In this document: piece after piece, positions 1 through 64,000 of the stretch
How the letters are laid out: each line of letters opens with the position of its first letter
Position numbering within the stretch: the stretch's first letter is position 1
Virus record (IMG/VR): IMGVR_UViG_3300018839_000001
Origin: a virus
Lineage: Duplodnaviria > Heunggongvirae > Uroviricota > Caudoviricetes
Reading direction: 5' to 3' (one strand)
Length of the DNA: 64,000 nucleotides
Notes under the pieces: generated by a model
Database searches by the model: none
What the model was told of the DNA's origin: nothing
Seen by the model: the letters and a program-made list of their open reading frames with translations, nothing else
Made by a program: the position numbers and the translations under genes

Positions 1-377
1 TTTTTAAATTTTCCTTCCAACCCATCATATTCAGAACTCATTTCATGAATAGTCTTTTTAAGTTTAGATATTTCTTTATCTTTTTCCTTGGTTTCTAAAC
101 TTAATTGTGATGTCTCTTTAGACTTCTTTTGAATCTCTTTTTCAGCATTTTTTAAATTTTTCTTTGCATCTTTATATAACTCTTTATATTTAATATCGTT
201 TTCCTCTTGATCTATTTCTTCATTTGAATCAAAATTTTTATTAACCATACCTTCCTTTATCTTTTCTTGAATATTTTTTTCTATTTCTTCTCTTTTATCT
301 TTGTTCTTTTTATTTTGTTTTATTTGATTTTTCATCATGGCCTTTTTGGGAAATGCGCTTTTTATATTTCTCGACAT
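1..377 (-). CDS. Partial Lys/Glu-rich coiled-coil hypothetical protein (runs off the window start)
   Basis: Not in the ORF track. AGGAGG RBS 7 nt before ATG at 377; frame open to position 1 (MSRNIKSAFPKKAMMKNQIKQ...ELYKDAKKNLKNAEKEIQKK...). Confidence 0.6.
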   Translation of the reverse strand, partial: MSRNIKSAFPKKAMMKNQIKQNKKNKDKREEIEKNIQEKIKEGMVNKNFDSNEEIDQEENDIKYKELYKDAKKNLKNAEKEIQKKSKETSQLSLETKEKDKEISKLKKTIHEMSSEYDGLEGKFK

Positions 378-512
378 TCATACTCCTCCTCTCGCAAGCA
401 TTAATAATATCTATATTGGTCAATCATTGCATAGAAGTGCATCAATTCCATTATAACCGAACGTTCCACAGTGTTGAAAGCAATAAAAAAGCGCTAATAT
501 AGCGCTTTAACT

Positions 513-1265
513 TTATTCATCCTTCATGCCATTTAAAATCCAGTTATGAAAATTCGATGCAACAATACTGCGATGATAATAATGACCATAGCTCTTGTGA
601 AACCCCATATTAAAATCATCAATCATTAATGCCTTTGCATTATCTAAGTCTTTTATATTATCATAAAATAACTCTGACATTACAATCGATTCCACTCTGT
701 TTTTATTACCTAAATCAGATAGTTTAGAGGCAATCGGAACAGATTCACCTATCCAAACTAAGTTATTTACACTAGAGGATTTTCTACCTGCTTTAACAGA
801 AAGTGTTGGAGAAGCATTTAATCCAATCCCAACTGTAATAGTCGGCAGATTTCTTTCCTCCAATAATTTATTTAACATTACAATATAAGTGTTTATAAAA
901 ACTGATCTAACAAATATATCACACAAATCATCTTTAAAAGGGGTTGAATAAATGGCATAAACACAATCACCGCGAATGCCAATCTCTTTTAAATCATTAC
1001 CTGTGTCTTTCTTCAATATTTCAATAATCTCAGAGGTAAATCCTCTTATAACTTTTGCTATATCTACATCTTCCTTATCTGTAAATAAAGTAGTAGAGTC
1101 TCTTAAATCTACAAATATAGCTCCTGCCCATGCTTTATAGCCATTAGTATATGTAAATTCTTCATCCCTTGGGAATCTTTTCACTTCTTTAACCGCATCT
1201 GTTCCATCAAGTATCTCTTCTACTTTCTTTTTTCTCTCTTTGTAGTCATATCCTAAAAGTTTCAT
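513..1265 (-). CDS. pycC: Class III nucleotidyl cyclase, Pycsar pyrimidine cyclase PycC-like
   Basis: Cyclase metal-binding motifs AIFVDLRDST and GIRGDCVYA; stand-alone 250-aa cyclase abutting a PycTM-type membrane effector. Confidence 0.85.
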   Translation of the reverse strand: MKLLGYDYKERKKKVEEILDGTDAVKEVKRFPRDEEFTYTNGYKAWAGAIFVDLRDSTTLFTDKEDVDIAKVIRGFTSEIIEILKKDTGNDLKEIGIRGDCVYAIYSTPFKDDLCDIFVRSVFINTYIVMLNKLLEERNLPTITVGIGLNASPTLSVKAGRKSSSVNNLVWIGESVPIASKLSDLGNKNRVESIVMSELFYDNIKDLDNAKALMIDDFNMGFHKSYGHYYHRSIVASNFHNWILNGMKDE

Positions 1266-1835
1266 TTAACTGAATCCCCCTATGTTTACAAGCAAAGCCC
1301 CTATCATAAAAACTGATATGATGCTGACAATGCCGAAAAATGAATATTTAACGCCCTTTTTAAAAAATCGATATTTAATTGTACATATCTTTGCGTTCAC
1401 ATAAATTTGAGACAATATGTCGCTTAATTCGTTATCATTATCTTTATCTCTAATTGTAACTTTTCTTTTAAACTCTAAAAAACTGTTATTTGATATGGTT
1501 TCAAAATAATATAAAGAATCTTTATAGAGACCCTCTTCCTCTAAAATCTTTTTATCTCTAGGAATCAAAACTTTAACTAAACAATTCGAGCCATAAATAA
1601 ATAAACACCAAGAAAAAATAAAGAAAATTAAATACAGGATGTTCGAAAAATTAATATTGTTAACTATCTGTTTAAATATTTCCTTTAACATGTTTAATGA
1701 CTGATCTGACAAAAATAGAGTTAAAAACACTCCAATTATCGCCAAAACAATGGAAGCTTTAGTGTCGCAACTTTTTATCCAGTCTAAATGTCTATCTAAA
1801 CGATTGATTAAATTATCTTTGTCAATTTCGCTCAA
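1266..1835 (-). CDS. pycTM: Pycsar transmembrane effector (PycTM / former DUF5706 family)
   Basis: N-terminal LDRHLDWIKSCDTKASIVLA signature, three hydrophobic segments and QIYVNAKICTIKYRFFKKG before the last TM; TTG start with GAGG RBS; abuts the cyclase gene. Confidence 0.85.
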   Translation of the reverse strand: MSEIDKDNLINRLDRHLDWIKSCDTKASIVLAIIGVFLTLFLSDQSLNMLKEIFKQIVNNINFSNILYLIFFIFSWCLFIYGSNCLVKVLIPRDKKILEEEGLYKDSLYYFETISNNSFLEFKRKVTIRDKDNDNELSDILSQIYVNAKICTIKYRFFKKGVKYSFFGIVSIISVFMIGALLVNIGGFS

Positions 1836-1864
1836 AGCTTCAACCTCAATTCTAAATTAGCAGT

Positions 1865-1895
1865 AAAAAATCTTACCGATAAAAATCGGTAAGAT
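1865..1895 (-). terminator. Intrinsic terminator 30 bp upstream of pycTM
   Basis: Perfect 11-bp stem ATCTTACCGAT / ATCGGTAAGAT with a 4-nt loop, followed by a T-run on the minus strand. Confidence 0.75.
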
Positions 1896-2069
1896 CAAGG
1901 GACTGGCCGCATGATGTTAAAACATCTTCGGCCTTTGGCGCGTAAAAGGATGTCTCGGCAACCCTTCACACAATCATTCAGACGCAATCTGAATACTTGC
2001 AAGAACACAATGTTCTCCGAGACTGCAATATAGGAAGTGATCCATGTAATGATTAAATCATTACTGATC
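1865..2069 (-). ncRNA. Putative ~205-nt structured leader or sRNA upstream of the Pycsar operon
   Basis: ORF-free and more GC-rich than its flanks. Stems: GTAATGATT/AATCATTAC (2046-2064); GTCTCGG/CCGAGAC (1952-1958/2017-2023) enclosing ATTCAGA/TCTGAAT and AGAACA/TGTTCT; GGCCG/CGGCC with GATGTT/AACATC (1905-1933); then the terminator. Confidence 0.5.
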
Positions 2070-2076
2070 AAGTTTT

Positions 2077-2105
2077 ATTTTACCTCATTATCCAAATAAA
2101 CACAA
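2077..2105 (-). promoter_or_regulatory. Candidate sigmaA promoter for the Pycsar leader
   Basis: TTGTGT-N17-TAAAAT on the minus strand; +1 would fall near 2069, at the start of the first hairpin. Confidence 0.4.
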
Positions 2106-2234
2106 TATATTTTATTTGAATGTTCACAAATTTGTTAGTGATTTAATCCTATTTATTGGAAATGTCTTTAAACGGGGTTATTGAATATGTTAATCTTAAA
2201 GATGGTACATCAAGCTACAAGGGGGGAATGAATT

Positions 2235-2417
2235 TTGATATTTATCTTAAGGGTTTTAGGTATATCACTTATATCAATTTTCGTTATATTTATGATCGGA
2301 CAATATCTACCATTCTTAGTAGAGCCGATATGGGTTGGTCTAATTATCGCATTATTTATCTGCCTTTTTTTAGTCATAAAACTCGAGTTAAAAAAATTAA
2401 AAAACAAGAAGGAATAA
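2235..2417 (+). CDS. Small 2-TM membrane protein with Lys-rich tail (60 aa)
   Basis: GGGGGG RBS 8 nt before TTG; two hydrophobic stretches and KKLKNKKE C-terminus. Confidence 0.65.
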   Translation: MIFILRVLGISLISIFVIFMIGQYLPFLVEPIWVGLIIALFICLFLVIKLELKKLKNKKE

Positions 2418-2469
2418 TCTTACATGTATAGAATTGGTAAAGAAGGCGGGGTGAAATTAGGAGGAAAAA

Positions 2470-3315
2470 ATGAAAAAATTACTTTTCTTATTAGTCGTAG
2501 TCACATTAAGTATTTTAGGCTTTAGTCCATCAGGAGCATTAGCCAGACAAACAACTAAGGAAAAAGACATTCAAGAAGTAAGACATTATGTTGAGAAACA
2601 AATGCCTATCTTGGAATCAGAGTTGAAACAATTATCGAAAAACTCTTCTTTGGAAGAGATTGAAGAGCTTATATCAAATCACTATAAGAAACACCCTGCC
2701 CCAAAAGCTCTTCAAAATCCAGAATTGTCTGTGTTTAATGTTTTCCCTGATAAGGTGAAAAAATACAAAAAATTTGAAGGAAAATCTTTAAACTTGAACA
2801 ACCTCATGAACGATCCAAGATCATCCTCATTAGGCGAAATGATTACTTTTGAAAACGACAACAGTAAGGTATCAGTTCTTTTAGGGGAAACTGGACATAT
2901 TAATATTCTGGAGAATAAAAAAGTGTCCTCTCCACGTCCTCAGAAAAATAAAATAGCTTTGGCTACAGGGACAGAAAGGACTACTGGAATAGGTTATGGA
3001 TTAGGTGGAGCAAAGCAATTTACCGTATGGGCAGAGGGAAACTTCCGCTATGATGGAAAGAAAGTTTCTGTAATAAGCAATGATGGAGATTGGGTAAGAC
3101 ACCTTTTCGGATCGGTTTTCACTTACACACCTAAAGGTATGGGGAAAGTAAGAGATACAAGCATAGGAAAATATAAATATAAAGAGGTTTACTCTCGCTT
3201 GTTAGTTGAAACTTTAGCTGGATTCAAGTGGGGAAATGCAGTCTTTGGAACAAAAACAGTTGAGGTCTACGTTGGATCAACTGTAAACGGAAATATTTAT
3301 GGAGGAACAAAATAA
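2470..3315 (+). CDS. Secreted hypothetical protein (281 aa)
   Basis: GAGG RBS; Sec signal peptide MKKLLFLLVVVTLSILGFSPSGALA; Gly/aromatic beta-rich C-terminal half. Confidence 0.8.
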   Translation: MKKLLFLLVVVTLSILGFSPSGALARQTTKEKDIQEVRHYVEKQMPILESELKQLSKNSSLEEIEELISNHYKKHPAPKALQNPELSVFNVFPDKVKKYKKFEGKSLNLNNLMNDPRSSSLGEMITFENDNSKVSVLLGETGHINILENKKVSSPRPQKNKIALATGTERTTGIGYGLGGAKQFTVWAEGNFRYDGKKVSVISNDGDWVRHLFGSVFTYTPKGMGKVRDTSIGKYKYKEVYSRLLVETLAGFKWGNAVFGTKTVEVYVGSTVNGNIYGGTK

Positions 3316-3341
3316 TTTTTTAAGTAAAGCCTCGCCTAAAT

Positions 3342-3380
3342 AAGAAAAGAGAGACTCACGACTAAAGTCTCTCTTTTCTT
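3342..3380. terminator. Bidirectional intrinsic terminator
   Basis: Perfect 15-bp stem AAGAAAAGAGAGACT / AGTCTCTCTTTTCTT between convergent transcription units. Confidence 0.8.
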
Positions 3381-3465
3381 TTACATTTTTGAGCTTATTT
3401 CTTTGACAGGCTGTTCTGTCAAAGATAATTTTAGAACTTTTGTCACAGTTTGTCAATATTATTTG

Positions 3466-3732
3466 TCATTTTCTAGTTTCATACTTATAAGACAGGTAAT
3501 CCATTAAAGCCATGAACATGCTAGCCCTATACATACCCGCGAAATGAACCGCCAATCCCGCTTGCTTCGCCTCATTATATTTATTCCACTGTTTAGCTAG
3601 AGCCACAATGATCTTATGATCTTTAATTCTTTCTTTAATTAGACCAAACATTTCATAGATTTTCTCCTCATCGTCTTCTGTTACTTTTGTAATAAACCTT
3701 ACTGCTTGATACGTTAGTATATCATCCCACAC
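3466..3732 (-). CDS. Hypothetical phage protein (88 aa)
   Basis: ORF in tandem with neighbours, overlapping the upstream stop; GGGGTGTGG RBS-like. Confidence 0.6.
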   Translation of the reverse strand: MWDDILTYQAVRFITKVTEDDEEKIYEMFGLIKERIKDHKIIVALAKQWNKYNEAKQAGLAVHFAGMYRASMFMALMDYLSYKYETRK

Positions 3733-3928
3733 CTTTAATCACCTTCACCTTGCTTACAATCCAATAAATCCAAAACATAAGCCATCTCGGGTACTTGCAG
3801 ATTCCTACATATGTATCATCTATTCGAAAAATCAAAAATCCTAAAAACCAATATGTCACGAATACACAATATGCATAAGTGCCTAATCCTAATAATAAAT
3901 AAAAACCTATTAACAATAATAAAATCAT
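3722..3928 (-). CDS. Small membrane protein (68 aa)
   Basis: Hydrophobic N-terminus; operonic position. Confidence 0.55.
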   Translation of the reverse strand: MILLLLIGFYLLLGLGTYAYCVFVTYWFLGFLIFRIDDTYVGICKYPRWLMFWIYWIVSKVKVIKGVG

Positions 3929-3999
3929 TTCTTCACCATTTTCTTAATACTGTTTTAGGGATGATTACTCCATCCCTATGCTTTACTTTTAAAATTAAA

Positions 4000-5229
4000 T
4001 TAGCTACTCGTTCTGCTATCATCGATGATCATCAATTCGCTTACAAAAGTATTGAATACACCTTTTAAAAGTATAATTTTTTCTTTGATCGGACTTACTG
4101 ATTTAAAGTGATAATGAATTTTTACCGCAGAGAAATATGCACTAGCTGTTCGTCCGACTCCCTCATTAGTAAGCTCATCTTTTATAATCGTAAGATTTTC
4201 TTCTGGTGCTTTCACAGAGTCCACTCTGTAATGAATTTTATCGAACATCTCGTCATTTTGGGAAAATGTTAAGATATCTCCAACATGAACTTCCGTTGGA
4301 TTTGGCACGTTAAGATATTCGTCAGGTACTTCGAGACCAAGTGCACGGTGGAGAGCGATAGCCTTTCCGATATGAACGTTGAAGCAGTCGTCCGGTGCGG
4401 CCTTGGCGATTCCTTTTGACCTTACGACACCTCTTCCTACCGATTTGAGGAGAGCGACAACAGTACGTTTCGCTTTATTAATAACGAACTCTACGTTACA
4501 GACAATGTTACGATATGAGTATCGTAATTCTCCGTAAAATGTCCGTTGCTTAAGATTTTCGAGATCCGCCTTCGCCTGTTCAACGATTTCATCTCGGCGT
4601 TCTTGTGCGGTCTTTTCTGGCTTCCATAGACGTTCTTCTTCTGTTGTGCAAACTGGTGTTGTGACCGTATTAACATCACCAGGGATAATAACAACATCCT
4701 CGTTTGTTTTCGCGTAATGAACAACGAATGCATAAGAATACGCCCCACCGATGACAATATCTCCTAATCGAGATTTATACCCAAAATATTTGTCGTCCTT
4801 TCTTTCGAACACAGTTTTCGCTTGATCTACTAACATTTTATTCATTTCGTCAGCCTCCTCGTTTTTAACTTCGTTATTGACGATGACTTCGTATTCGTAA
4901 TGGTTTAAGAATATTGGACGACCGTTCTTGTACGATTCAACACCGTAAATATTAACGTTGTCTACTGTCACAGGTTCATAAATTTCGTAGTCTTTACGGA
5001 CTGGTTTTTCCGTAATCAAGACACGCTCGCCAACCTCAGCCGGACGCTTTTCTGTGACGATGAGTTCGGCGTCTTCTTTTCTTATTGCCGCTAATCGTCC
5101 ATCTCCTCTCCGCGTTGTGTAGAAATTAGAATCTCGTTCGATCTCGAACACCTGACCGACCTTATCCACATACCAGTACGAAGGTTTACCCGCCTTCAAA
5201 ATCCGCACATACCTTTTCGTTTTAGTCAT
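4000..5229 (-). CDS. Hypothetical Bacillus phage protein (~409 aa)
   Basis: Long ORF; AAAGGTGG RBS before ATG at 5229; contains KAAPDDCFNVHIGKAIALHRALG, a motif I associate with Bacillus siphophage hypotheticals. Confidence 0.75.
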   Translation of the reverse strand: MTKTKRYVRILKAGKPSYWYVDKVGQVFEIERDSNFYTTRRGDGRLAAIRKEDAELIVTEKRPAEVGERVLITEKPVRKDYEIYEPVTVDNVNIYGVESYKNGRPIFLNHYEYEVIVNNEVKNEEADEMNKMLVDQAKTVFERKDDKYFGYKSRLGDIVIGGAYSYAFVVHYAKTNEDVVIIPGDVNTVTTPVCTTEEERLWKPEKTAQERRDEIVEQAKADLENLKQRTFYGELRYSYRNIVCNVEFVINKAKRTVVALLKSVGRGVVRSKGIAKAAPDDCFNVHIGKAIALHRALGLEVPDEYLNVPNPTEVHVGDILTFSQNDEMFDKIHYRVDSVKAPEENLTIIKDELTNEGVGRTASAYFSAVKIHYHFKSVSPIKEKIILLKGVFNTFVSELMIIDDSRTSS

Positions 5230-5254
5230 ACACAACCACCTTTAATTATTTCAT

Positions 5255-5270
5255 CATTATTAATTAGTTT
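5255..5270 (-). repeat. 16-bp motif copy AAACTAATTAATAATG
   Basis: Exact copy, intergenic, directly after TTGATA (-35-like) on the minus strand. Confidence 0.7.
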
Positions 5271-5283
5271 TATCAAATTAAGA

Positions 5284-7566
5284 TTACAAATAGCAAAGCT
5301 CGTTTTCGCTATTTTCTTCAACTTTTTCGACTGTTTTTTCAGACACAAAAGATTTAGTTTTATCTTCATTAAAATCGCTAAGGCACTCTTGCAAAAAGCT
5401 TCTTCTCTCCATATTTGCAAATTTTCTAATTCCATGATTAATTGCTTCTGATTGTCCTAAAACCAACATAAATTCTTTAGCACGTGAAAAACCAGTATAA
5501 ATTAGGTTTGCATTTAATTGATATTTTGATGATTTATCAATAATGACGATGACTACTTTATATTGACTACCTTGAGACTTGTGAATTGTAGTAACCCATG
5601 AATGAACGATATTCGTAAGAATTACTCCAAATTTAAATTTAACTTTAATGCCATCAAAATCAATGATAAAAACCTTTTCTTCTTCATTAATGTCTACAAT
5701 TATCCCTGTATCTCCGTTGAACACATCTGCCAAACCACCATCTGATGTTTCTACTCTATACGTATTCACTGTGTTCATCACTGAGTCTCCCACACGAAAT
5801 GTTACTTGGTTATCCTTGTTACCTACCCTCTTCTCTTTCTTGTTATCTGATGGAGGGTTCACAATTTTTTGGATTTCTTTATTAAGCTCCATTGTCCCAA
5901 GTTTTCCTTTATTTGTTGGAGTTAAGATAACAACCTCATCATGACTAAATCTCTTTAAAACATTTTTATAATTTTTAATTACTCCATCGCGAACATATTT
6001 TTGATCTGACAGCCAAAATACGCAGTCTCTGCCAAACTGGATACGACCTTCCGCTTCTTCATTAAGAAATATTTCACCATTCCTAACTTTGGTGGAGATA
6101 TCTAAAATCCCTCCATCTGCTTGTCTAAAGACTTTCTTTAACTTTGAAATTTTAATACTCAAACTATTAATGCAGTCGTATAAGAAGTTTCCAACCCCCA
6201 CACTTGGTAATTGAAAGTCATCTCCTACAAATAAAATTCGCGCATTCTCATTTTGAATTGATTTGAAGAGTTTTGACAAAATGAAAACATCACACATAGA
6301 GCTTTCATCCACAATAATAATATCCTCAGTGATAGGATTTATTGCATTTTCATCCTCTCCAAACACTCCCGTTTTACGATGAATAGTTGAAGCTTGTCTT
6401 CCAGTATAACCAGTCATAACTTTACTCGCCTTACCTGTTGGTGCTAATAATGCTGTGGTTAAACTCTTTTTGTCAATTAACTCTAATAGTATTCTTTGTA
6501 ACCAGCTCTTACCCATACCTCCTCCACCAACTAAGAATAAGATATTGTTTTCATTCCAATCATAAAAAAACTGTCTTTGATTTTCTTCCAGCTCAACATC
6601 GTTATCTTGACAATATTCATCTAAAAATGAATCTAATTCTTCTCTTGAGAACAGTTGCTTAGAAGTTGTTTTAAATTGAATCATTCTTTGAGCTATGTAA
6701 TTTTCCGCCTCAAAAACAACATCTCTTGTAAATCTTTCTCCATCAACATTTTTTACACCTTTTGCATTTCCATCTAAGCGATTTTCAATATCTTTCTTAT
6801 CAATATTTAAAAGCTCAATCGCTCTATTTAGGAGTTGTTTACGACCGATCCACGAATGACCATTAGCATTTTCTTCGCTAATAATATATCTCAAACAAGA
6901 ATCTATCCTGTGATCGGATTTCATATCATACCCAACTGCTTTTGCAATTTCATCGGCCTTCTTAAATCCTACACCTTTCACTTCTGTTAAAACATATGGA
7001 TTGGAGTTGATTTTATCAATAACAATTGATGGGTTTTTATATTCTTTGATTAGCTTAGCAATCATATTATATTTAATCCCATACTTATTACAGAAGGCTA
7101 AAACTTCACTCATATCAATATTGTCCATTACTTTCTTTTGAAGCTTTTGAAAAGACTTTTCTCCTAATCCTTTTACCTTGGTATAATCAAATTCACCCGA
7201 TTCAATCAGGTTAATAACATCTTGATCCTCTTTGTAAACAGTATAAATATTTTCAATTTGGTTTTGAGTTAGAATCGTAGACAAGAACTTCTTTTGGTCG
7301 TTAACTGTTTCAGGTTTGTCTTTTTGAATAGAGTCTACGATATAGCTACCTTTATAATTGCTAGAAGAGTCTTCTTTCACTACAACTGTGTACTCTTCAT
7401 ATAAATTTAGATTGGGCATAACTCCCTTAATTGAAATATTTCCATACTTATTCAGTTTGACTCCAGACTCTAAATAGTCTGGATGAACTTCAACTCCATA
7501 TATACTAAAGAATGTTTCATCATTAAAAAATACACGCTTCGTTGGTTTTACTCTAAGTTTAATCAC
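5284..7566 (-). CDS. recD2: RecD2-like SF1 helicase
   Basis: N-terminal OB/HhH region (GVGFKKADEIA), Walker A GGGGMGKS, motif Ia LAPTGKAS, DESSM, VGDDFQLPSV, TIHKSQGSQY, YTGFSRAK. Confidence 0.9.
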   Translation of the reverse strand: MIKLRVKPTKRVFFNDETFFSIYGVEVHPDYLESGVKLNKYGNISIKGVMPNLNLYEEYTVVVKEDSSSNYKGSYIVDSIQKDKPETVNDQKKFLSTILTQNQIENIYTVYKEDQDVINLIESGEFDYTKVKGLGEKSFQKLQKKVMDNIDMSEVLAFCNKYGIKYNMIAKLIKEYKNPSIVIDKINSNPYVLTEVKGVGFKKADEIAKAVGYDMKSDHRIDSCLRYIISEENANGHSWIGRKQLLNRAIELLNIDKKDIENRLDGNAKGVKNVDGERFTRDVVFEAENYIAQRMIQFKTTSKQLFSREELDSFLDEYCQDNDVELEENQRQFFYDWNENNILFLVGGGGMGKSWLQRILLELIDKKSLTTALLAPTGKASKVMTGYTGRQASTIHRKTGVFGEDENAINPITEDIIIVDESSMCDVFILSKLFKSIQNENARILFVGDDFQLPSVGVGNFLYDCINSLSIKISKLKKVFRQADGGILDISTKVRNGEIFLNEEAEGRIQFGRDCVFWLSDQKYVRDGVIKNYKNVLKRFSHDEVVILTPTNKGKLGTMELNKEIQKIVNPPSDNKKEKRVGNKDNQVTFRVGDSVMNTVNTYRVETSDGGLADVFNGDTGIIVDINEEEKVFIIDFDGIKVKFKFGVILTNIVHSWVTTIHKSQGSQYKVVIVIIDKSSKYQLNANLIYTGFSRAKEFMLVLGQSEAINHGIRKFANMERRSFLQECLSDFNEDKTKSFVSEKTVEKVEENSENELCYL

Positions 7567-7610
7567 TCCATATCATCTCCCTTTAGTTTTGGAACAAATA
7601 TAATACAATT

Positions 7611-7639
7611 ATTATAACATTATTAATTAGTTTTGTCAA
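7611..7639 (-). promoter_or_regulatory. Consensus sigmaA promoter with the 16-bp motif as spacer (recD2 operon)
   Basis: TTGACA-AAACTAATTAATAATGT-TATAAT with a TG extended -10. Confidence 0.85.
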
Positions 7640-7747
7640 TTGAAAAATGCTGTTTAGACACTTATTAAATCTATACAAAAGAATATCTATTTAAAAAGAA
7701 TCACTCAATAAAATAAGATCATCCCTCTAAATAGATATCAACATGAT

Positions 7748-8083
7748 CTAGATAATCATAACGTGAATACCATTTATAAGAAATGCTTTTCCTTTGATCT
7801 TTACTCTTTCTTTTATATACATTTCTTCAATAATATCAACAATGTCTTGCAGTTCAGGATAATCCATTTCTCCTTGAACTTCTGCATCCATATAACCAAA
7901 CATTGAAAAATCGGACATTGTATAAGATAAATCATTTAAGGTTTTCCCGTCTTCAAAATATTCGAGCATACTTATATGCTCAGCTTTTCTAGGAGTGTCA
8001 TGCTGTATATTGGAGATTTTAAAAACGGCATCAATAATATTATTTTCAACATTTACTTCATATACTTTTATCAAAATTCTCAC
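7748..8083 (-). CDS. Hypothetical protein (111 aa)
   Basis: GAGGG RBS before GTG; tandem with upstream ORF. Confidence 0.6.
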   Translation of the reverse strand: MRILIKVYEVNVENNIIDAVFKISNIQHDTPRKAEHISMLEYFEDGKTLNDLSYTMSDFSMFGYMDAEVQGEMDYPELQDIVDIIEEMYIKERVKIKGKAFLINGIHVMII

Positions 8084-8090
8084 ACCCTCG

Positions 8091-8411
8091 TTAAATGACT
8101 TTGACTGTAAAATTATTTATATTGTAAACATTTCCGTTCCCGTATTCGATTACTCCTTGGTACAATAAAGATTGAAAAACCTCTTCAAATTTAAATAAAT
8201 CGGCATAGAAATCTGTGGATATATTAAAAGATACATACCCTATAACTTCAATTTCGATATGCTTTGCATCCAACCCTTGATAATAGTAAGTTTCTACTCG
8301 TTCGGTGTCTCCAAAAACAGAAAGAGCCTCTTTTCTTATCTCTTTTTTAACACCTAAGTTGTCAAATTGTTTTATTATAAGTACAATATCAATTTTATTC
8401 GACTCAATCAT
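8091..8411 (-). CDS. Hypothetical protein (106 aa)
   Basis: AAGGGAAGAG RBS; downstream of a motif-bearing extended -10 (ATGATATAAT, 8491-8500). Confidence 0.6.
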   Translation of the reverse strand: MIESNKIDIVLIIKQFDNLGVKKEIRKEALSVFGDTERVETYYYQGLDAKHIEIEVIGYVSFNISTDFYADLFKFEEVFQSLLYQGVIEYGNGNVYNINNFTVKVI

Positions 8412-8500
8412 GATCTCTTCCCTTTCGTTAATAGTTCGTCTACCTATGTTTAAAGCATATCATTTATATTCCCCGTTAAAAATGGTTTTAATTATATCAT

Positions 8501-8516
8501 CATTATTAATTTGTTT
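8501..8516 (-). repeat. 16-bp motif copy AAACAAATTAATAATG
   Basis: Exact copy, followed on the minus strand by ATGATATAAT. Confidence 0.7.
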
Positions 8517-8624
8517 TATTTTTCGTTCTAAGAAGTTTTTGCTCTTCCGAATACAAATACATTAGAATATATTTAAAACGGCTGTATGACCCCTTAAAAT
8601 GATTTTAAGAGGCATTTATGTTAT

Positions 8625-9641
8625 TCACATAAAGTTTGCTTTCTTTAATAAACGAATTTGTGTAGTCCGATCTGCTTTTTTAATTAAATCAATTAATTTT
8701 TCTTTGGACATGCCTTCTAATCTTTCTAGTGGAATTTTTGTGTCAACGTCCACAGTTAAAAGTTCTTCTAAGTTTTTCTTAGATACGTAATCGTTTAATG
8801 TTGTTGTAGCATTGGCATGATCTCCATGGGCTTGCATCAACTTTATATCTCCGCCACTTAGAATACTCACCTCGTTTATTGATGCTTTTTTGAAAGAGTG
8901 GAATACAATTCTTCTATGACCAAAATCAATATTATCTCGAATGTAATCCATCATTTTTTGAATAGTTTTAGTTGTTAGCTGAAAAATTTTATCCCTTTTT
9001 ACCTCTTCTTTGAACTGCATTAATTCTTGATATAGATCATCAGATAACTTCTTGTAAGATGTCTTATTTCCTTTACCAATTGTTTTGATATACCATATAT
9101 CATCAATGTTGATGATATCATTGAACTCAAGATTTAATATAGACTGCAATCGCCAAGCTGTTGCGTAAGCGACCCTGATAAAAAGAGCTTTTTCTCTGCC
9201 TTTTCTTGTTTTAGACACAAGCTCCATTGCTGTAATAACCTCTTCATGAGTCATGGAATCGTAACTTTCTTTATCATGTTCATCGTACCTCTCCACATTA
9301 AACCACGACAAATCTACATTAAATCCGTCATCGGCTAGTCTTTTATAGCATTCACGAATTGAAGAAATTACGTTATTTACTGTTGTCCCTTTATGGCGCT
9401 CTTTAAGCGCTACTTGATAAGTTTCAATTTGTTTTTTAGTGAAGATAAGGTCTTCCTCGATCAGTTGTTCTAGCTCTTTGCCTCTCATTGTCCTAAAAAA
9501 ATCACGAATATGCCTTTCATAAGTTGATGCGGTGTTTTGACTGTTCTGCCCCTTACGTATCAAATAAGTTCTGATTGTTCCATAAACATTTTTATCCTCA
9601 TTTTTTGTATTGAATTGAATTACATTTTCTAATTTAGCCAT
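8625..9641 (-). CDS. Tyrosine recombinase-family protein with atypical HxxK motif
   Basis: SAM-like N-domain; catalytic pattern R (TAWRL), K (GKGNK), HSFKK instead of HxxR, H (HGDHAN), Y (LNDY); GAGGAGG RBS before ATG at 9641. Confidence 0.85.
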   Translation of the reverse strand: MAKLENVIQFNTKNEDKNVYGTIRTYLIRKGQNSQNTASTYERHIRDFFRTMRGKELEQLIEEDLIFTKKQIETYQVALKERHKGTTVNNVISSIRECYKRLADDGFNVDLSWFNVERYDEHDKESYDSMTHEEVITAMELVSKTRKGREKALFIRVAYATAWRLQSILNLEFNDIINIDDIWYIKTIGKGNKTSYKKLSDDLYQELMQFKEEVKRDKIFQLTTKTIQKMMDYIRDNIDFGHRRIVFHSFKKASINEVSILSGGDIKLMQAHGDHANATTTLNDYVSKKNLEELLTVDVDTKIPLERLEGMSKEKLIDLIKKADRTTQIRLLKKANFM

Positions 9642-9744
9642 ATGCCCCTCCTCTTCTAAGTATAACATAATTAAATTATATTGTACTTATTCTTCATCTT
9701 GTGATAATAAAAGAAAACCCATAAAAACCCAATCATTTACTATT

Positions 9745-9908
9745 TTTTACAACGTTTTAGGAGGTTGCTCAAACCTACTAAATTATCAATACTATTAATA
9801 ATATATAAAATATATAATAATTAATAGTATAACTCTTAGTATTATTAATTAATTATTAACTGTATTGATTATTGGTAGGTTTGGATAACCTTCTAAAAAA
9901 TTGTAAAA
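9745..9908. repeat. ~58-bp imperfect inverted repeat flanking a 49-bp almost pure A/T core; candidate origin or recombination site
   Basis: Left arm 9745-9802 matches the reverse complement of right arm 9852-9908 at about 46 of 58 positions by eye; nested palindrome ACTATTAAT/ATTAATAGT (9791-9799/9820-9828). Confidence 0.75.
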
Positions 9909-9918
9909 CATCTTCCAT

Positions 9919-10761
9919 TCACACTCCCAACCAGATATAATCATTCGCCTCCATCTTCTTAAAGTTATCGCCTTTTGTCTTCCACTCTTTATGAATCACT
10001 TTTATATAATTCTTTCTCTTTAAATTTTCAAGATAAGTATAAAAAGTGCTTCTGTCGATCCCAACCTCAGATATAATCTTATAAATTGGCACTGAATACA
10101 TGTTGTTTTTTCTTCCAAAGCACCGTGACTTTAAAAAACCGTATATTAAAAACTCAATGTTATTAAAATCATCACTCCTTAAAAAAGTCAAAAATTCTTT
10201 AATTGTTATCTTATGTGTTCGCTCAATACTGTATAAAGTCCCGTACTCTGAACCTTCATAGCCAGAAGTGAGAAACAAAGGTTCTTTCACTACATAATTT
10301 TTATTTTTAACTATCTTTTTAAACTTAGCATAATTTACGTCATCAGATTTCAATTCACTAATCAATATAAATTCTCTTAAAGGAATTTTATTTATCGTCT
10401 CCTCTTTATCGATTGTGTATCTCACGGGGTACTCTCGTGTTGTCAGTGTAAGGTGAAGTTTGTCTAACAGTCCATCCTTTTTAATAACTCTGTCAATAGT
10501 TTTTGTATCTCTACTATAACCAAGAAGCTCTTTAATATCTTTGTTTTGGACATAGGTCTGATTATCAAGATCGACAAAGTATGTATATTTATATAAAAAG
10601 GCAACTGCAACAAGATAAGAATATCCAAAGGCAACCTGCTGAATATTTGTACTCCCATTTCTATTCCTAATACATTTAGATAATGTTTTAAAAATGCTAT
10701 TAGGAAGTCTCACACTAGACAGTACATCCTGATTGTAAATCCCTTCAAAATGATTCATCAT
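9919..10761 (-). CDS. Tandem winged-HTH protein, putative replication initiator
   Basis: Two HTH-like segments (KDIKELLGYSRDTKTIDRVI; IYKIISEVGIDRSTFYTYLENLKRKNYIKV); ends 10 bp from the AT-rich inverted repeat. The Rep role is inference. Confidence 0.55.
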   Translation of the reverse strand: MMNHFEGIYNQDVLSSVRLPNSIFKTLSKCIRNRNGSTNIQQVAFGYSYLVAVAFLYKYTYFVDLDNQTYVQNKDIKELLGYSRDTKTIDRVIKKDGLLDKLHLTLTTREYPVRYTIDKEETINKIPLREFILISELKSDDVNYAKFKKIVKNKNYVVKEPLFLTSGYEGSEYGTLYSIERTHKITIKEFLTFLRSDDFNNIEFLIYGFLKSRCFGRKNNMYSVPIYKIISEVGIDRSTFYTYLENLKRKNYIKVIHKEWKTKGDNFKKMEANDYIWLGV

Positions 10762-10809
10762 ATCAAAATCACCATCTCCTTATACTTAGGTTTAAATAAC
10801 CTCCTTACC

Positions 10810-10838
10810 AATATAACAAATAATGTTTTTGGTGTCAA
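10810..10838 (-). promoter_or_regulatory. sigmaA promoter for the Rep-like gene
   Basis: TTGACA-N17-TATATT with TG extended -10; divergent from the promoter at 10892. Confidence 0.7.
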
Positions 10839-10891
10839 GAATGTAACTGTCAATTAAAACCCCTTCGTATAGCCGATCACATTTATCGATC

Positions 10892-10920
10892 TTGACAAAA
10901 CCAATTAATAATGTTATATT
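10892..10920 (+). promoter_or_regulatory. sigmaA promoter with the 16-bp motif as spacer
   Basis: TTGACA-AAACCAATTAATAATGT-TATATT; a second motif copy lies at 10954-10969, between +1 and the RBS. Confidence 0.8.
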
Positions 10921-10982
10921 AATTATAAGTAGTTCGGATCATTCCTCTCTACTAAACTAATTAATAATGACAATGGGGTGAG

Positions 10983-11405
10983 TTGGTGGGGTCTGTTGCA
11001 ATTGACATACATAAAAAAGAGAGGGATTTCAAAGTTTTAACTTTGTCAGATGAAATGGTAGTTAAGTATTTAATTTTATTCAGAAGCAAAGTTGATACAT
11101 CCCGATTGGCAAGTGTGAATATCAATATTGATCAAGCTGGAGATATTTTTGAATTTAATCAGGAGTTAATTTCTCTATATGCCTCTCTAGATAAACTGAT
11201 TGAAAAAATTTCATTCAAGGAAAAAGATAAACAGTTTCTCAATTTATTATTTGATGGACATTCTGTGTCTGATATTATTGAAAATTTTGATTATCCAAGA
11301 ATGACAGCCTATCGAACTTTAGACAGAATCATAGCTAGGATAGTTGATACGAATGAAGAGGATTGGATCAAATCAATAAAGGTTAACTTGATTCCAACCA
11401 AATAA
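10983..11405 (+). CDS. Putative DNA-binding regulator with C-terminal HTH (sigma region 4-like)
   Basis: FKEKDKQFLNLLFDGHSVSDIIENFDYPRMTAYRTLDRII fits an HTH; TTG start with GGGGTG RBS. Confidence 0.6.
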   Translation: MVGSVAIDIHKKERDFKVLTLSDEMVVKYLILFRSKVDTSRLASVNINIDQAGDIFEFNQELISLYASLDKLIEKISFKEKDKQFLNLLFDGHSVSDIIENFDYPRMTAYRTLDRIIARIVDTNEEDWIKSIKVNLIPTK

Positions 11406-11467
11406 TTAAGGATAACTGTTAAAACGATGAGTTGTAGTGAGAAAATTGTAGAAAGGATTGTTTTTGA

Positions 11468-11818
11468 GTGAAGATTCAACTCCCCAATGGGATTAAGCTT
11501 AATCTTGAAGAAAATATCACCTTAGAACAAAAGCTTAAAAAAGTTGAAGACTTGACTAATGAATGGCGATCTGCTATAGAGCGGAATTGGGATTCCATTA
11601 CGATTAGGTTTTTCTTAGATGGATTAGCTAATTATCTTGTTTGGCACAAGGATGAAGATGATAAAAACAAGCATAATAAAGATATGATATCAAACTGGAA
11701 GATCGAGCAGATGGAAGGAAAAAGAAAGACGAATAGCATTCCATTTTCAAGTCTATCAACAATTAATAAGGAATTGTTAGGGTTGGAGGGTAATAATGAT
11801 GGCAAAAAGAAAAACTAA
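11468..11818 (+). CDS. Hypothetical phage protein (116 aa)
   Basis: ORF overlapping the next gene in an operon. Confidence 0.65.
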   Translation: MKIQLPNGIKLNLEENITLEQKLKKVEDLTNEWRSAIERNWDSITIRFFLDGLANYLVWHKDEDDKNKHNKDMISNWKIEQMEGKRKTNSIPFSSLSTINKELLGLEGNNDGKKKN

Positions 11819-12095
11819 GTTGCAAAAATCTACGGCCATTCTAAATAACTCCAAAGTAACCCAATGGTGTTATGTTAATACGGATAACGAATTTAGATTT
11901 ATGGATAAAATTTTTACTATAAGTAACAAGGTTGAGGAATACAAAGTACATAATAAGGCTGGAACAATTGATGACTACACGAATGAAGCGTACATGGAGG
12001 AAATTCTTGTAACAATAGATAGCGATGATAGGCTACGCTTCTATAACCAAAACTACGATTTGATAGATAATAAGTTTGTTAAAATTAAAGAATGA
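11796..12095 (+). CDS. Hypothetical phage protein (99 aa)
   Basis: GGAGGG RBS; operonic. Confidence 0.65.
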   Translation: MMAKRKTKLQKSTAILNNSKVTQWCYVNTDNEFRFMDKIFTISNKVEEYKVHNKAGTIDDYTNEAYMEEILVTIDSDDRLRFYNQNYDLIDNKFVKIKE

Positions 12096-12111
12096 AAGGA
12101 GTGTTTGCGTA

Positions 12112-12411
12112 TTGAATCTTTCGAAGCTGATTCATGAAGTATGGAAAGATGACCGTATACGTGAATTAAGATTACGAAAAGATGAAGTGAAAATCTTAGT
12201 AGAGGTCTTGATAGATAATATCGGTAAAGGTCTTTTAAAACACGGTGTTGTAAAATTGAAGAATTTACTCACTTTAGAAGTCAGAAAAGCAAAAGGAAGA
12301 AAGATCAAAAACCCTCAAACTGGAGAGCACATGTATTCAAATGATTATTTTAAAATTGGTACTAGACTTTCTAAGAAAATGAGAGAAGAACTAAATAAAT
12401 CCAACAAATAA
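12112..12411 (+). CDS. HU/IHF-family histone-like DNA-binding protein
   Basis: VKLKNLLTLEVRKAKGRKIKNPQTGE arm motif; GAAAGGAG RBS before TTG at 12112. Confidence 0.85.
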   Translation: MNLSKLIHEVWKDDRIRELRLRKDEVKILVEVLIDNIGKGLLKHGVVKLKNLLTLEVRKAKGRKIKNPQTGEHMYSNDYFKIGTRLSKKMREELNKSNK

Positions 12412-12441
12412 GAAAAGACATTGACTAAAGGGAGAAACGGT

Positions 12442-13662
12442 ATGAAGTTTATTGTAGATACAAATGTTCTTTTAATTAAGCCAGAGATTATTAATGAATA
12501 TGATTGTGTAATCCCCTCTCATGTATTAAGAGAAATTGAACATTTAGAAAAGACAAGAAAAAGTGACAGACAACTTCAATACGATATTCGAAAGTTAAAA
12601 AGATTTCTAGATGATACATCGTCTCATATTTATATTGATTTGAAAGATTATACTTTTACTCTAGACGAAAGTTTAGATGGGCAATATGTCGATAATATCT
12701 TGCTTCAAGTAGCAGTAGATAATGGATACGGGATGATTTCAAACGATCGACTTATCAAAGAAAAATGCAAAATGTTTGAAATCCCCATTAAAAATTTCAA
12801 CGAAAACACCTTTATTGAACATAAAGGATTTAAAGAATTTTTGATGACAAAAGAGGAACTCGATGAAGTTTATCTTAATTTAAACGTAAACAAATTTAAT
12901 TTATTGATAAATGAATATGCAGTTATCAATGACGATTTAAACGGTGAATTGATGGATATCTTGAAATGGAATGGTGAAATGCTCCAGTCGCTACGCAATA
13001 AAAAAGGTCGTATTAAAAATGGATTCAAAACCGATCAGTTTGGAGAATTTCAGCCTCGTGATGAACAACAAGTTATGGCCGTAGACAGCATTTTGAATAA
13101 TCAACTAACTTCTATTCGAGGTCGTGCAGGAAGTGGAAAATCAATTATCGCATTGAATACAGCATGGAATCTCGTTGAAAAAGAAGGATATAAACTGGTT
13201 ATCTTCGTCAACCCTACTCCACTTCGCGATTCTCAAGAACTTGGATTTTATAAGGGAGATAGATTGGAGAAACTATTACAATCGGCTGTAGGCACTATGC
13301 TTAGGTCTAAATTTGGTGATGAAGATGAAATCATTAAACAGATTAATGATAATAATCTTGAAATCCTCCCTTTTGTAGACTTGCGCGGTTATGATACAGG
13401 AGAAATGAAAACAATTGTTTGGATTTTAGAGGCACAAAATTTAACAGCCGACCTGTTGAAATTGGGACTGCAACGTATTAGCGACAATACAAAGGTTATT
13501 GTTGACGGAGATTATTTTGCTCAAGTAGATAAAGATGTATACTCATCAAACAATGGCATGAGACGAATGAGTGAAGTGTTTAGGGGGAATGAAATTTATG
13601 GAGAAATTGAACTTCAAACAATTCACAGAAGTAAAATTGCAGACATCGCTGACAGAATGTAA
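12442..13662 (+). CDS. phoH: PIN-PhoH (PhoH2/YlaK-like) RNase-ATPase
   Basis: N-terminal PIN (FIVDTNVLL...DNILL...SNDRL); C-terminal PhoH ATPase (GRAGSGKS, LGFYKGD, DLRGYD, ILEAQN, KVIVDGD, RSKIADIA). Confidence 0.9.
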   Translation: MKFIVDTNVLLIKPEIINEYDCVIPSHVLREIEHLEKTRKSDRQLQYDIRKLKRFLDDTSSHIYIDLKDYTFTLDESLDGQYVDNILLQVAVDNGYGMISNDRLIKEKCKMFEIPIKNFNENTFIEHKGFKEFLMTKEELDEVYLNLNVNKFNLLINEYAVINDDLNGELMDILKWNGEMLQSLRNKKGRIKNGFKTDQFGEFQPRDEQQVMAVDSILNNQLTSIRGRAGSGKSIIALNTAWNLVEKEGYKLVIFVNPTPLRDSQELGFYKGDRLEKLLQSAVGTMLRSKFGDEDEIIKQINDNNLEILPFVDLRGYDTGEMKTIVWILEAQNLTADLLKLGLQRISDNTKVIVDGDYFAQVDKDVYSSNNGMRRMSEVFRGNEIYGEIELQTIHRSKIADIADRM

Positions 13663-13671
13663 GAATAGCAC

Positions 13672-13700
13672 TTGACAAAACTAATTAATAATGTTATTAT
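13672..13700 (+). promoter_or_regulatory. sigmaA promoter with the 16-bp motif, driving the tRNA/ncRNA cluster
   Basis: TTGACA-AAACTAATTAATAATGT-TATTAT (TATAAT 3 nt further). Confidence 0.8.
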
Positions 13701-13715
13701 AATTACATAACCAAT

Positions 13716-13790
13716 AAGGCGCTCACAGCAAAATTATTTTAGGCTAAATTGTTAATGTTTATAAAATCGTTATTGAAAATTTTGCGCCTT
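13716..13790 (+). ncRNA. ACAGC-bulge element copy 1 (Y-RNA-like, AU-rich interior)
   Basis: AAGGCGC/GCGCCTT terminal stem, 7-nt 5' bulge TCACAGC, second stem AAAATT/AATTTT. Confidence 0.6.
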
Positions 13791-13796
13791 GATTTT

Positions 13797-13868
13797 TCAT
13801 CTATAGCTCAATGGTAGAGCACCTGACTGTTAATCAGGGGGTTGTAGGTTCGAACCCTGCTGGATGAG
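13797..13868 (+). tRNA. tRNA-Asn(GTT)
   Basis: Acceptor TCATCTA/TGGATGA, D-arm GCTC/GAGC, anticodon arm CCTGA-CTGTTAA-TCAGG, T-loop GTTCGAAC; no encoded CCA. Confidence 0.9.
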
Positions 13869-14005
13869 TAGGTGGAGCTTCCACTCCACCGTATTCTGTA
13901 ATGTAAAGTTTGCACATATGCACCACTCCTTTCTAGGTCTTACTGGTGTGCTAGACCTCAAAAAGACGTAGACCAGAGTTATGCTTCTCTTCAAAAAGCT
14001 TAAAT

Positions 14006-14082
14006 CTGGGTATAGGGCAGTCTGGTAGCCTACTCCTCTTGGACAGGAGATGTCGTTGGTTCGAATCCAGCTACCCAGACCA
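14006..14082 (+). tRNA. tRNA-Pro(TGG)
   Basis: Acceptor CTGGGTA/TACCCAG, anticodon arm CTCCT-CTTGGAC-AGGAG, T-loop GTTCGAATC; encoded CCA. Confidence 0.9.
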
Positions 14083-14083
14083 T

Positions 14084-14157
14084 TGCGAAGTAGACAAACT
14101 GGTAAAGTCACTAGCCTTTGAAGCTAGGATTTGTAGGTTCGAAGCCTACCTTCGCAG
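14084..14157 (+). tRNA. tRNA-Gln(TTG)
   Basis: Acceptor TGCGAAG/CTTCGCA, anticodon arm CTAGC-CTTTGAA-GCTAG, T-arm GTAGG/CCTAC. Confidence 0.9.
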
Positions 14158-14162
14158 TTTTA

Positions 14163-14283
14163 AAGACACATACAGCAAAACTACTACTACATATTGTTAT
14201 GATAAAACAGTGGTGAGGGTTCGAATCCCTCCAGAGACAGACTATCTCTGTGGTGTAACGGGAGCATTTATATACTGTGTCTT
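14163..14283 (+). ncRNA. ACAGC-bulge element copy 2 with permuted tRNA-like domain (YrlA-like topology)
   Basis: AAGACAC/GTGTCTT stem + ATACAGCAA. Inside, in order: T-arm GAGGG-TTCGAAT-CCCTC (14215-14231), closed acceptor-like stem CAGAGA/TCTCTG, D-arm-like GTGT-AACGGGA-GCAT. Confidence 0.65.
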
Positions 14284-14325
14284 GCTTAAGAGGATTAGTC
14301 ACCCTCTCCCCTTCTATAAAAAATA

Positions 14326-14383
14326 TAGACACCCACAGCAATTTAACTTTCAAAATTTTATTTAGGCGAAATGAGTGTGTCTA
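14326..14383 (+). ncRNA. ACAGC-bulge element copy 3 (short)
   Basis: TAGACAC/GTGTCTA stem + CCACAGCAA; shares TTTAGGCKAAAT with copy 1. Confidence 0.6.
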
Positions 14384-14389
14384 GGTTTC

Positions 14390-14460
14390 GCACCCGTAGC
14401 TCGAAGGTCGAGCAGGCGGCTCATAACCGCTCGGTTCTGGTTCGATTCCAGACGGGTGCA
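14390..14460 (+). tRNA. tRNA with CAT anticodon, probably Ile2 (lysidine type)
   Basis: Acceptor GCACCCG/CGGGTGC; anticodon arm GGCGG-CTCATAA-CCGCT resembles Bacillus Ile2. G1-C72 is paired and the three G-C pairs are absent, so it is not an initiator. Confidence 0.8.
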
Positions 14461-14513
14461 TAATAAATAAAATAAACCTTTCATCCATAGTTTAATTGAC
14501 TCTCAAAAATAGA

Positions 14514-14542
14514 TTGACACATTTGAAACTATGGATTATAAA
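14514..14542 (+). promoter_or_regulatory. Internal sigmaA promoter in the tRNA cluster
   Basis: TTGACA-N17-TATAAT, without the 16-bp motif. Confidence 0.7.
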
Positions 14543-14639
14543 TTGAAATTTCTGCCGTATCGACAATCGCGCGTAGGAGGTACGAAGAAAACCTGTTTAG
14601 CGACAGCGAGGCAAATCAGTTAGCGCCTCGGTATTCATA

Positions 14640-14711
14640 TGGGATGTAGCCAAGTGGTAAGGCATAGGATTGCAAATCCTAATATCGAGGGTTCGAATCC
14701 CTTCATCTCAT
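14640..14711 (+). tRNA. tRNA-Cys(GCA)
   Basis: Acceptor TGGGATG/CATCTCA, anticodon arm TAGGA-TTGCAAA-TCCTA, U73 discriminator. Confidence 0.9.
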
Positions 14712-14718
14712 CTATTAT

Positions 14719-14799
14719 GCCGAAGTGGTGGAAAGGCAGACACGCCAGATTTAGACTCTGGTGTCGAAAGACGTGCAGGTTCAAGTCCTGCCTTCGGTA
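14719..14799 (+). tRNA. tRNA-Leu(TAG)
   Basis: Acceptor GCCGAAG/CTTCGGT, anticodon arm CCAGA-TTTAGAC-TCTGG, long variable arm TGTCGAAAGACG. Confidence 0.9.
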
Positions 14800-14803
14800 T
14801 CAA

Positions 14804-14927
14804 AAGACACTAACAGCTATTCTAATGCATAACGTGGTCAGTCCCATTCGTAGGTTCGAATCCTACCTGTCGGCAAGTACCGATAGTCGTCAAGTGGCTT
14901 AAGACAGGACTTTATAAACAGTGTCTT
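14804..14927 (+). ncRNA. ACAGC-bulge element copy 4 with complete permuted tRNA-like domain (YrlA-like topology)
   Basis: AAGACACT/AGTGTCTT stem + AACAGCTA. Inside: AGTCC (14840-44), 5-nt variable loop, T-arm GTAGG-TTCGAAT-CCTAC, acceptor CTGTCGG-loop CAAGTA-CCGATAG, TC, D-arm GTC-AAGTGGCTTAA-GAC, A, GGACT pairing back to AGTCC. Confidence 0.75.
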
Positions 14928-14929
14928 GA

Positions 14930-15006
14930 TAGGCGCGTACAGCAATATTCTTAATAGTGTAGATTTAAAAATAATTATGGTAATTTGACAGATATTATTG
15001 CGCCTA
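14930..15006 (+). ncRNA. ACAGC-bulge element copy 5 (AU-rich interior)
   Basis: TAGGCGC/GCGCCTA stem, 7-nt bulge GTACAGC, second stem AATA/TATT. Confidence 0.6.
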
Positions 15007-15011
15007 GCTTT

Positions 15012-15096
15012 GGAGTGTTACTCAAGTGGTTAAGAGGACTGTTTGCTAAACAGTTAGCACCGTAAGGTGGCAGAGGTTCGAATCCTCTACACTCCG
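15012..15096 (+). tRNA. tRNA-Ser(GCT)
   Basis: Acceptor GGAGTGT/ACACTCC, anticodon arm ACTGT-TTGCTAA-ACAGT, long variable arm, G73. Confidence 0.9.
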
Positions 15097-15101
15097 TTCA
15101 T

Positions 15102-15172
15102 GTGGGCTTAGTATAAAGGTAGTATCGATGGTTTCCACCCATCGGGTATCGGTTCGAATCCGATAGCTCATA
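15102..15172 (+). tRNA. tRNA-Gly(TCC)
   Basis: Acceptor GTGGGCT/AGCTCAT, anticodon arm GATGG-TTTCCAC-CCATC, T-arm ATCGG/CCGAT. Confidence 0.85.
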
Positions 15173-15271
15173 TATTTTTTATCTAAAAATCAAATTAATA
15201 ATGCAATAATAGTTTTATTATAATTTCTTAGTTTTACGGAATGTAAAAGAAGAAAAAGGAGAAGTGATATC

Positions 15272-16732
15272 ATGTTAAATCACTTAGTAAATGAATTTAA
15301 TAAAACGGAAACCCTAAATGGAGCATTAGCCTATAAAAGCACCAAATCTGATGTGCTAGACTTATTTTCTATGGGTGGAGCTTATAGAAATAAAAGTGAT
15401 GACGAAGTAGTCAAATTGTTCTCAAAAGCACATGCAGAAGATGCAACTTTAGCAATGAAGACTCTCTTCTATCTTCGTGATATCACTCAGGGCCAAGGAG
15501 AACGCAGATTTTTTCGCTTAGCCCTTCGACATTTGTCAGTACATAACAAGGACTCTCTAGTGAAAAATCTCCATTTGATTCCTTTATATGGTAGATGGGA
15601 TGATATGTGGGAATTACTTGAAACGCCTGTGCAAAAAGAAGTTGTTAACCTTGTCAAAAAACAGTTGCTTGCAGATAAGGATTCAGAACACCCATCTTTA
15701 TTAGCAAAGTGGATGCCAAGTGAGAATGCATCGAGTACCAAGACAAAGAAGTATGCTAAAATTCTCCGAAAAGTATTAGATGTAACGCCAAGACAATATC
15801 GAAAACTTTTATCATCTTTGAGATCAAAGATCGATTTAGTTGAAACAAAAATTACCAAGGGAATGTACGCAGATATTGATTATACTAGGATTCCTTCCAA
15901 GGCAAACATGGTTTATCGAAAAGCTTTTTCACGAAATGACACTATTCGATATGACTCATTCTTAAAAATGTTATCTGAAAATAGAGTTAAAGTAAATTCT
16001 AAAACTCTATACCCTAATGATATTGTCGGAAAAATATTAGGCTCATATTATTGGGATACTCCACATTACACTGAACAAGAAATTAAACTGTTCGAAGGGC
16101 AGTGGAATAATCTTCCTAACTATATTGGAGATAAACCAGAAGATTCAATTGTTATGGCTGATGTAAGCGGAAGCATGTCTGGTACACCAATGAATGTTGC
16201 TATCTCGTTAGCGATGTATATTGCTGAGAGAAATAAAGGTGCTTATAAAGATCATTTTATGACATTTAGTAAACGTCCAGAGTTGGTTAAGATTCAAGGA
16301 ACAAATATTGTCGAAAAGGTTAATAATATTTCACATGCAGATTGGGGTATGAGTACCAATATCGAAAAATCGCTTCAAACAATCTTAGATGTAGCAGTGA
16401 AAAACAACCTCTCAAACGAAGAAGTAGTAAAGAAGATTTACATCATTTCAGATATGCAGTTTAACCACTGTGTTGATGGAGCTAATAAAAATATCTTTAA
16501 AAATATGGAGGAAAAATTCAATAGCTACGGCTACGATTTACCTAACATTGTTTTTTGGAATGTGAACGCGTATAGCAATACGCCTATGACAATGAACGAA
16601 GCTGGAGTACAGCTTGTAAGTGGATTCTCCCCAAGTATCTTAACACAGTTGTTAAACTCTGATGGGAAAACACCATATGACTTCATGCTAGATGTCATCT
16701 GTGGCGATCGTTATCAAAAGGTTACAGCTTAG
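15272..16732 (+). CDS. DUF2828-family protein: helical N-domain + vWA domain (Ro60/TROVE-like architecture)
   Basis: Family motifs T.NGA.AY.ST..VLDLF, YLRDITQGQGER, IPLYGRWDD, LLAKWMPSE, YRKLLSSLR, KVNSKTLYP; vWA MIDAS DVSGSM, FMTFS, WGMSTN, IISDMQF, IVFWNV, VSGFSP. Confidence 0.85.
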   Translation: MLNHLVNEFNKTETLNGALAYKSTKSDVLDLFSMGGAYRNKSDDEVVKLFSKAHAEDATLAMKTLFYLRDITQGQGERRFFRLALRHLSVHNKDSLVKNLHLIPLYGRWDDMWELLETPVQKEVVNLVKKQLLADKDSEHPSLLAKWMPSENASSTKTKKYAKILRKVLDVTPRQYRKLLSSLRSKIDLVETKITKGMYADIDYTRIPSKANMVYRKAFSRNDTIRYDSFLKMLSENRVKVNSKTLYPNDIVGKILGSYYWDTPHYTEQEIKLFEGQWNNLPNYIGDKPEDSIVMADVSGSMSGTPMNVAISLAMYIAERNKGAYKDHFMTFSKRPELVKIQGTNIVEKVNNISHADWGMSTNIEKSLQTILDVAVKNNLSNEEVVKKIYIISDMQFNHCVDGANKNIFKNMEEKFNSYGYDLPNIVFWNVNAYSNTPMTMNEAGVQLVSGFSPSILTQLLNSDGKTPYDFMLDVICGDRYQKVTA

Positions 16733-16790
16733 GCTGTCCCTTCTGTATATAATTTCTCGCTTCTGCGAGTGGTCGGGAAGGCAGAATGAT

Positions 16791-16821
16791 AAGTCAGAGG
16801 CTGATGCCTTTGGCTTATTTT
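16791..16821 (+). terminator. Probable intrinsic terminator after the DUF2828 gene
   Basis: 10-bp stem AAGTCAGAGG/CCTTTGGCTT (two G-U pairs) followed by ATTTTGT. Confidence 0.55.
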
Positions 16822-16854
16822 GTATTAATAAAAAGATAAGGATGAATATATAGA

Positions 16855-18093
16855 ATGAGATCATATACAAATAAAGCTGGTGAGCTAATCACTGTTTCAG
16901 AGGAGCATTTGATAACTGCTGTTCGAATAAAAAAAGAATTACAAAAGGCTTCCCCATCTAGACGGGCTTCTTGGAATCAATTAGTTAAACTAATGGAGAA
17001 AGAAGGGTTCTATGATGCTGAAAACAGCGAATCCTATCGATGCATGATTAAATCATACCAAAAATCAATTGGAGAACTTCCAGATGTTCAAAAGCATGCG
17101 GACATGGTTACTGATAATAAACTTGAATCGATTAAAGAATTAGTTGGAGAAATATCTTATGAGAAAAGAGAGAATCAAAATGTCTTAAGAGAAATTAATA
17201 AAGGGAAAAGAGAGCTAATTGATTTTAGTATTGTTGCTGAACAAATTGGAAACGCTTTCAAAAATTATGATTTCTCTAGTTTAAAAATTGAAACCTCTCC
17301 CCTCCCCTCTTCTGGCAAAAAAATGATTGTTGGATTGTCTGACCTACATATAGGTGCATTAGTAGATACTAATGTAAATCAATATAATTTCAATATTGCA
17401 CTCGAAAGACTGAGTGTCTATGCTTCTAAAATAATTAGAGAGGCAAATATGAACAATATAACAGACCTTCATGTTGTTAACTTGGGTGACGTTATCGAGC
17501 ATTCATCTATGAGATTTAATCAAGGATATAATGTTGAATTTCTATTTTCCGATCAAATTGTAAGAGCTTCCGATTTAATTATCAAGTTCCTAATGTTTCT
17601 TGCTGAAAAAAGATTTAATGTTTCTTATGCAGGAATTGCAGGAAACCACGATCGAATTGTCGACAAAGAAAAAAATATAGATGGAGATCATGTAGTAAAG
17701 TCAATAAACTATTCGATTAAGTCATTTATTCAGAATACAAAAACTGAAAGGATTACTTTTAATGAATCCGATGATTATGAATATCGATTGGAGATTAATT
17801 CGCGTAATATAAAATTTATTCATGGAGATAGAGACTCTCTTAAGGATGAATCTCTTTTGGCAAAACATTCTGCGATGGATAATATTGTTTACGACATGAT
17901 TGTAATGGGTCATTATCATAGTTTTAGAGATATCGAGGTGGGGTTAGATAAAAGAATTGTTACATTAGGATCGCTAAAAGGCGCAGATGATTATAGTAAA
18001 AATAAATTAAGGAAACTCTCTTCTCCTTCTCAAGGAATTATTATCGTTGATGAAAATGGAGACGTTGAAATCAAGAGAATTAAGGTTGGATAA
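16855..18093 (+). CDS. Calcineurin-like metallophosphoesterase with N-terminal coiled coil (SPbeta YonJ-like position)
   Basis: SDLHIG, NLGDVIE, AGNHDR, IHGD and MGHYH motifs. Confidence 0.85.
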   Translation: MRSYTNKAGELITVSEEHLITAVRIKKELQKASPSRRASWNQLVKLMEKEGFYDAENSESYRCMIKSYQKSIGELPDVQKHADMVTDNKLESIKELVGEISYEKRENQNVLREINKGKRELIDFSIVAEQIGNAFKNYDFSSLKIETSPLPSSGKKMIVGLSDLHIGALVDTNVNQYNFNIALERLSVYASKIIREANMNNITDLHVVNLGDVIEHSSMRFNQGYNVEFLFSDQIVRASDLIIKFLMFLAEKRFNVSYAGIAGNHDRIVDKEKNIDGDHVVKSINYSIKSFIQNTKTERITFNESDDYEYRLEINSRNIKFIHGDRDSLKDESLLAKHSAMDNIVYDMIVMGHYHSFRDIEVGLDKRIVTLGSLKGADDYSKNKLRKLSSPSQGIIIVDENGDVEIKRIKVG

Positions 18094-18118
18094 AAAAATA
18101 ATAAAGGAATGAATAGTC

Positions 18119-18535
18119 ATGACAACAAGACCACAGGAGTTAATAGATTATATTAATCTATTGATGAGAATGAGTGATAAGGGTATTTTGAAAGCAGAGG
18201 ATATGATCGAAGAATCCATTCAATTACTGCATAATCTTTTGTTTCCTAAACAAGAAAAAGAGTCGATTATTGTATTCGAAAAAGATTTCAATGGGGTCTG
18301 TAATACATATGAAACGTTTCGAAATTTACTAGGTAAATCCGATGAGTATCAAAGATGTGGTGATGATATCATATTTACAAAGGGGAATACTACTATTACA
18401 ATTATTAATCTTCACAACACTGCTAAAGATTTAGATACAAAATTACGAGGAAAAACTTTTACCTATGTGATTAATAATACAGATGATGATAAATTAATTG
18501 AAAAACTAGGCTTACAAGTTGAAACCAAAGTATAA
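18119..18535 (+). CDS. Hypothetical protein (138 aa)
   Basis: AAAGGA RBS; ORF in operon. Confidence 0.65.
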   Translation: MTTRPQELIDYINLLMRMSDKGILKAEDMIEESIQLLHNLLFPKQEKESIIVFEKDFNGVCNTYETFRNLLGKSDEYQRCGDDIIFTKGNTTITIINLHNTAKDLDTKLRGKTFTYVINNTDDDKLIEKLGLQVETKV

Positions 18536-18610
18536 AAACAACATTTTATTAAAAAGTGGTACAAAAACCGTTTCAAAACACGATAAACTATAGAAGGTAT
18601 TTTTTCTATG

Positions 18611-18678
18611 AAAAGAGCATTTCAAAGCGTCTTAGTTTTCCTCCCTTTTAACTAAGACGCTTTAATAATGGTCTTTTT
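18611..18678 (+). terminator. Long hairpin/terminator with anti-Shine-Dalgarno-like loop
   Basis: Perfect 14-bp stem AAAGCGTCTTAGTT/AACTAAGACGCTTT, loop TTCCTCCCTTTT, outer stem and T-run. Confidence 0.6.
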
Positions 18679-18706
18679 TAAATAAACGAAAGAAAGGAGC
18701 GAATGT

Positions 18707-19681
18707 ATGAGTAATTCAAGGCGAAGGAACAACGAAAAACCTAAGAAAAAATGTAGTTCTTGTGGGAAAGATAAAGCGAGCACATTTTTTTACAAAGTAG
18801 ATAGTCCACTATTCCCTGATGGTATGATCAATATTTGTCGTGACTGTGTTCGTGAACAAGTAGATGTTGATGATATAGAAGCTGTGATTGGTTTTTTAAG
18901 ACAGATCGACAAACCCTTTGTTGAAAAGATATGGAATGAAGCTGTTCAGTCTGGAAGACACGCCCTTGGTGAATACATTAGAAAGATTAATTCGCTCCAA
19001 CAATTAAAAGGTAAAACATTCGATGATAGTGATGGTCTACAAGGTATTGGAAAGTCAACAGACCTGCAAACAGCAAAGCTGTCAGATACTATCGAAACCC
19101 AACAGGGAAAACTCATTGAGTATTCAGATGATCTAGTAGATAAATGGGGTATTGGATATAAAAAGCATGAGTATCTCCAGATGGAAAAGTTTTATACAGA
19201 TATGAAGGAGACTCATGAGATTAACACTTCTATTCACATAGACCAATTAAAACAACTATCCTACCTGTCTGTTGAACGAGACAGATTGAGACAGGCTGGT
19301 GATTGGAACAATTACAATAAGCTATCAAAAACTATGGAAGATATGACTAAATCCGCTGGGTTTAGACCTGTGGATAGACAAGGATTAGATGATGCAACTG
19401 GAATTAGAAGCTTTTCTCAGATATTTGAGGAAGTAGAAAAGCGTGGATTTAGAAAACCTCCCGTTGTTACATTTGAAGAAGATGTTGTCGATGCAATGAT
19501 AGTTGCTCTCGCTAATTATTACAACAGACTAGTTGGGAAACAAGTCTTGTCAGAGCTTCCAGAAGAAATTGAACAAGAATTAGATGAATTTTATGAAGTA
19601 GATGAAACTCCAGTAGAATTAAACGAAAATGATTATGATGACATGGACTTTTCCTTAGAGGATGAAGAAGATGAGCAATAA
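18707..19681 (+). CDS. Zn-finger protein preceding TerL; probable terminase small subunit (SPbeta YonG-like position)
   Basis: CSSC...CRDC Zn knuckle, acidic C-terminus, overlaps the terL start. Confidence 0.6.
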   Translation: MSNSRRRNNEKPKKKCSSCGKDKASTFFYKVDSPLFPDGMINICRDCVREQVDVDDIEAVIGFLRQIDKPFVEKIWNEAVQSGRHALGEYIRKINSLQQLKGKTFDDSDGLQGIGKSTDLQTAKLSDTIETQQGKLIEYSDDLVDKWGIGYKKHEYLQMEKFYTDMKETHEINTSIHIDQLKQLSYLSVERDRLRQAGDWNNYNKLSKTMEDMTKSAGFRPVDRQGLDDATGIRSFSQIFEEVEKRGFRKPPVVTFEEDVVDAMIVALANYYNRLVGKQVLSELPEEIEQELDEFYEVDETPVELNENDYDDMDFSLEDEEDEQ

Positions 19682-21389
19682 AAAGTGGAAAACTTGGGAT
19701 GAGTTAGAAAATGTAAAAGGAACAAACTCAAGTAAAAGTATTCATGAAATGTTCCCTGATTTCGCAGAAATGCTTTCCTACTTTCAAGTCTACCCCGATC
19801 GTTTTATAGATTACATTCTTCCAGAAGATAGTACATTTAAGTTATACCCCTTCCAAAGAATCTTTTTAAGAGTAATGGCTAGATATAAGAAAGTATATAT
19901 CACCGCTACAAGGGGAACTTCTAAATCATTTCTAAATATTTTATCCATGTATCTCAAATGTATATTTTTCCCAGGAATTAAATTATCTCTGGTTGCACCA
20001 CAGAAAGATCAGGCTAGTCAGATAGCGCAACAGAATATTGAACAGATATGGAATTTCATTCCTCTACTTAGAAAAGAATGTAAAAAATATACTGACGCAA
20101 AAGATTATACAAGAATAATCTTTTTGAACAATAGTGTTCTTGACATCGTTGTAGCTTCTCAAGGATCACGTGGTCTTCGTAGACACGGATTGTCTTTCGA
20201 AGAAATATGTCAAATGGAAAAGCATAGAGAAGTTATTGGTGAAGTTTTACTCCCACTATTAGCGAACAACCGTAAGGGTGCGGATGGAAAGGTTTCAAAG
20301 CATGAAATACATAAGCAACTAATGTATGTTACAACCGCTTCATCACGGCAGTCATACGCTTGGGAACAATTATTCTCGGTAATGGTTGATATGGCTAGAG
20401 GAAAAAGCGCTTACGTAATCGGTAATGATTATTCTTTGCCAGTAATGTTTGAACAGCTTGATCCAGACTATATCGAAGAGGTCAGGTCTGACCCTTCTAT
20501 GTCTCCTCTTCAATTTGCACGTGAATATATGAGCGTATGGACAGGTTCAAGTGAAAATAGTTTAGTACAACTCAAGGATTTAGAAAAATGCCGAGTTCTT
20601 ACGAAAGCAGAATTTAGTGCCGCCAAAGGTGATCATAAATATGTAATAGCTGTTGATGTTGCGCGTTCAGAGAGAAAGAATACAGCTACCACAGCAATTG
20701 CAATATTTAAGTTGATTCCTAGGGGAAACGGAACCTACTTTAAGCAATTAGTAAATGTTCATACCTATAAAGGAAATATGCACTTTGAAGATCAAAGTAT
20801 TTACATAAAAGAATTAGTGGAAAAGTTTAACGCATCAATGGTTGTTGTCGATGGTAACGGCCTTGGCCGCGGATTGTTGGATTATTTGGTTAAAGAAGAT
20901 AAGTACCCTTCTTACTCAGTCGTAAATGATGATGGGACTTATCAAAAGTATAAACTCCCCAACTCCCTCCCTCTTATCTTTAATGTTATGTCTAATACAA
21001 AAGAAACAAATGCTTCAAATATCCACAACAACTTCATGGCGGTAATATCCAATCATGATTTAAAACTGTTAGTTTCTGATTCAACAATTAAAGAAAAATC
21101 TAAAGAAAAAGACTTTGAAAAATTAGCGGATCAACTTGTTCCTCATGTAGAAACTGGTTTGTTTGTGGATGAAGTTATGAATTTAATATATGAAGCCAGA
21201 GGAAATAAAACAGTTGTAAAGAGAGTTTCTAAAAGCATGGAAAAGGATAGATACTCTGCTGTTTCTTATGGACTTTATTATATTTATCTTGAAGAACAGA
21301 AAAATCAACAAAGAAAAAGAGAAACGGTTGATGCAAAAGGGTTCTTCGCAGTTAGAAAACCAAAAATGAAAATCAGAGGATGGGATTAG
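19671..21389 (+). CDS. terL: Terminase large subunit
   Basis: LYPFQRIFL Q-motif, Walker A-like TATRGTSKS, Walker B-like LSFEEI, RNase H-like nuclease acidic residues (AVDVAR, VVDGNGLG, KDRYSA). Confidence 0.9.
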   Translation: MSNKKWKTWDELENVKGTNSSKSIHEMFPDFAEMLSYFQVYPDRFIDYILPEDSTFKLYPFQRIFLRVMARYKKVYITATRGTSKSFLNILSMYLKCIFFPGIKLSLVAPQKDQASQIAQQNIEQIWNFIPLLRKECKKYTDAKDYTRIIFLNNSVLDIVVASQGSRGLRRHGLSFEEICQMEKHREVIGEVLLPLLANNRKGADGKVSKHEIHKQLMYVTTASSRQSYAWEQLFSVMVDMARGKSAYVIGNDYSLPVMFEQLDPDYIEEVRSDPSMSPLQFAREYMSVWTGSSENSLVQLKDLEKCRVLTKAEFSAAKGDHKYVIAVDVARSERKNTATTAIAIFKLIPRGNGTYFKQLVNVHTYKGNMHFEDQSIYIKELVEKFNASMVVVDGNGLGRGLLDYLVKEDKYPSYSVVNDDGTYQKYKLPNSLPLIFNVMSNTKETNASNIHNNFMAVISNHDLKLLVSDSTIKEKSKEKDFEKLADQLVPHVETGLFVDEVMNLIYEARGNKTVVKRVSKSMEKDRYSAVSYGLYYIYLEEQKNQQRKRETVDAKGFFAVRKPKMKIRGWD

Positions 21390-21401
21390 GAGGTGAAAGA
21401 T

Positions 21402-22907
21402 TTGACCGAGAAAATTGAAGAAGTAGTTAGACCTTCTGTGGTGTCTTTTAAGAAAGAGGAATTTGCCAAATTAATTATTAACGATCTGTCCAGCAGTAAG
21501 TCTGGAAGAAAGTTTCTCAAAAAGTATAAGCAAAGTGAAGTTCGCGAAATAATTGAAAATTATAAAGATGAAAAGAATCAAGAAAAACTTCGCGAAATAT
21601 CTTTATTAATTTGGGCAAAATCACCTCAATATCAACGTCTATTGAAGCATTTTGCTGGAATGGCAACATTCGCCCATGTTGTGCCTCCGATCAAAGAAAT
21701 AAGAAAAATGAATAAAACCAAAGTGATGAAACAGTATGTAGAGATTGGCGAGCTTGTAAAACTTATGAACCTCAGACATGAGATGACGAAAGTTTTAAGT
21801 GTGGCCTTTCGTGAAGATATATTTTATGGATACATACATAAGGAAGGTACAAAGTCTTTTCACATACAGCAAATGCCTTTTGAAATCTGTAAGTTGTCAT
21901 CTGTTGAAGATGGGGTTTTGAATTATAGTATCGACATGTCTAGCTTTGAAAAAAATGAAGACCAACTCTATAAATGGGCAGATGAGATTCAATACAAGTA
22001 TCGAGAATGGAAAGCCTTAAAAGAAAAGAATCCTAAAATTTCAAAATGGGTAGAGTTGGATGCGAAGAATACCATTTGTATAAAAGTAAATGAAGATATG
22101 CTAGAAATCTTCCCTCCTTTTGCTGGTGTTTTTGATTCTGTATTTGATATCGAAGGATTTAAAGAACTACGCAAAGACAAAGAAAAATTGGGAAATTACA
22201 TGGTTCTTGCACAAAAACTCCCTATGCGTACAGATTCAGATAATAATAATGACTTCTTAATTGATAAAGATTTCATGATGTTCTTCCATAACCAAGCATC
22301 GGATGTAGTTCCTGAGAATGTCGGAGTTATCACTTCCCCAATGGAAATTGATCCTATTACATTTAAAGAAAATAAAGCAGATAATGATGGCGTTGGAAAG
22401 GCAACTAGAGACTTTTGGGAAGGAACGGGTGTTTCTCAGCTCCTCTTCTCTTCTGATAATAATTCGTCCGCAGGATTGGCTATGTCAATCAAGTCAGACG
22501 AGGAAATTGTTTTTCAATTATTGACTCAAATTGAAAGATGGTTGAATCGATATCTAAAAAGTCAATTTAAAGATTTAATGTTCAACGTGAGCATTCTTCC
22601 TGTAACAAGGTTTAACCAAGGCGAAATGTATAAGATGTACTTAGAAAATGCTCAATATGGCGTTCCTGTTAAAAACCATCTGAGTGCCACTGTTGGGTTA
22701 GACCCTATCGAAGTTATGAATATGAGCTTCTTAGAAAATGATCTATTGAAGATGCATGAAGAATGGATTCCTCTTCAAAGTTCTCATACAATGAGTGATC
22801 CTGCATCGGTAAGTAGTAACCAAAGTGGTGATGAAGGACGACCGAAAAAAGATGACGCGGACATAGCCGATGAGACATCGAGAGACAGAGATAAGCCTAA
22901 TTCATAA
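21402..22907 (+). CDS. Portal protein
   Basis: ~500 aa directly after terL; AGGAGG RBS fits TTG at 21402; C-terminal GRPKK tail typical of portals. Confidence 0.8.
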   Translation: MTEKIEEVVRPSVVSFKKEEFAKLIINDLSSSKSGRKFLKKYKQSEVREIIENYKDEKNQEKLREISLLIWAKSPQYQRLLKHFAGMATFAHVVPPIKEIRKMNKTKVMKQYVEIGELVKLMNLRHEMTKVLSVAFREDIFYGYIHKEGTKSFHIQQMPFEICKLSSVEDGVLNYSIDMSSFEKNEDQLYKWADEIQYKYREWKALKEKNPKISKWVELDAKNTICIKVNEDMLEIFPPFAGVFDSVFDIEGFKELRKDKEKLGNYMVLAQKLPMRTDSDNNNDFLIDKDFMMFFHNQASDVVPENVGVITSPMEIDPITFKENKADNDGVGKATRDFWEGTGVSQLLFSSDNNSSAGLAMSIKSDEEIVFQLLTQIERWLNRYLKSQFKDLMFNVSILPVTRFNQGEMYKMYLENAQYGVPVKNHLSATVGLDPIEVMNMSFLENDLLKMHEEWIPLQSSHTMSDPASVSSNQSGDEGRPKKDDADIADETSRDRDKPNS

Positions 22908-22936
22908 AACTTACTGAAAGGAGGTGAGAAATAAGG

Positions 22937-24232
22937 GTGAGTAAAAGATTAGATTTTCAAGCAAGTATTAGTGATGTTAAACAGGTCAACCCTCTTTTCT
23001 CAACTTGTAGGGTTCGTGTTTTATATACAGGAAAGAATAGAAATATGTCAATAATTACAAAAGAAGCTGTTGAAAAGGCTCTTCCTACTCTAAAAAATAT
23101 CCCCATAGTTGGAGAGTTTAGTGAGGCCGCGGAAGACTTTAAAGGTCATGGAGGAGCAGTTGACTTAGATTCTTACAAGTTTATACATACGACAAAACCT
23201 TATGGTGTTGTTCCTGAATCAGCTACTTATACTTGGGAAGAAGTCAAAGGACGAGATGGATTAACTCGTGAATATCTTTCTATTGATGGATGTTATTTAT
23301 GGACTGGAAGATACGAAGAAGCATATAGTGTTATCGAAAAAGGTAAAGGTCAGTCAATGGAGATTGAGGTTATCGATGGCAATTGGGATGATACTCAAGA
23401 AGCATATCAAATAAGTAACTTCACATTTTCAGCTCTATGTATCTTAGGAGACGATGTAGAACCTGCGTTTGAAGACGCGAGTATAACAGCTTATTCACTA
23501 GATAAAGACTCTTTTAAACGGGAGTTTTCCAAAATGATGAGCGATCTTAAAGCGTCTCTATCAAATGATAAGGAGGTAGATAAAATGGATTTAAAAAAAT
23601 TGCTTGAAAAATATTCAACTTCTATGGAGGAGTTGACCGAAAAGGGACTTAACTTCGAAGAAATTTCAGAAGATGAATTAGAAGCAAAAATTATAGAGGT
23701 TTTAGAAACTGAGAAACCTGATGAGGATAATTCAAAAGATGATCAAAAAGACGCTTCTAGCGAAGAAGATAATGATGGAAAAGATGATCAGCCTGAAAAT
23801 GAAGATCAGAAAGAGCCTGAAAATGTAGAGCCTAAAAATGATCAGAAGGAGAATGCTCAAGTTAAGTCTTTAGAAGATGAAATTGACAATCTAAAAGCTG
23901 AACTATCAGATGCACAGACAGAACTAGAAAAACTGAGAGAATTTAAACTTAAAGTTGAAAAAGCAGAGCATGAATCCAAAGTCCAAAAGATTTTTAATGA
24001 TTTTCAACTCACTGAAAGTGATGTTAAAGACTTGGATATTCATAAGTTCTCAATTGAAGAAATTGAAGAAAAATGTTACGCAATCTTAGGAAGAAAACTT
24101 GCAAATAAAAAGAACTTTTCCACAAAATCAAATAGCAGTATTCACTTACCTCTATTAAATGGAGAAAGAAAGCGTGAAGACTCCCCTTCTCATCCATATG
24201 GAGAGTTGTTCGATGACTTCAATACAAATTAA
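22937..24232 (+). CDS. Prohead protease/scaffold protein
   Basis: N-terminal domain with NRNMSII and GQSMEI...FSALCILG motifs; acidic, coiled-coil C-terminal scaffold region. Confidence 0.75.
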   Translation: MSKRLDFQASISDVKQVNPLFSTCRVRVLYTGKNRNMSIITKEAVEKALPTLKNIPIVGEFSEAAEDFKGHGGAVDLDSYKFIHTTKPYGVVPESATYTWEEVKGRDGLTREYLSIDGCYLWTGRYEEAYSVIEKGKGQSMEIEVIDGNWDDTQEAYQISNFTFSALCILGDDVEPAFEDASITAYSLDKDSFKREFSKMMSDLKASLSNDKEVDKMDLKKLLEKYSTSMEELTEKGLNFEEISEDELEAKIIEVLETEKPDEDNSKDDQKDASSEEDNDGKDDQPENEDQKEPENVEPKNDQKENAQVKSLEDEIDNLKAELSDAQTELEKLREFKLKVEKAEHESKVQKIFNDFQLTESDVKDLDIHKFSIEEIEEKCYAILGRKLANKKNFSTKSNSSIHLPLLNGERKREDSPSHPYGELFDDFNTN

Positions 24233-24268
24233 TAATGAAAAAACAATAAAATTATAGGAGGAAAAATA

Positions 24269-24781
24269 ATGCCTATTGTTCGTAAAGATAAAATGTTGGC
24301 AGGTTACAATGGTAACTTAGAATCAGTGAAAATTTATAATAACGAAGGTACACAAGAAGTTGAGTCAACTAACGGTGTATTTGTTGTAGTTGAAGGATTA
24401 ATTCCAGGAGAGCGTGAAACAAAAAAAGCAAGACTAGCAACTGATGCAGAAAAATCTCTTGATGTTCTTCTAGTTCATAACAGTGAAGTTATGTATGACG
24501 AGAGAAAGTATAAAGTTGCAGATTACCGCATTCAAAAAGGGAAAGCCGCTCGTGCTTACCGTTTATACGATGGAGATATTATCACTCTTACCACTGACCT
24601 TTTTGCTGGGACTGTAGCAGTTGATGATAAATTGATTGTTAAGGCAAATGGTCTTATTGGTAAACCTGCACAAGAAACAGATTTGGACGCGGCCAAAGTA
24701 GTCTTTACAGTTATTGAAGACTGTGGAAATGAGCTTGATGTAAACATGGGTTCATTTGCTGTTCAAGTATCTCGTAATTAA
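24269..24781 (+). CDS. Head decoration/cement protein (putative)
   Basis: 170 aa between scaffold and major capsid; strong GGAGG RBS. Confidence 0.6.
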   Translation: MPIVRKDKMLAGYNGNLESVKIYNNEGTQEVESTNGVFVVVEGLIPGERETKKARLATDAEKSLDVLLVHNSEVMYDERKYKVADYRIQKGKAARAYRLYDGDIITLTTDLFAGTVAVDDKLIVKANGLIGKPAQETDLDAAKVVFTVIEDCGNELDVNMGSFAVQVSRN

Positions 24782-24829
24782 TCTAAATCATAAAATCTTA
24801 TACTTAAAAGTTCCAAGGAGGAAAAAATA

Positions 24830-25843
24830 ATGCACAATGAAGTTGTGAAATTAGCTGTCGATTTAGCTAAAGGTAAAGTACAAAATTTTTCGGCAGATCA
24901 AGCAAATGATGCACTGCGTAAAGCTTTTGCAGACCTGATGGAGTTCTCTCTTGAAGGAGATGGAAGAATTGATCGTAAAACTTTCCGCAGACATAAAACA
25001 GAAATTTTCGAGATTCTAGAGGAAATTATTAATGAAACTCTTCAAGAAGGATTAAAAAATCAATTTGACGGCTTTGCAGAGTATCGAAACCTTGCATGGG
25101 GTGACGCAAATCTATTTAAAACTCCAGCAAATCAAATTTTCCGTGTAGCTCTAGTCTCTGACGGAAACGGAAATATCCGTAGACAAAGATTACGTGATGG
25201 TCAAGAGTTCTCAGTAAGTCTTGATACATATGCAATTAAAATCGGTGAAGATTTCCACCGTTTCTTGGCTGGCCGTGTAGACTGGCAGGAAATGATGAAC
25301 GGTATTGCTGAATCATTTAAGCGTGATCTTACTCAGCGCATTGCTGACGCAGTTATGGGAAGTTATGGTCAATACGGATCAACATATCATAACACCTTCT
25401 CTTCTACTGGTACATCAGCATTTACAGAAAATGATCTAATTGAAATGGCTATGCACATTGAAGCTCGTACAGGCTCTAAAGTAGCTGTTTATGGTACTAA
25501 ACTCGCTCTTCGCAAGCTTAGTCCACAATACACTACTGAACAATTGAACAATGAAAGAAATGCAAAAGGATACTATGCAAACATTGCAGGCATCCCACTT
25601 TATGAAATTGAACAAGCTCATGAATATGGTACGGACAAATTTGCAATCTCTAACGACTTTGTTCTGTTGCTTCCACAAAACCCAGATAAAATGGTTAAAG
25701 TTATTAACGAAGGTGAAGCAATTATCCAAGAACAAAATGGCGGAATTTCTTCTGACATGATGCAAGAGTATTTCGTTGCTAACCGCTTTGGTATTGCTGT
25801 TATTTGTACTAAAGTATTCGGTTTTGTTAAATTTACAAACTAA
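24830..25843 (+). CDS. Major capsid protein
   Basis: 337 aa; AGGAGG RBS; position after scaffold/decoration genes and followed by a terminator. Confidence 0.8.
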   Translation: MHNEVVKLAVDLAKGKVQNFSADQANDALRKAFADLMEFSLEGDGRIDRKTFRRHKTEIFEILEEIINETLQEGLKNQFDGFAEYRNLAWGDANLFKTPANQIFRVALVSDGNGNIRRQRLRDGQEFSVSLDTYAIKIGEDFHRFLAGRVDWQEMMNGIAESFKRDLTQRIADAVMGSYGQYGSTYHNTFSSTGTSAFTENDLIEMAMHIEARTGSKVAVYGTKLALRKLSPQYTTEQLNNERNAKGYYANIAGIPLYEIEQAHEYGTDKFAISNDFVLLLPQNPDKMVKVINEGEAIIQEQNGGISSDMMQEYFVANRFGIAVICTKVFGFVKFTN

Positions 25844-25851
25844 ACTAATTA

Positions 25852-25895
25852 ATAATGCGGTTATAGTTTCATTAACTGTATCCGCATTATTTATA
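25852..25895 (+). terminator. Terminator after the capsid gene, overlapping a 16-bp motif copy (25842-25857)
   Basis: ATAATGCGG...CCGCATTAT stem with inner TATAGTT/AACTGTA pairing, followed by TTATATT. Confidence 0.6.
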
Positions 25896-25918
25896 TTGAG
25901 AAAAAGGAGAAATTAAAT

Positions 25919-26557
25919 ATGGCTAAACAAATGAAGAAAGCTGATTTGATTAAGATTTTAGTAGATGATTTCGGGTATTCAAAAGAGGATATTAGTCAAC
26001 TAACCAATGCAAAACTTCAATCTTTAATTGATCAAGAGTTAAAAGATGCAGAAGCTCTTAAGGAAGCAAAAGAGAAGGAAATTGAAAAAGAAGTTGTATT
26101 TGACGATAATGATTTGATTGAAGTAATGAATGGCACAAATGGTGCATTTACGCACCGATCAGGAAGAAATAATCGAGTATGGAAATTCACACAATTTGGA
26201 CAAAGAGACAAATTCCCTTACTCAGAACTTTTAGCGATTATTAACTTTGCTCCAAAAGTATTTAAAGAAGGATATCTTATCATTCTAAATAAGGATGTTC
26301 AGAAGCAATTTGGATTGACAGAGCTATATCAGAATGTCATCTATCCTGAAAATATTAATGGCATTTTCGAAAAAGATTTATATGAACTTGAAGAGTTTAT
26401 TAATTCTCTCCCAGAAGCTATGAAATATACATTTATTTCAAAAGCTAGAGAACTTTTTGAAACAAAGAAACTCTATGATATTCGTAAAAAAGAGTTAATT
26501 GAAACTAAATTTGGTATCTCTTTAGAGGATAATGCCCCACTTCAAGATGTAATTTAA
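25919..26557 (+). CDS. Virion morphogenesis hypothetical protein (212 aa)
   Basis: Helix-extension-helix-like N-terminus; head-neck region. Confidence 0.65.
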   Translation: MAKQMKKADLIKILVDDFGYSKEDISQLTNAKLQSLIDQELKDAEALKEAKEKEIEKEVVFDDNDLIEVMNGTNGAFTHRSGRNNRVWKFTQFGQRDKFPYSELLAIINFAPKVFKEGYLIILNKDVQKQFGLTELYQNVIYPENINGIFEKDLYELEEFINSLPEAMKYTFISKARELFETKKLYDIRKKELIETKFGISLEDNAPLQDVI

Positions 26558-26570
26558 GAGGGTGTTAACC

Positions 26571-26987
26571 ATGACAAATCTTGCAGAATTATATGATTCT
26601 TTTCTGTCAAAAATAACTGACTATCGGTTATACAAAATGACAGAAGAAGAAATTAAAGAAGATTTATTTAGGTACTATAAATCCGCTAGGGCAAAATTTC
26701 ATAAATGCAAAAAAGACTTAACAGTTATCGATGAAGTTATCCAATCTGATTTAAGTAATTTTGAAGTCGAGATTATCGTTAGCTTGATGTTGGTAGAGCA
26801 TATTAAGCCTCACCTGTTGTCGAGTGAAAATCTAAAGCAATCACTAAGTGATAAAGATTTCAAAATATATTCACAGGCAAATCAGTTACGTGAAACTAGG
26901 CTTTTGTTTGACAACTTAGAGAGAAAAGTCAACAAAATGATCACTGAATACACCTTCCTCGATTTAAATGAGGAGAAGATGACATGA
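26571..26987 (+). CDS. Putative head-tail adaptor
   Basis: Helical ~138 aa in the neck region; GAGGG RBS before ATG at 26571. Confidence 0.55.
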   Translation: MTNLAELYDSFLSKITDYRLYKMTEEEIKEDLFRYYKSARAKFHKCKKDLTVIDEVIQSDLSNFEVEIIVSLMLVEHIKPHLLSSENLKQSLSDKDFKIYSQANQLRETRLLFDNLERKVNKMITEYTFLDLNEEKMT

Positions 26988-27298
26988 TTGACAACAATAC
27001 AAAATTAATAATTTATTTAAACAATTTAGTGAACAGCATTTTTAAAATACTGCCCTTATATGAAGAGAAAAATGAAGGTATTGAAATCTATATTGACTCT
27101 TTGTTATTTGAATTGTATGGACTTGATTATGCTGTGTCGGTTAAGCATGGTTATGAATACATCGCCCTCCTTTCTACGCTTGAGTCTACAAAAAGAACTG
27201 TCTCTAAAGGAGATAATAAAAAGACAATAAAAAGAGAAGTATTTAAATCCATCAATATAGTTAAAAACTTGATTGGGAAACTCGAAGAGGATGAATAA
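26984..27298 (+). CDS. Hypothetical neck-region protein (104 aa)
   Basis: ATGA overlap with the upstream gene. Confidence 0.6.
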   Translation: MIDNNTKLIIYLNNLVNSIFKILPLYEEKNEGIEIYIDSLLFELYGLDYAVSVKHGYEYIALLSTLESTKRTVSKGDNKKTIKREVFKSINIVKNLIGKLEEDE

Positions 27299-27300
27299 TC

Positions 27301-28065
27301 ATGAGCGATTATATTGATAGATATAAACGCAGGATAGATATCAATGGAAAAGATTTGGGAGAAGCGTATTCAAATAACACTAATGCCCTCATTGAATCTA
27401 CATTTCATGAATCTCCTACCTTCCGCGTGTTAGAAGTTTTCAGTGTCGAAAAACCTCATCTTACAGAAATAGACGCGAGAGTTATTGAAGTCGAAAGACT
27501 TGGAACTCTAAGGGAAATTTTATTCAGACCATCGAGTGAAGGGTTAAATATTGGAACGTATGTTAAATTCGATAAAAAAACTTGGCTAGTCTTTGATAAA
27601 TATGCTGGGAAAGTTTTGGTTGAAGAATGCAATAGAAAACTTAAATGGATTGATCGGAATGGCAATTTAATCTCACTTGATTGTATTGCCTCATCAATGG
27701 ATTTAGGTTCTAAAGCGAAGCAAAGTAAAAATGAAATTGAGTTTAATAAATATGATGTTTCCCTCCCTACTGGACAACTATTCGTGTTTGTAGAGTTACG
27801 CGAAGAGACACTTCAAATTGATCTTGATCAAAGATTTGTATTCGGGAAGAAAGCGTATAGAGTTATCGGTATTGATGACACCACAATGATCAGAGAGTCA
27901 AGTAATGGTGCTTATGGAATACTCCAATTAACAATTAAAGTAACCACAATTAAAGAAGAAGATGATTTCGAAAATCATATCGCCTTTAATCAATACCATG
28001 ACACCTCTACTATTGATCCAGTTGGAGGCAACCCTGACACGGGTAAAGGAGGTAGAATTTGGTAA
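27301..28065 (+). CDS. Putative head closure/stopper protein
   Basis: Beta-rich; LNIGTYVKF and DQRFVFGKKAYRVIGID repeats; neck position. Confidence 0.55.
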   Translation: MSDYIDRYKRRIDINGKDLGEAYSNNTNALIESTFHESPTFRVLEVFSVEKPHLTEIDARVIEVERLGTLREILFRPSSEGLNIGTYVKFDKKTWLVFDKYAGKVLVEECNRKLKWIDRNGNLISLDCIASSMDLGSKAKQSKNEIEFNKYDVSLPTGQLFVFVELREETLQIDLDQRFVFGKKAYRVIGIDDTTMIRESSNGAYGILQLTIKVTTIKEEDDFENHIAFNQYHDTSTIDPVGGNPDTGKGGRIW

Positions 28066-28572
28066 ATGAAGTTAGAAACAATGTCAAAAAATGTTGTCAA
28101 TATAATGGTTACATTGGCTAGAAATGAAATGTTGGGCAGATTGCTAATGTATGACATTGACAACCCATATGATCTCAGCTTGCCAAAGCCTGAAATGGCA
28201 GATTTAATTAAACCTGATTCCAGTAAGGCTAAAATATTCCCCTACCCTTTCGACCCCGAAGCAACTAAAAATGATGGCTCTTTCATTCGCGTCTATTACA
28301 ACCAAGGAGAATTTAATGCCAATGAGACCATAGCTGAGTGTGATCTGCACATTGATATCATTGTCTCTAAGCAACTATGGTTAATAAATAATGGAGAGGA
28401 ATCCATTGTTAGACCTTATGATATTGCGGGAAGAGTTGTAGATTTAGTAGGAAGAAATAGTATTAATTCTTTGGTCAAATTGAAGTTTGAAGGATATCAG
28501 CACCTTTATATAAATACTCACTTTGATGCCATTAGGCTGTTTGCAAACTATATGTCTGTTGAAACTAGATGA
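28066..28572 (+). CDS. Putative tail terminator/neck protein
   Basis: 168 aa upstream of the tail tube region. Confidence 0.5.
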   Translation: MKLETMSKNVVNIMVTLARNEMLGRLLMYDIDNPYDLSLPKPEMADLIKPDSSKAKIFPYPFDPEATKNDGSFIRVYYNQGEFNANETIAECDLHIDIIVSKQLWLINNGEESIVRPYDIAGRVVDLVGRNSINSLVKLKFEGYQHLYINTHFDAIRLFANYMSVETR

Positions 28573-29444
28573 TGCGGATGAAAAATTTTAAAGACATGCC
28601 AGAAGAAGATTTAATGCTAGAACTTCTTAGTGGGAGTAAGGGTTGTTTAAATGTAGGGAATTTGTGTATACATCCATACACCCTACAGGAAATAAAGGAT
28701 TATGGATATTCAAATTATATGTTAAATCTCCAATGGTTATCATTAACCGTTGATGATTTTATAAAGTCCGTCTTGGATATTGAGAAAAGAGTATACCTAG
28801 AAGCTGAAAAATCGAAATTAAAAACCTTCGACTTTTACATAAAACTAGGCGGAGAACAGATGTTAGATGGTTTACTTGTGGCCTTAGCGATGATTTTTAA
28901 AACAGACGATATTAGAGTCTTAGGTGATTCTGCTATTGCTGTAGACTTTGTTAAAAATGGTGTTCTTTTTGAAGACGAAAATGGTGAAATTATTACTGAT
29001 GAGGATAGATTGGAAGAGTTAGACGAGAGCGAAATTAAAATTATCACACGAGATAATTTTGACGATATAGTCGAAGTAGTAAAACTTCAAAACTATCTTA
29101 AAAAGCCAGATAAAATTAAAAATGACGAAATGAACCCTGCTGACGAAGAAACCAGAAAACTGATGGAACGCATGAAAGAATTGAATGAAAAAGTTGAAGA
29201 GAAAAAGCGACAGCAGAAAAAGGCTTATGGAGAAGATGAAGAAATAAACATTTCCGACATTGTAAGCGCTGTCACAACTAAAAGTAATTCGATTAATAAA
29301 TTAAATGTTTGGGATCACACTCTGTATCAATTGTACGATGAGTACGCAAGATTGGAATTAATTGATAACTATGATTTCAGTATCAGAGCTATGATGGCTG
29401 GTGCAGAAAAAATAGATTTAAAGCATTGGTCAAGCAAAATTTAA
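28569..29444 (+). CDS. Hypothetical tail-region protein (291 aa)
   Basis: Operonic; C-terminal TLYQLYDEYARL...AMMAGAEKIDLKHW. Confidence 0.65.
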   Translation: MMRMKNFKDMPEEDLMLELLSGSKGCLNVGNLCIHPYTLQEIKDYGYSNYMLNLQWLSLTVDDFIKSVLDIEKRVYLEAEKSKLKTFDFYIKLGGEQMLDGLLVALAMIFKTDDIRVLGDSAIAVDFVKNGVLFEDENGEIITDEDRLEELDESEIKIITRDNFDDIVEVVKLQNYLKKPDKIKNDEMNPADEETRKLMERMKELNEKVEEKKRQQKKAYGEDEEINISDIVSAVTTKSNSINKLNVWDHTLYQLYDEYARLELIDNYDFSIRAMMAGAEKIDLKHWSSKI

Positions 29445-29489
29445 ATTGACTTGACACATAAATTATAAAAATATTGGAGGAATTACATA

Positions 29490-30236
29490 ATGTTAAACAC
29501 ACGTTATGGTCTTAAAGAGGTTGCAAATGTTATCTTCTACGATATCAGCACAAACAAACCTGCAATCTTCTTTGATACACTAAAAGTATCTACTATTGAA
29601 AATGAATCTGAAAGTGCAGAAGCACGTGGTGGACAAGGTAACAGCAAATTAATGTCTTGGGACTTCGGTCGTACCGCTACTTTGACTATGCAGGACGCCC
29701 TCTTGTCAGATATCTCTTTGGGAATGTTAGCTGGTAAAACAGTTAAAACAACTGGAATCAAGGCATATGGACGCGAAACACTTACTCTCGTTTCTGATAC
29801 TGATCCAGCTACTAAAGTTACACTTAAAGAAACACCAATTGAAAATAGCGTAACTGTTTTCAAAGTTCAAGGCGGAATTATGACAGACGAAATCACTGGT
29901 TTCACTGTTACTGATAAAGATGTAAGTTTTGCAACTGGTCAAACAGCAGGACAACAAGTTATGGTGTTCTATGAGTATGAAGTAACTTCTGCTGGAGCAA
30001 GTCAAGTAACTTTCTCAGGTAACGCATTCCCTGCAACTTATAAAGTTGTCGGAGACACTGTCGTTCGCGATGAAAGCGGTATTGATAGAAAAATGCAATT
30101 CGTCATTCCAAAAGCAAAATTACAATCTACATTCTCACTAACTATGGATGTAGAAAACGTATCCACTTTCGACTTCAACCTTGATGTTCTTGTTGAGGCT
30201 GGTACACAACGTCTATACGACATTATTCGTCTGTAA
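29490..30236 (+). CDS. Major tail tube protein
   Basis: 248 aa, beta-rich, GGAGG RBS, followed by a terminator, upstream of the chaperone and TMP. Confidence 0.75.
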   Translation: MLNTRYGLKEVANVIFYDISTNKPAIFFDTLKVSTIENESESAEARGGQGNSKLMSWDFGRTATLTMQDALLSDISLGMLAGKTVKTTGIKAYGRETLTLVSDTDPATKVTLKETPIENSVTVFKVQGGIMTDEITGFTVTDKDVSFATGQTAGQQVMVFYEYEVTSAGASQVTFSGNAFPATYKVVGDTVVRDESGIDRKMQFVIPKAKLQSTFSLTMDVENVSTFDFNLDVLVEAGTQRLYDIIRL

Positions 30237-30272
30237 TACAAAACCAACTAATAATGAAGTATTGATGAGATT

Positions 30273-30311
30273 AAGGGTAGTGAACATAACGTTCCTACCC
30301 TTTCTTTTTTT
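30273..30311 (+). terminator. Intrinsic terminator after the tail tube gene
   Basis: AAGGGTAG-(GAAC/GTTC)-CTACCCTT followed by a long T-run. Confidence 0.8.
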
Positions 30312-30331
30312 GATTATCGTAAGAGTTAAAA

Positions 30332-30360
30332 TTGACATTTTATCAAATTAAATATATAAT
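30332..30360 (+). promoter_or_regulatory. Consensus sigmaA promoter
   Basis: TTGACA-N17-TATAAT. Confidence 0.75.
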
Positions 30361-30387
30361 TCTACTATAGTCATTTTGTTTTGTCAA
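30359..30387 (-). promoter_or_regulatory. Opposing antisense sigmaA promoter candidate
   Basis: TTGACA-N17-TAGAAT on the minus strand; its -10 overlaps the plus-strand -10. Confidence 0.5.
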
Positions 30388-30470
30388 GCGTTTTTCAAAA
30401 GATATCTCTTGGCAAAACAAATAAAATTTATATTAAACTAATTAATAATGAATATATAAGGGGAATTAAA

Positions 30471-31001
30471 ATGGCGAAAAAGGAATCTAGAAAATTAACT
30501 ACAACTGCAATTAAAAAAGAGGCAAAAAAATTAAAAGACGTTCAAGAGTTTGTTGTTACAGTTGGGGATGAAAATTACACACTCACTTATGATGTTATTT
30601 TCAGAAAAACTAAACAGCAAAACCTTCTTGATGATCTAATTAAATTTTATGATGCAATTAGAAATCGACCAGAAGTATTTGAATTGGCTACTCCATACAC
30701 TTCTCTTCTAATTATCAAACATTTCACGAGTTTAGAAGTTCCAGATGATGTTGATCAAGCACTTGATTTTCTTGAGTTGCTAATTGATCTTGATCTTTTA
30801 GTGAATATCTTAAATGCACTACCAGAAGATCAATTAACAAAAGTATATGAGTTACTAACTCAAACAGTTGATCAAATTAGAATGAATATCGAGAAAATGG
30901 ATGAAGAAGCTCAAGAGGCTTATGAACAAATCCAAAATGATGAACTAAAAGAGTTGATTCCAGAAGATGGCGAACAATCTACCGAAAACGAAGAAGAGTA
31001 A
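30471..31001 (+). CDS. Putative tail assembly chaperone
   Basis: AAGGGG RBS before ATG at 30471; helical, acidic C-terminus; between tail tube and TMP. A motif copy lies at 30435-30450. Confidence 0.6.
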   Translation: MAKKESRKLTTTAIKKEAKKLKDVQEFVVTVGDENYTLTYDVIFRKTKQQNLLDDLIKFYDAIRNRPEVFELATPYTSLLIIKHFTSLEVPDDVDQALDFLELLIDLDLLVNILNALPEDQLTKVYELLTQTVDQIRMNIEKMDEEAQEAYEQIQNDELKELIPEDGEQSTENEEE

Positions 31002-31467
31002 TTTTTATTTTCAAACAGAGCAGGAAGCTATTAGAGCTTTAGAAATTGAAGGACGAAAATTACAGCGAATTGCTGTAAAAGTGTGGAGAAAATATTTGTC
31101 AAGTTATCAGCCTAAAAAATACATAAGAACAAATAATACAGAACGAGGTATAAAACTTGGCAAAGTAAAAATGATCGCACCAGATCAATGGGGTATTGAA
31201 TTGACATTTGAAAACGATTTAATGTATCACGAATCTGTTTTCGATAAACAAAATGGCACAAGGAGTTATCCAAAAGGTCATTCCATTATGCTTTTAAGTG
31301 GAGGCTGGAAAGCAGTAAGACTGGAAAGAAAGATTGGAATTAGACAAAATTTCACAAGGCATAGAGGCATAAACTATCTAGGACAAGTCGTTCGAGCCTA
31401 CAATCTTCAAAAGTATAAAGGAATTACTTTAGATATTCAATGGAGTGGAAAGTTCCTTAAGAAGTAA
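30967..31467 (+). CDS. Hypothetical basic tail-region protein (166 aa)
   Basis: ORF overlapping the chaperone end; basic, with YQPKKYIRT. Confidence 0.6.
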   Translation: MANNLPKTKKSNFYFQTEQEAIRALEIEGRKLQRIAVKVWRKYLSSYQPKKYIRTNNTERGIKLGKVKMIAPDQWGIELTFENDLMYHESVFDKQNGTRSYPKGHSIMLLSGGWKAVRLERKIGIRQNFTRHRGINYLGQVVRAYNLQKYKGITLDIQWSGKFLKK

Positions 31468-31483
31468 GTAGGTGAAATAAATT

Positions 31484-32482
31484 ATGGGATATAAAAAGAT
31501 TGAAGAAGTAACAGATGAGTTTTGGGAAAATGAAGTTGATGAATTAAACAAAATGTTTGTAGAAGAGTTTCTCCAACAGCAACACCTCTCCCCTGCCACT
31601 CTTAAACAATATGAATCTGGATTGAAAATTTTTGCTAAATGGATTCATGACTATTGCATTCCAAAAGGCAAGGTGAAAATCACAGATTTAAAACCTCGTG
31701 ACGCTCTTAAATACCAAAACTGGCTAATAAGCAAAGGTCTTAGTCCAAATGCTATTAAATTTAAACGATCAGTAGTTTCGAGTTTATGTGGATATATAGA
31801 AGTTTACTATAGTGATGACTATAAGGATTTCAGAAACATATTTACAAAAGCAATCCCTAATGTCTCCAAGACTAATGTAAAAGAGAAACAACCTTTAACT
31901 ATGGGTGAAATTGAAACACTTTCAGATCAATTATATCAGCGTGAAGAATGGCAAAAATTAGCTTATTTATGGTTTACATACATAACTGGATGTAGAAGAG
32001 AAGAATCTAGACAGTTGCTTAGGGAGATAACAACATATTCAAAAGCGGTTGACAAAAAAGGAAACGAGAAAAAATACTACCTCACCCACCCTATTCGTGC
32101 AAAAGGTAGAGGCAAGGAAGGTAAAGTCAGAAAGTTTAAAGTTGACGAAAGAGCTATGCAGGCAATTAAAAAATGGATCGAATACAGGTCTAGTCAAGTT
32201 GACAATGATGATTGCCCATATGTTTTTGTAAGTAAAACAAAAGATGGATATAGACAGTTATCTGCAAATACTTTCAACTTATGGTGTCAAGAGTTTAGTG
32301 ACATATTAGGAGGAAGACCTGTCCATCCTCACTTATTTAGAAGCAGTAGAGCAACAAATGCAGTATTAGAAGATGGAGCGGATATTAAGTCTGTTCAAAA
32401 ATTATTAGGTCATAACTCATCTCAAACAACCGAAATTTACGTTGTGAGAGACGACGCAGATGACGATGATGATCTGTTTTAA
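31484..32482 (+). CDS. XerC/D-like tyrosine recombinase embedded in the tail module (SPbeta YomM-like position)
   Basis: Complete catalytic set: TGCRREE (R), GKEGK (K), HLFR (HxxR), LLGH (H), TEIY (Y). Confidence 0.9.
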   Translation: MGYKKIEEVTDEFWENEVDELNKMFVEEFLQQQHLSPATLKQYESGLKIFAKWIHDYCIPKGKVKITDLKPRDALKYQNWLISKGLSPNAIKFKRSVVSSLCGYIEVYYSDDYKDFRNIFTKAIPNVSKTNVKEKQPLTMGEIETLSDQLYQREEWQKLAYLWFTYITGCRREESRQLLREITTYSKAVDKKGNEKKYYLTHPIRAKGRGKEGKVRKFKVDERAMQAIKKWIEYRSSQVDNDDCPYVFVSKTKDGYRQLSANTFNLWCQEFSDILGGRPVHPHLFRSSRATNAVLEDGADIKSVQKLLGHNSSQTTEIYVVRDDADDDDDLF

Positions 32483-32551
32483 AGGTTAGGGCAACACCCT
32501 AGTCTTTTTGATTAGGGTGTTTTTTTAGCACCCTCCTAGATTTTTAAAGGG

Positions 32552-35500
32552 GTGAAATGGATGCCAAAAGGCAGTAACGACTTAAATATGCTTTTAAAAG
32601 CAAAAGTCGTAAAATTAAAAGTAGAGTTAGATGCAAAAGGAAGTAAACTCCACAGCCAAGTAGATAGAATATCGAAAATGTTGGAGAAGAAACCTGTAAA
32701 ATTAAAAGTTAAACTTCTAGCATCCGCTTCCGATATTAATAAACAAATTAGAGACCTAAGCAACACTGTTGCAAAATCGAAATCCTTCAAACCTATTAAA
32801 CTTCAAGTTGAAATGGATGTTAAGGGTTCTGCAAAAAAGATCAGGAAGCAACTAAAAGAAGTTAATGATGCAGTCTCCGATTTTAATAGAAAATACAATC
32901 AACAGTTGCGCCAAATGCAACAAACACAAAAGAAAGTAAAAGAAACTCAAGCAAATAATAGTGTCAACATCCCTACTAATGCTGGAGTTCAAAACTTTAA
33001 TAACATTAAAAGATATGTTAATCAAATTTCAGAAGCAGAAAGACAATTAAGATCAAAATTCGCAGATAAAAAAGGACTATTCTCTACCGTCCAACTTAAA
33101 GATGCACAAGGGAATCTTCATGGATTTATTGCAACATTGCAAAGAGCAAATGGTGTAATTGAGAAAGTTCGTTATAACTGGAATAAAGATAAAAACAAAT
33201 TTGAAGTAATTGATCGCCAAACTGGAACACAAACAGAAAAAGTTGTTCATAGAGCTATGCAGAGTCTTCAAGACCTGCAAAGAGAAATAAACAAGACTGG
33301 CAAAGCATCTAAAGACCTAAAGCAAGAATATAAAGAGCTTGAGAAAGCTGGAAACAGTGGAACTCTTACAACAGATGCGGTAAAAGCCTTTAAAACAAGA
33401 ATTAAAAATGCTCAAGAAGAAGTTCGAACTCAGAAAGAACTAAACAATCTTAGACGTGAAGAAGCTAAGCTTATTCGAGATATTAAAAACACAACAAAAA
33501 ATACAGGAACGAAATTCACATCAGAAACTCAAGACTTGCTTAAACAAACAAGAAATGCTGGAGATTTAGAGGCGTATAGAAATATTCGAGTTGAATTGAG
33601 TCGTCTATCCGACAAAGTTAAGGAGTATAAACAAACTCAAAAAGAAGCCAACGCCGTAGATAAACAAAGAGAGAATGCTTTAAGACAACTTACAAGATAT
33701 CTTAGAGAAACACATGAGACCGAGGGCGCTCTATCCCGCGACAACATTAAAGCAACACAACAATTAGCTCAAAGAGCTACAACTACTAAACAAATGGCCG
33801 AAGTCCAAAGACGCCTAAATAGCATGTATAGGCAACAGCAAAGCAACAAGGATATAGAGTCAAGAGAGAAAGCTTTAAGCAAATTAAAGACTACCATGCA
33901 AGAATGGGCAAGAATTATGTCCTACAATGGGGAAACCATCGAAAGACGTTTCCAACAAATAAGACGAAATGTAGGAAGTAATTTAGCTCAGATTGAGGCT
34001 GAGGTTGCGAAGTATTCTAAGAAAATTGCTACTGCCCAAAATAAGGCAACAGTAGATACCCTTAATAGAGCCGCAAATTCTATTGTTAGTGGGAACGGTT
34101 TTAGAAATTCAAAAATGCTCAATCTCGTCAATGAAGGCGATATTTCTAAAATCAAAGATTATCTAGCCACAACTCAGAAGTTAGATATTGCTACTGCAAA
34201 ACTTGCGACCAATAGCAAAGGTGTAACAAGAATAACCACTACTCTCGCAAGTACAGGAAAAACTGCTAAACAAGTCACTTATGAAATCGATCAGTTAAAC
34301 AGAAAGCTAAGACAAGTTGGAACATCAGAAGTATTTAACCGCAATGCAAACTTGGGCATTTTTGAGCAACTTCGTGTTGCAATGGAACGTGTTCCTATCT
34401 GGATGACTGCAATGACAGCCTTCTATGGCACAATTAACTCTGTAAGAGCGATGACATCTGAAATTTTAAGATTGGATGCCGCATTGACAGAGTTAAAAAG
34501 GGTTGCATCTGCAAACATATCTATAGAGACAATGTTTCGCGGAGCACTCACCCTATCAAAAGAACTTGGAAACAACGTTCATGATGTAATGCAAGCAGTA
34601 AATGAGTTCGCACGTACATACGGAGATTTTAACGAAAGACAGCTTCTTGCAATTACAAAAACTGTAACGTTGATGTCTAACGTATCTGATTTGACAGCTC
34701 AGGAAGCTACTCAAAGTCTTGTTGGTACAATGAACGCGTTCAATATTAGTGCTTCTGAATCAATTCATATCGTAGATGCTCTTAACGAAGTCGATAATAA
34801 CTATGCAATTTCTACTAAACAATTAGCAGAAGCGATGTCAAGATCGGCTTCAACCGCACGTACGTTCGGTGTTACCTTGGAAGAAAACGTTGGTAACATT
34901 ACAGCAATCGGCGCAGTAACAATGGAGTCAGGTTCAATAATCGGGAACTCTCTGAAAACTATTTACTCCAGAATCACAACTCTTTCTGAGGCAGAAGGTG
35001 TTTTGAATGGTGTTGGAGTAAGTATCCGAAAACAGAGTGGCGATGTTCGTGAAGCTAACGATGTTTTGAGCGATTTGGCTGAAAAATGGAATGATTTGTC
35101 AGACCAAGAAAGACAAAATATTGCAGTTAAAGTTGCAGGACGCTATCAATTATCGAGATTCTTAGCACTTATGAACAACTGGCAAATGGCAGTTGAAGCG
35201 ACAACTACCGCCGTTAACTCCGAAGGATCGGCCATGCGTGAAAATGACAGATATTTAGAGTCATTTGAAGCAAGGATAAATACTTTAAAAAATAGCTTTA
35301 CTGAACTAGCTCAAGCTGTTGGTGATGCGGTTTTAAGTGGAAGTATTGTGACAGTTGTTAGCGGATTGACTCAATTGGCGGAGGCCGGAATTAAAGTTGT
35401 AAACGCTTTCGGTGTACTCCCTACAACTATGCTTGCTGTATGGGCAGTATTGAACAAGATGAAATATTTAGATGGATTTAAAGGTGCGCTTGTTGGCATG

Positions 35501-38500
35501 TTTGAATCTATGCAAACCGCATTCAGAAGCGCTGAGGCAGGTGCAACTAGATTTGGCACTGCAATGAACAGAGCCTCTGCTGTTGCAGGTGCAGGAATGA
35601 CAGGACTTCGAGCAAGAGCAGTTGGAATGGCGACTACAGTTACTACAAGCCTTAGAGGCATGATAGTTGCAGTTAAAACATTTAGTGCCACATTCAAAGC
35701 GGCATTAGCCTCTACTTTAGTTGGTGGAGCATTTGTTGCAATTGGATTTGCCATTGAAAAATTGATTGGACATTTTGAAAAACAAAAGAAAAAACAAGAA
35801 GAGATTGAAAAGCTTAATAATAAAATGGTTACTAGCTATAGGAAGCATGCAGATGGAATGCAGGCTCTTATTAGCAAATATGAAACTCTTTCTCGCAATA
35901 CAAACAGAACCAAAAAAGAACAAGCAGAATATGAAAAAGTCACTAAAGACCTTGCGGAACAAATCCCTACTACTGTTTCCTATATTGATGCAAATGGTAA
36001 GGCTCACTTAAAAACTGCTGATGCAATTAAAGTTGAGATAGAGCATGTTAAAATGCTATCTCAAGAAAAAGCAAAGGTTCAAGAAGCAAAGTTTACTGAA
36101 AACATGGAGAAACAGGCAAAATCTCTTGATGAAGTAAATAATAAGCTTAAGGATTTAAATAAAACGCGAAAACAATTAATTGAAGAAGATGGAACAACTC
36201 AGTTAACGACTGATTACGTTTCTGCATCAGGAAACTACTCTACATTCACAGAAAAGATTAAAGATAACACCAAAGCAATTCAGGCGAACAATGTAGAGAT
36301 TCTTAAGTATGAATCAGAGAAAACAGAAATTATTAAGAAAAACATCAAATCAATCCAAGATCAAACTTTGGCCTATTTCGAAGCAAATGGTCAATTAGAA
36401 AATCTAACAGATGACACACAAGCAACAATTGAAAAATTCATTCAAGCTAATGATGCAATTTTGCGTTTTAGTGATGACTTTGACCAAGCTTATACTGGAC
36501 TATACTCTTTAGGACAAGATGTAGGAAATGTCTTTGTCGAAGCGTTCAATAAATTGTCTCAAGGAATTGGAGATAATCCAGAGAAAATTAAAGAAATAAA
36601 AGATCAATTGGGACAAGTAGCAAAAGCTATTCCACAGACATTCTACTCATTAACAGATGCAAATGGTAACTTAATACGTACTCAAGATGATGTAGTAAAT
36701 GGATTAAAAGAAATTGTAAACGTAAGTAATCAAGTGTCTAATGGTGCTGGTGCTGATGCAATTCCTCAATTGACTAGAAGACTTGAAGCCGCTGGATTGT
36801 CAGCAGATGAAGCCTCCGCTTTATTGTCAAATTTAGCACGAGAAGGCGACAATGTTGCTATCAGAGCAAAACTCGCATCAGAAGGAATAGATGGTACGAC
36901 AGAGTCTTTAGCAGAAATGAACAAAGAAGTCATAGAAGCGATAGATTTGACCTCCTCCCTCTTCGGTTATGGAAGTTCAGACCTCTCTAGTATGAAATCT
37001 CATCTACAAAACTTAAAGTTATTGATTGATTTATATGGAAGTGCCGCAAAAAACACTGATGAGTGGAAAGAATCCACAAGCGCTCTAGCTGATAGACTCA
37101 ATGTAACTGAAACAGAAGTTGGACAAAACATAGATAAATATTTGAGCATGGTTGACGCTCTAGGTAAAGTTAATTGGGGAAATCTTGAAGCTGGACAGTC
37201 TTATAAAGATTTAATTAAAGATGCGAACAATTTAACTGCTGCCCAAAAAGAATTGTTAAATGAATATTTTAACACTCATGGTGCAAAAGATATTGTAACA
37301 GGTGCAAACAGAGAAATCAAAAAGACCACCGAAGAAGTTGGTTCTGCGGCTAAAAACGCTAAAAAAGATATTCAAGATGTCTTTGCAATTCAAGCTCCAG
37401 ATACAAATCCGCTTGAGTTAGTAAAAGGATCAATGGATTACATTGGTAATGATGCTGAAAAGCTAAAAATTAGAATACAAGAGATTCTTGATAAGTTAAG
37501 CACCGCCGGAGGTTCACCATGGCTTGACGGACTGTTAAGTAAAGTAACAACTACCAATGGTCAAGTCGATATTACAGAGCAAAACTTAAGAACACTGCAA
37601 AATATATTGAACACTCCCGGTGTATCGATTTACCTAAATGGTATACATAAAGATTTAGGTCTAACAACTGAGAAAACTAATCAAGCAAAATCCTCTTTAG
37701 GTGGATTGAAAAGTCAACTTAATACTGATACGGGTTCAAGTGTATTTAGTTCTTATAATAACGAAGTAAGTACAGCTAAACAGAATACAAAAGATTTTTC
37801 ATCGGCACTAGGAACTGCAAAAACATCAATAAGTTCTTCATTTAAAGAAAGCACTAAGCCGATAAAAGATCAGTTAGAAACTATGAAATCTGCATCAAGT
37901 GTGTTGAATACAACCGCGGAATCAGGTAATAAAGCGGCGACCAGTGTCCAAACTGTAATAACAACATCTGATGGGTTGGCTAATGTCAATGATACTATGG
38001 GTGCAGTTGGAAATAAATCTGTAACTGCCAAAGAATCTGTTGACAAACTGAATGATTCAATTAAAAAGCTCGGTAAAGGATTTTCAACTGATGAGGTAAC
38101 AAAAAGTATAAATCAGATTGGTAGCACAGTTGGAGATATTAAAGGAAAAGTGAACTCTTTTGCAAACGCAATTAAGAAAATCAATTCAAATGCAAAGGTA
38201 ACTACTATAATCAACTATTCTGTGTCTCTAATGGCTTTGGCATCTGTTTTAAATAAAACACAAAGCTTGGCTAACAAAACGGCTAATGCTCAAAAGAAAA
38301 TTGTCTCTGCATTTAAACAAGTTGTATCCAACACTAAAAATTATTCTTCTAGTATGAGTCAGGCTAATTCATATGTGGCAAGCTCATTTTCAAAACTGTC
38401 TTCTAAAATAGGAAGCCTTATAGAAGCTATGATTAAAGCTTATAAGAAAAACGCAAATGCAACAAAAAGCATGGCGGACACAACTAACAAATCTCTTAAG

Positions 38501-41500
38501 AGAATAATTGTAGATTTTGATAAAGCATCTAAGCAAGTTGTAAGTAAAGTTACAAACATGGCGGACAAGATGCACAGTAAATTTAAATCTGGAACTAATT
38601 CAATTGTAAAAACTGCAAGCGGACTTCCTAAGAGAATCGGCGATGCTGTCGAGAAAAATATGAGCCAAGCATCTAAATCAATGGATGCTGTGGCAAAAGA
38701 TATGGTTAGACGATTTAAGAAGGAACTTGGTATCCACTCCCCTTCTAGAGTATTTACTGAATTGGGTGGATGGGTAATCAAAGGTCTCGCAAATGGTTTA
38801 ACTGGAGAAGACCTTAAATCCCTCGGTAAAAATGTCTTCGATGATTTCGGAGGCGGTGTTTATGATTCATGGGATATGATCAAAGCTTATGTGTCTGGTG
38901 ACTTTAGTAATATAGCTGGGAATGCGGGAGCAGGCGTTCAACAATGGGCTGGAGTAGCAACAAAAGCTCTTATGATGACTGGACAATATTCAGAAGCAAA
39001 CCTACAGAGATTGCTATATCAAATGCAGACGGAATCTGGCGGTAATGTAAAAGCTATTAACCTATGGGATTCTAATGCTAAACGAGGCATTCCATCTAAA
39101 GGATTAATGCAGGTAATTGATCCAACGTTCAAAGCTTATGCGATGAAAGGCTACGATTCTAACATTTATGATCCATTATCAAACATTTTAGCATCTATTA
39201 GATACGCCGTATCTCGCTATGGAAGCCTGTCCAAAGCTTATCGAGGCGTTGGTTATGAAGTTGGCGGATTTATTGACAAAGAGCATTTAGCGATGGTCGG
39301 AGAAGGAGATAAACGAGAAGTCGTTATCCCTCTTGAACAGCACCGCTCTAGAGCAATAAGTCTATGGACTAAGGCAGGTCAATTTTTAGGAATCGACCCT
39401 AACTTAATCGATATGTTAAAAGCTAATGCTAAGAGAGGCAGAGGCGGTATTGCCTTTGGTGGAGGAGTTTCATTTGGAGCAACATCTGGCGAAGGTGGCG
39501 GCGGTGAATCAGGTGGCGGAGGAGACTCTGGATCATCTGGTATCATGCGTGAATCCATCTACTCTGGTCTTAGAACTTTAGATGGTGGATATGAGTTTAT
39601 TGACTTGGCAAGCAAGTATAAAAGTAAATCAAAATCAAACCCATATGAAGGTCGTTCAGAGGCATTTACATACAATAAGTATGAGCGTGAAGCAAGCGCC
39701 ATCGATTCTAATCTTAAAGTCTTAGAGACCAGATTGAATGCGATGAACAAATCCACTCTAAAATATCGAGATGCTCTTAAACAGATTATCACCCTTCAAA
39801 ATAAACATCTATCTGTGTTGAAAAAAGATTTATCAACAACAGAAAAACGCCAAAAGACTATTCAAAAAGAGCTGAAAAAACTCCCTAAAGTAAGCAAACA
39901 AACGGCGAAACAACGCGAAAGATATAATAACCTAATGCAGGAATACGACTCAAACATATCTAAAATTCAATCACTTAAAAGTGAAATTGAGTCAGAAATA
40001 TATGAAATCAAAGATAAATCTTTAGAAATCTTCTCTGACTTCATCAATGAAATTGTATCTAAATATGATGCGGCGATAGAAAAAATCAAAGCAAAAGTTG
40101 AAGATACAGAATTTAAAATTGATGTAATGACTCTTGTTAATCCTAATGATAAAAAAGGATTGTTAAACGCTCAAGCAGACAAGGCTAAGCAATTGCAGGC
40201 TCAACAAGCAACCGCAAAGAATAAAGTAGATTCATTACAAAGTCAGTATGACAAAGTTGGAAAATCTAAAGGATATGGCTCTGCTCAAGCGAAAGCTGTT
40301 AAAGAGCAATTAGATCAAGCAAAGAAAGATTATAAAGATTACACTCTTGCTATTTTGAACGCAGAAAAGGATATTAGAGACACTAGAGAAAGCATTGCTG
40401 ACGAAGGAATCAAAACGCTTAAAGATTACTATTCAACAATGAAAGATATTGCAACCTCTGCCATTGATGCAGAGAAAGAAGCTCTAGAAAAAGCTCATAA
40501 CGAAAAAATGAAAATGTATGATACAGAAATTGAAAAAATCAATTCTGTATATGATCAAAAACTATCAAAAATTGATGAAGAAAACGAAGCAAAACAATAT
40601 CAAGAAGAGCTGGATAGTAAAAACGCTAAAAAAGCTGAATTAGTGAATAAAATATCTCTTTTATCACGTGATACTTCTAAAGCTGGTAAGAAAAAAGTTG
40701 CCGACTTAATGAAGGAACTCGAAGATATCGATAAAGAAATAGCTTCCTTCCAAAAAGATCGTCAGGATAAACTTTTAAAAGATGCTCTCGAAAAACAAAG
40801 GCAAGATCAGATCGATGCTGTAAACAAAGAAAAAGAAGAAGAAACAGATAAACACGATAAAGCAATTGACGATCTAGATGCGAAGAAAGAAGAAATCCAA
40901 AAACAATATGACGACCTCATAAATAATGATGAGCGTTGGGCTAAGATGCGTGATGATGCGATCAAAGGAAGTTTTAACACAATCTCTTCTGAACTTGACA
41001 AAATGAAAAAGAACTTGGACGACATGAATAAAGGTGTATTCGATGGAGTATACAAAGGGTTCTCTAACCTGTCCGAAGAAGTCAAAAAGCAAATTGCTGA
41101 ACTCAATGCTTTAACTGTAGATAATTTGATCTTTAACTCAAAAGAACCTATTAGCGATGTAAAAGAAGCACAAGGTGCAAAAAGCTATAAAATGACTGAC
41201 GGGAAAGTTCAAAGTAGTGCTGGAACAAAGATCGCAACACCAAAGCAGACTACTCCAGCAAAAACAACACCGAAGAAGACAACGACTACAAAGAAAACTA
41301 CCACAACTAAGAAAAAAACAACTCCTGCCAAAAAGACCCCTAAAGTTGGAGGCAAAGTTAAGGTTACTGGAAAAGATGCAAAAGCTTATGTTGATTCGTA
41401 TGGTAGTAAGGTTAAACCTTGGTCGTCTCAAGCGAAGGCCGCAGGGATTAGCTATGGCGCGAGCCTATATATGGTTAACTCTAAAAATGGCTACGGTGCA

Positions 41501-41884
41501 TTGAGTAAAACAAAAAGTATCAATGGAGCAATTGCATGGGTAAAACTTAAAGACCTGACTGGATTAAGAACTGGTGGGTACACTGGTGATTGGGCTGGAG
41601 ATGGTGGAAAAGTTGCCCTACTCCATAAAAAAGAACAAGTGTTTAACAAAGATGATACTAAGAATCTATTAGACGCTAGTAAATTATTGAGAAGCATGAA
41701 GAATAATCTTCCTCAGATCGGTAAGGCAAATATTAGTGGCAAGCTTGCAACAGCAGGCTCAATCAATAGTACAAGCATATCTTATGGAGATATAAACATT
41801 ACAGTTCAAGGTGGAGATAAGAAGAAAGCGAAAGAGATTTCTCAGGAGCTATTAAAAGAATTGAAGAAAAATGGAGGGAGATAA
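32552..41884 (+). CDS. Tape measure protein with lytic transglycosylase (SLT) and C-terminal SH3-like domain
   Basis: 3110 aa; TP901-type core (LDAALTELKRV...VDALNEVDNNYAIS...GNSLKTIYSRI); SLT (QMQTESGG...KGLMQVI...YDPLSNILASIRY); long coiled coils. Confidence 0.95.
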   Translation: MKWMPKGSNDLNMLLKAKVVKLKVELDAKGSKLHSQVDRISKMLEKKPVKLKVKLLASASDINKQIRDLSNTVAKSKSFKPIKLQVEMDVKGSAKKIRKQLKEVNDAVSDFNRKYNQQLRQMQQTQKKVKETQANNSVNIPTNAGVQNFNNIKRYVNQISEAERQLRSKFADKKGLFSTVQLKDAQGNLHGFIATLQRANGVIEKVRYNWNKDKNKFEVIDRQTGTQTEKVVHRAMQSLQDLQREINKTGKASKDLKQEYKELEKAGNSGTLTTDAVKAFKTRIKNAQEEVRTQKELNNLRREEAKLIRDIKNTTKNTGTKFTSETQDLLKQTRNAGDLEAYRNIRVELSRLSDKVKEYKQTQKEANAVDKQRENALRQLTRYLRETHETEGALSRDNIKATQQLAQRATTTKQMAEVQRRLNSMYRQQQSNKDIESREKALSKLKTTMQEWARIMSYNGETIERRFQQIRRNVGSNLAQIEAEVAKYSKKIATAQNKATVDTLNRAANSIVSGNGFRNSKMLNLVNEGDISKIKDYLATTQKLDIATAKLATNSKGVTRITTTLASTGKTAKQVTYEIDQLNRKLRQVGTSEVFNRNANLGIFEQLRVAMERVPIWMTAMTAFYGTINSVRAMTSEILRLDAALTELKRVASANISIETMFRGALTLSKELGNNVHDVMQAVNEFARTYGDFNERQLLAITKTVTLMSNVSDLTAQEATQSLVGTMNAFNISASESIHIVDALNEVDNNYAISTKQLAEAMSRSASTARTFGVTLEENVGNITAIGAVTMESGSIIGNSLKTIYSRITTLSEAEGVLNGVGVSIRKQSGDVREANDVLSDLAEKWNDLSDQERQNIAVKVAGRYQLSRFLALMNNWQMAVEATTTAVNSEGSAMRENDRYLESFEARINTLKNSFTELAQAVGDAVLSGSIVTVVSGLTQLAEAGIKVVNAFGVLPTTMLAVWAVLNKMKYLDGFKGALVGMFESMQTAFRSAEAGATRFGTAMNRASAVAGAGMTGLRARAVGMATTVTTSLRGMIVAVKTFSATFKAALASTLVGGAFVAIGFAIEKLIGHFEKQKKKQEEIEKLNNKMVTSYRKHADGMQALISKYETLSRNTNRTKKEQAEYEKVTKDLAEQIPTTVSYIDANGKAHLKTADAIKVEIEHVKMLSQEKAKVQEAKFTENMEKQAKSLDEVNNKLKDLNKTRKQLIEEDGTTQLTTDYVSASGNYSTFTEKIKDNTKAIQANNVEILKYESEKTEIIKKNIKSIQDQTLAYFEANGQLENLTDDTQATIEKFIQANDAILRFSDDFDQAYTGLYSLGQDVGNVFVEAFNKLSQGIGDNPEKIKEIKDQLGQVAKAIPQTFYSLTDANGNLIRTQDDVVNGLKEIVNVSNQVSNGAGADAIPQLTRRLEAAGLSADEASALLSNLAREGDNVAIRAKLASEGIDGTTESLAEMNKEVIEAIDLTSSLFGYGSSDLSSMKSHLQNLKLLIDLYGSAAKNTDEWKESTSALADRLNVTETEVGQNIDKYLSMVDALGKVNWGNLEAGQSYKDLIKDANNLTAAQKELLNEYFNTHGAKDIVTGANREIKKTTEEVGSAAKNAKKDIQDVFAIQAPDTNPLELVKGSMDYIGNDAEKLKIRIQEILDKLSTAGGSPWLDGLLSKVTTTNGQVDITEQNLRTLQNILNTPGVSIYLNGIHKDLGLTTEKTNQAKSSLGGLKSQLNTDTGSSVFSSYNNEVSTAKQNTKDFSSALGTAKTSISSSFKESTKPIKDQLETMKSASSVLNTTAESGNKAATSVQTVITTSDGLANVNDTMGAVGNKSVTAKESVDKLNDSIKKLGKGFSTDEVTKSINQIGSTVGDIKGKVNSFANAIKKINSNAKVTTIINYSVSLMALASVLNKTQSLANKTANAQKKIVSAFKQVVSNTKNYSSSMSQANSYVASSFSKLSSKIGSLIEAMIKAYKKNANATKSMADTTNKSLKRIIVDFDKASKQVVSKVTNMADKMHSKFKSGTNSIVKTASGLPKRIGDAVEKNMSQASKSMDAVAKDMVRRFKKELGIHSPSRVFTELGGWVIKGLANGLTGEDLKSLGKNVFDDFGGGVYDSWDMIKAYVSGDFSNIAGNAGAGVQQWAGVATKALMMTGQYSEANLQRLLYQMQTESGGNVKAINLWDSNAKRGIPSKGLMQVIDPTFKAYAMKGYDSNIYDPLSNILASIRYAVSRYGSLSKAYRGVGYEVGGFIDKEHLAMVGEGDKREVVIPLEQHRSRAISLWTKAGQFLGIDPNLIDMLKANAKRGRGGIAFGGGVSFGATSGEGGGGESGGGGDSGSSGIMRESIYSGLRTLDGGYEFIDLASKYKSKSKSNPYEGRSEAFTYNKYEREASAIDSNLKVLETRLNAMNKSTLKYRDALKQIITLQNKHLSVLKKDLSTTEKRQKTIQKELKKLPKVSKQTAKQRERYNNLMQEYDSNISKIQSLKSEIESEIYEIKDKSLEIFSDFINEIVSKYDAAIEKIKAKVEDTEFKIDVMTLVNPNDKKGLLNAQADKAKQLQAQQATAKNKVDSLQSQYDKVGKSKGYGSAQAKAVKEQLDQAKKDYKDYTLAILNAEKDIRDTRESIADEGIKTLKDYYSTMKDIATSAIDAEKEALEKAHNEKMKMYDTEIEKINSVYDQKLSKIDEENEAKQYQEELDSKNAKKAELVNKISLLSRDTSKAGKKKVADLMKELEDIDKEIASFQKDRQDKLLKDALEKQRQDQIDAVNKEKEEETDKHDKAIDDLDAKKEEIQKQYDDLINNDERWAKMRDDAIKGSFNTISSELDKMKKNLDDMNKGVFDGVYKGFSNLSEEVKKQIAELNALTVDNLIFNSKEPISDVKEAQGAKSYKMTDGKVQSSAGTKIATPKQTTPAKTTPKKTTTTKKTTTTKKKTTPAKKTPKVGGKVKVTGKDAKAYVDSYGSKVKPWSSQAKAAGISYGASLYMVNSKNGYGALSKTKSINGAIAWVKLKDLTGLRTGGYTGDWAGDGGKVALLHKKEQVFNKDDTKNLLDASKLLRSMKNNLPQIGKANISGKLATAGSINSTSISYGDINITVQGGDKKKAKEISQELLKELKKNGGR

Positions 41885-41925
41885 CTTCTCCCCTCCTCTC
41901 TTCTTCTTTAAAAGGAGGAATATGA

Positions 41926-42690
41926 ATGCCAACAATTAAAGATAAATTATATTTTAATTTTGCTGGAGAATCATCAAGGGATTACAATTTAATAAGTATT
42001 GTTTTAGATAAGGGAATGTATGAAGAAACCTTTGTTGCATCAAGAGATATCAATGAAACTAAAATTAAAGGTGGTAAACCTATTTTAAATAGTGTAGAAA
42101 GCTCCCCTTTAGATTTTGATTTAACAATTGCATTTGAAAACACCTTTACAGATAATGATATTGACAGAGTTATCAGATGGTTGTTTGTAGACTATTACAG
42201 ACCATTATACTTTGAAGGAAAAGAAGATAAAGTGTACATGTGTATGCCCGTAGATGATGCAAAAATCGTCCATAACGGTTTGAACGAAGGATATATTACA
42301 CTCACAATGAGATGCGATTCATCAAATGTTTACTCACCTCTAACAGTAACCCCTTTAGAAATAGTATCTGACTCCTCCATCATCACAATAAACAATGATG
42401 GTCATTTCGATGTTTATCCAGAAATATCAATCAAGAAAAATGGAGCAGGAACAATTGTTATAGAAAATCTAGATGACGGCGGAAGTATCTTTGAAGTTCG
42501 AGATTTAACCGACCAAGAGGATATTTATTTGAATTGTGAAAAAGAGATCATTGAAACTGATATTGTAGGTGTCTATCGCTATGACAAAGTAATTGGCGAA
42601 TTTCCAAGGTTAGTCTTCGGTACAAATAGAATGAAGATCACAGGAGATTGCACAATTCAATTTAGATACAAAAATAAGTATAGATTCTAA
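41926..42690 (+). CDS. Distal tail protein (Dit)
   Basis: Follows the TMP; INNDGHFDVYPEISI and FPRLVFGTNRMKITG motifs. Confidence 0.8.
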   Translation: MPTIKDKLYFNFAGESSRDYNLISIVLDKGMYEETFVASRDINETKIKGGKPILNSVESSPLDFDLTIAFENTFTDNDIDRVIRWLFVDYYRPLYFEGKEDKVYMCMPVDDAKIVHNGLNEGYITLTMRCDSSNVYSPLTVTPLEIVSDSSIITINNDGHFDVYPEISIKKNGAGTIVIENLDDGGSIFEVRDLTDQEDIYLNCEKEIIETDIVGVYRYDKVIGEFPRLVFGTNRMKITGDCTIQFRYKNKYRF

Positions 42691-42766
42691 TCAGTAATTT
42701 AACTAATACAATTAATAATGATATAATATTTATATCAATATTTATAGAAAGAAAGGAATATTAGAG

Positions 42767-45487
42767 TTGTTTATTAATATTGACTATAATAAGCGACCTC
42801 AAAAAGCCAAACTCCATTTAGCAAAGCCAAATAAACAAATAATTTCTCATATTAGTGAAAAATTCAATGATAGCTTATCTGTAAAACTAGGCAATATCAA
42901 CGAGTTAAATTTTTCTATCCCCCATTATATCGAAGATGAAGAAAATAATACACAAATCATAAATCCCCATGTTGAATCTATAAGAGAAAAAATGCTTATT
43001 AGAGTCAAAATGGGTGCTTATAAAGAATGGTTTATTGTGGATGAAATTGAGGAAGATGCGGATGATTCAGATACTTTTAACGTGACGGCATATTCATTAG
43101 GATATGAATTAAAATCAAAACGAATAAGCGATTATGAAATGGAATCAGGAAATGCAGTAGAGGTCTTGGATGATTTATTGGAAGAAACGATATGGGCTAA
43201 AGGCGAAATCGACCCTATGTTCGAAAGTGTATATAGAACTTTTGAGTCAGGTGAAGATTCAAACATATTAGAATGTATCAAGAAATGGGCAGAAACATAT
43301 GGTGGTCTATTAGAGTGGGATACTGAAAATAGAAAAGTTTCTCTAAAAGATATTAGAGAAAATGGTCGATTCAAAGGTGGAATAATAAATTATGGCAAAT
43401 TTCTAAAGTCCTTAAAGAGAAGTAGGACTACCGATGAATTGGTTACAAGATTGTGGGTTTATGGAAGCGAAGATTTGACGATCCATTCTGTTAACCCTAC
43501 TGGACAAGGATATATAGAGGACTTTTCTTACTTCATGTACCCTTTTGAGATGGATTCAAATGGTGTTGTAAAAAAGTCTAGTTATTATATGTCTGATGAT
43601 TTATGTAAAGCAATAATCAGTCATAAAGCATTAGTTGAAGCAAACGCTCCAGAAATTACTGCGATCAATAAAGAATTGTCCGAAAAAAGAACAGAATTAA
43701 TAATTGAGCAATCTTCTTTGAATGGTCTAAATCAAGAGTTAGAAAATATTCTTGAACTGCTAGACACCGCTCAAGCAGTTCTTGCAAAATTAGAATCAGA
43801 AGTCCCTAGACCTGATACGACCGCTGAAAAAGCACAAGTAAACTCCCTCCTATCTCAGAGAGATTCTAAACAAGTTGAAATAAGCCTACAAACAAATGTT
43901 GTAAACGATATACAGACCGAAATCACGAAGTTAGAAAAACAATTGTCAACCCTTCAATCTGAAATCGAAAATCAAGCCAACTTTACTTCTGAGCTTAGGA
44001 AAGAATTGAATCCTTTCATTATTGAGTCTGTCTGGAAAGACGATGATTACATAGATGAACAAGAATTATATAATGATGCTCTAGAAAAATTTGAGGAAAT
44101 TCGTAAACCTAAAGTAGTCATTGAAGTTGATATTGTAAACTTAATGAATGTTATTGAAGAGCAATATTATTGGGATAAATTCATGCTTGGAGATTTAATC
44201 AAGATTAAATATCCTCAAATGAATATTGAATACATGGCGAAGATAATTGAAATCAATTATGACTTAGAGAATGGTGAAGCAACGCTAACCATTGCCAATA
44301 CAAATGAATTATTAAACGATACAGAGAAATTAGCAAAACTATTATATAGCAATTCCAGTGCCTCCTCCCTAATTCAAAGTAACAAACATAAATGGGATAA
44401 GATTAGTGCAGTATCTAAGCAAGTGAATAGCATTTTAACGAGTGAATGGGATGCCAACAAAAATAAAATTATAGCTGGTGTTAGAAACAGTATTGAAGTT
44501 GGAAACCGTGGAATAATTATTCGAAGCCCTGACTTCCCTAATGAAATTGTAATTATGCAGGCAGGTATAATTGCATTATCAAAAGATGGAGGAGAAACGT
44601 GGAAAACAGCAATAAAGCCTGATGGTATTGTTGCAGAAAGATTAATTGGTCAAATAATCGCTGGACAGGAGTTGCTTATTACAAATAGCTCTGGTTCATT
44701 TACACTGGATGATAATGGAGCAGTATTTGATGTCAATTCTTTTATAATCAGATCGAATAGCGGAAATAATCTTATTAATCGATGGGAAAATAATTCAGAT
44801 TTTGTTGAAGCATATAAAGACGACAACCTCATAACACCATATGAGAAGAAAATGCTTAAGATTAAGTGGGAAGAGTTTTCTAAAAGATACGATGCGAACA
44901 TGGTTAAGGTTAATAATTATTATGAGAATCCCTCAACTCTTTGGTTTGTATCTGAATATGTAGATAGATACAACCAACTTTATGAATATTTGTTTGTAAC
45001 TGTTCATGGAGATAAACCAATGTTGTCCGATGATAATATGGCCTATACTACAAGAATCGTTGGAACAGAATTTGATGCTATGTTTAGAAATTATGACAAT
45101 GCTTTGGTTGAACTTGAGAAGCAATTAGACATTAGAGCGAAAGAAATGACTGACAAGGCTATACAAGACGCAAAAAATGCTCAAGATAACATTGATGAAG
45201 TTGAAAATGATATTGCATATAAGATTGAGTTACACTCCTCTCAAGGATCGATCTTTAAGAATGGACAAATCAATACTATCATTACTGCCAAAGTTTACAA
45301 AGGTAAGAATGAGATTACTTCTACTATACCTAACTCTGGATTCATTTGGAGAAAGAGAGACAAAGATGGGACTATTGATACCTCTTGGGGAAATGCTCAT
45401 GTGAATGTTGGAAATACGATAACTGTCGATAGGAATGATGTTGTAGAGAGAGCTGTGTTTGAATGTGATATTGACATTGCAGATTAA
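42767..45487 (+). CDS. Tail-associated hub/endopeptidase-like protein (Tal)
   Basis: Follows Dit; INYGKFLKSLKRS...LVTRLWVYG, DKFMLGDLIKI, TLTIAN motifs; coiled coil. Confidence 0.8.
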   Translation: MFINIDYNKRPQKAKLHLAKPNKQIISHISEKFNDSLSVKLGNINELNFSIPHYIEDEENNTQIINPHVESIREKMLIRVKMGAYKEWFIVDEIEEDADDSDTFNVTAYSLGYELKSKRISDYEMESGNAVEVLDDLLEETIWAKGEIDPMFESVYRTFESGEDSNILECIKKWAETYGGLLEWDTENRKVSLKDIRENGRFKGGIINYGKFLKSLKRSRTTDELVTRLWVYGSEDLTIHSVNPTGQGYIEDFSYFMYPFEMDSNGVVKKSSYYMSDDLCKAIISHKALVEANAPEITAINKELSEKRTELIIEQSSLNGLNQELENILELLDTAQAVLAKLESEVPRPDTTAEKAQVNSLLSQRDSKQVEISLQTNVVNDIQTEITKLEKQLSTLQSEIENQANFTSELRKELNPFIIESVWKDDDYIDEQELYNDALEKFEEIRKPKVVIEVDIVNLMNVIEEQYYWDKFMLGDLIKIKYPQMNIEYMAKIIEINYDLENGEATLTIANTNELLNDTEKLAKLLYSNSSASSLIQSNKHKWDKISAVSKQVNSILTSEWDANKNKIIAGVRNSIEVGNRGIIIRSPDFPNEIVIMQAGIIALSKDGGETWKTAIKPDGIVAERLIGQIIAGQELLITNSSGSFTLDDNGAVFDVNSFIIRSNSGNNLINRWENNSDFVEAYKDDNLITPYEKKMLKIKWEEFSKRYDANMVKVNNYYENPSTLWFVSEYVDRYNQLYEYLFVTVHGDKPMLSDDNMAYTTRIVGTEFDAMFRNYDNALVELEKQLDIRAKEMTDKAIQDAKNAQDNIDEVENDIAYKIELHSSQGSIFKNGQINTIITAKVYKGKNEITSTIPNSGFIWRKRDKDGTIDTSWGNAHVNVGNTITVDRNDVVERAVFECDIDIAD

Positions 45488-45523
45488 ACAAAGAGAGAAA
45501 AGGAAGATAAGGAGAGATTTTAC

Positions 45524-47230
45524 TTGGCTATTGTAGCTTCTGGACAAATAACAATTACTGATTTGAATGATTCAAGACAGTTGATGATGTATATAGGTGC
45601 ATCTCAATCAAGAACAGTGGTTTTTGATGGTACTGCTACATATACACCTGATTATTCAACTGCCAATCAAGAGCTTATTCCTCAATTATATATAGCTGGT
45701 GACAATATTGATATGGCGAAGGATGTTACTGGCTGTAAGTGGTACTACCAAGATAATGGTGCAGATGCGCCAGTTGAAATAATACAAGATGATGAAAATT
45801 ACACTTTAACACAAATAGGAACAAAAGGATTAAAATCTCTTAGAATTAAGAATAATGTTTTAGTTTCAAAAACCTCTATGACGTATATTTGTGAGTTGAT
45901 TTATCAAGATATTGATGCAGGCATTAACGCTACAACAAAAGCTGAAATAGAAATTGTCAAGATTACAAATGGTCTCAACGGAACAAGTGGTAAAGATGCA
46001 ATTGTAGCTGTTTTGACAAATGAAACGGCCAATGTTTTATCAAATTCTAAAGGACAAATAATTTCGTATGATGGTGCAAGTACACAGCTAAATATTTATA
46101 AAGGAGTTACAGATGATACAGATAATTGGACGATCTCTCAGGTTAGAGAGAATGTCACGGTATCTGAACCAACATCAAGTAAGACTGCAACAGTCACAGC
46201 GATGAGTGCAGATACAGGTAAAGTCATTTTTAAAGCAACAAAAAGCGGATACCCACAAATCACCAAAGTCTTCAATATAAACAAAGTAAAATCTGGCGAG
46301 GATGCAACAAGCTATGACTTAAATATTAGCACCCCTGTTCTAGTTTTAAACAAAGAGAAAGATTCATTTAATCCTATTGACCTCACGGTTTCAGCGAGAA
46401 TGCAAGTAGGGATGTCAGAACCATTCGACTACCCTACTCATTTTACAGTCGAAGAGTCACTAGATGGCGTAAATTTTGTAACAACATATATTTCTAGCAA
46501 TGATGAATTTTCATTTGTTTATACTCCTACATCATTTGAGATAAAATCATTAAAGATTAAGATGTATTTAGAAGGTGGAACGGAGACATTACTTGATGAA
46601 CAAATAGTACCTGTGATTTCAGATGGAACAGATGCAGTTTATGCAAACGTTTGGACGCCTGATGGAAACGCAATAAAAAATAGTATTGGAACTGTAAAAG
46701 CGAGAATTGATTTATACAATGGAACAAAAACTATTTCTGGATCATCTTATAAATGGTATATACAAGATGGAAATGCCTCTCCTACTTCTGGCGGTGATTC
46801 TGATGGAGGTCAAGGATGGAGATTGTTAAACGATAGTTACAATGCTGGAGTTTCAGGCTATACAACTGCTGAAATCACTATCCCTTCAAGTGCAATCGCT
46901 AGTACAGAAGCGTTTAAATGCGTTGCTGTATATAATGGAAACAACTACTCTGGAGTGACGACAGTTGTAGATTTGTCCGATCCAATCATAGTTCGACTAG
47001 ATGGAATGGATAAATTTAAAAATGGTGAAGGATCAATTACTGTAAGAGCAACATTGTTGCAATCTGGATCAGAGCTAGACCCAAATGGTACAGAGGGCTA
47101 CATTTATGAGTGGTATATATACGACTCAAGCAATAATAAAACATCCTTCAAGGCAACTGGAAAGACAATTATTGTGCATGCAACAGATATAAGCGGTCGC
47201 GGAAATTTAATATGTGAAGTCAGCAAATAG
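45524..47230 (+). CDS. Baseplate/tail fibre protein with Ig-like repeats
   Basis: MAIVASGQITITDLND start; repeated YKWY / C-x-V-x-Y beta modules. Confidence 0.7.
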   Translation: MAIVASGQITITDLNDSRQLMMYIGASQSRTVVFDGTATYTPDYSTANQELIPQLYIAGDNIDMAKDVTGCKWYYQDNGADAPVEIIQDDENYTLTQIGTKGLKSLRIKNNVLVSKTSMTYICELIYQDIDAGINATTKAEIEIVKITNGLNGTSGKDAIVAVLTNETANVLSNSKGQIISYDGASTQLNIYKGVTDDTDNWTISQVRENVTVSEPTSSKTATVTAMSADTGKVIFKATKSGYPQITKVFNINKVKSGEDATSYDLNISTPVLVLNKEKDSFNPIDLTVSARMQVGMSEPFDYPTHFTVEESLDGVNFVTTYISSNDEFSFVYTPTSFEIKSLKIKMYLEGGTETLLDEQIVPVISDGTDAVYANVWTPDGNAIKNSIGTVKARIDLYNGTKTISGSSYKWYIQDGNASPTSGGDSDGGQGWRLLNDSYNAGVSGYTTAEITIPSSAIASTEAFKCVAVYNGNNYSGVTTVVDLSDPIIVRLDGMDKFKNGEGSITVRATLLQSGSELDPNGTEGYIYEWYIYDSSNNKTSFKATGKTIIVHATDISGRGNLICEVSK

Positions 47231-47251
47231 TCTCTTTACGTAAGATGTTTT

Positions 47252-47280
47252 TTGACTAAACTAATTAATAATGTTATAAT
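47252..47280 (+). promoter_or_regulatory. sigmaA promoter with the 16-bp motif as spacer
   Basis: TTGACT-AAACTAATTAATAATGT-TATAAT. Confidence 0.8.
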
Positions 47281-47290
47281 TTAATTATTC

Positions 47291-47317
47291 AAGAGAGTAT
47301 TTTATACTCTCTTTTTT
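47291..47317 (+). terminator. Intrinsic terminator immediately downstream of the promoter
   Basis: AAGAGAGTA-TTTTA-TACTCTCTT followed by TTTT. Confidence 0.7.
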
Positions 47318-47337
47318 ATATTTAAGGAGTGAAATAA

Positions 47338-50300
47338 ATGGCTACACATATCGGAAGAGGTCAGCTTACATTAACAGATTTGAATGATGTTATTGCATCT
47401 TCAACCGAACCTTCAAATCCATCAGAGGGTAGCCTTTGGTTTAATAAAAATGATAGTACATTGTATGTCTATAATAATGGCTCTTGGATTTTAGCTTCTC
47501 CAGAGTTGCAAATTGGTGGAAGGAATTTAGTAATAAACTCCACCTTTAATAATGGCGCAACTGATTGGAGTGGCAAATATCAAATATTAGAGCCAGAAGA
47601 TGATAAATCGACTTCAAGAATTATGCACATTCAAGTGGAAGGTAGTGAAGTTGATAGACATTCTCAGAGCTGGAGTAAAGAGATAGATATGAGCATTAAT
47701 ATTGACAAGCAATATACTCTATCTTTTGATATAAAGGTTGAAGATTTGTCAATTATTAATGAAGAAGATGTATTGTTCAGCATTAGAACATTCAGTGAAA
47801 AAGGCAAGTATGCTAGTGGTGATGCTGTATTCGAAAAAACTATAAAGAAAAAAGATATCCATGAACTACAGAATGGTAAATGGCATAGATACTCTCTCAC
47901 CTTCTCTCCTACTGATGGAGAGTATATTAGAGTTGGCACATATCTTACCAGAAATGGATCAGTATCTTGGAGAGAAATCAAGTTAGAAATTGGGGGTAAG
48001 GCCACGGATTGGTCTCCTGCTCCAGAGGATGTTGCAAGCTCTATTATTGATATTACAGAGACATTGGGAAATATGGCTAACGATAATATTCTAGATTATA
48101 GTGAGAGACAGTTAATTAAAGATAAAATAACAGAAATCATTGGATATGTAATTTTAGATACTGATCAAGAGATGCCACCTGCCTCACTATTAGATCAAGG
48201 TATAAACGGTAAAGGTAGTTTTTATTCTGCTCGTAAAAATGCAAGAATGTCAGGTCTTCCATCAGACAATCAAGCCTATGTATCGTTAGAAGAAAAGTAT
48301 AACAACTTAAAAGCTTATCTTGAAGGTTTAACACCAATAAAACCTTGGGATATTGTTGTTGAAAATAAAAACTTGAATATTTATGTAGAGAAAGATGAGT
48401 TTAGAAAAAATTGGTTGGAATATTATAACGCTGAAAGAAATTTGGCAAATGCCACAGCAGATCAATTAAAGAAAAATGTAGATGATATTGCCGTAGGAGG
48501 AACAAACTATGCAAGTAATGGTAGCTTCTCTTATGACATCAAAAAATCACTATGGGCTTCACATTACGTTGGAAACACTGTTGAAGTAGTTGATATATCA
48601 ACTGAAACACCTCCCTTTCATTTTGCTTTACATGTAAAAAATACATACAAAGTTAATGGTGGAATCTTTGCACCTGTAATTTTTGAAGGTGAGGCCGCAA
48701 ACTCCTTAAAAGATGAAGAAATAACTATTTCTTTTTGGTTGAAATACCAAGATATTATTCAAGGAGATACGACAGCAAATACAGCATACTTTGGAAGATT
48801 AATTATTGAAGGTGTAGATGATAACGGAAATAAATTTTATTTATACCCTAGAGTATCATTAACAACCAATACTAGCGGTTATGAAAGAGTCACTGGAACT
48901 AATACAGAATGGACAAAATATTATGCAACTCACAAAATATCGTTGCCCGTTGGCGCGGTAAAAATAACTAAAATATCATTCACTCATGGAATGGCAGGAT
49001 GTACAGGAGAATTTTGGACTACTGGAATCAAATTAGAAATTGGAAATAAGGTTACAGACTGGTCTCCTTGTCCATATGATATAGAAGACAGAATAACAAA
49101 AACGGAATTTAAAGTATTAGATGATCAAATCATTTCTACCGTAACAGGAAGCAGAGAGTTCGCGGATTCAATTAGTGATAAAGTTACAGACAACCTAAGT
49201 AATATCTCAGTTGGTGGAACAAACCTTGTTAAAAACTCTGATTTCTCCTTTGATTTAAGACACTGGAGAGACTGGAGGTTTACAGCAGGAACAAGAGGAA
49301 TAAAAGACATAACAGACTTGGCAGGATTCACAAAAGGATTTTATTATTCAACTACTGAGGCAGGACAGTTTGGATATTCACAAGACAATATCAATGTAAT
49401 TGAGGGAGAAACCTATGTATTAACCGCTTGGTTTAAAGTTACAGGCGGTACTGGAAAAGTAGTATTACAAGAAGGAACTGCCGCTATAGGGTGGACAACA
49501 ACAGATTATAACGTTGAAAACATTATAGGAAAATGGGTTAGGTTGAAACATGTGTTTACTGCAAAATCAAATATGACAAATGTCTATGCAGGTCAAAGTA
49601 GTAACGGTGCTGGGATAAATAGCGCGGAAATAACAGGTGTTCAACTTGAAAGAGGTAATATTCCAACGGATTGGTCTCCTGCTCCAGAAGATATTCAGGA
49701 TTCAATACAGATTGGCGGCAAGAACTTAATTAAGAACTCAGCAGTACGATTGGGATTTCAAGATTGGTCTAATATCGTTAATGGGTTTACTGTGGACACG
49801 AGCTTTTCATTTAATAATATGAACACTATTAAGTTTCAATATCAAAATATAGAATATCCATATGCAGGATCAAACTTTATAAATGTAAGAGAGTTAGGTT
49901 TAATAAGAGAATATTTAACACTAAGCACATATTTATATATCCCTTCGGATATTACATTTAAAGGTAACATGATTTATTTTGAATTTGCTGGATATGAAAA
50001 CACATCTCAAACAGCTAATTATAACATTGCAAGAAGTTCGGTTCCAGTAAGTGAAATATCTCAGTATTCTGGGAAGTGGGTTCGGCTAAGTTGCACAGGA
50101 AGAGTTCCTGATTCAAATAAAAATGGGAAAGTAAATTATGTACGAGCTTTATTACGATATGATGCAAGTACAGGACAAGCAACTACAGATGAACATTTTT
50201 GGTACGCATTACCGAAATTAGAGGTTGGAAATAGACCTACAGATTGGACTCCAGCACCAGAAGATATAGATTATCGATTTACTACAACTGAAAGCAAGAT

Positions 50301-52182
50301 TGATCAACACTCTGACCAAATTGCTCTGGTTGTCAGTGGAACTACAATTAAGGGAGATTCAATAGCAAGCTCTATTGTGACAACTCCAACTGCAATCAGC
50401 TTGTTAAGTGATAACATTAATCTCCAAGGAAAGGTTTCATTCGAATCACTAGACGACACAATGAAAAAGAATATTGCAAATAATGGAGACACTATAAATA
50501 AGAATCCTTATTTTACAGACTGGTTTGAATCTAACAGACTTCCTGCTGGTTATTTAAACTCGGTTATCAGTAGTGGTAATAGTTTTTCAAGAGTGTCTTC
50601 ACCTGATCAGAAAGGATATCTCTTAAAATACGATGTTACCGCAGATAATACAAACGCATATCTAACACCTTATGGTGTGACAACATCCCCTTATTATCAG
50701 TATATCACTGTACAAGCTACGTTTATGTTGGAGAGCGGAAGTATTGATGGTGCAGGTGTTCTAATGAGATATGTTGCTAATCCAAGCATTGATTTTAAGA
50801 TTCATTTTAAAGATTTAGTATCATCCCCTTCTCCTAATAAATGGTATACAGTAACAAAAATTATTAAACAGCCTGTTGAGCCAAGCGGCTTTAATGGGTA
50901 TCAAGCATATCCTATGGGCGCTTGGCCTTCACTTGGAACAGTGAAGCCAAAAGTAATATACTTTAGCGAAGTTATTGCAAGACCATCTACAGAACAAGAG
51001 ATCATGGCTTATGAGTCAGGATTAACTATAGATCAATGGAAAGGCGCTGTAGTTAATGGGAAGACTACTATTAATGGTGGTTTAATTCAAACAAATACAG
51101 TTGATGCAAGTGTTTTAAAAGCTGGCTCTGTCATTGCAAACAACATTACTTTTACAGGTGAATTGAAAGGTGCTACAGGAACATTCTCAGGCAGTGTAAC
51201 GGTAAGTAGTGGAGATAATGTTGTTCAAATAAGTAGCGGTAAAATATACTCACAAAACACTGGAACTTCCTATAGCTATGGAGCAATAACCATACAAGGC
51301 GGAGAGCTAATATTTAATTCATTCATGGGATCAGCATATGATTGTAAAATATATCAAGATAAAGCGGATGGACTTCTAATGATTGAATCCAAAAGTGGAC
51401 TATGGATACAGTCTGAATTGAATGGCTTGATGGTAACTGGCCCAACAAATTTCAAAGGTCATATGGAAATGAACAACTATGATATACAAAATGTCAACCA
51501 TATAACCATTAACGATCCCGGTTCAGGAGAGGGGTTAGAATGGCTAGGAGGAAATGGATGGAGAATTGTTGAAGCTCCAGATAACATGACTAATGCCAAA
51601 GGTAATATCCAAATTGCACAAGGTGGAGGAACTTCGAGTAGAAGAATTACGATCAATACAGATGGAAATATTCATTTGTATTCTGGTTCAGGGAACTTAA
51701 TGGGTTCTGTGACTGGTGCTTCAGTTAGAATATTGGACACAGGAGGAACTTGGATTAACTACTATGTAAATCCTGCGGATAATGGAGAGGTCAGGATTCA
51801 AGGATCACATAGTGGAGCTTATAGACCTATACGTGCATCATCCTTCCCAACAAGCTCATCAATAAATTATAAAACAAATATCGAATCTCTAACCTATGAA
51901 GATGCGAAATTCTTACTTGATAACGCAGAAATCTTTAAATATCATCTTTTGAGTAATGTGGAGAATGGTATTTATGACAAACCAAAAATTGGTATGATTT
52001 CTGAAATGGTTCCTCAGCAACTTAGAGATGAGGATGGTGTAGACCCCTACTCTGCTGTTTCTACACTTTGGAGAATCGTTCAATATCATCAAGAAACTAT
52101 TAATGATTTAAAAGTTCAAATTCAAGATTTAACAGAGGCTATGTCTCAAGAAGAAAATACAACTGAAACTGGAGGAAATTAA
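47338..52182 (+). CDS. Long tail fibre / receptor-binding protein with four CBM-like modules and C-terminal autocleaving chaperone
   Basis: Four GG(R/T/K)NL...(K/Q)LE.G...TDW(S/T)P.P.D modules; C-terminal SSINYKTNI...KPKIGMISE (peptidase S74-like chaperone). Confidence 0.8.
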   Translation: MATHIGRGQLTLTDLNDVIASSTEPSNPSEGSLWFNKNDSTLYVYNNGSWILASPELQIGGRNLVINSTFNNGATDWSGKYQILEPEDDKSTSRIMHIQVEGSEVDRHSQSWSKEIDMSINIDKQYTLSFDIKVEDLSIINEEDVLFSIRTFSEKGKYASGDAVFEKTIKKKDIHELQNGKWHRYSLTFSPTDGEYIRVGTYLTRNGSVSWREIKLEIGGKATDWSPAPEDVASSIIDITETLGNMANDNILDYSERQLIKDKITEIIGYVILDTDQEMPPASLLDQGINGKGSFYSARKNARMSGLPSDNQAYVSLEEKYNNLKAYLEGLTPIKPWDIVVENKNLNIYVEKDEFRKNWLEYYNAERNLANATADQLKKNVDDIAVGGTNYASNGSFSYDIKKSLWASHYVGNTVEVVDISTETPPFHFALHVKNTYKVNGGIFAPVIFEGEAANSLKDEEITISFWLKYQDIIQGDTTANTAYFGRLIIEGVDDNGNKFYLYPRVSLTTNTSGYERVTGTNTEWTKYYATHKISLPVGAVKITKISFTHGMAGCTGEFWTTGIKLEIGNKVTDWSPCPYDIEDRITKTEFKVLDDQIISTVTGSREFADSISDKVTDNLSNISVGGTNLVKNSDFSFDLRHWRDWRFTAGTRGIKDITDLAGFTKGFYYSTTEAGQFGYSQDNINVIEGETYVLTAWFKVTGGTGKVVLQEGTAAIGWTTTDYNVENIIGKWVRLKHVFTAKSNMTNVYAGQSSNGAGINSAEITGVQLERGNIPTDWSPAPEDIQDSIQIGGKNLIKNSAVRLGFQDWSNIVNGFTVDTSFSFNNMNTIKFQYQNIEYPYAGSNFINVRELGLIREYLTLSTYLYIPSDITFKGNMIYFEFAGYENTSQTANYNIARSSVPVSEISQYSGKWVRLSCTGRVPDSNKNGKVNYVRALLRYDASTGQATTDEHFWYALPKLEVGNRPTDWTPAPEDIDYRFTTTESKIDQHSDQIALVVSGTTIKGDSIASSIVTTPTAISLLSDNINLQGKVSFESLDDTMKKNIANNGDTINKNPYFTDWFESNRLPAGYLNSVISSGNSFSRVSSPDQKGYLLKYDVTADNTNAYLTPYGVTTSPYYQYITVQATFMLESGSIDGAGVLMRYVANPSIDFKIHFKDLVSSPSPNKWYTVTKIIKQPVEPSGFNGYQAYPMGAWPSLGTVKPKVIYFSEVIARPSTEQEIMAYESGLTIDQWKGAVVNGKTTINGGLIQTNTVDASVLKAGSVIANNITFTGELKGATGTFSGSVTVSSGDNVVQISSGKIYSQNTGTSYSYGAITIQGGELIFNSFMGSAYDCKIYQDKADGLLMIESKSGLWIQSELNGLMVTGPTNFKGHMEMNNYDIQNVNHITINDPGSGEGLEWLGGNGWRIVEAPDNMTNAKGNIQIAQGGGTSSRRITINTDGNIHLYSGSGNLMGSVTGASVRILDTGGTWINYYVNPADNGEVRIQGSHSGAYRPIRASSFPTSSSINYKTNIESLTYEDAKFLLDNAEIFKYHLLSNVENGIYDKPKIGMISEMVPQQLRDEDGVDPYSAVSTLWRIVQYHQETINDLKVQIQDLTEAMSQEENTTETGGN

Positions 52183-52183
52183 G

Positions 52184-52342
52184 ATGAAAGAATTACAGAT
52201 TGATATTAACACCATTATGGATGAGTATGATAAAAAAATTAGCGCTCTTAATAGAGATATTGTTTTATTAAGTGTTCAAAACAAAGAGCTTTTAAAGAAA
52301 GTTGAGGAATTAGAAACTCAGCTAAAGACTGAGAATAGCTAA
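52184..52342 (+). CDS. Small coiled-coil protein (52 aa), tail-fibre associated
   Basis: Not in the ORF track; GGAGG RBS; MKELQIDINTIMDEYDKKISALNRDIVLLSVQNKELLKKVEELETQLKTENS. Confidence 0.65.
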   Translation: MKELQIDINTIMDEYDKKISALNRDIVLLSVQNKELLKKVEELETQLKTENS

Positions 52343-52350
52343 CACCAATA

Positions 52351-52366
52351 AAACTAATTAATAATG
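52351..52366 (+). repeat. 16-bp motif copy upstream of the lysis cassette
   Basis: Exact AAACTAATTAATAATG followed by ATAATATAAT. Confidence 0.7.
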
Positions 52367-52450
52367 ATAATATAATTTTATATTTATCCTGCCGGGTGTG
52401 AGAGTCATCTGGCAGGATAAAAATCTTATTTTATACAGGAGGAATTTTAA

Positions 52451-53644
52451 ATGGGAAAAATCGTAGATATTTCACATCACCAAGGAACTATTGATTTTTC
52501 AAAATTTTCAAAGGAGGTAGACCTTGCAATTGTACGTGTCCAATATGGCTCAACTGTTGAAGATAGAACCCACAAGAGGAATCAATCAGAATTGAAAAAG
52601 TACGGTGTTCCATTTGGGACATATGCTTATGGACGCTTTGTATCTGTTAAAGATGCTGTTGTTGAAGCGAAGGACGCTATTGCGCGCACAGATAAGAGTG
52701 CCAAATTTATCGTCTTAGATGTTGAGAAAGACACTATTGATTCTTGCGGAACAAAGAATTTGGCAGAAGCATCTCAAGCTTTCATTGACACATTAAGCAA
52801 AGCAGGATTTAAAACTGGTTTCTATGTTTCTCACGAAATCTACAAAAAATACAATCTAGACAAAGTAAAGGCAGATTTCTTATGGTTGCCTCGCTACGGT
52901 GCAGACAACGGTACGAAGAGTAAGAAACCTGACTATCCATGCGATCTTTGGCAATACACACAAAAAGGGAAAGTTGCTGGTGTATCAGGATACGTTGATT
53001 TAAACGATGTTAACGGTTCTAAACCTCTTTCTTGGTTTGTTGGTGGATTAGTACCGAAGAAAGAATCTTCTGTAGTGGCCTCCCCTGCAAGTAGCTCTAA
53101 AGAAAAAGCAATCGGGGAAGCTGTTATAAAAGTGGATTCATTAAATATTCGAAGCAGTGCCAGTTTAGATTCAAAAGTTGTTGGTACTGCATTGAAGAAT
53201 CAGAAGTTTCCTGTATATGAGAAAAAAGATTACTTCTTGAGAATTGACAAAGGGAAATGGATTTCAAATAAAGATGGTAAATACGCAACTTATAAATCAA
53301 ATTCAAGTTCTGGATCGTCTTCTAAACCATCTTCTTCTACTACATATAAAGTTGTAAAAGGAGATACACTGTGGGATTTATCTAAAAAATTCAAAACTAC
53401 TGTAAGCGCTATCAAGAGTTTAAATGGGTTGAAGTCAGATACTATTTTAGTTGGACAAACTTTAAAAATTCCTGGGACTTCTAAAACTTCTAGCTCTCAA
53501 GCAAAGTACCATACCGTTGTAAAAGGAGATGTGGTTTCTAAATTGGCCGTTAAGTATGGAAGTACAATTGATCAAATTAAAGCATGGAATAAACTTGACA
53601 AAAACTATACGATTTATGTCGGTCAGAAACTAAGAGTTAAATAA
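52451..53644 (+). CDS. Endolysin: GH25 muramidase + SH3b + two LysM domains
   Basis: IVDISHHQG, VLDVE, LWQYTQKG...VDLN (GH25); LNIRSSAS (SH3b); YKVVKGDTLW and YHTVVKGDVVS (LysM). Confidence 0.92.
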   Translation: MGKIVDISHHQGTIDFSKFSKEVDLAIVRVQYGSTVEDRTHKRNQSELKKYGVPFGTYAYGRFVSVKDAVVEAKDAIARTDKSAKFIVLDVEKDTIDSCGTKNLAEASQAFIDTLSKAGFKTGFYVSHEIYKKYNLDKVKADFLWLPRYGADNGTKSKKPDYPCDLWQYTQKGKVAGVSGYVDLNDVNGSKPLSWFVGGLVPKKESSVVASPASSSKEKAIGEAVIKVDSLNIRSSASLDSKVVGTALKNQKFPVYEKKDYFLRIDKGKWISNKDGKYATYKSNSSSGSSSKPSSSTTYKVVKGDTLWDLSKKFKTTVSAIKSLNGLKSDTILVGQTLKIPGTSKTSSSQAKYHTVVKGDVVSKLAVKYGSTIDQIKAWNKLDKNYTIYVGQKLRVK

Positions 53645-53707
53645 TTAATCTTGGACAAAAGGGCTTGAAAAAAGGGGTTGCAAAAAGAATAGAGGAGGAA
53701 GCCAGAA

Positions 53708-54031
53708 ATGAATTTCTTAGAATTGCTATCAGATACAGCTTGGTTAACAGCTATCTCGGCTATTCTAGGTTCTGTTTTGACATACTTTGCAACAAAGACA
53801 AATAACAAAAAGGAAATGTCAATCAACGACAGAATGCAACTCTCTAAAGACCAATATCAACTTATAGCTGAATTACGTGCAATGATGCAAGAACAACGAG
53901 ACGAAATTGATCATTTAAGAGAAGAGATTAAGCAGTTACAAGAGGTAAATGTTAGCTTGATGATTGAAAACAAGGAGTTACAAGTTAAGATTAATGCATT
54001 AAATAATAGACTATCATCATTTGGTAGTTAA
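53708..54031 (+). CDS. Holin-associated protein (N-terminal TM + coiled coil)
   Basis: AWLTAISAILGSVLTYFA helix then heptad coiled coil; GAGGAGG RBS; between endolysin and holin. Confidence 0.65.
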   Translation: MNFLELLSDTAWLTAISAILGSVLTYFATKTNNKKEMSINDRMQLSKDQYQLIAELRAMMQEQRDEIDHLREEIKQLQEVNVSLMIENKELQVKINALNNRLSSFGS

Positions 54032-54046
54032 GAGGAGAAGATAAAG

Positions 54047-54376
54047 ATGGAAATGTTATATGACCAAATTTTAAACTTAATAGCACTTATTATTGCTGGA
54101 TGTGTTGGAGTAGTTACTCGGTATGTTGTTAAATTTCTTAAAAAGAAAGGCGTTATTGCAAAATTGGAAACTCATAAAGAGTTGACAAAAATTGTAGTAA
54201 ATGCTGTTGAACAAGCATATAATCATTTAGACGGAGATAAAAAACTCGAACTTGCGAAGTCAGAATTAGAGAAAGTAGCAAATAGCAAGGGATTAGCAAT
54301 TACACAAAAAGAAATTGAATTGCTGATCGAGTCCACTGTAAAAGAAATGAATAAGGCAATTAAAGAAGAATTGTAA
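54047..54376 (+). CDS. Holin (LL-H family-like)
   Basis: Single N-terminal TM; VNAVEQAY...GDKKLELA...IELLIESTVKEM pattern. Confidence 0.75.
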   Translation: MEMLYDQILNLIALIIAGCVGVVTRYVVKFLKKKGVIAKLETHKELTKIVVNAVEQAYNHLDGDKKLELAKSELEKVANSKGLAITQKEIELLIESTVKEMNKAIKEEL

Positions 54377-54381
54377 GAAGT

Positions 54382-54550
54382 AGACCTCCCTTGAGCGTGC
54401 GAAACTTATAGGGAGGTTTACCGCATTCACCTTCGAGCCAGCCCCTTTTGATGGGTCTGCTTTGTGTATGCCCCGACTGTTGGCGCAGTCGGGATTTTTT
54501 GTTTTGAAGCTCTAATGATTACTTTAACTTTGATTTAATCATTACACAAA
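54382..54550 (-). ncRNA. Putative type I antitoxin-like sRNA locus (SR4/SR5/RatA-like), convergent with the lysis cassette
   Basis: Stem AGACCTCCCT/AGGGAGGTTT (54382-54419), AGCCAGCCCC...TTTGTGTATGCCCCG block and plus-strand terminator. This resembles B. subtilis bsrG/txpA-type 3' regions from memory; not aligned. Confidence 0.45.
54472..54500 (+). terminator. Intrinsic terminator of the late/lysis transcript
   Basis: CCCGACTG-TTGGCG-CAGTCGGG followed by ATTTTTT. Confidence 0.85.
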
Positions 54551-54569
54551 TTATATAACATGTCAATAT

Positions 54570-55439
54570 CTAATTAGATATTTTAATATCAATCTGCAAC
54601 TTTTCCTCAGAATCTTTTATTTCCTCAATCAAAATATTTAACCTTCTTATAATTGCATCCGCAGAGTATTCCCCATTAAGTTCAAAGTTAAATGTTTTTC
54701 CGTTGGCAGATATACTAGAGGAGTGATTAACTTTTTCATTTGACTCCTTATTAGTCACAGAAATAACATCTTTATTAACAGTTTCAACTAGACTGTTTTC
54801 AGTTGAAGGTTTCTGAGATAAAGACAGCTTATTAGCACGTTTCTTACTACTCTTTTTATATTGATATTTCAGATTATAAAAATAATCAACATTTGAGCCT
54901 TCCCAACTATCTACTAAAGAAGCAATGCTATGTTGATTTTCCATATATTTATTAAATATGATCATTTGCTGATCTCTATATAAAGTTTTAAACTTATCAA
55001 AGTCCATATAGTTATTTGGTTGAGAGAGAACTTCGTTTAATTCATCTTCGGATAAATTTGTTTTTTCAATATTACTTGTTCTCCCTAGACCATTTCTCGG
55101 AATATCTAGCTTATCTAAAAGTTTATAATATGTGTTGTGGCTAATTCCTAGACCTTCTATTATATTATTGATTTGATAATTTTCTCTCCAATGCATCATT
55201 AACATTTTCTGCTCTTCTTTTGACTTATTCTTCAAATCATAATAGTTGATTATTTCATTCATATTAAACACCTCGACTTTGCCGTTGAGTTTCTTCCGTT
55301 CTGAGTTATTCATAAATAAATAAGGAGTTCTTAAAGCTTGAGATATACCACCCCTTCTTGTGGATGCGCGCGCAAAAATATTCTTTCCTATTCTCTTCTT
55401 CTCACGAATCTCTTCATTAAGCATCCTTTTTACATTCAA
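54570..55439 (-). CDS. Hypothetical protein (289 aa), possibly DNA-binding
   Basis: Long ORF; basic N-terminus; IIEGLGISHNTYYKLLDKL is HTH-like. Confidence 0.7.
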   Translation of the reverse strand: MNVKRMLNEEIREKKRIGKNIFARASTRRGGISQALRTPYLFMNNSERKKLNGKVEVFNMNEIINYYDLKNKSKEEQKMLMMHWRENYQINNIIEGLGISHNTYYKLLDKLDIPRNGLGRTSNIEKTNLSEDELNEVLSQPNNYMDFDKFKTLYRDQQMIIFNKYMENQHSIASLVDSWEGSNVDYFYNLKYQYKKSSKKRANKLSLSQKPSTENSLVETVNKDVISVTNKESNEKVNHSSSISANGKTFNFELNGEYSADAIIRRLNILIEEIKDSEEKLQIDIKISN

Positions 55440-55508
55440 TCTATATCAACTCCAGAACATACATACTCATTCATCATCATTGTACATTATTAATAAGAAT
55501 AATGAAAT

Positions 55509-55539
55509 AAAAAAAGAGAGGGATTATTTCCCTCTCTTT
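55509..55539 (-). terminator. Terminator of the rap-phr operon
   Basis: AAAGAGAGGGA/TCCCTCTCTTT stem; T-run on the minus strand. Confidence 0.8.
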
Positions 55540-55551
55540 ATATTAATATAT

Positions 55552-55671
55552 TCAAGTTGCATTTCTTTCTGTAACTTTAAAGGATGTATTATCTGTTTTA
55601 ACATATGCTGACGTACTAACACCTATAACCCCTAACAATAGAACAGCACATACTAATAATTTAATTTTCAT
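55552..55671 (-). CDS. phr: Phr pro-peptide (39 aa), predicted mature pentapeptide ERNAT
   Basis: Not in the ORF track. MKIKLLVCAVLLLGVIGVSTSAYVKTDNTSFKVTERNAT; overlaps the rap stop by 11 nt; AGGAGTGG RBS; signal peptide; VT-ER.. junction as in PhrC (VT-ERGMT). Confidence 0.9.
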   Translation of the reverse strand: MKIKLLVCAVLLLGVIGVSTSAYVKTDNTSFKVTERNAT

Positions 55672-56788
55672 GTAATAACCCACTCCTTAGAATTTGTCTT
55701 CTTGCATTGTATGCAACACGGTAAAACTCACATGCATCATAAGCCTTCTCTTTAGACTCTAAAATCTTTGCCGCAATGATACCGTAGTCTTCCACATCTG
55801 CATACAAGCCATTCTCGTTGAAGAACTTGAAGGTCTCTCTAACTAAGTCTACGTCATGAATTAAATACAATCCTTTTAACATTTCGAACTTTGCAACATC
55901 ATAAGCATTGCGAGCTTTTTCAGCAAACTCTTTTCCTTCAAGATAAAGATCATTAGCCGACACTCGCTCAGATTGTTTTGCTCTAACAAAAGCCAGATTA
56001 AATAAAGCTTTTGAAGTGAAAATATGATTAATCTTTTTGTATGCAGTTAAAGCTTTCTCTAGATGATTGGATGACTTTTCAAGTTCTTCAAGCTGATTAT
56101 AACATATTCCAAGATTCAAATGCGATGAGCCAATTAGATGATCTATCTCCATTTTCTCTGATTCGTTTAAAGCTTTATTCAAACTTGGCAAAGCTTTTTC
56201 AGGAATCATTTGATCTCGGCAATTACCAGAAAATATAAATTGGCATCGAACTCTGTGCTCTCCATAAGTGTCATATTTTTTATAAATATCGTATGCTTGT
56301 TTAGCATAGTTCATCGAGAAGAATGTTTGTTTCATGTGATAATACACTTCTGATGTTTTAAAATAGAAGTCCGCTTTTTCTAGATCGTCACAATCAAAAG
56401 AGTGAAGTTGAATCTCAGCGTTTTTATAATAAGTGAGGGCGTGTAGTAACTCTTTCTGTCTAAAATGATACATACCAGCAAAGAAATTGTAGTAGTATTC
56501 AAGCATGCCCTCAAGGTTCTTTAGTTTTCTTAGCTTTCTAAATTCTTCAAAACGACTATCAAGATCGCCTCCACTCGAACACATATAATCAAGTTGTAAC
56601 TTGTGCCTGAAATCTAATAGGGAGTAATAAATTAAAGCATCTTGGTTTTCTTCCATAGAGTCTATCTCTTCTTTAACTTCATTCTTTATTTTTTCCGCTT
56701 CATAAGTCCAATTATTTTTTAATGCTGTATACCAAAAATTCATTTTCGTTGTTACCAAATCATAAGGTATTACATCGCTATTCTGCAA
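55661..56788 (-). CDS. rap: Rap-family response-regulator aspartate phosphatase (TPR), RapI-like
   Basis: IPYDLVTTKMNFWY...MEENQDALIYYSLLDFRH N-terminus, GMLEYYYNFFAGMYHFR, EKADFYFK...YHMKQTFFSMNY; TPR repeats; catalytic Gln (ENQD) retained. Confidence 0.93.
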   Translation of the reverse strand: MQNSDVIPYDLVTTKMNFWYTALKNNWTYEAEKIKNEVKEEIDSMEENQDALIYYSLLDFRHKLQLDYMCSSGGDLDSRFEEFRKLRKLKNLEGMLEYYYNFFAGMYHFRQKELLHALTYYKNAEIQLHSFDCDDLEKADFYFKTSEVYYHMKQTFFSMNYAKQAYDIYKKYDTYGEHRVRCQFIFSGNCRDQMIPEKALPSLNKALNESEKMEIDHLIGSSHLNLGICYNQLEELEKSSNHLEKALTAYKKINHIFTSKALFNLAFVRAKQSERVSANDLYLEGKEFAEKARNAYDVAKFEMLKGLYLIHDVDLVRETFKFFNENGLYADVEDYGIIAAKILESKEKAYDACEFYRVAYNARRQILRSGLLHEN

Positions 56789-56892
56789 ATCATTAAACTC
56801 CTTCCACTTTAAATTCCCGTTATTTTGAATTATAGCACAACAAAGGAATGTTATGGAAAGTGTTTGTAAGAAATTTTTAAAATATTGACAAT

Positions 56893-56920
56893 AAAAGACG
56901 GTCTTCTAACCGCCTTTTTT
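56893..56920 (-). terminator. Probable terminator after ruvC
   Basis: AAAAGGCGGT-TAGAAG-ACCGTCTTTT on the minus strand. Confidence 0.6.
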
Positions 56921-57428
56921 ATTTCTCAACTATAGGTTTCTCAAACTCTATCAAATTATTCTTTATTAAGTATGTCAAAACCACTGCAAAGCTATCAGAC
57001 TCATCTTCATTAGCAAATTCAATGTCAACAAAATTATTTTTTATGATCTTCTGAACTTGAGCTTTGGTCGCATTCCCTTTGTATATAGCCTCTTTTACCG
57101 TTTTTGGTGGATAATAAATCTGATTAACATCACTGAATAGAAGATTTGTTACTCCATGAACCCTATATATGGTCTGAGTAGCCGCATTAAATCTCGAAAA
57201 TCCACGTTCTATAGTTACAATTGCAGGTGGATATGATTCCTTAAGATTATTCAACCAATTATATATCTCTTTTAGCTTAATCGCGTTATGATACTGATCT
57301 TTTTTCTTTTTGATTTTATCTGTGTTTACACTTCCAATAAAGACAAACTCTTGCTTTTCTAAATCATAAATTGTACACCCTGTGCAGGAGAGTGACAGGT
57401 CAAGTCCGTATATATAGTTTCCCAACAT
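56919..57428 (-). CDS. ruvC: RuvC-like Holliday junction resolvase
   Basis: YGLDLSLSCTG, VTIER, YPPKTVKEAI..GNATKAQV, NEDESDSFAV catalytic pattern. Confidence 0.88.
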   Translation of the reverse strand: MLGNYIYGLDLSLSCTGCTIYDLEKQEFVFIGSVNTDKIKKKKDQYHNAIKLKEIYNWLNNLKESYPPAIVTIERGFSRFNAATQTIYRVHGVTNLLFSDVNQIYYPPKTVKEAIYKGNATKAQVQKIIKNNFVDIEFANEDESDSFAVVLTYLIKNNLIEFEKPIVEK

Positions 57429-57565
57429 GGTTCAACTTTAAGATTAGGTGTGAAGTGTTTGTGTTTTGCTTTTTTTCATATAATTGGTTGTATGCAATTT
57501 GACGATTCGTCATAAGTACAACCTCCAACAAAAATTACTAGGCAGAATTAATCTACCTAGTAATT

Positions 57566-57594
57566 ATTATATCATTATTAATTTGTTTTGTTAA
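57566..57594 (-). promoter_or_regulatory. Promoter with the 16-bp motif as spacer
   Basis: TTAACA-AAACAAATTAATAATGA-TATAAT on the minus strand. Confidence 0.7.
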
Positions 57595-57595
57595 A

Positions 57596-60500
57596 TTACC
57601 TATTACGTTTTAAGCTTTTTCTGACAAGCTGACACTTGTTAAGATGAAGCTCTTTAACGTTAGGATTAGGCTTCCACTTTCCATTTTCGTTTTTCCAACC
57701 ATCTTTCTCTTCGACATCTAAAACTTTAATAATATCCCCTTCGTAGAGTAACTGGTCATCAAACGTCCAAAATTTCTTTTTGTTTACTTTAACAACAAAT
57801 TCTCGACCAGTTTTGATCTGATAAAGAGTAACTTTTGGAGTATACTTTTTGTTAATGTCTAAAACCAGCGCATATCTTCCATCCACATTGCTCCATGTAG
57901 AAGATGCATATCCGAGACTATCCTTTTCAAAAGCAATCTGATCATACAGGTCAATTTTCTGCGGTGGATCACTCCTAACCGCTTCTTCGTATTCTTTCAG
58001 ATTTTTTAGTCGTTGAATCTTTGTTTTATCTAAAAGACCTGCATCATATTTCAAAGGTTTCTTAATTGTTTTCTCTTTCTCAGTTATAGTGACTTGACCT
58101 GTTTTTTTATTCTTTTTCTCTTTTCGGTCAATCACAATTTGATCATCAAATTGTGGGTATAATTCAATGTTTGCTTTTTTCTTTCCTGACATGCAGAGGT
58201 ATAATTCCAACAGGACTTCTTTCTCTCCGAACTCTCTAAAGAAATCGAGGCGGATCAATGTTTCCATTTGACGACTGTCTACAGAAGTTTTAAAAATGTC
58301 AACCAACAATGATACGAAATCATTCTTATCATAGTCTTTATCTTGGGCTAACTCATAAAGTTCTTCTGCAACTTTTCTATTCAAATATTTGATAGATGCA
58401 ATTCCTTTATAGATGTTCTGCTCTTTTCTATTGAAGTTGTAAAACGCTCTTGATTGACCAAATTGTATCGGTTTGATTTCAACGTTCATTTTTTTAGCAT
58501 AATTAACGATTTTTGTTGTCTTATCTTTATCATCATCTTGAATATTTAAGATGGTTGTTAAAAACTCAAGTGGATAATGATATCTTAAATAAGCCCCAAT
58601 ATATCCGATATAGCTATATGGCTGTGAATGGTTCACAGAGAATCCATACCGACTTGCATCGTCAATTACCTTTAGAAATGATTCTAAAATCTGCTCAATG
58701 TGCTCCTCAGATTCATTATATTGTTCTTTCATATGAGAAATAAAGCCGTCATGAATCTTAGGCAATAATTTTTGTGTTCCTTCTTTCTTTGCAAGTCCAC
58801 GCCGAACCGTGTCAGATTCCGCTCCAGTATGTTTACAGAAGTCTGTAAGAAAGTTCATAATCTGTTCTTGGAAAATAAGGTAGCCAAGAGTAGGTTTTAA
58901 TGCTTCGTTCAAAGCTGGATGCCCATTATCTTTTGTCTCCCCAGCCGCGAGGTTATATCTATAGCTGTCACCAGATGGCCTTATTGCTCCATTAGCCATT
59001 GATAACAAATCAATATAGTCGATATCTCCAATATTATTCTTTATCCTATTCAACGTTTCGTCACTAAACAACTGTTTAATATAGGCATGTGCAGAATCAG
59101 ATTCAAGTTGGAATACTCCAAGAGTCGAATCACGAAGTGACTTCCACACATCCATGTCTTTAATATCGACATTGTCTGGAGTAAGTCTTTCGATATTTGC
59201 AAGTTTGCAAGTTTCATTGATAAGTTCAATATTTGCTAAACCTAAAACGTCTAGTTTGACATAGTTTTCACCATCAAGTTCTTTCATATTAACCGCAGTA
59301 ACACGATATTTACTCTCTTTTGTATATAAGGTTGAAACGTTTGTCGCCAAATCAATAGGAGACACAATAAATCCAGAAGGATGACTTCCCATAGATTCGA
59401 TTACGCCGTTCATTACATCAACATATTCAAATAGCTCAGGGTGTTTATGTCTATAGCTTTCATCAATTCGGTCTTTCCCGTTAAATGTTTCTACGGCCTT
59501 GGCAATTGTATCAACCTCTTCTAACGGCATGCCTAATCCTTTTCCTACGAGGCGGATCGATCCTTTTAAAGCTTTAGTGTTAAAAGTGACGATTTCAGCA
59601 AAATCAATTCCATCAAGACTAGCAAGATAATCGATTACTTCCTGTCTTCTAGATGGTGGAAAATCAATATCGATATCAGGAAGAGAGATGCGGTCTGGAT
59701 TCAAGAATCGGAAAAAGTTCAAATTATGCTTAATTGAGTCCATCTCTGTAATTCCTAATACGTAGGCAATCAAGCTCCCATTTACCGAACCGCGTCCATA
59801 TCCTTGATATATATCATTATCGTGACACCAGTCAATAATATTTTTTTGTAAAAGCATATAATCAACAGCATTAAGTTTTACATAGGTGTCAAACTCTTCT
59901 CTAATCCTATCGAAGTAAGTTTTTTTCTTTTCACTTGGGAACTTGTCAAAACCTCGTTTCTTAACACCTTCATTTATTTTTTGTTGAAAGACTTCAATAG
60001 GGTTCTCGTATAACTTTGGATATTTCGGAGTTTTATCCAAAGTAAACTCCTCGACCATATCTGCCATTACATTAGTGTTATGTATAGCTTCTAAATATAC
60101 GTTACGTGGCAATGCTCCTTGTCTTTCAAACATCTCAACTAATTCTGGATAGGATTTCATTGTTAAATCAAAAGAATCTTCATCTCCATAGTTAGCACCT
60201 TTTGATTTTAGAAATAGCTGTCTTGCTTTTGCGTGCTCAGCGTTTAATGCGTGTGTATCAGTTCCAGCGATAAGAGGGATGTTCAGCTCTTTTGATAGTC
60301 GTAAAAGCATCTGATTAAATGCTATCTGATCTGGATGACTGTGATATTGAATTTCAAAAAACATTCGATGACGATTTTTTGCCATCCAGTTCAGCATATC
60401 CTCAAGCTCATTATTGATTGCAATTGCCTCTGTTAGCTTGCCAGCTTCTTCTAATGCGTTATATTTACTATACATTCTCCAGAGTGGGGAAGCCAAGCAT

Positions 60501-60970
60501 GCAGAAGTCATAATAACATTGTCAGATGTAGCCTTTAATTCATCAAAGGTAATCCGAGGATTATAATAAAAATGACCATCTTCACGATTGAAGGATTGAG
60601 ATGTTAGTTTGTTGATTTCCAGCACACCTTCGTAATTTTTAGCAATTAACATGTAGTGAAAATTGTCGCGTTCTAAAATCAGTTTACCAGTAGGATTCCC
60701 GTCTGCGCCTTCTTCTATTTTAATCTCTTTAGTTAAATAAATTTCATTTGCGTGTATGTATTTCATTCCAGCTTTTTCAATCGCTTGCTTCTTTTTGATC
60801 CAATTCATAACGCTTCCATGTTCTGAGATTGCCAGAGCATTCATTCCTAGTTTTTCAGCATAATCTATGTAATCTTGGTATTTTGTTACACTGTCTGCCC
60901 CCGTACCAGCCGTAAGGTTACTAATGTCAGAATGGTCATGATACATCACATAATTATCCACGTACATCAC
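57596..60970 (-). CDS. dnaE: DNA polymerase III alpha subunit (C-family, DnaE-type)
   Basis: PHP domain (HDHSD, ALAISEHG, IAGTDTH), GRGS, catalytic PDIDIDF, HPSGFIV, KLDVLGL, YGFSVNHS; no intein-sized insertion seen. Confidence 0.95.
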   Translation of the reverse strand: MMYVDNYVMYHDHSDISNLTAGTGADSVTKYQDYIDYAEKLGMNALAISEHGSVMNWIKKKQAIEKAGMKYIHANEIYLTKEIKIEEGADGNPTGKLILERDNFHYMLIAKNYEGVLEINKLTSQSFNREDGHFYYNPRITFDELKATSDNVIMTSACLASPLWRMYSKYNALEEAGKLTEAIAINNELEDMLNWMAKNRHRMFFEIQYHSHPDQIAFNQMLLRLSKELNIPLIAGTDTHALNAEHAKARQLFLKSKGANYGDEDSFDLTMKSYPELVEMFERQGALPRNVYLEAIHNTNVMADMVEEFTLDKTPKYPKLYENPIEVFQQKINEGVKKRGFDKFPSEKKKTYFDRIREEFDTYVKLNAVDYMLLQKNIIDWCHDNDIYQGYGRGSVNGSLIAYVLGITEMDSIKHNLNFFRFLNPDRISLPDIDIDFPPSRRQEVIDYLASLDGIDFAEIVTFNTKALKGSIRLVGKGLGMPLEEVDTIAKAVETFNGKDRIDESYRHKHPELFEYVDVMNGVIESMGSHPSGFIVSPIDLATNVSTLYTKESKYRVTAVNMKELDGENYVKLDVLGLANIELINETCKLANIERLTPDNVDIKDMDVWKSLRDSTLGVFQLESDSAHAYIKQLFSDETLNRIKNNIGDIDYIDLLSMANGAIRPSGDSYRYNLAAGETKDNGHPALNEALKPTLGYLIFQEQIMNFLTDFCKHTGAESDTVRRGLAKKEGTQKLLPKIHDGFISHMKEQYNESEEHIEQILESFLKVIDDASRYGFSVNHSQPYSYIGYIGAYLRYHYPLEFLTTILNIQDDDKDKTTKIVNYAKKMNVEIKPIQFGQSRAFYNFNRKEQNIYKGIASIKYLNRKVAEELYELAQDKDYDKNDFVSLLVDIFKTSVDSRQMETLIRLDFFREFGEKEVLLELYLCMSGKKKANIELYPQFDDQIVIDRKEKKNKKTGQVTITEKEKTIKKPLKYDAGLLDKTKIQRLKNLKEYEEAVRSDPPQKIDLYDQIAFEKDSLGYASSTWSNVDGRYALVLDINKKYTPKVTLYQIKTGREFVVKVNKKKFWTFDDQLLYEGDIIKVLDVEEKDGWKNENGKWKPNPNVKELHLNKCQLVRKSLKRNR

Positions 60971-61484
60971 TCCTAATTAAATCGTTAATTCTTTTCTCAG
61001 CCACTTCTGTTAGTTGTAAATAAACTTCATCTCCAAATGTTTGATGCAACTTTTTTAGATCGTTAATTGCATCAAGACATTCGTCAATCGATTCAATTAG
61101 GTCATATCTAACTACATCACTATCGTTTACACATTTTATGCCAATTGCATCTCTAATGGCGAATTTTATTTCTTCTTTAACTTTATTTGAATTAAGCAAC
61201 ACAAAGCAAAATGAAGGATAGCCACCTGTTTCGTGATTATACTCCTTAATTGCTGTTGTAATAATGTCATATGCAGTATCTCCTTCGGCAAATAAAAATA
61301 CTTCTTCATGATCAAAATCTTTCATATGATTGATAAGATCAGGGTATATAGGATAGCCAAAGTAATAATACTCCTTAAATTCTTCATCATATCGAACATC
61401 TGTAATTAGGTAAGCATGGTTGTATAGATTAGATGAACGTAATTTAACAATGTCTCCTATTTGAAAATGCTCCAAATTAATCAC
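60954..61484 (-). CDS. Hypothetical protein (176 aa)
   Basis: GAGGGGTG RBS; overlaps the dnaE start. Confidence 0.65.
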   Translation of the reverse strand: MINLEHFQIGDIVKLRSSNLYNHAYLITDVRYDEEFKEYYYFGYPIYPDLINHMKDFDHEEVFLFAEGDTAYDIITTAIKEYNHETGGYPSFCFVLLNSNKVKEEIKFAIRDAIGIKCVNDSDVVRYDLIESIDECLDAINDLKKLHQTFGDEVYLQLTEVAEKRINDLIRSDVRG

Positions 61485-61493
61485 CCCTCATTG

Positions 61494-62096
61494 TTATGAT
61501 TTTTTAATAGCCTTCTGAAAACAGGAGTAACAAACGGATTCATATTTTTGCTTCTTGTCAGTAAAATCCTCAACACTAATTCCACTATCGTCAATTTGTA
61601 GTTGACCATCTAAATATAAAAGGTGATGGGTAGCGTCATTTATACAATGATCACAAGGCATGTCAATTGTATTAATCCTGAATCCACACTCGATTGCGCG
61701 TTTAATCGAATCAAACATTGCCCCATTGTATGAAATCATTAATCCATACGCATATATGTCCACATCATGTGTTACTGATATTTCTGCAAGCTTTTCTACC
61801 TGTTGAACAGTGAAAAATTGCAGTTCATCTAAAAGAATAATTTCTGGGTTGTTATTTTGGACTTCCTTAGACATGATTGAACCATCATCGTTTTTTGGAA
61901 CCACTATAGCAGGACGCTTAAATGTTAGTGCTCTAGATGCTACAAATGCTCCATCTCTAATGTCTGTTTCAGGTTTAAACGTAAGAACTCTTTTTCCTTG
62001 TTCATCTAGTAGGAATCCTTTCATAATTAATTGTGCGGACTTGGCAGATTTCATTGTTCCAAGTATTAAATCTCTAACTCTTAAATCTTTTGACAT
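61494..62096 (-). CDS. tdk: Thymidine kinase
   Basis: GTMKSAKS P-loop, LLDELQF, YAYGL, Zn-binding CDHC and CYSC. Confidence 0.9.
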   Translation of the reverse strand: MSKDLRVRDLILGTMKSAKSAQLIMKGFLLDEQGKRVLTFKPETDIRDGAFVASRALTFKRPAIVVPKNDDGSIMSKEVQNNNPEIILLDELQFFTVQQVEKLAEISVTHDVDIYAYGLMISYNGAMFDSIKRAIECGFRINTIDMPCDHCINDATHHLLYLDGQLQIDDSGISVEDFTDKKQKYESVCYSCFQKAIKKS

Positions 62097-62098
62097 GA

Positions 62099-62692
62099 TT
62101 AACCCTCTTTTTTAACTTTTTCTAACGTTTCCATGTAATACTTTTTAAGCACTTTGTCCAAGTGAAAACACACACTAATGTCTTTGAAAGACAGGAAGAA
62201 ATCTTCGTCTGAAAGAAATTCAGAATAAATAGTGTCTTTTAAGAAGAACTCTTCACTATGTTTAGTTAAATCTCGCATCTCAATAAGCAACATCGTCAGA
62301 TCAATGCGTTTAATTTTTTCATGCTCTTCGGAAGTCGGCGGTTCGATCCCAATATGTTTACAAATTGCCTCCTCAACTTTAGATTCAATAGAAGAGAATT
62401 TAGGCAATAGTTCTTTTAGAGGAGCAGGACAGTCTCCTACATATGCCTCGGTAAAGTCATGAATCAAAGTCAATAGGCACTCACGATTCGAATATCCTAA
62501 TTTTTTCGCCATCTCATAGCAGTAAATTGAGTGTTCCGCAACACTATAAGCTCTCTTAGAATGTCCAACAAATCTATTAATTCTAGTTAAAGATTGGACG
62601 ATATCATCAATATCAATCATTTCAGGTGTAGGATTTAGATAATCAAATTTAATTCCTTTATATGTAACCAGTGACATTTCAACACTCTCCAT
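62099..62692 (-). CDS. HD-domain phosphohydrolase (YfbR-like 5'-deoxynucleotidase)
   Basis: RFVGH...YSVAEHS, LIHDFTEAYVGD, KRIDLTML. Confidence 0.85.
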   Translation of the reverse strand: MESVEMSLVTYKGIKFDYLNPTPEMIDIDDIVQSLTRINRFVGHSKRAYSVAEHSIYCYEMAKKLGYSNRECLLTLIHDFTEAYVGDCPAPLKELLPKFSSIESKVEEAICKHIGIEPPTSEEHEKIKRIDLTMLLIEMRDLTKHSEEFFLKDTIYSEFLSDEDFFLSFKDISVCFHLDKVLKKYYMETLEKVKKEG

Positions 62693-62740
62693 TTTTGTTG
62701 TTTGTTAGAATAAAAGTGGAAGAATAATCTCCCACTTTTA

Positions 62741-63346
62741 TTATTTGTTACTAAAATTCCAAAATGAATTGGATTTACTTTGGCTTTCTTCTTGAGGTTC
62801 TCCCAAAACTTGATCTGCGATACCAAGTTCAACGGCCTCATTTGCCGAAAAGAAGTAATCCCGTTTACTTCTTTGAATTTCATCCATTTGACTTCTCGAC
62901 AATTTAGTAGATGAAAAGAGGCTGTCATACATTTCTTGAAGTATGCCTACTTCATTACGCATATCATCGTGATCTTTGATTTGCCCCTCCATTCCATAAG
63001 AAACAGAGTGATACATAAATCTTGCTAAACGATATGCTAGGCGCTGATTCCCTGCAACAAAAATTCCCAAAGCCATTGATGCAACAAGCCCCATTCCATA
63101 TGTAATGATTGGAACAGCAGATAACTCCATCGCTCCAATGATTGCAAAACCTGCTGTAGCACTTCCTCCAACGGAATTAATGAAAATTTCAATTGGTTGT
63201 GGCTCATAGCCCTTGATTGTTGATGAAAGGTACGCATCTTCATCGTTAATAGCAATGATTCTATCAATAACATCTCCTGCAAGCGCATCGTCAATTTGTT
63301 GAGAAATAATAATAACTCTGTCTGTTCTTGCTGTTTGCTCCATCAT
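62741..63346 (-). CDS. clpP: ClpP-like protease proteolytic subunit
   Basis: IFINSVGGS, VASMA (Ser), FMYHSV (His), RDYFFSANEAVELGIAD (Asp). Confidence 0.88.
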   Translation of the reverse strand: MMEQTARTDRVIIISQQIDDALAGDVIDRIIAINDEDAYLSSTIKGYEPQPIEIFINSVGGSATAGFAIIGAMELSAVPIITYGMGLVASMALGIFVAGNQRLAYRLARFMYHSVSYGMEGQIKDHDDMRNEVGILQEMYDSLFSSTKLSRSQMDEIQRSKRDYFFSANEAVELGIADQVLGEPQEESQSKSNSFWNFSNK

Positions 63347-63355
63347 CCAACACTC

Positions 63356-63853
63356 CTAATCATTTTTTCTTTCATATGTAGCAAATGAGAAGCTGTATGG
63401 ATGATTTTCATCCGCTTCATTTTTAACTGGTTCTCCAACCATTTTCCATTCTTTCGCATCGAAGTCGGGGAAGTGAACTCTAGCTTTGTTGCTAATTGTA
63501 TGTACATGAGTGATGATGAGTCTATCGGCATCATCAATTAATTGATAATACAATTCTCCGCCACCAATAACATAGATGTCATGTTTTTGTCCTAACTCCA
63601 AAACTTCATCGATTGAATGAAGGACTTTAGCTCCAACAGGATCAAAAGATTCGTCCATTGTTACAACACAATTCTTTCGTTTTTCTAAAGGTTTCTTTGG
63701 GAGAGAGTCCCATGTTTTTCTGCCCATGACAACAATCTTTCCGCTTGTGACTGATTTAAAATGCTTCATGTCTCTAGGAAGAGAGAAGAGGAGGTTTCCA
63801 TCTCCATCTCCGATCCCAAAGTTCATATCAAGGCATGCTACAAGTGTAATCAT
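63356..63853 (-). CDS. dfrA: Dihydrofolate reductase
   Basis: GIG..GNLLFSLPRDMKHFK, VVMGRKTWDSLP.KPL..RKN, YVIGGGELY, HFPDFD. Confidence 0.93.
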   Translation of the reverse strand: MITLVACLDMNFGIGDGDGNLLFSLPRDMKHFKSVTSGKIVVMGRKTWDSLPKKPLEKRKNCVVTMDESFDPVGAKVLHSIDEVLELGQKHDIYVIGGGELYYQLIDDADRLIITHVHTISNKARVHFPDFDAKEWKMVGEPVKNEADENHPYSFSFATYERKND

Positions 63854-63864
63854 TATTTCAGCTC

Positions 63865-63999
63865 CTATTTCAATTTCTTATATAAATTAAAGAATTTAAG
63901 TTTCTTATATGACCTTCTAAGTTCATCCTCCTCTTCAATCAGACAGCGATATTTTTTATAGTAATAATTGTCAAGTTTGTTCACTGCTTTATCTAACGA
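63865..63999 (-). CDS. 3' end of a CDS that starts beyond the window
   Basis: Open frame SLDKAVNKLDNYYYKKYRCLIEEEDELRRSYKKLKFFNLYKKLK*; the stop overlaps the dfrA RBS. Confidence 0.45.
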   Translation of the reverse strand, partial: SLDKAVNKLDNYYYKKYRCLIEEEDELRRSYKKLKFFNLYKKLK

Positions 64000-64000
64000 T

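What the first reader, a model, noticed from the sequence alone, without database searches (positions are those of the whole stretch)
1865..2105. Pycsar operon sits behind a ~205-nt structured leader that ends in an intrinsic terminator: attenuator- or riboswitch-like control of an anti-phage system
Seen: a minus-strand promoter candidate (TTGTGT-17-TAAAAT), an ORF-free stretch with at least six stems (one multibranch), then a perfect 11-bp hairpin + T6 only 30 bp before the pycTM TTG, leaving no room for a separate promoter. ACATC (1922-1926) can pair with either flanking GATGT, and TTGCA/TGCAA offers another alternative pairing, so two folds are possible. Established: Pycsar (PycC + PycTM) causes abortive infection through cCMP/cUMP. 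Inference: Pycsar expression needs conditional read-through (ligand, phage protein or antisense RNA), or the RNA is a separate component. I do not recognise it as a known riboswitch and know of no described RNA leader for Pycsar.
Basis: partly seen in the sequence, partly recalled or inferred. Interest (0 to 1): 0.75.

Follow-up and report, generated by a model that had tools for sequence, protein, structure and literature searches.

The report
Structured terminator-ending RNA before phage Pycsar
A temperate-looking Bacillus phage puts a roughly 205-base, intricately folded RNA that ends in a strong transcription stop signal between the only good promoter and its Pycsar anti-phage genes; this probably keeps a self-toxic defence system at a low level, but nothing shows that it is a ligand-sensing switch.

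Summary
On the minus strand there is a sigma-A-type promoter (TTGTGT-17-TAAAAT, 2105..2077), then an ORF-free RNA of about 205 nt. Its fold is far more stable than shuffles (z -6.0). It ends in a 12-bp hairpin plus U6 (1896..1865), 29 nt before the pycTM TTG at 1835. PycTM and PycC are confirmed by PADLOC.

The RNA matches no Rfam family. It is conserved in every close relative of this phage and in one diverged lineage (B. glycinifermentans). Compensatory changes support six helices, one of them a 7-bp pseudoknot: 95% of cells pair, against about 40% when partners are slid, and 8 pairs change on both sides.

It is not a general Pycsar feature. Loci with PycTM at or below 68% identity carry other leaders or none. 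Even so, 4 of 5 lineages of this Pycsar clade have some intrinsic terminator between the same conserved promoter and pycTM, built from unrelated sequences.

I found no conserved antiterminator. The 3' part of the RNA has a paralogue elsewhere in related phages, a point an earlier scan note on another genome also made.

Best reading (0.5): a cis leader that ends most transcripts early and throttles Pycsar, leaving a stable small RNA as by-product. Stand-alone sRNA is the main rival; a riboswitch is unlikely. No expression data could be obtained.

The parts
2077..2105 (-). Sigma-A-type promoter of the Pycsar cassette: -35 TTGTGT (2105..2100), 17-nt spacer, -10 TAAAAT (2082..2077). The transcription start is inferred near 2070.
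   Evidence: Sequence. One TTGNNN-17-TAAAAT site lies at the equivalent place in win, L007, L012, L014, L018, L017 and L020. It scores 8 of 12, below the 9-of-12 cut-off of the consensus scan.
2040..2072 (-). P1: long 5' hairpin (UGAUC-A-GUAAUGAU / AUCAUUAC-AUG-GAUCA).
   Evidence: Independent MFE folds of the window and of L012 both give it. Three pairs changed on both sides between the window and L012 (hand-aligned count). The only change within the window lineage is in the loop.
1995..2028 (-). Core: helix B (UUGCA/UGCAA) encloses the 7-nt strand GUCUCGG (pseudoknot 5' strand) and hairpin P2a (AGAAC/GUUCU). The nucleotides AUUGCAGUCUYGGAGA and UCUUGCAAGU are invariant across lineages.
   Evidence: Alignments A2 and A8. 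Helices 1-3 are 100% paired. P2a has A-U, G-U and G-C at one pair.
1974..1992 (-). P3: hairpin AUUCAGA-UUGCG-UCUGAAU, a variable arm that is absent in the B. glycinifermentans version.
   Evidence: helix 4. The closing pair is A-U in the window and G-U in L006, L007 and L040.
1936..1970 (-). H4: 11-bp hairpin whose loop carries CCGAGAC. That loop pairs with GUCUCGG (2023..2017) as a 7-bp pseudoknot.
   Evidence: L040 has six substitutions in the arms and all keep pairing, including U-A to C-G. The pseudoknot changes C-G to U-A in L012. Helix 2 is 100% paired and helix 5 is 89% paired.
1905..1933 (-). P5: two-tier hairpin GGCCGA.GAUGU-UUUA-ACAUC.U.CGGCC.
   Evidence: helix 6: 96% paired, 3 pairs changed on both sides. 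A paralogous copy lies about 5.2 kb downstream in relatives.
1865..1896 (-). Intrinsic terminator: 12-bp stem, UUUU loop, U6 tract. A weak promoter-like site TTGATC-17-TAAGAT (1902..1874) overlaps it.
   Evidence: (-15.3 kcal/mol). One C-G to U-A compensatory change in L012. The same stem recurs at a second site in relatives.
1836..1864 (-). 29-nt spacer carrying the ribosome-binding site GAGG, 8 nt before the TTG start.
   Evidence: Sequence. The N-terminus aligns with homologues.
1266..1835 (-). pycTM, the Pycsar 2-TM effector (189 aa).
   Evidence: PADLOC PycTM, 3.3e-36. Pfam PF18967 scores just under its cut-off.
513..1265 (-). pycC, the Pycsar pyrimidine cyclase (250 aa).
   Evidence: PADLOC PycC, 3.4e-89.

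Best explanation
The element is the 5' leader of the phage-borne pycTM-pycC operon. Host RNA polymerase starts at the cassette promoter (about 2070) and transcribes a folded RNA of about 205 nt. The fold is P1, a pseudoknotted core, P3, H4 and P5. Most transcripts stop at the strong intrinsic terminator 29 nt before pycTM. Only the fraction that reads through, whether basal or raised by some factor, becomes Pycsar mRNA. This keeps a membrane-disrupting effector and its cyclase at a low, non-toxic level in the lysogen. The terminated product is likely to accumulate as a stable small RNA and may have a second role.

Shown: the parts, their order, their conservation and the covariation. Inferred: the start site, the termination efficiency, read-through as the source of Pycsar mRNA, and the purpose.
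For: 1. The only good promoter upstream of pycTM precedes the RNA. It is the same TTGNNN-17-TAAAAT promoter that stands before pycTM in all five lineages of this Pycsar clade, including one with a 57-nt leader and no terminator.
2. A strong terminator lies 29 nt before the start codon and the spacer holds no canonical promoter.
3. Between the window and L006, the leader, pycTM and the 5' part of pycC form one block of 93-100% identity (2199..1100). The flanks are 72-85% identical, so the leader travels with the genes.
4. Structure is under selection. The window and L012 fold to the same architecture independently (z -6.0 and -6.6). 95% of cells pair, against 37-45% when partners are slid. Eight pairs change on both sides, against 0-2 when slid, and 0 of 500 shuffles reach this. 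The stem substitutions seen within the window lineage all keep pairing.
5. A-U to G-U changes fit the minus strand only.
6. Terminators of at least three unrelated sequences sit 35-41 nt before the called pycTM start in the window type, L014, L018 and L020. In L012 the terminator lies about 50 nt before the start that aligns with the other PycTM N-termini. This points to repeated selection for leader termination.
Against: 1. No expression data exist.
2. A plain damper would not need a conserved pseudoknotted RNA of about 170 nt.
3. The 3' part (an H4-like hairpin, P5 and the same terminator stem) has a paralogue in a non-coding region of related phages. That copy has a promoter-like site before it, and the next gene has its own extended -10-like site and ribosome-binding site. 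This looks like a stand-alone sRNA.
4. Pycsar loci with PycC 64-66% identical have short leaders without a terminator, so attenuation is not required for Pycsar in general.
5. In SPbeta-like loci the 'leader terminator' is inherited from an SR4-like antitoxin RNA gene. Part of the recurrence may therefore reflect where the cassette landed.
Confidence: 0.5

Rival explanations
1. The element is a stand-alone phage small RNA gene with its own promoter and terminator. Its function is in trans (base-pairing or protein binding) and is unrelated to setting Pycsar levels. Pycsar merely sits downstream and is transcribed by leakage or from the weak promoter-like site that overlaps the terminator.
For: - Promoter, about 205 nt of conserved structure and a strong terminator are the anatomy of an sRNA gene.
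- There is no antiterminator.
- A paralogous RNA with the same P5 and terminator module lies about 5.2 kb downstream in relatives. It has a promoter-like TTGACT-16-TATAAG site before it and is not used as a leader.
- SPbeta-like Pycsar cassettes also lie directly behind an sRNA gene, an SR4-like one.
- A weak TTGATC-17-TAAGAT site overlaps the terminator.
Against: - No target was found. Duplexes with the 5' regions of both neighbouring genes are no better than shuffles.
- The promoter is the one shared by Pycsar cassettes that lack the RNA.
- The full core was found only in front of pycTM.
- The internal promoter-like site matches 8 of 12 positions, and its -35 falls to 3 of 6 in L012.
Confidence: 0.27
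2. The element is a riboswitch or protein-dependent antitermination switch. The pseudoknotted core would bind a small molecule (for example a pyrimidine nucleotide, cCMP or cUMP) or a phage or host protein, and this would decide whether the terminator forms.
For: - The fold is complex, with invariant junction nucleotides and a pseudoknot, and a terminator follows immediately.
- In L012 alone, the 3' arm of P5 can pair with the 5' arm of the terminator (9 bp, -11.5 kcal/mol).
Against: - No antiterminator is conserved. In the window the best upstream partner of the terminator's 5' arm gives -8.3 kcal/mol, against a shuffled mean of -10.9.
- No Rfam family matched above noise in the 1.1 kb around the leader at E up to 10, PyrR and T-box included.
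- The RNA is confined to two lineages.
- Other Pycsar leaders of the clade carry quite different RNAs before their terminators, which does not fit one sensed ligand.
Confidence: 0.08
3. The element is a type I antitoxin-like RNA. It would hold down a small membrane toxin nearby, either the divergent 60-aa 2-TM ORF (2235..2417, plus strand) or PycTM itself, by base-pairing. The analogy is SR4/bsrG.
For: - The SPbeta-like Pycsar loci carry an SR4 homologue in the same position.
- Both copies of the RNA family lie next to genes for small hydrophobic proteins.
Against: - No toxin ORF overlaps the RNA in antisense. The only plus-strand ORF is basic and is broken in relatives.
- No complementarity above shuffles was found to either neighbour's 5' region.
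- The C-rich linker that could pair with the neighbour's ribosome-binding site is not conserved in L012.
Confidence: 0.05

Closest known systems
Terminator-based 5' leader attenuators of Bacillus: the pyr operon with PyrR, the trp leader with TRAP, T-box leaders and transcriptional riboswitches (named from general knowledge)
   Same: A promoter, then a structured untranslated leader, then an intrinsic terminator just before the first gene. Expression depends on read-through.
   Different: All of these have a defined antiterminator that competes with the terminator, and a conserved binding motif. Neither is found here. The regulated genes here are a phage-borne defence system, not a metabolic operon.
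SR4 antitoxin RNA of the bsrG/SR4 type I toxin-antitoxin system of SPbeta (Rfam RF01412 for bsrG; annotated in phage Goe14, OL580764.1)
   Same: It is a small RNA gene with its own promoter and a strong terminator in a Bacillus prophage. A homologue of its 3' part occupies the same position before pycTM in SPbeta-like Pycsar loci.
   Different: The window RNA shows no sequence or Rfam similarity to SR4. No convergent toxin mRNA overlaps it.
Riboswitch-terminated transcripts that also act as small RNAs: SreA/SreB of Listeria and EutX/Rli55 (from general knowledge)
   Same: The prematurely terminated leader is itself a stable RNA that may act in trans. This would reconcile the leader reading with the sRNA reading.
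   Different: Those leaders are known ligand-binding aptamers (SAM, B12). No aptamer class is recognisable here.
Protein-level regulators of defence systems: CapW or CapH/CapP for CBASS, and BrxR/WYL-type repressors (from general knowledge)
   Same: They keep a potentially self-toxic anti-phage system at low expression.
   Different: Those are DNA-binding proteins acting at promoters. Here the proposed control is an RNA element acting at termination. I found no paper describing RNA-level control of Pycsar.

Membership tests
Pycsar (PycC cyclase plus PycTM effector) | A pyrimidine cyclase gene next to an effector gene with transmembrane helices. | tested here: met
   PADLOC PycC 3.4e-89 and PycTM 3.3e-36. 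The genes abut (1266 and 1265), effector first.
Transcription-attenuating leader (terminator type) | A promoter, an ORF-free leader and an intrinsic terminator directly upstream of the regulated ORF, on the same strand. | tested here: met
Transcription-attenuating leader (terminator type) | An alternative antiterminator structure that competes with the terminator and is conserved in relatives. | tested here: not met
   The best upstream duplex with the terminator's 5' arm is -8.3 kcal/mol, against a shuffled mean of -10.9. The 9-bp candidate in L012 has no counterpart in the window.
Transcription-attenuating leader (terminator type) | Premature 3' ends at the terminator and regulated read-through in vivo. 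| not testable with these tools
This needs Term-seq, Northern blots or reporter fusions.
Known riboswitch or RNA-binding-protein leader classes (Rfam 15) | A match to a curated covariance model. | tested here: not met
   No family reached its gathering score in the window apart from tRNAs. The best hit in the region is ALIL, on the opposite strand, 14.8 bits against a cut-off of 50.
Structured non-coding RNA (conserved fold) | Base pairs kept through compensatory changes in independent sequences. | tested here: met
   46 pairs and 95.1% of cells paired, against 37-45% when slid. Eight pairs changed on both sides, with 0 of 500 shuffles as high. Only two deep lineages exist, so statistical power is limited.
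Type I antitoxin RNA (SR4-like) | Antisense overlap or extended complementarity with the mRNA of a small hydrophobic toxin. | tested here: not met
   No hydrophobic ORF lies opposite. Duplexes with the neighbours are no better than shuffles.
Trans-acting small RNA gene | Its own promoter and terminator, and a defined target. | tested here: inconclusive
   The promoter and terminator are present. No target was identified. A paralogue exists.

The most novel reading that the evidence does not exclude
The RNA is a conditional gate. Its pseudoknotted core would sense a signal of infection or of the system's own chemistry, for example a pyrimidine nucleotide, cCMP or cUMP, or a protein of a superinfecting or induced phage that suppresses termination. 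Pycsar would then be switched on at the RNA level only when needed. The RNA may also belong to a small family of phage RNAs that share a 3' module (H4-like hairpin, P5 and terminator). This would be the first RNA-level control described for a cyclic-nucleotide defence system.
Probability: 0.12. Interest if true: 0.8.

Novelty: new variant of a known kind. Interest (0 to 1): 0.5.

Why it matters
Little is known about how cyclic-nucleotide defence systems such as Pycsar are kept harmless until needed. The regulators described so far are proteins acting at promoters.

Here a phage-borne Pycsar cassette sits behind a conserved folded RNA and a strong terminator, and sister cassettes have acquired other terminators at the same place. 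This suggests that premature termination is a recurrent way to dose this toxic system. It also gives a compact construct that can be tested directly: promoter, leader and terminator upstream of pycTM.

The RNA is also an uncatalogued structured RNA with a likely pseudoknot. Its narrow distribution, two lineages of phages of the Bacillus subtilis/licheniformis group, limits its general importance.

Tried and rejected
- Rfam cmscan of the region at E up to 10, of the whole window at gathering score, and of six related loci found nothing relevant.
- blastn of the leader against GenBank phages and PLSDB plasmids gave no match.
- Pattern scans of IMG/VR and of JGI metagenomes with the conserved core found only the same phage lineage again.
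- blastn of the leader in the 105 genomes of the family of Bacillus sp. dmp10 gave only short chance matches.
- The window's own genome is not held. The genomes of the related loci are not held either.
- Coding readings of the 58-aa and 40-aa ORFs were rejected because of indels in relatives.
There is only one GAUGU, and the partner is not conserved in L012.
- A long-range antiterminator between the 5' arm of P1 and the 5' arm of the terminator was considered. It is weak (-6.3 kcal/mol) and not conserved.
- Antisense targeting of the 60-aa gene or of the pycTM 5' region shows no signal above shuffles.
- Sequestration of the ribosome-binding site by the CU-rich linker (ACUUCC) appears in the MFE of the read-through RNA. 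In L012 only a weak, shifted counterpart exists by eye, so this is left as untested.
- The weak BsrG Rfam hit in L018 (26 bits, E 0.017) was followed up. It reflects true SR4/bsrG homology of the SPbeta-like leaders, not of the window's RNA.
- Literature searches for Pycsar with riboswitch, leader or terminator found no description of such an RNA.

Full report
**Setting**

The window is a large Bacillus phage genome.
- It has a tRNA cluster at 13.8-15.2 kb, a 3110-aa ORF and a long run of same-strand ORFs.
- It shows only patchy nucleotide similarity to Bacillus phages PJN02, FADO and 2S-4.
- No whole genome is held for it.
- Near-identical loci occur on a 157.6-kb contig of a Bacillus isolate, on an IMG/VR contig, and on contigs of up to 4.36 Mb.
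- Relatives carry a tyrosine recombinase gene downstream of pycC. Together with the very long contigs, this suggests a temperate phage (inference).

PADLOC confirms the defence genes. PycTM lies at 1835..1266 (3.3e-36) and PycC at 1265..513 (3.4e-89), both on the minus strand.

**The observation**

On the minus strand the order of parts is as follows.
- Promoter: -35 TTGTGT (2105..2100), 17 nt, -10 TAAAAT (2082..2077).
- About 205 nt without a credible ORF.
- A 12-bp hairpin with a UUUU loop and a U6 tract (1896..1865, -15.3 kcal/mol).
- 29 nt containing a GAGG ribosome-binding site, then the TTG start at 1835.

The leader folds far better than shuffles: -78.8 against -53.6 +/- 4.2 kcal/mol, z -5.98. 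The terminator is one of only three perfect hairpins of 9 bp or more with a T-rich tail in all 64 kb.

The two short ORFs that overlap the RNA are disrupted by indels in relatives.

Minus-strand transcription arriving from upstream would first meet a hairpin with a T-run at about 3365..3330. The RNA therefore probably needs its own promoter (inference).

There is one GAUGU and two ACAUC. A weak promoter-like site (TTGATC-17-TAAGAT, 8 of 12) overlaps the terminator.

**Relatives and conservation**

PycTM homologues were collected and their contigs fetched. The leader is present wherever PycTM is at least 76% identical.

| Lineage | Loci |
|---|---|
| Window lineage | L006/L021, L007-L011, L022, L040/L041 |
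| B. glycinifermentans lineage | L012/L013 |

Between the window and L006, the stretch 2199..1100 (leader, pycTM and the start of pycC) is 93-100% identical, while the flanks are 72-85%. The leader therefore belongs to the Pycsar block.

Between the window and L012, the identities are:
- Pycsar genes: mostly 70-90%.
- Neighbouring genes: about 60%.
- Leader: only 38-73%.

Both leaders nevertheless fold independently into the same architecture (z -6.0 and -6.6).

**Structure**

The shared parts are:
- P1, a long 5' hairpin.
- Helix B (UUGCA/UGCAA), which encloses a 7-nt strand GUCUCGG and hairpin P2a.
- P3, a variable hairpin that is absent in L012.
- H4, an 11-bp hairpin whose loop CCGAGAC is complementary to GUCUCGG.
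- P5, a two-tier hairpin.
- The terminator.

RNAalifold drew GUCUCGG/CCGAGAC as a long-range stem. H4 is itself strongly supported, so the two together imply a pseudoknot.

Evidence from substitutions:
- In L040, six substitutions fall in the H4 arms and all preserve pairing, including U-A to C-G.
- The remaining differences seen within the window lineage are in loops, or are A-U/G-U exchanges that are neutral only on the minus strand.
- In L012 the pseudoknot and the terminator each carry a C-G to U-A change.

I counted pairs on a covariance-model alignment of the five distinct sequences.

| Measure | This structure | Partners slid by 1-3 columns |
|---|---|---|
| Cells forming a standard pair | 95.1% | 37-45% |
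| Pairs changed on both sides | 8 | 0-2 |

None of 500 shuffles reached the observed values. The caveats are that there are only two deep lineages and that the structure was derived from these same sequences.

**What it is not**

- No Rfam family matches.
- There is no full second copy in the window or in other Pycsar loci.
- Pattern scans of IMG/VR and of metagenomes found only the same lineage again.
- A family-wide genome search gave only noise.
- The literature held here describes no Pycsar leader RNA.

The key riboswitch feature, an antiterminator, is missing. The best pairing of upstream RNA with the terminator's 5' arm gives -8.3 kcal/mol, weaker than the shuffled mean of -10.9. The one decent candidate in L012 has no counterpart in the window.

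**Other Pycsar loci of the clade**

| Loci | Identity to the window | What lies before pycTM |
|---|---|---|
| L001-L003 | PycC 64-66% | Short leaders, no terminator |
| L014-L016, L018/L019 (SPbeta-like) and L020 | PycTM 66-68% | Different, shorter leaders that again end in a hairpin plus U-run 35-41 nt before pycTM; L018 has two in tandem |
| L017 | PycTM 67% | 57-nt leader, no terminator |

All five lineages (window type, L012, L014/L018, L017 and L020) share one TTGNNN-17-TAAAAT promoter at the equivalent place.

The SPbeta-like leader is homologous to the 3' part and terminator of SR4. SR4 is the antitoxin RNA of the bsrG/SR4 type I system, and the toxin ORF is gone from these loci. L020 uses yet another terminator.

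Terminators of at least three unrelated sequences therefore sit between the same promoter and pycTM. I read this as selection for leader termination. Part of it could instead reflect where the cassette was inserted.

**A paralogue**

In relatives, about 5.2 kb downstream of the leader and beyond the left end of this window, lies a second structured RNA-like stretch.
- It folds well (z -6.26).
- It ends in an H4-like hairpin, a P5 homologue and the same terminator stem ATCTTACTGA/TCAGTAAGAT.
- It is preceded by a promoter-like TTGACT-16-TATAAG site.
- In L040 it is followed by a small 2-TM ORF that has its own ribosome-binding site and an extended -10-like site. In L006 the start of that ORF is deleted.

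I found them independently and re-checked them here. This raises the odds that the RNAs have a life of their own.

**Mechanism**

My best reading (0.5) is a cis leader. The cassette promoter fires, most transcripts end at the terminator, and read-through supplies a small amount of pycTM-pycC mRNA. This keeps a membrane-disrupting effector and its cyclase at a safe level. The terminated 205-nt RNA is a stable by-product that may also act elsewhere.

Rival readings:
- A stand-alone sRNA gene with Pycsar merely downstream (0.27).
- A ligand- or protein-dependent switch (0.08).
- A type I antitoxin-like RNA (0.05). No antisense toxin ORF and no complementarity above shuffles was found.
- The rest is chance or remnant.

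**Verdict**

The element is real and conserved, and it is not in Rfam or in the papers searched here. Its link to Pycsar dosage is plausible and testable. The riboswitch reading is not supported, and the family is narrow. Interest 0.5. I class it as a new variant of a known kind: a terminator-ending leader or small RNA, placed here in front of a cyclic-nucleotide defence system.

Noticed in passing
L014:2820-2925, L018/L019:2824-2904; Goe14 locus L038:1462-1752: In SPbeta-like Pycsar loci (B. subtilis and B. velezensis records of about 129 kb) the RNA between the promoter and pycTM is a homologue of the 3' part and terminator of SR4. SR4 is the antitoxin RNA of the bsrG/SR4 type I toxin-antitoxin system. 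The bsrG toxin ORF is missing, as if Pycsar had replaced it.
   Followed up: partly
L006:8370-8595; L021:9744-9969; L040:about 11000-11225; L007:6331-6552: A second structured RNA-like stretch (z -6.26) lies about 5.2 kb downstream of the Pycsar leader in relatives. It shares an H4-like hairpin, P5 and the same terminator stem, and it has a promoter-like TTGACT-16-TATAAG site before it. It lies outside this window. The earlier scan note e1-5426637 also reports it.
   Followed up: partly
L040:about 11290-11500 (L021:10011-10160): A small 2-TM hydrophobic ORF with a GGAGGG ribosome-binding site and an extended -10-like TGATATAGT lies just after the second terminator copy in L040. In L006/L021 a deletion of about 54 nt removes its ribosome-binding site and N-terminus.
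   Followed up: no
window 2235-2417 (+) and 2470-3315 (+): A divergent two-gene unit: a 60-aa 2-TM protein with a Lys-rich tail, then a 281-aa protein with a signal-peptide-like N-terminus. Neither has a Pfam or PADLOC hit, and tblastn finds no match in GenBank phages. The unit is conserved next to the Pycsar leader in all relatives.
   Followed up: partly
window 2140-2165: A block TTTCCAATAAATAGGATNAAATCAC between the two divergent units is conserved even in the diverged L012 lineage. It could be a promoter or an operator for the plus-strand unit.
   Followed up: no
window about 3330-3365: A GAGAGACT...AGTCTCTC hairpin with T-runs on both sides lies between the 281-aa gene (+) and the upstream minus-strand genes. 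It looks like a bidirectional terminator.
   Followed up: no
L040:1-2595 compared with window 5284-7566: In the relative L040 the RecD/Dda-like helicase region is called as two pieces with a LAGLIDADG-type ORF between them. The window has one 760-aa ORF. This may be a homing endonuclease insertion in the relative.
   Followed up: no
L021:9650-9745: A further short unit in the non-coding region of the relative: TTGACA-17-TATTGT, then about 60 nt ending in the hairpin ACGCCUU-UAU-AAGGCGU plus a U-run. This may be another small RNA.
   Followed up: no

Follow-up and report, generated by a model that had tools for sequence, protein, structure and literature searches.

Organization of the locus

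The window analysed was a stretch of 64 000 nucleotides of DNA from a Caudoviricetes virus (IMG/VR record IMGVR_UViG_3300018839_000001). Five repeated elements lie among tRNA genes, upstream of a gene encoding a Ro60-like protein, and a PIN-PhoH protein is encoded upstream in the window. The features of the locus are as follows.

13672–13700, + strand: sigma-A-type promoter-like site (TTGACA, 17 nt, TG-extended TATTAT), about 15 nt upstream of copy 1
13716–13790, + strand: copy 1, 75 nt, AAGGCGC-TC-ACAGCAA...GCGCCTT, A/U-rich interior
13796–13869, + strand: tRNA-Asn(GTT), starting 5 nt after copy 1
14006–14158, + strand: tRNA-Pro(TGG) and tRNA-Gln(TTG), abutting; copy 2 begins 4 nt later
14163–14283, + strand: copy 2, 121 nt, AAGACAC-AT-ACAGCAA...GTGTCTT, with a permuted tRNA-like module (variable region, T-arm 14215–14231, closed acceptor-like stem-loop 14232–14250, D-like segment about 14251–14268)
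14326–14383, + strand: copy 3, 58 nt, TAGACAC-CC-ACAGCAA...GTGTCTA, minimal handle RNA
14390–14460, + strand: tRNA-Met(CAT), 6 nt past copy 3
near 14515: second promoter-like site, proposed from the sequence
14640–14801, + strand: tRNA-Cys(GCA) and tRNA-Leu(TAG); copy 4 begins 2 nt later
14804–14927, + strand: copy 4, 124 nt, AAGACAC-TA-ACAGCTA...GTGTCTT, with a permuted tRNA-like module (T-arm 14850–14866, closed acceptor-like stem-loop 14867–14886, D-arm-like segment 14889–14911)
14930–15006, + strand: copy 5, 77 nt, TAGGCGC-GT-ACAGCAA...GCGCCTA
15011–15173, + strand: tRNA-Ser(GCT) and tRNA-Gly(TCC); copy 5 ends 4 nt before tRNA-Ser
15272–16732, + strand: Ro60-like protein gene, 486 aa, Pfam DUF2828 and DUF7788/vWA, ribosome-binding site AAAGGAG at 15255–15261

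The promoter-like site at 13672–13700 was assigned by consensus match only (11 of 12 positions, with TG before the −10 hexamer). All five elements are on the + strand and have the same architecture: a 7-bp closing stem, two spacer bases and then ACAGC(A/T)A. The pattern RGRCRCNNACAGC had five exact matches in the 64-kb window, all on the + strand and inside 1.3 kb, versus 1.56 ± 1.18 matches in shuffled sequence; allowing one mismatch gave no further match in the 64 kb. A covariance model was built from a seed of 40 elements, of which only copy 3 came from the window (39.8 bits, E 1.2e-6). With this model the non-seed copies 5 (39.3 bits, E 1.5e-6) and 1 (33.3 bits, E 3.7e-5) were recovered and copy 2 was found in part; nothing else significant was found in the scan of the 64-kb window. 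The five copies had been noticed in a sequence-only reading of this DNA, and their coordinates proved exact, the pattern and the covariance model agreeing. That reading also had copies 1 and 3 sharing an interior motif, TTTAGGCKAAAT, which is present in both, and an invariant ACAGC 2 nt past the stem, which holds in the five copies as part of a wider box, ACAGCAA (ACAGCTA in copy 4). It took ACAGC to be a bulge; the motif rather opens the single-stranded segment of a large internal loop. Each copy does adjoin a tRNA or another copy, as it claimed, at measured gaps of 5, 4, 6, 2, 2 and 4 nt rather than 4–6 nt (copies 4 and 5 are 2 nt apart).

Copies 1, 3 and 5 enclose a small hairpin, and the interior of copies 2 and 4 is a tRNA in circular permutation, running T-arm, closed acceptor stem, D-arm. 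Among seven orthologues of copy 2 its T-arm and acceptor-like stems covary, and the tRNA-like stems of copy 4 likewise covary among its orthologues. Two parts of copy 4 show similarity to tRNAs above the 95% shuffle score, its D-arm piece to the neighbouring tRNA-Ser (5′ half) and its T-arm to tRNA-Gln (3′ half). Neither the permuted modules nor the downstream Ro60-like gene had been picked up in the sequence-only reading.

When the window was searched against Rfam, at gathering thresholds and at E ≤ 10, tRNAs and noise only were returned. No Rfam family was found for RNAs with the ACAGCAA box and closing stem, nor any paper describing them. One raw-read RNA run contained no reads on this stretch. 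One 242-nt contig at 14095–14336 was found in a food metatranscriptome and two 151-nt contigs in a wastewater run, and DNA carry-over is possible in both. Judged by their sequence, the five elements probably encode small non-coding RNAs that belong to an RNA family widespread in phages.

Conservation, covariation and linkage to the DUF2828 gene

The survey comprised 100 other loci encoding the Ro60-like protein (37–96% identity), which were gathered by protein search. The covariance model gave 110 matches at E ≤ 0.01 in 86 loci, all on the strand of the gene and none on the opposite strand. These matches cluster in the 500 nt upstream of the DUF2828 gene, where 57 matches against 0 were counted (57 loci). 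In a pattern scan of the more diverse loci (37–63% protein identity), at least one element was present in 66 of 80, with 178 matches on the strand of the gene and 24 on the other; the strict pattern had no match in the remaining 14, where the elements may be divergent or absent. Across eight whole phage records, including SPO1, 18 of 20 matches were at most 3 kb from the DUF2828 gene. Since the loci were gathered via the protein, the association rests on this distribution within genomes and on only two negative-control genomes. The whole genome of SPO1, which has tRNAs and lacks DUF2828, gave no handle match; neither did that of Bxz1, where a true TROVE Ro60 gene has a YrlA-like RNA beside it.

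The closing helix has the consensus 5′-WAGRYNN...NNRYCUW-3′, in which pairs 2–4 are mostly conserved and the inner pairs covary. In the model-based alignment, 99.6% of the stem cells were paired and double changes occurred at all seven pairs. Compensated cells numbered 190, versus 52.9 in shuffles, a count reached by none of 500 shuffles, and pairing fell to 22–58% when the partner columns were slid. The inner six pairs held 7 G-U cells and no A-C; these counts were taken from the model-based alignment because one-mismatch stem counts from a crude scan were too noisy. The five-copy arrangement recurs in the Bacillus phages PJN02, FADO and PK-3, which carry five copies each between phoH and the DUF2828 gene; the PJN02 orthologue of copy 1 has the compensated stem AAGGCAC/GTGCCTT. 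RNA-level selection on the closing stem, which had been proposed from differences among the five copies with covariation in homologues and an Rfam search as checks, is borne out by the double changes at all seven pairs, the shuffles and the strand count, and the Rfam search gave no family for the motif.

Elements that sit in a tRNA array, two of which (copies 2 and 4) contain pieces resembling neighbouring tRNAs, could be decayed or rearranged tRNA genes or functionless operon spacers; they could also be inverted repeats acting at the DNA level (recombination sites or miniature mobile elements, for instance), since small mobile elements have terminal inverted repeats too. A T-loop is present in only 38 of 213 distinct elements, however, and it is the handle (closing stem plus box) that is conserved. 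The orientation relative to the gene (110 to 0) and the presence of the box on one arm only also speak against a DNA-level repeat, and covarying stems that include G-U pairs are not explained by DNA-level symmetry. The family, moreover, persists across proteins only 37% identical and hosts of several phyla, and elements occur without tRNAs. The chance that the elements are of any of these kinds is very slight.

Within tRNA arrays the elements often number 2–10 per locus, and tight juxtaposition is common: for 63 of 152 elements, the nearest tRNA or other element is at most 10 nt away. It is not required, as 15 loci carry elements without any tRNA. Together these counts argue against tRNA processing as the general explanation of the family. 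L012 and mycobacteriophage Breezona are such tRNA-free loci, and their elements lie directly downstream of the gene.

This last position bears on another explanation, in which a host factor or nuclease reads the handle as a processing, stability or regulatory signal, or the handle is a cis-acting leader of the downstream gene, and the linkage reflects co-regulation only. Most elements are found where a leader or autoregulatory element would be expected, on the same strand and at most 500 nt upstream of the gene; a closed 7-bp helix would block exonucleases, and many copies abut tRNAs. In the window, however, two tRNAs, about 265 nt and a separate promoter-like site come between copy 5 and the gene, and the L012 and Breezona elements are on its other side. 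Nor would a leader be expected to occur in as many as ten non-identical copies per genome, with modular interiors, and an autoregulatory leader would itself still imply binding by the protein. A signal or leader of this kind appears unlikely. As the RNAs adjoin the Ro60-like gene across hundreds of unrelated phages, they are probably RNA partners of its product. The RNA family, its covariation, its strand and its linkage to the gene are regarded as established, as is the Ro60-like fold of the modelled protein.

The Ro60-like protein

The 486-aa protein belongs to PHROG 850, annotated as 'RNA-binding protein'. Its MIDAS site is intact (DxSxS...T...D), with D297, S299, S301, T362 and D394 invariant. 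Sequence search of solved structures gave nothing useful, and the fold search alone was informative. With the predicted structure (pLDDT 83.5) as the query, the top 13 PDB matches returned by Foldseek were all Ro60/TROVE chains (E 3e-7 to 4e-4). Comparison by VIA with Ro60 chains gave Z of 13–16.9 over 381–418 aligned residues, versus at most 9.8 in the vWA-only tier. Among Swiss-Prot structures, Ro60 occupied the first five places, telomerase p80 ranked sixth and TEP1 eighth, and no Dictyostelium entry was matched. DUF2828/DUF7788 entries were matched in the AlphaFold DB clusters. Pfam TROVE (PF05731) had no match in the 486-aa protein at E ≤ 0.01, nor in its Breezona and L012 homologues at E ≤ 0.1; in a six-frame search TROVE was found in Bxz1 and in control genomes and not in PJN02 or Breezona. 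According to the structural model, the protein has the ring architecture of Ro60, a ring of helical repeats followed by a vWA domain with a MIDAS. It is Ro60-like by its modelled fold only and is not a TROVE protein by Pfam.

DUF2828 has at least 7959 database relatives and was found in 694 of 50 697 deposited phage genomes, including Felix O1-type coliphages and phages of Listeria, Staphylococcus, Campylobacter, Mycobacterium and Bacillus. No paper tying DUF2828, DUF7788 or PF11443 to any RNA was found in the literature. Reading the neighbourhood as an RNA-repair operon was considered and rejected: the metallophosphoesterase downstream belongs to PHROG 284 ('exonuclease'), terminase comes next, and the neighbours vary by locus.

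The sequence-only reading held that the copies share one protein-binding site. The site itself is indeed shared: the constant handle, made up of the closing stem and the ACAGCAA box, looks like one from its sequence. The candidate binder had been missed. The elements are probably Y-RNA-like partner RNAs of the DUF2828-vWA Ro60-like protein encoded downstream, a reading to which we give a probability of about 0.7.

An array of several related RNAs beside one protein gene would also be expected if the RNAs neutralized or titrated the Ro60-like protein, as antidotes comparable with the repeat RNAs of type III toxin–antitoxin systems and not as target adaptors. Gp53 of mycobacteriophage LeBron, annotated as 'Ro-like RNA-binding protein', had moderate toxicity when M. 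smegmatis overexpressed it alone (PMC13148394), which favours such a role, its link to DUF2828 being that the DUF2828 protein of Breezona carries the same annotation. The 486-aa protein, however, has no nuclease domain recognizable by Pfam, the copies are not tandem identical repeats, and the tRNA-like interiors are conserved with covariation, suggesting a function of their own. An antidote role is therefore highly improbable.

Comparison with Ro60–Y RNA particles

Bacterial and phage Ro60 (Rsr) proteins are accompanied by the Y RNAs YrlA and YrlB (Chen et al., 2014, PMC4201824; Rfam RF02553), and the Thermus phage phiLo has a Ro60 with Yrl1 and Yrl2 (PMC12135203). YrlA carries a 5′-end motif, GNCGAA(N0-1)G, followed in order by a V region, T, a closed acceptor stem and D (Chen et al., 2014, PMC4201824). 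The phage elements are similar in several respects. They are small RNAs, several per locus, located beside the gene of a ring-plus-vWA protein and on the same strand; their 5′ and 3′ ends pair, and near the 5′ end there is a short single-stranded motif that is conserved. They are modular, in that a long form has a permuted tRNA-like domain (V, T-arm, closed acceptor stem, D-arm) that the short forms lack: the YrlA-type order is present in copies 2 and 4 and absent from copies 1, 3 and 5, as in YrlB. The protein model, for its part, matches Ro60 structures over both domains.

There are also differences. The phage protein is Pfam DUF2828 plus DUF7788 instead of TROVE, the conserved box, which follows a 7-bp helix, is ACAGCAA and not GNCGAA(N)G or CGAA, and the phage RNAs are often embedded in tRNA arrays. 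No GNCGAA(N0-1)G was present near the 5′ ends, which read WAGRCRC-NN-ACAGCAA; the GGCGAAA of copy 3, which helps to form a hairpin near the 3′ end, departs from the GNCGAA pattern. YrlA (RF02553) had no match in the window at E ≤ 10. In relatives, the Rfam YrlA model aligned to the T–AS–D core of a Breezona element (21 bits); scores were 20.1 bits for the PJN02 orthologue of copy 2 and 21.7 bits for the Breezona element, the gathering score being 69, and these weak matches are non-discriminating because sub-threshold matches also occurred in 11 of 14 control genomes. YrlA RNAs are expected on the same strand as, and near, a Ro60 orthologue; here the strand and the adjacency agree, and the protein is Ro60-like by fold only. 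Bxz1, with its true TROVE protein, its YrlA-like match and no ACAGCAA-handle RNA, indicates that the two systems run in parallel. With no Pfam TROVE, no GNCGAA and no significant YrlA score, the analogy with Ro60–Y RNA is structural and is not a demonstrated homology.

Metazoan Y RNAs are polymerase III transcripts. They resemble the phage elements in the terminal helix, formed by the ends and serving as a protein handle, and in the large internal loop or variable module beyond it, and the metazoan partner is likewise a ring-shaped HEAT-repeat plus vWA protein. They differ in having no sequence similarity to the phage elements and another handle motif, and they are without tRNA-like modules (Chen et al., 2014, PMC4201824). 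By analogy, the elements and the protein are probably the phage counterpart of the bacterial and animal Ro60–Y RNA particles.

Comparison with dictyostelid Class I RNAs

A second likeness is to the Class I RNAs of dictyostelid social amoebae (Rfam RF01414; Kjellin et al., 2021, PMC7919456), for which the pattern GTTGRCCTTACAGCAA...GTCAACTG has been published (PMC5054030). Both have lengths of about 50–65 nt, a short covarying stem joining the ends, a variable interior and multicopy, clustered genes, and in both an ...ACAGCAA box (cf. GTTGRCCTTACAGCAA...GTCAACTG) follows a few nucleotides after the 5′ strand. RF01414 was the best or second-best Rfam family for the short elements of relatives, at 14.3–18.9 bits against a gathering score of 41.5, and had no match to the window's own copies at E ≤ 10. 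Class I RNAs have a 6-bp stem and a 3–4-nt spacer, whereas the phage elements have 7 bp and 2 nt. They also have an invariant 5′ G, a CUGU tail, a DUSE promoter and a dictyostelid host; all five phage copies start with A or T, lack a CUGU tail and are encoded by a phage with a sigma-A-type promoter (a consensus match). As the likeness amounts to a 7–8-nt box and a stem, convergence or chance may explain it.

Class I RNAs were reported to be unique to Dictyostelia, and the RRM protein CIBP/Rnp1A is their sole directly shown binder so far. An uncharacterized protein, DDB_G0281243, was obtained in a Class I RNA pull-down. Pfam places the DUF2828 family in eukaryotes and phages. It is conceivable, if decidedly doubtful, that the ACAGCAA-handle RNAs and Class I RNAs form one RNA class recognized by DUF2828-family proteins, a proposal based on the common box, the terminal stem and the repeated sub-threshold Rfam matches. 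If so, the orphan Class I RNAs would have their missing core partner in a DUF2828 protein, and a second, ancient Ro/Y-type ribonucleoprotein would be common to viruses and eukaryotes.

Proposed mechanism and significance

We infer the expression, processing, binding and function of the RNAs as follows. They would be co-transcribed with the phage tRNAs from the candidate promoter at 13672–13700 and the promoter-like site near 14515, and released by the enzymes that process the tRNAs next to them (RNase P/Z in the sequence-only reading), together with exonucleases that would halt at the closed helix. The handle would then be bound by the Ro60-like DUF2828-vWA protein, as the gene–RNA linkage and the analogy with Ro60–Y RNA suggest. 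More speculatively, the variable module might gate the ring or tether other factors; tRNA-like modules, in particular, might tether tRNA-binding enzymes or nucleases, which would give the particle a role in the surveillance of RNA or tRNA during infection.

The large DUF2828 protein family has no known function, and its pairing with a defined RNA family provides a hypothesis that can be tested at the bench, namely that of a second Ro/Y-type ribonucleoprotein whose handle code is its own. The pairing would account for many gaps without annotation and 'odd tRNAs' in the tRNA arrays of phages, and the covariance model is supplied for the annotation of handle RNAs. The results also suggest that, in addition to sets of tRNAs, phages carry particles for RNA or tRNA surveillance, and such particles would bear on the contest between phages and host defence over tRNA cleavage.

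RNA elements in the tRNA array

Reading of 13200-15600 bore out the five copies of an RNA motif that had been proposed from sequence alone, at the same coordinates. All five are closed by a 7-bp terminal helix with no mismatch, and two spacer bases separate its 5' strand from ACAGC, which was constant at this distance in 5/5 copies, as had been claimed. The features of the interval are as follows.

13672-13700, strong match to a sigma-A-type promoter (TTGACA, 17 nt, TG-TATTAT), about 15 nt before copy 1
13716-13790 (+), copy 1
14163-14283 (+), copy 2
14326-14383 (+), copy 3
14804-14927 (+), copy 4
14930-15006 (+), copy 5
15272-16732 (+), gene for a DUF2828 + DUF7788/vWA protein (486 aa)

The box following the spacer is ACAGCAA in four of the five copies and ACAGCTA in copy 4. 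Stem, spacer and box are called the handle here, and an RNA carrying them an element or handle RNA. The window contains five exact matches to RGRCRCNNACAGC, all on the + strand and spanning 1.3 kb; allowing one mismatch gave no extra match in the 64 kb (shuffles, 1.56 +/- 1.18). Eight tRNAs (ARAGORN and Rfam) are interleaved with the copies. Each copy and its neighbour (a tRNA or another copy) are separated by short gaps of 5, 4, 6, 2, 2 and 4 nt, so that the tight spacing described earlier was confirmed, with a range of 2-6 nt instead of 4-6 nt.

Other parts of the array were also inspected. The 136-nt spacer between tRNA-Asn and tRNA-Pro (13870-14005) has a more stable fold than its shuffles (-35.9 kcal/mol, z -2.9), with a GC-rich hairpin at its start and then a T-rich tail, and was flagged as terminator-like. 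It has neither the handle motif nor an Rfam match and may be a further small RNA or an internal attenuator. In the gap after tRNA-Met (14461-14639), TTGACA (14515) is followed 17 nt on by TATAAA; by sequence the pair resembles a second promoter, one that would serve the half of the array from tRNA-Cys to tRNA-Gly. The fold of the ~95-nt leader downstream is not significant (z -0.4). A 117-aa hypothetical CDS is annotated within the tRNA/handle-RNA array of related Bacillus phages (loci L001, 3524-3877; L002, 3523-3876; L003, 3523-3876) and has no counterpart in the window. The window ORF 14039-14365, overlapping tRNAs and copies 2-3, is probably spurious.

Conservation and covariation

Of the relatives with a name, the Bacillus phages PJN02, FADO, PK-3 and 2S-4 are closest. 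The three scanned (PJN02, FADO and PK-3) hold five copies each, likewise between phoH and DUF2828, and the orthologous copy 1 has a compensated stem, AAGGCAC/GTGCCTT. The comparative set consisted of 99 further loci encoding relatives of the DUF2828 protein at 37-96% identity. A simple scan (7-bp stem, NN, ACAGC) of the 80 most diverse loci gave 178 matches on the gene's strand vs 24 on the other, with at least one element in 66. Directly upstream of the gene (500 nt, 57 full-flank loci), 57 matches were on the gene's strand vs 0 on the opposite one.

With a covariance model seeded with 40 short elements, 86 loci yielded 110 matches at E <= 0.01, all 110 on the gene's strand. In the resulting alignment, whose fitting to the model makes pairing and compensation counts lean towards structure, 99.6% of stem cells are paired, two-sided changes occur at 7/7 stem pairs and 190 cells are compensated vs 52.9 in shuffles (0/500 reach this value); strand and positional bias are independent of the fit. 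Pairing was destroyed when the 3' partner was slid along. The inner six pairs include seven G-U combinations and no A-C. The compensatory changes taken earlier as a sign of RNA-level selection thus extend to all seven pairs in homologues. The handle consensus is WAGRCRC-NN-ACAGCAA...GYGYCUW, then a G-poor 5' strand. A T-loop was found in 38/213 distinct elements; the rest have simple interiors.

The neighbouring protein

The gene starts 99 nt past the last tRNA. The AlphaFold model of its product (pLDDT 83.5) has full-length matches to Ro60/TROVE proteins only, although Pfam TROVE, the domain of true Ro60, gives no match by sequence. The best 13 chains found by Foldseek in the PDB are all Ro60. 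VIA-align to Ro60 gave Z 13-16.9 over 381-418 residues, and matches to the vWA domain only reached at most 9.8. Among reviewed proteins, the top matches are Ro60 from frog, Deinococcus, worm, mouse and human; telomerase p80 and TEP1 are among those that follow. The MIDAS residues do not vary across the family alignment, and the 'Ro-like RNA binding protein' of mycobacteriophage Breezona is a DUF2828 member.

The window also carries a tyrosine-integrase gene upstream (8625-9668, -) and a large-terminase gene downstream (19662-21389, +), and metagenome runs from biocrust, soil, sludge and food contain near-identical DNA. It is therefore a large siphovirus of the Bacillus type, akin to PJN02 and FADO (Zhangjivirus).

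Linkage to the gene or to the tRNAs

On the evidence, the elements go with the gene rather than with the tRNAs. In 15 loci that carry elements, the fetched flanks contain no tRNA; in L012-type proviruses and Breezona, two or three elements occupy the gap directly after the gene; and in whole records, matches are distributed as follows.

Handle matches in whole records
Four IMG/VR records (728 kb total): 10/11 matches within 3 kb of the gene
PJN02, Tsamsa and Breezona: 8/9 matches within 3 kb of the gene
SPO1 (tRNAs, without DUF2828): no match
Bxz1 (true TROVE gene; best match to the model of YrlA, a bacterial Y RNA, 260 nt upstream): no handle match

Two pairings therefore run in parallel, one of TROVE and YrlA-type RNAs, the other of DUF2828 and RNAs with the ACAGCAA handle. 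In Breezona (L103), three handle RNAs lie at 3963-4219, in an unannotated 368-nt gap after gp55, which is the DUF2828 protein; the T-AS-D core of the middle one is aligned by the Rfam YrlA model (21 bits).

Permuted tRNA modules in copies 2 and 4

Two things had been overlooked in the reading from sequence alone, the neighbouring gene described above and the make-up of copies 2 and 4. In these two copies, parts of a tRNA follow one another in permuted order: variable region, T-arm with GGTTCGAATCC, loop-closed acceptor-like stem and D-arm-like segment. The order is that of bacterial YrlA RNAs (5' motif, V, T, closed acceptor stem, D; PMC4201824). In orthologues from related phages, T-arm and closed acceptor stem stay paired through two-sided changes. 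In copy 4, the D-arm piece is similar to the 5' half of the tRNA-Ser next to it, and the T-arm to the 3' half of tRNA-Gln; each similarity lies above the 95th percentile of shuffles. Judged by sequence, the module looks like a composite of pieces akin to the tRNAs that the phage itself encodes, which suggests that permuting resident tRNA genes is how such modules originate. The D-arm plus anticodon-stem piece of copy 4 resembles tRNA-Ser(GCT) (15011-15097).

In copy 2 and its orthologues, RNAalifold paired the ACAGCA box (14172-14177) with an invariant UGGUGU in the D-like segment (14257-14262) in 7/7 copy-2-type sequences, among which this pairing shows no covariation. It might be an alternative conformation masking the box.

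Relation to known systems and possible function

Of the known systems, Rsr/Ro60 with its YrlA/YrlB RNAs comes closest. It shares the logic, the modularity and the mimicry of tRNA, whereas the handle motif and, by sequence, the protein family differ; no copy reached the Rfam YrlA threshold. A second resemblance is to Dictyostelium Class I RNAs (RF01414), in their published pattern, GTTGRCCTTACAGCAA...GTCAACTG, and also in size, in the covarying stem at the ends and in the variable interior. RF01414 was the best or second-best Rfam family for several short relatives, at 14-19 bits vs a threshold of 41.5, and the window's own copies gave no match; the resemblance is an unproven lead. An Rfam search, proposed earlier in case the motif was already catalogued, revealed no family for handle RNAs, and no paper linking DUF2828 to an RNA was found in the literature. 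Ro60-Y RNA pairs are known in phages for TROVE proteins (PMC4201824, PMC12135203). What is new is the pairing of a DUF2828 protein with an ACAGCAA-handle RNA, which is therefore a variation on the known Ro60-Y theme.

By analogy, the best-supported reading of the handle RNAs and the DUF2828 protein is a Ro60/Y-RNA-type particle. Linkage, fold and architecture are demonstrated; for binding, we infer that the Ro60-like protein would dock on the constant handle, with the variable interior as adaptor or gate. The 2-6-nt spacings in the window would be compatible with putative transcription of the RNAs together with the tRNAs and their release by the enzymes that process tRNAs; this cannot hold as a general rule. 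The particle may, speculatively, take part in RNA or tRNA surveillance. The sole outside pointers to such a function are hints: a phage Ro60-Yrl complex is able to recruit host PNPase (PMC12135203), and a mycobacteriophage 'Ro-like' protein is toxic if overexpressed alone (PMC13148394).
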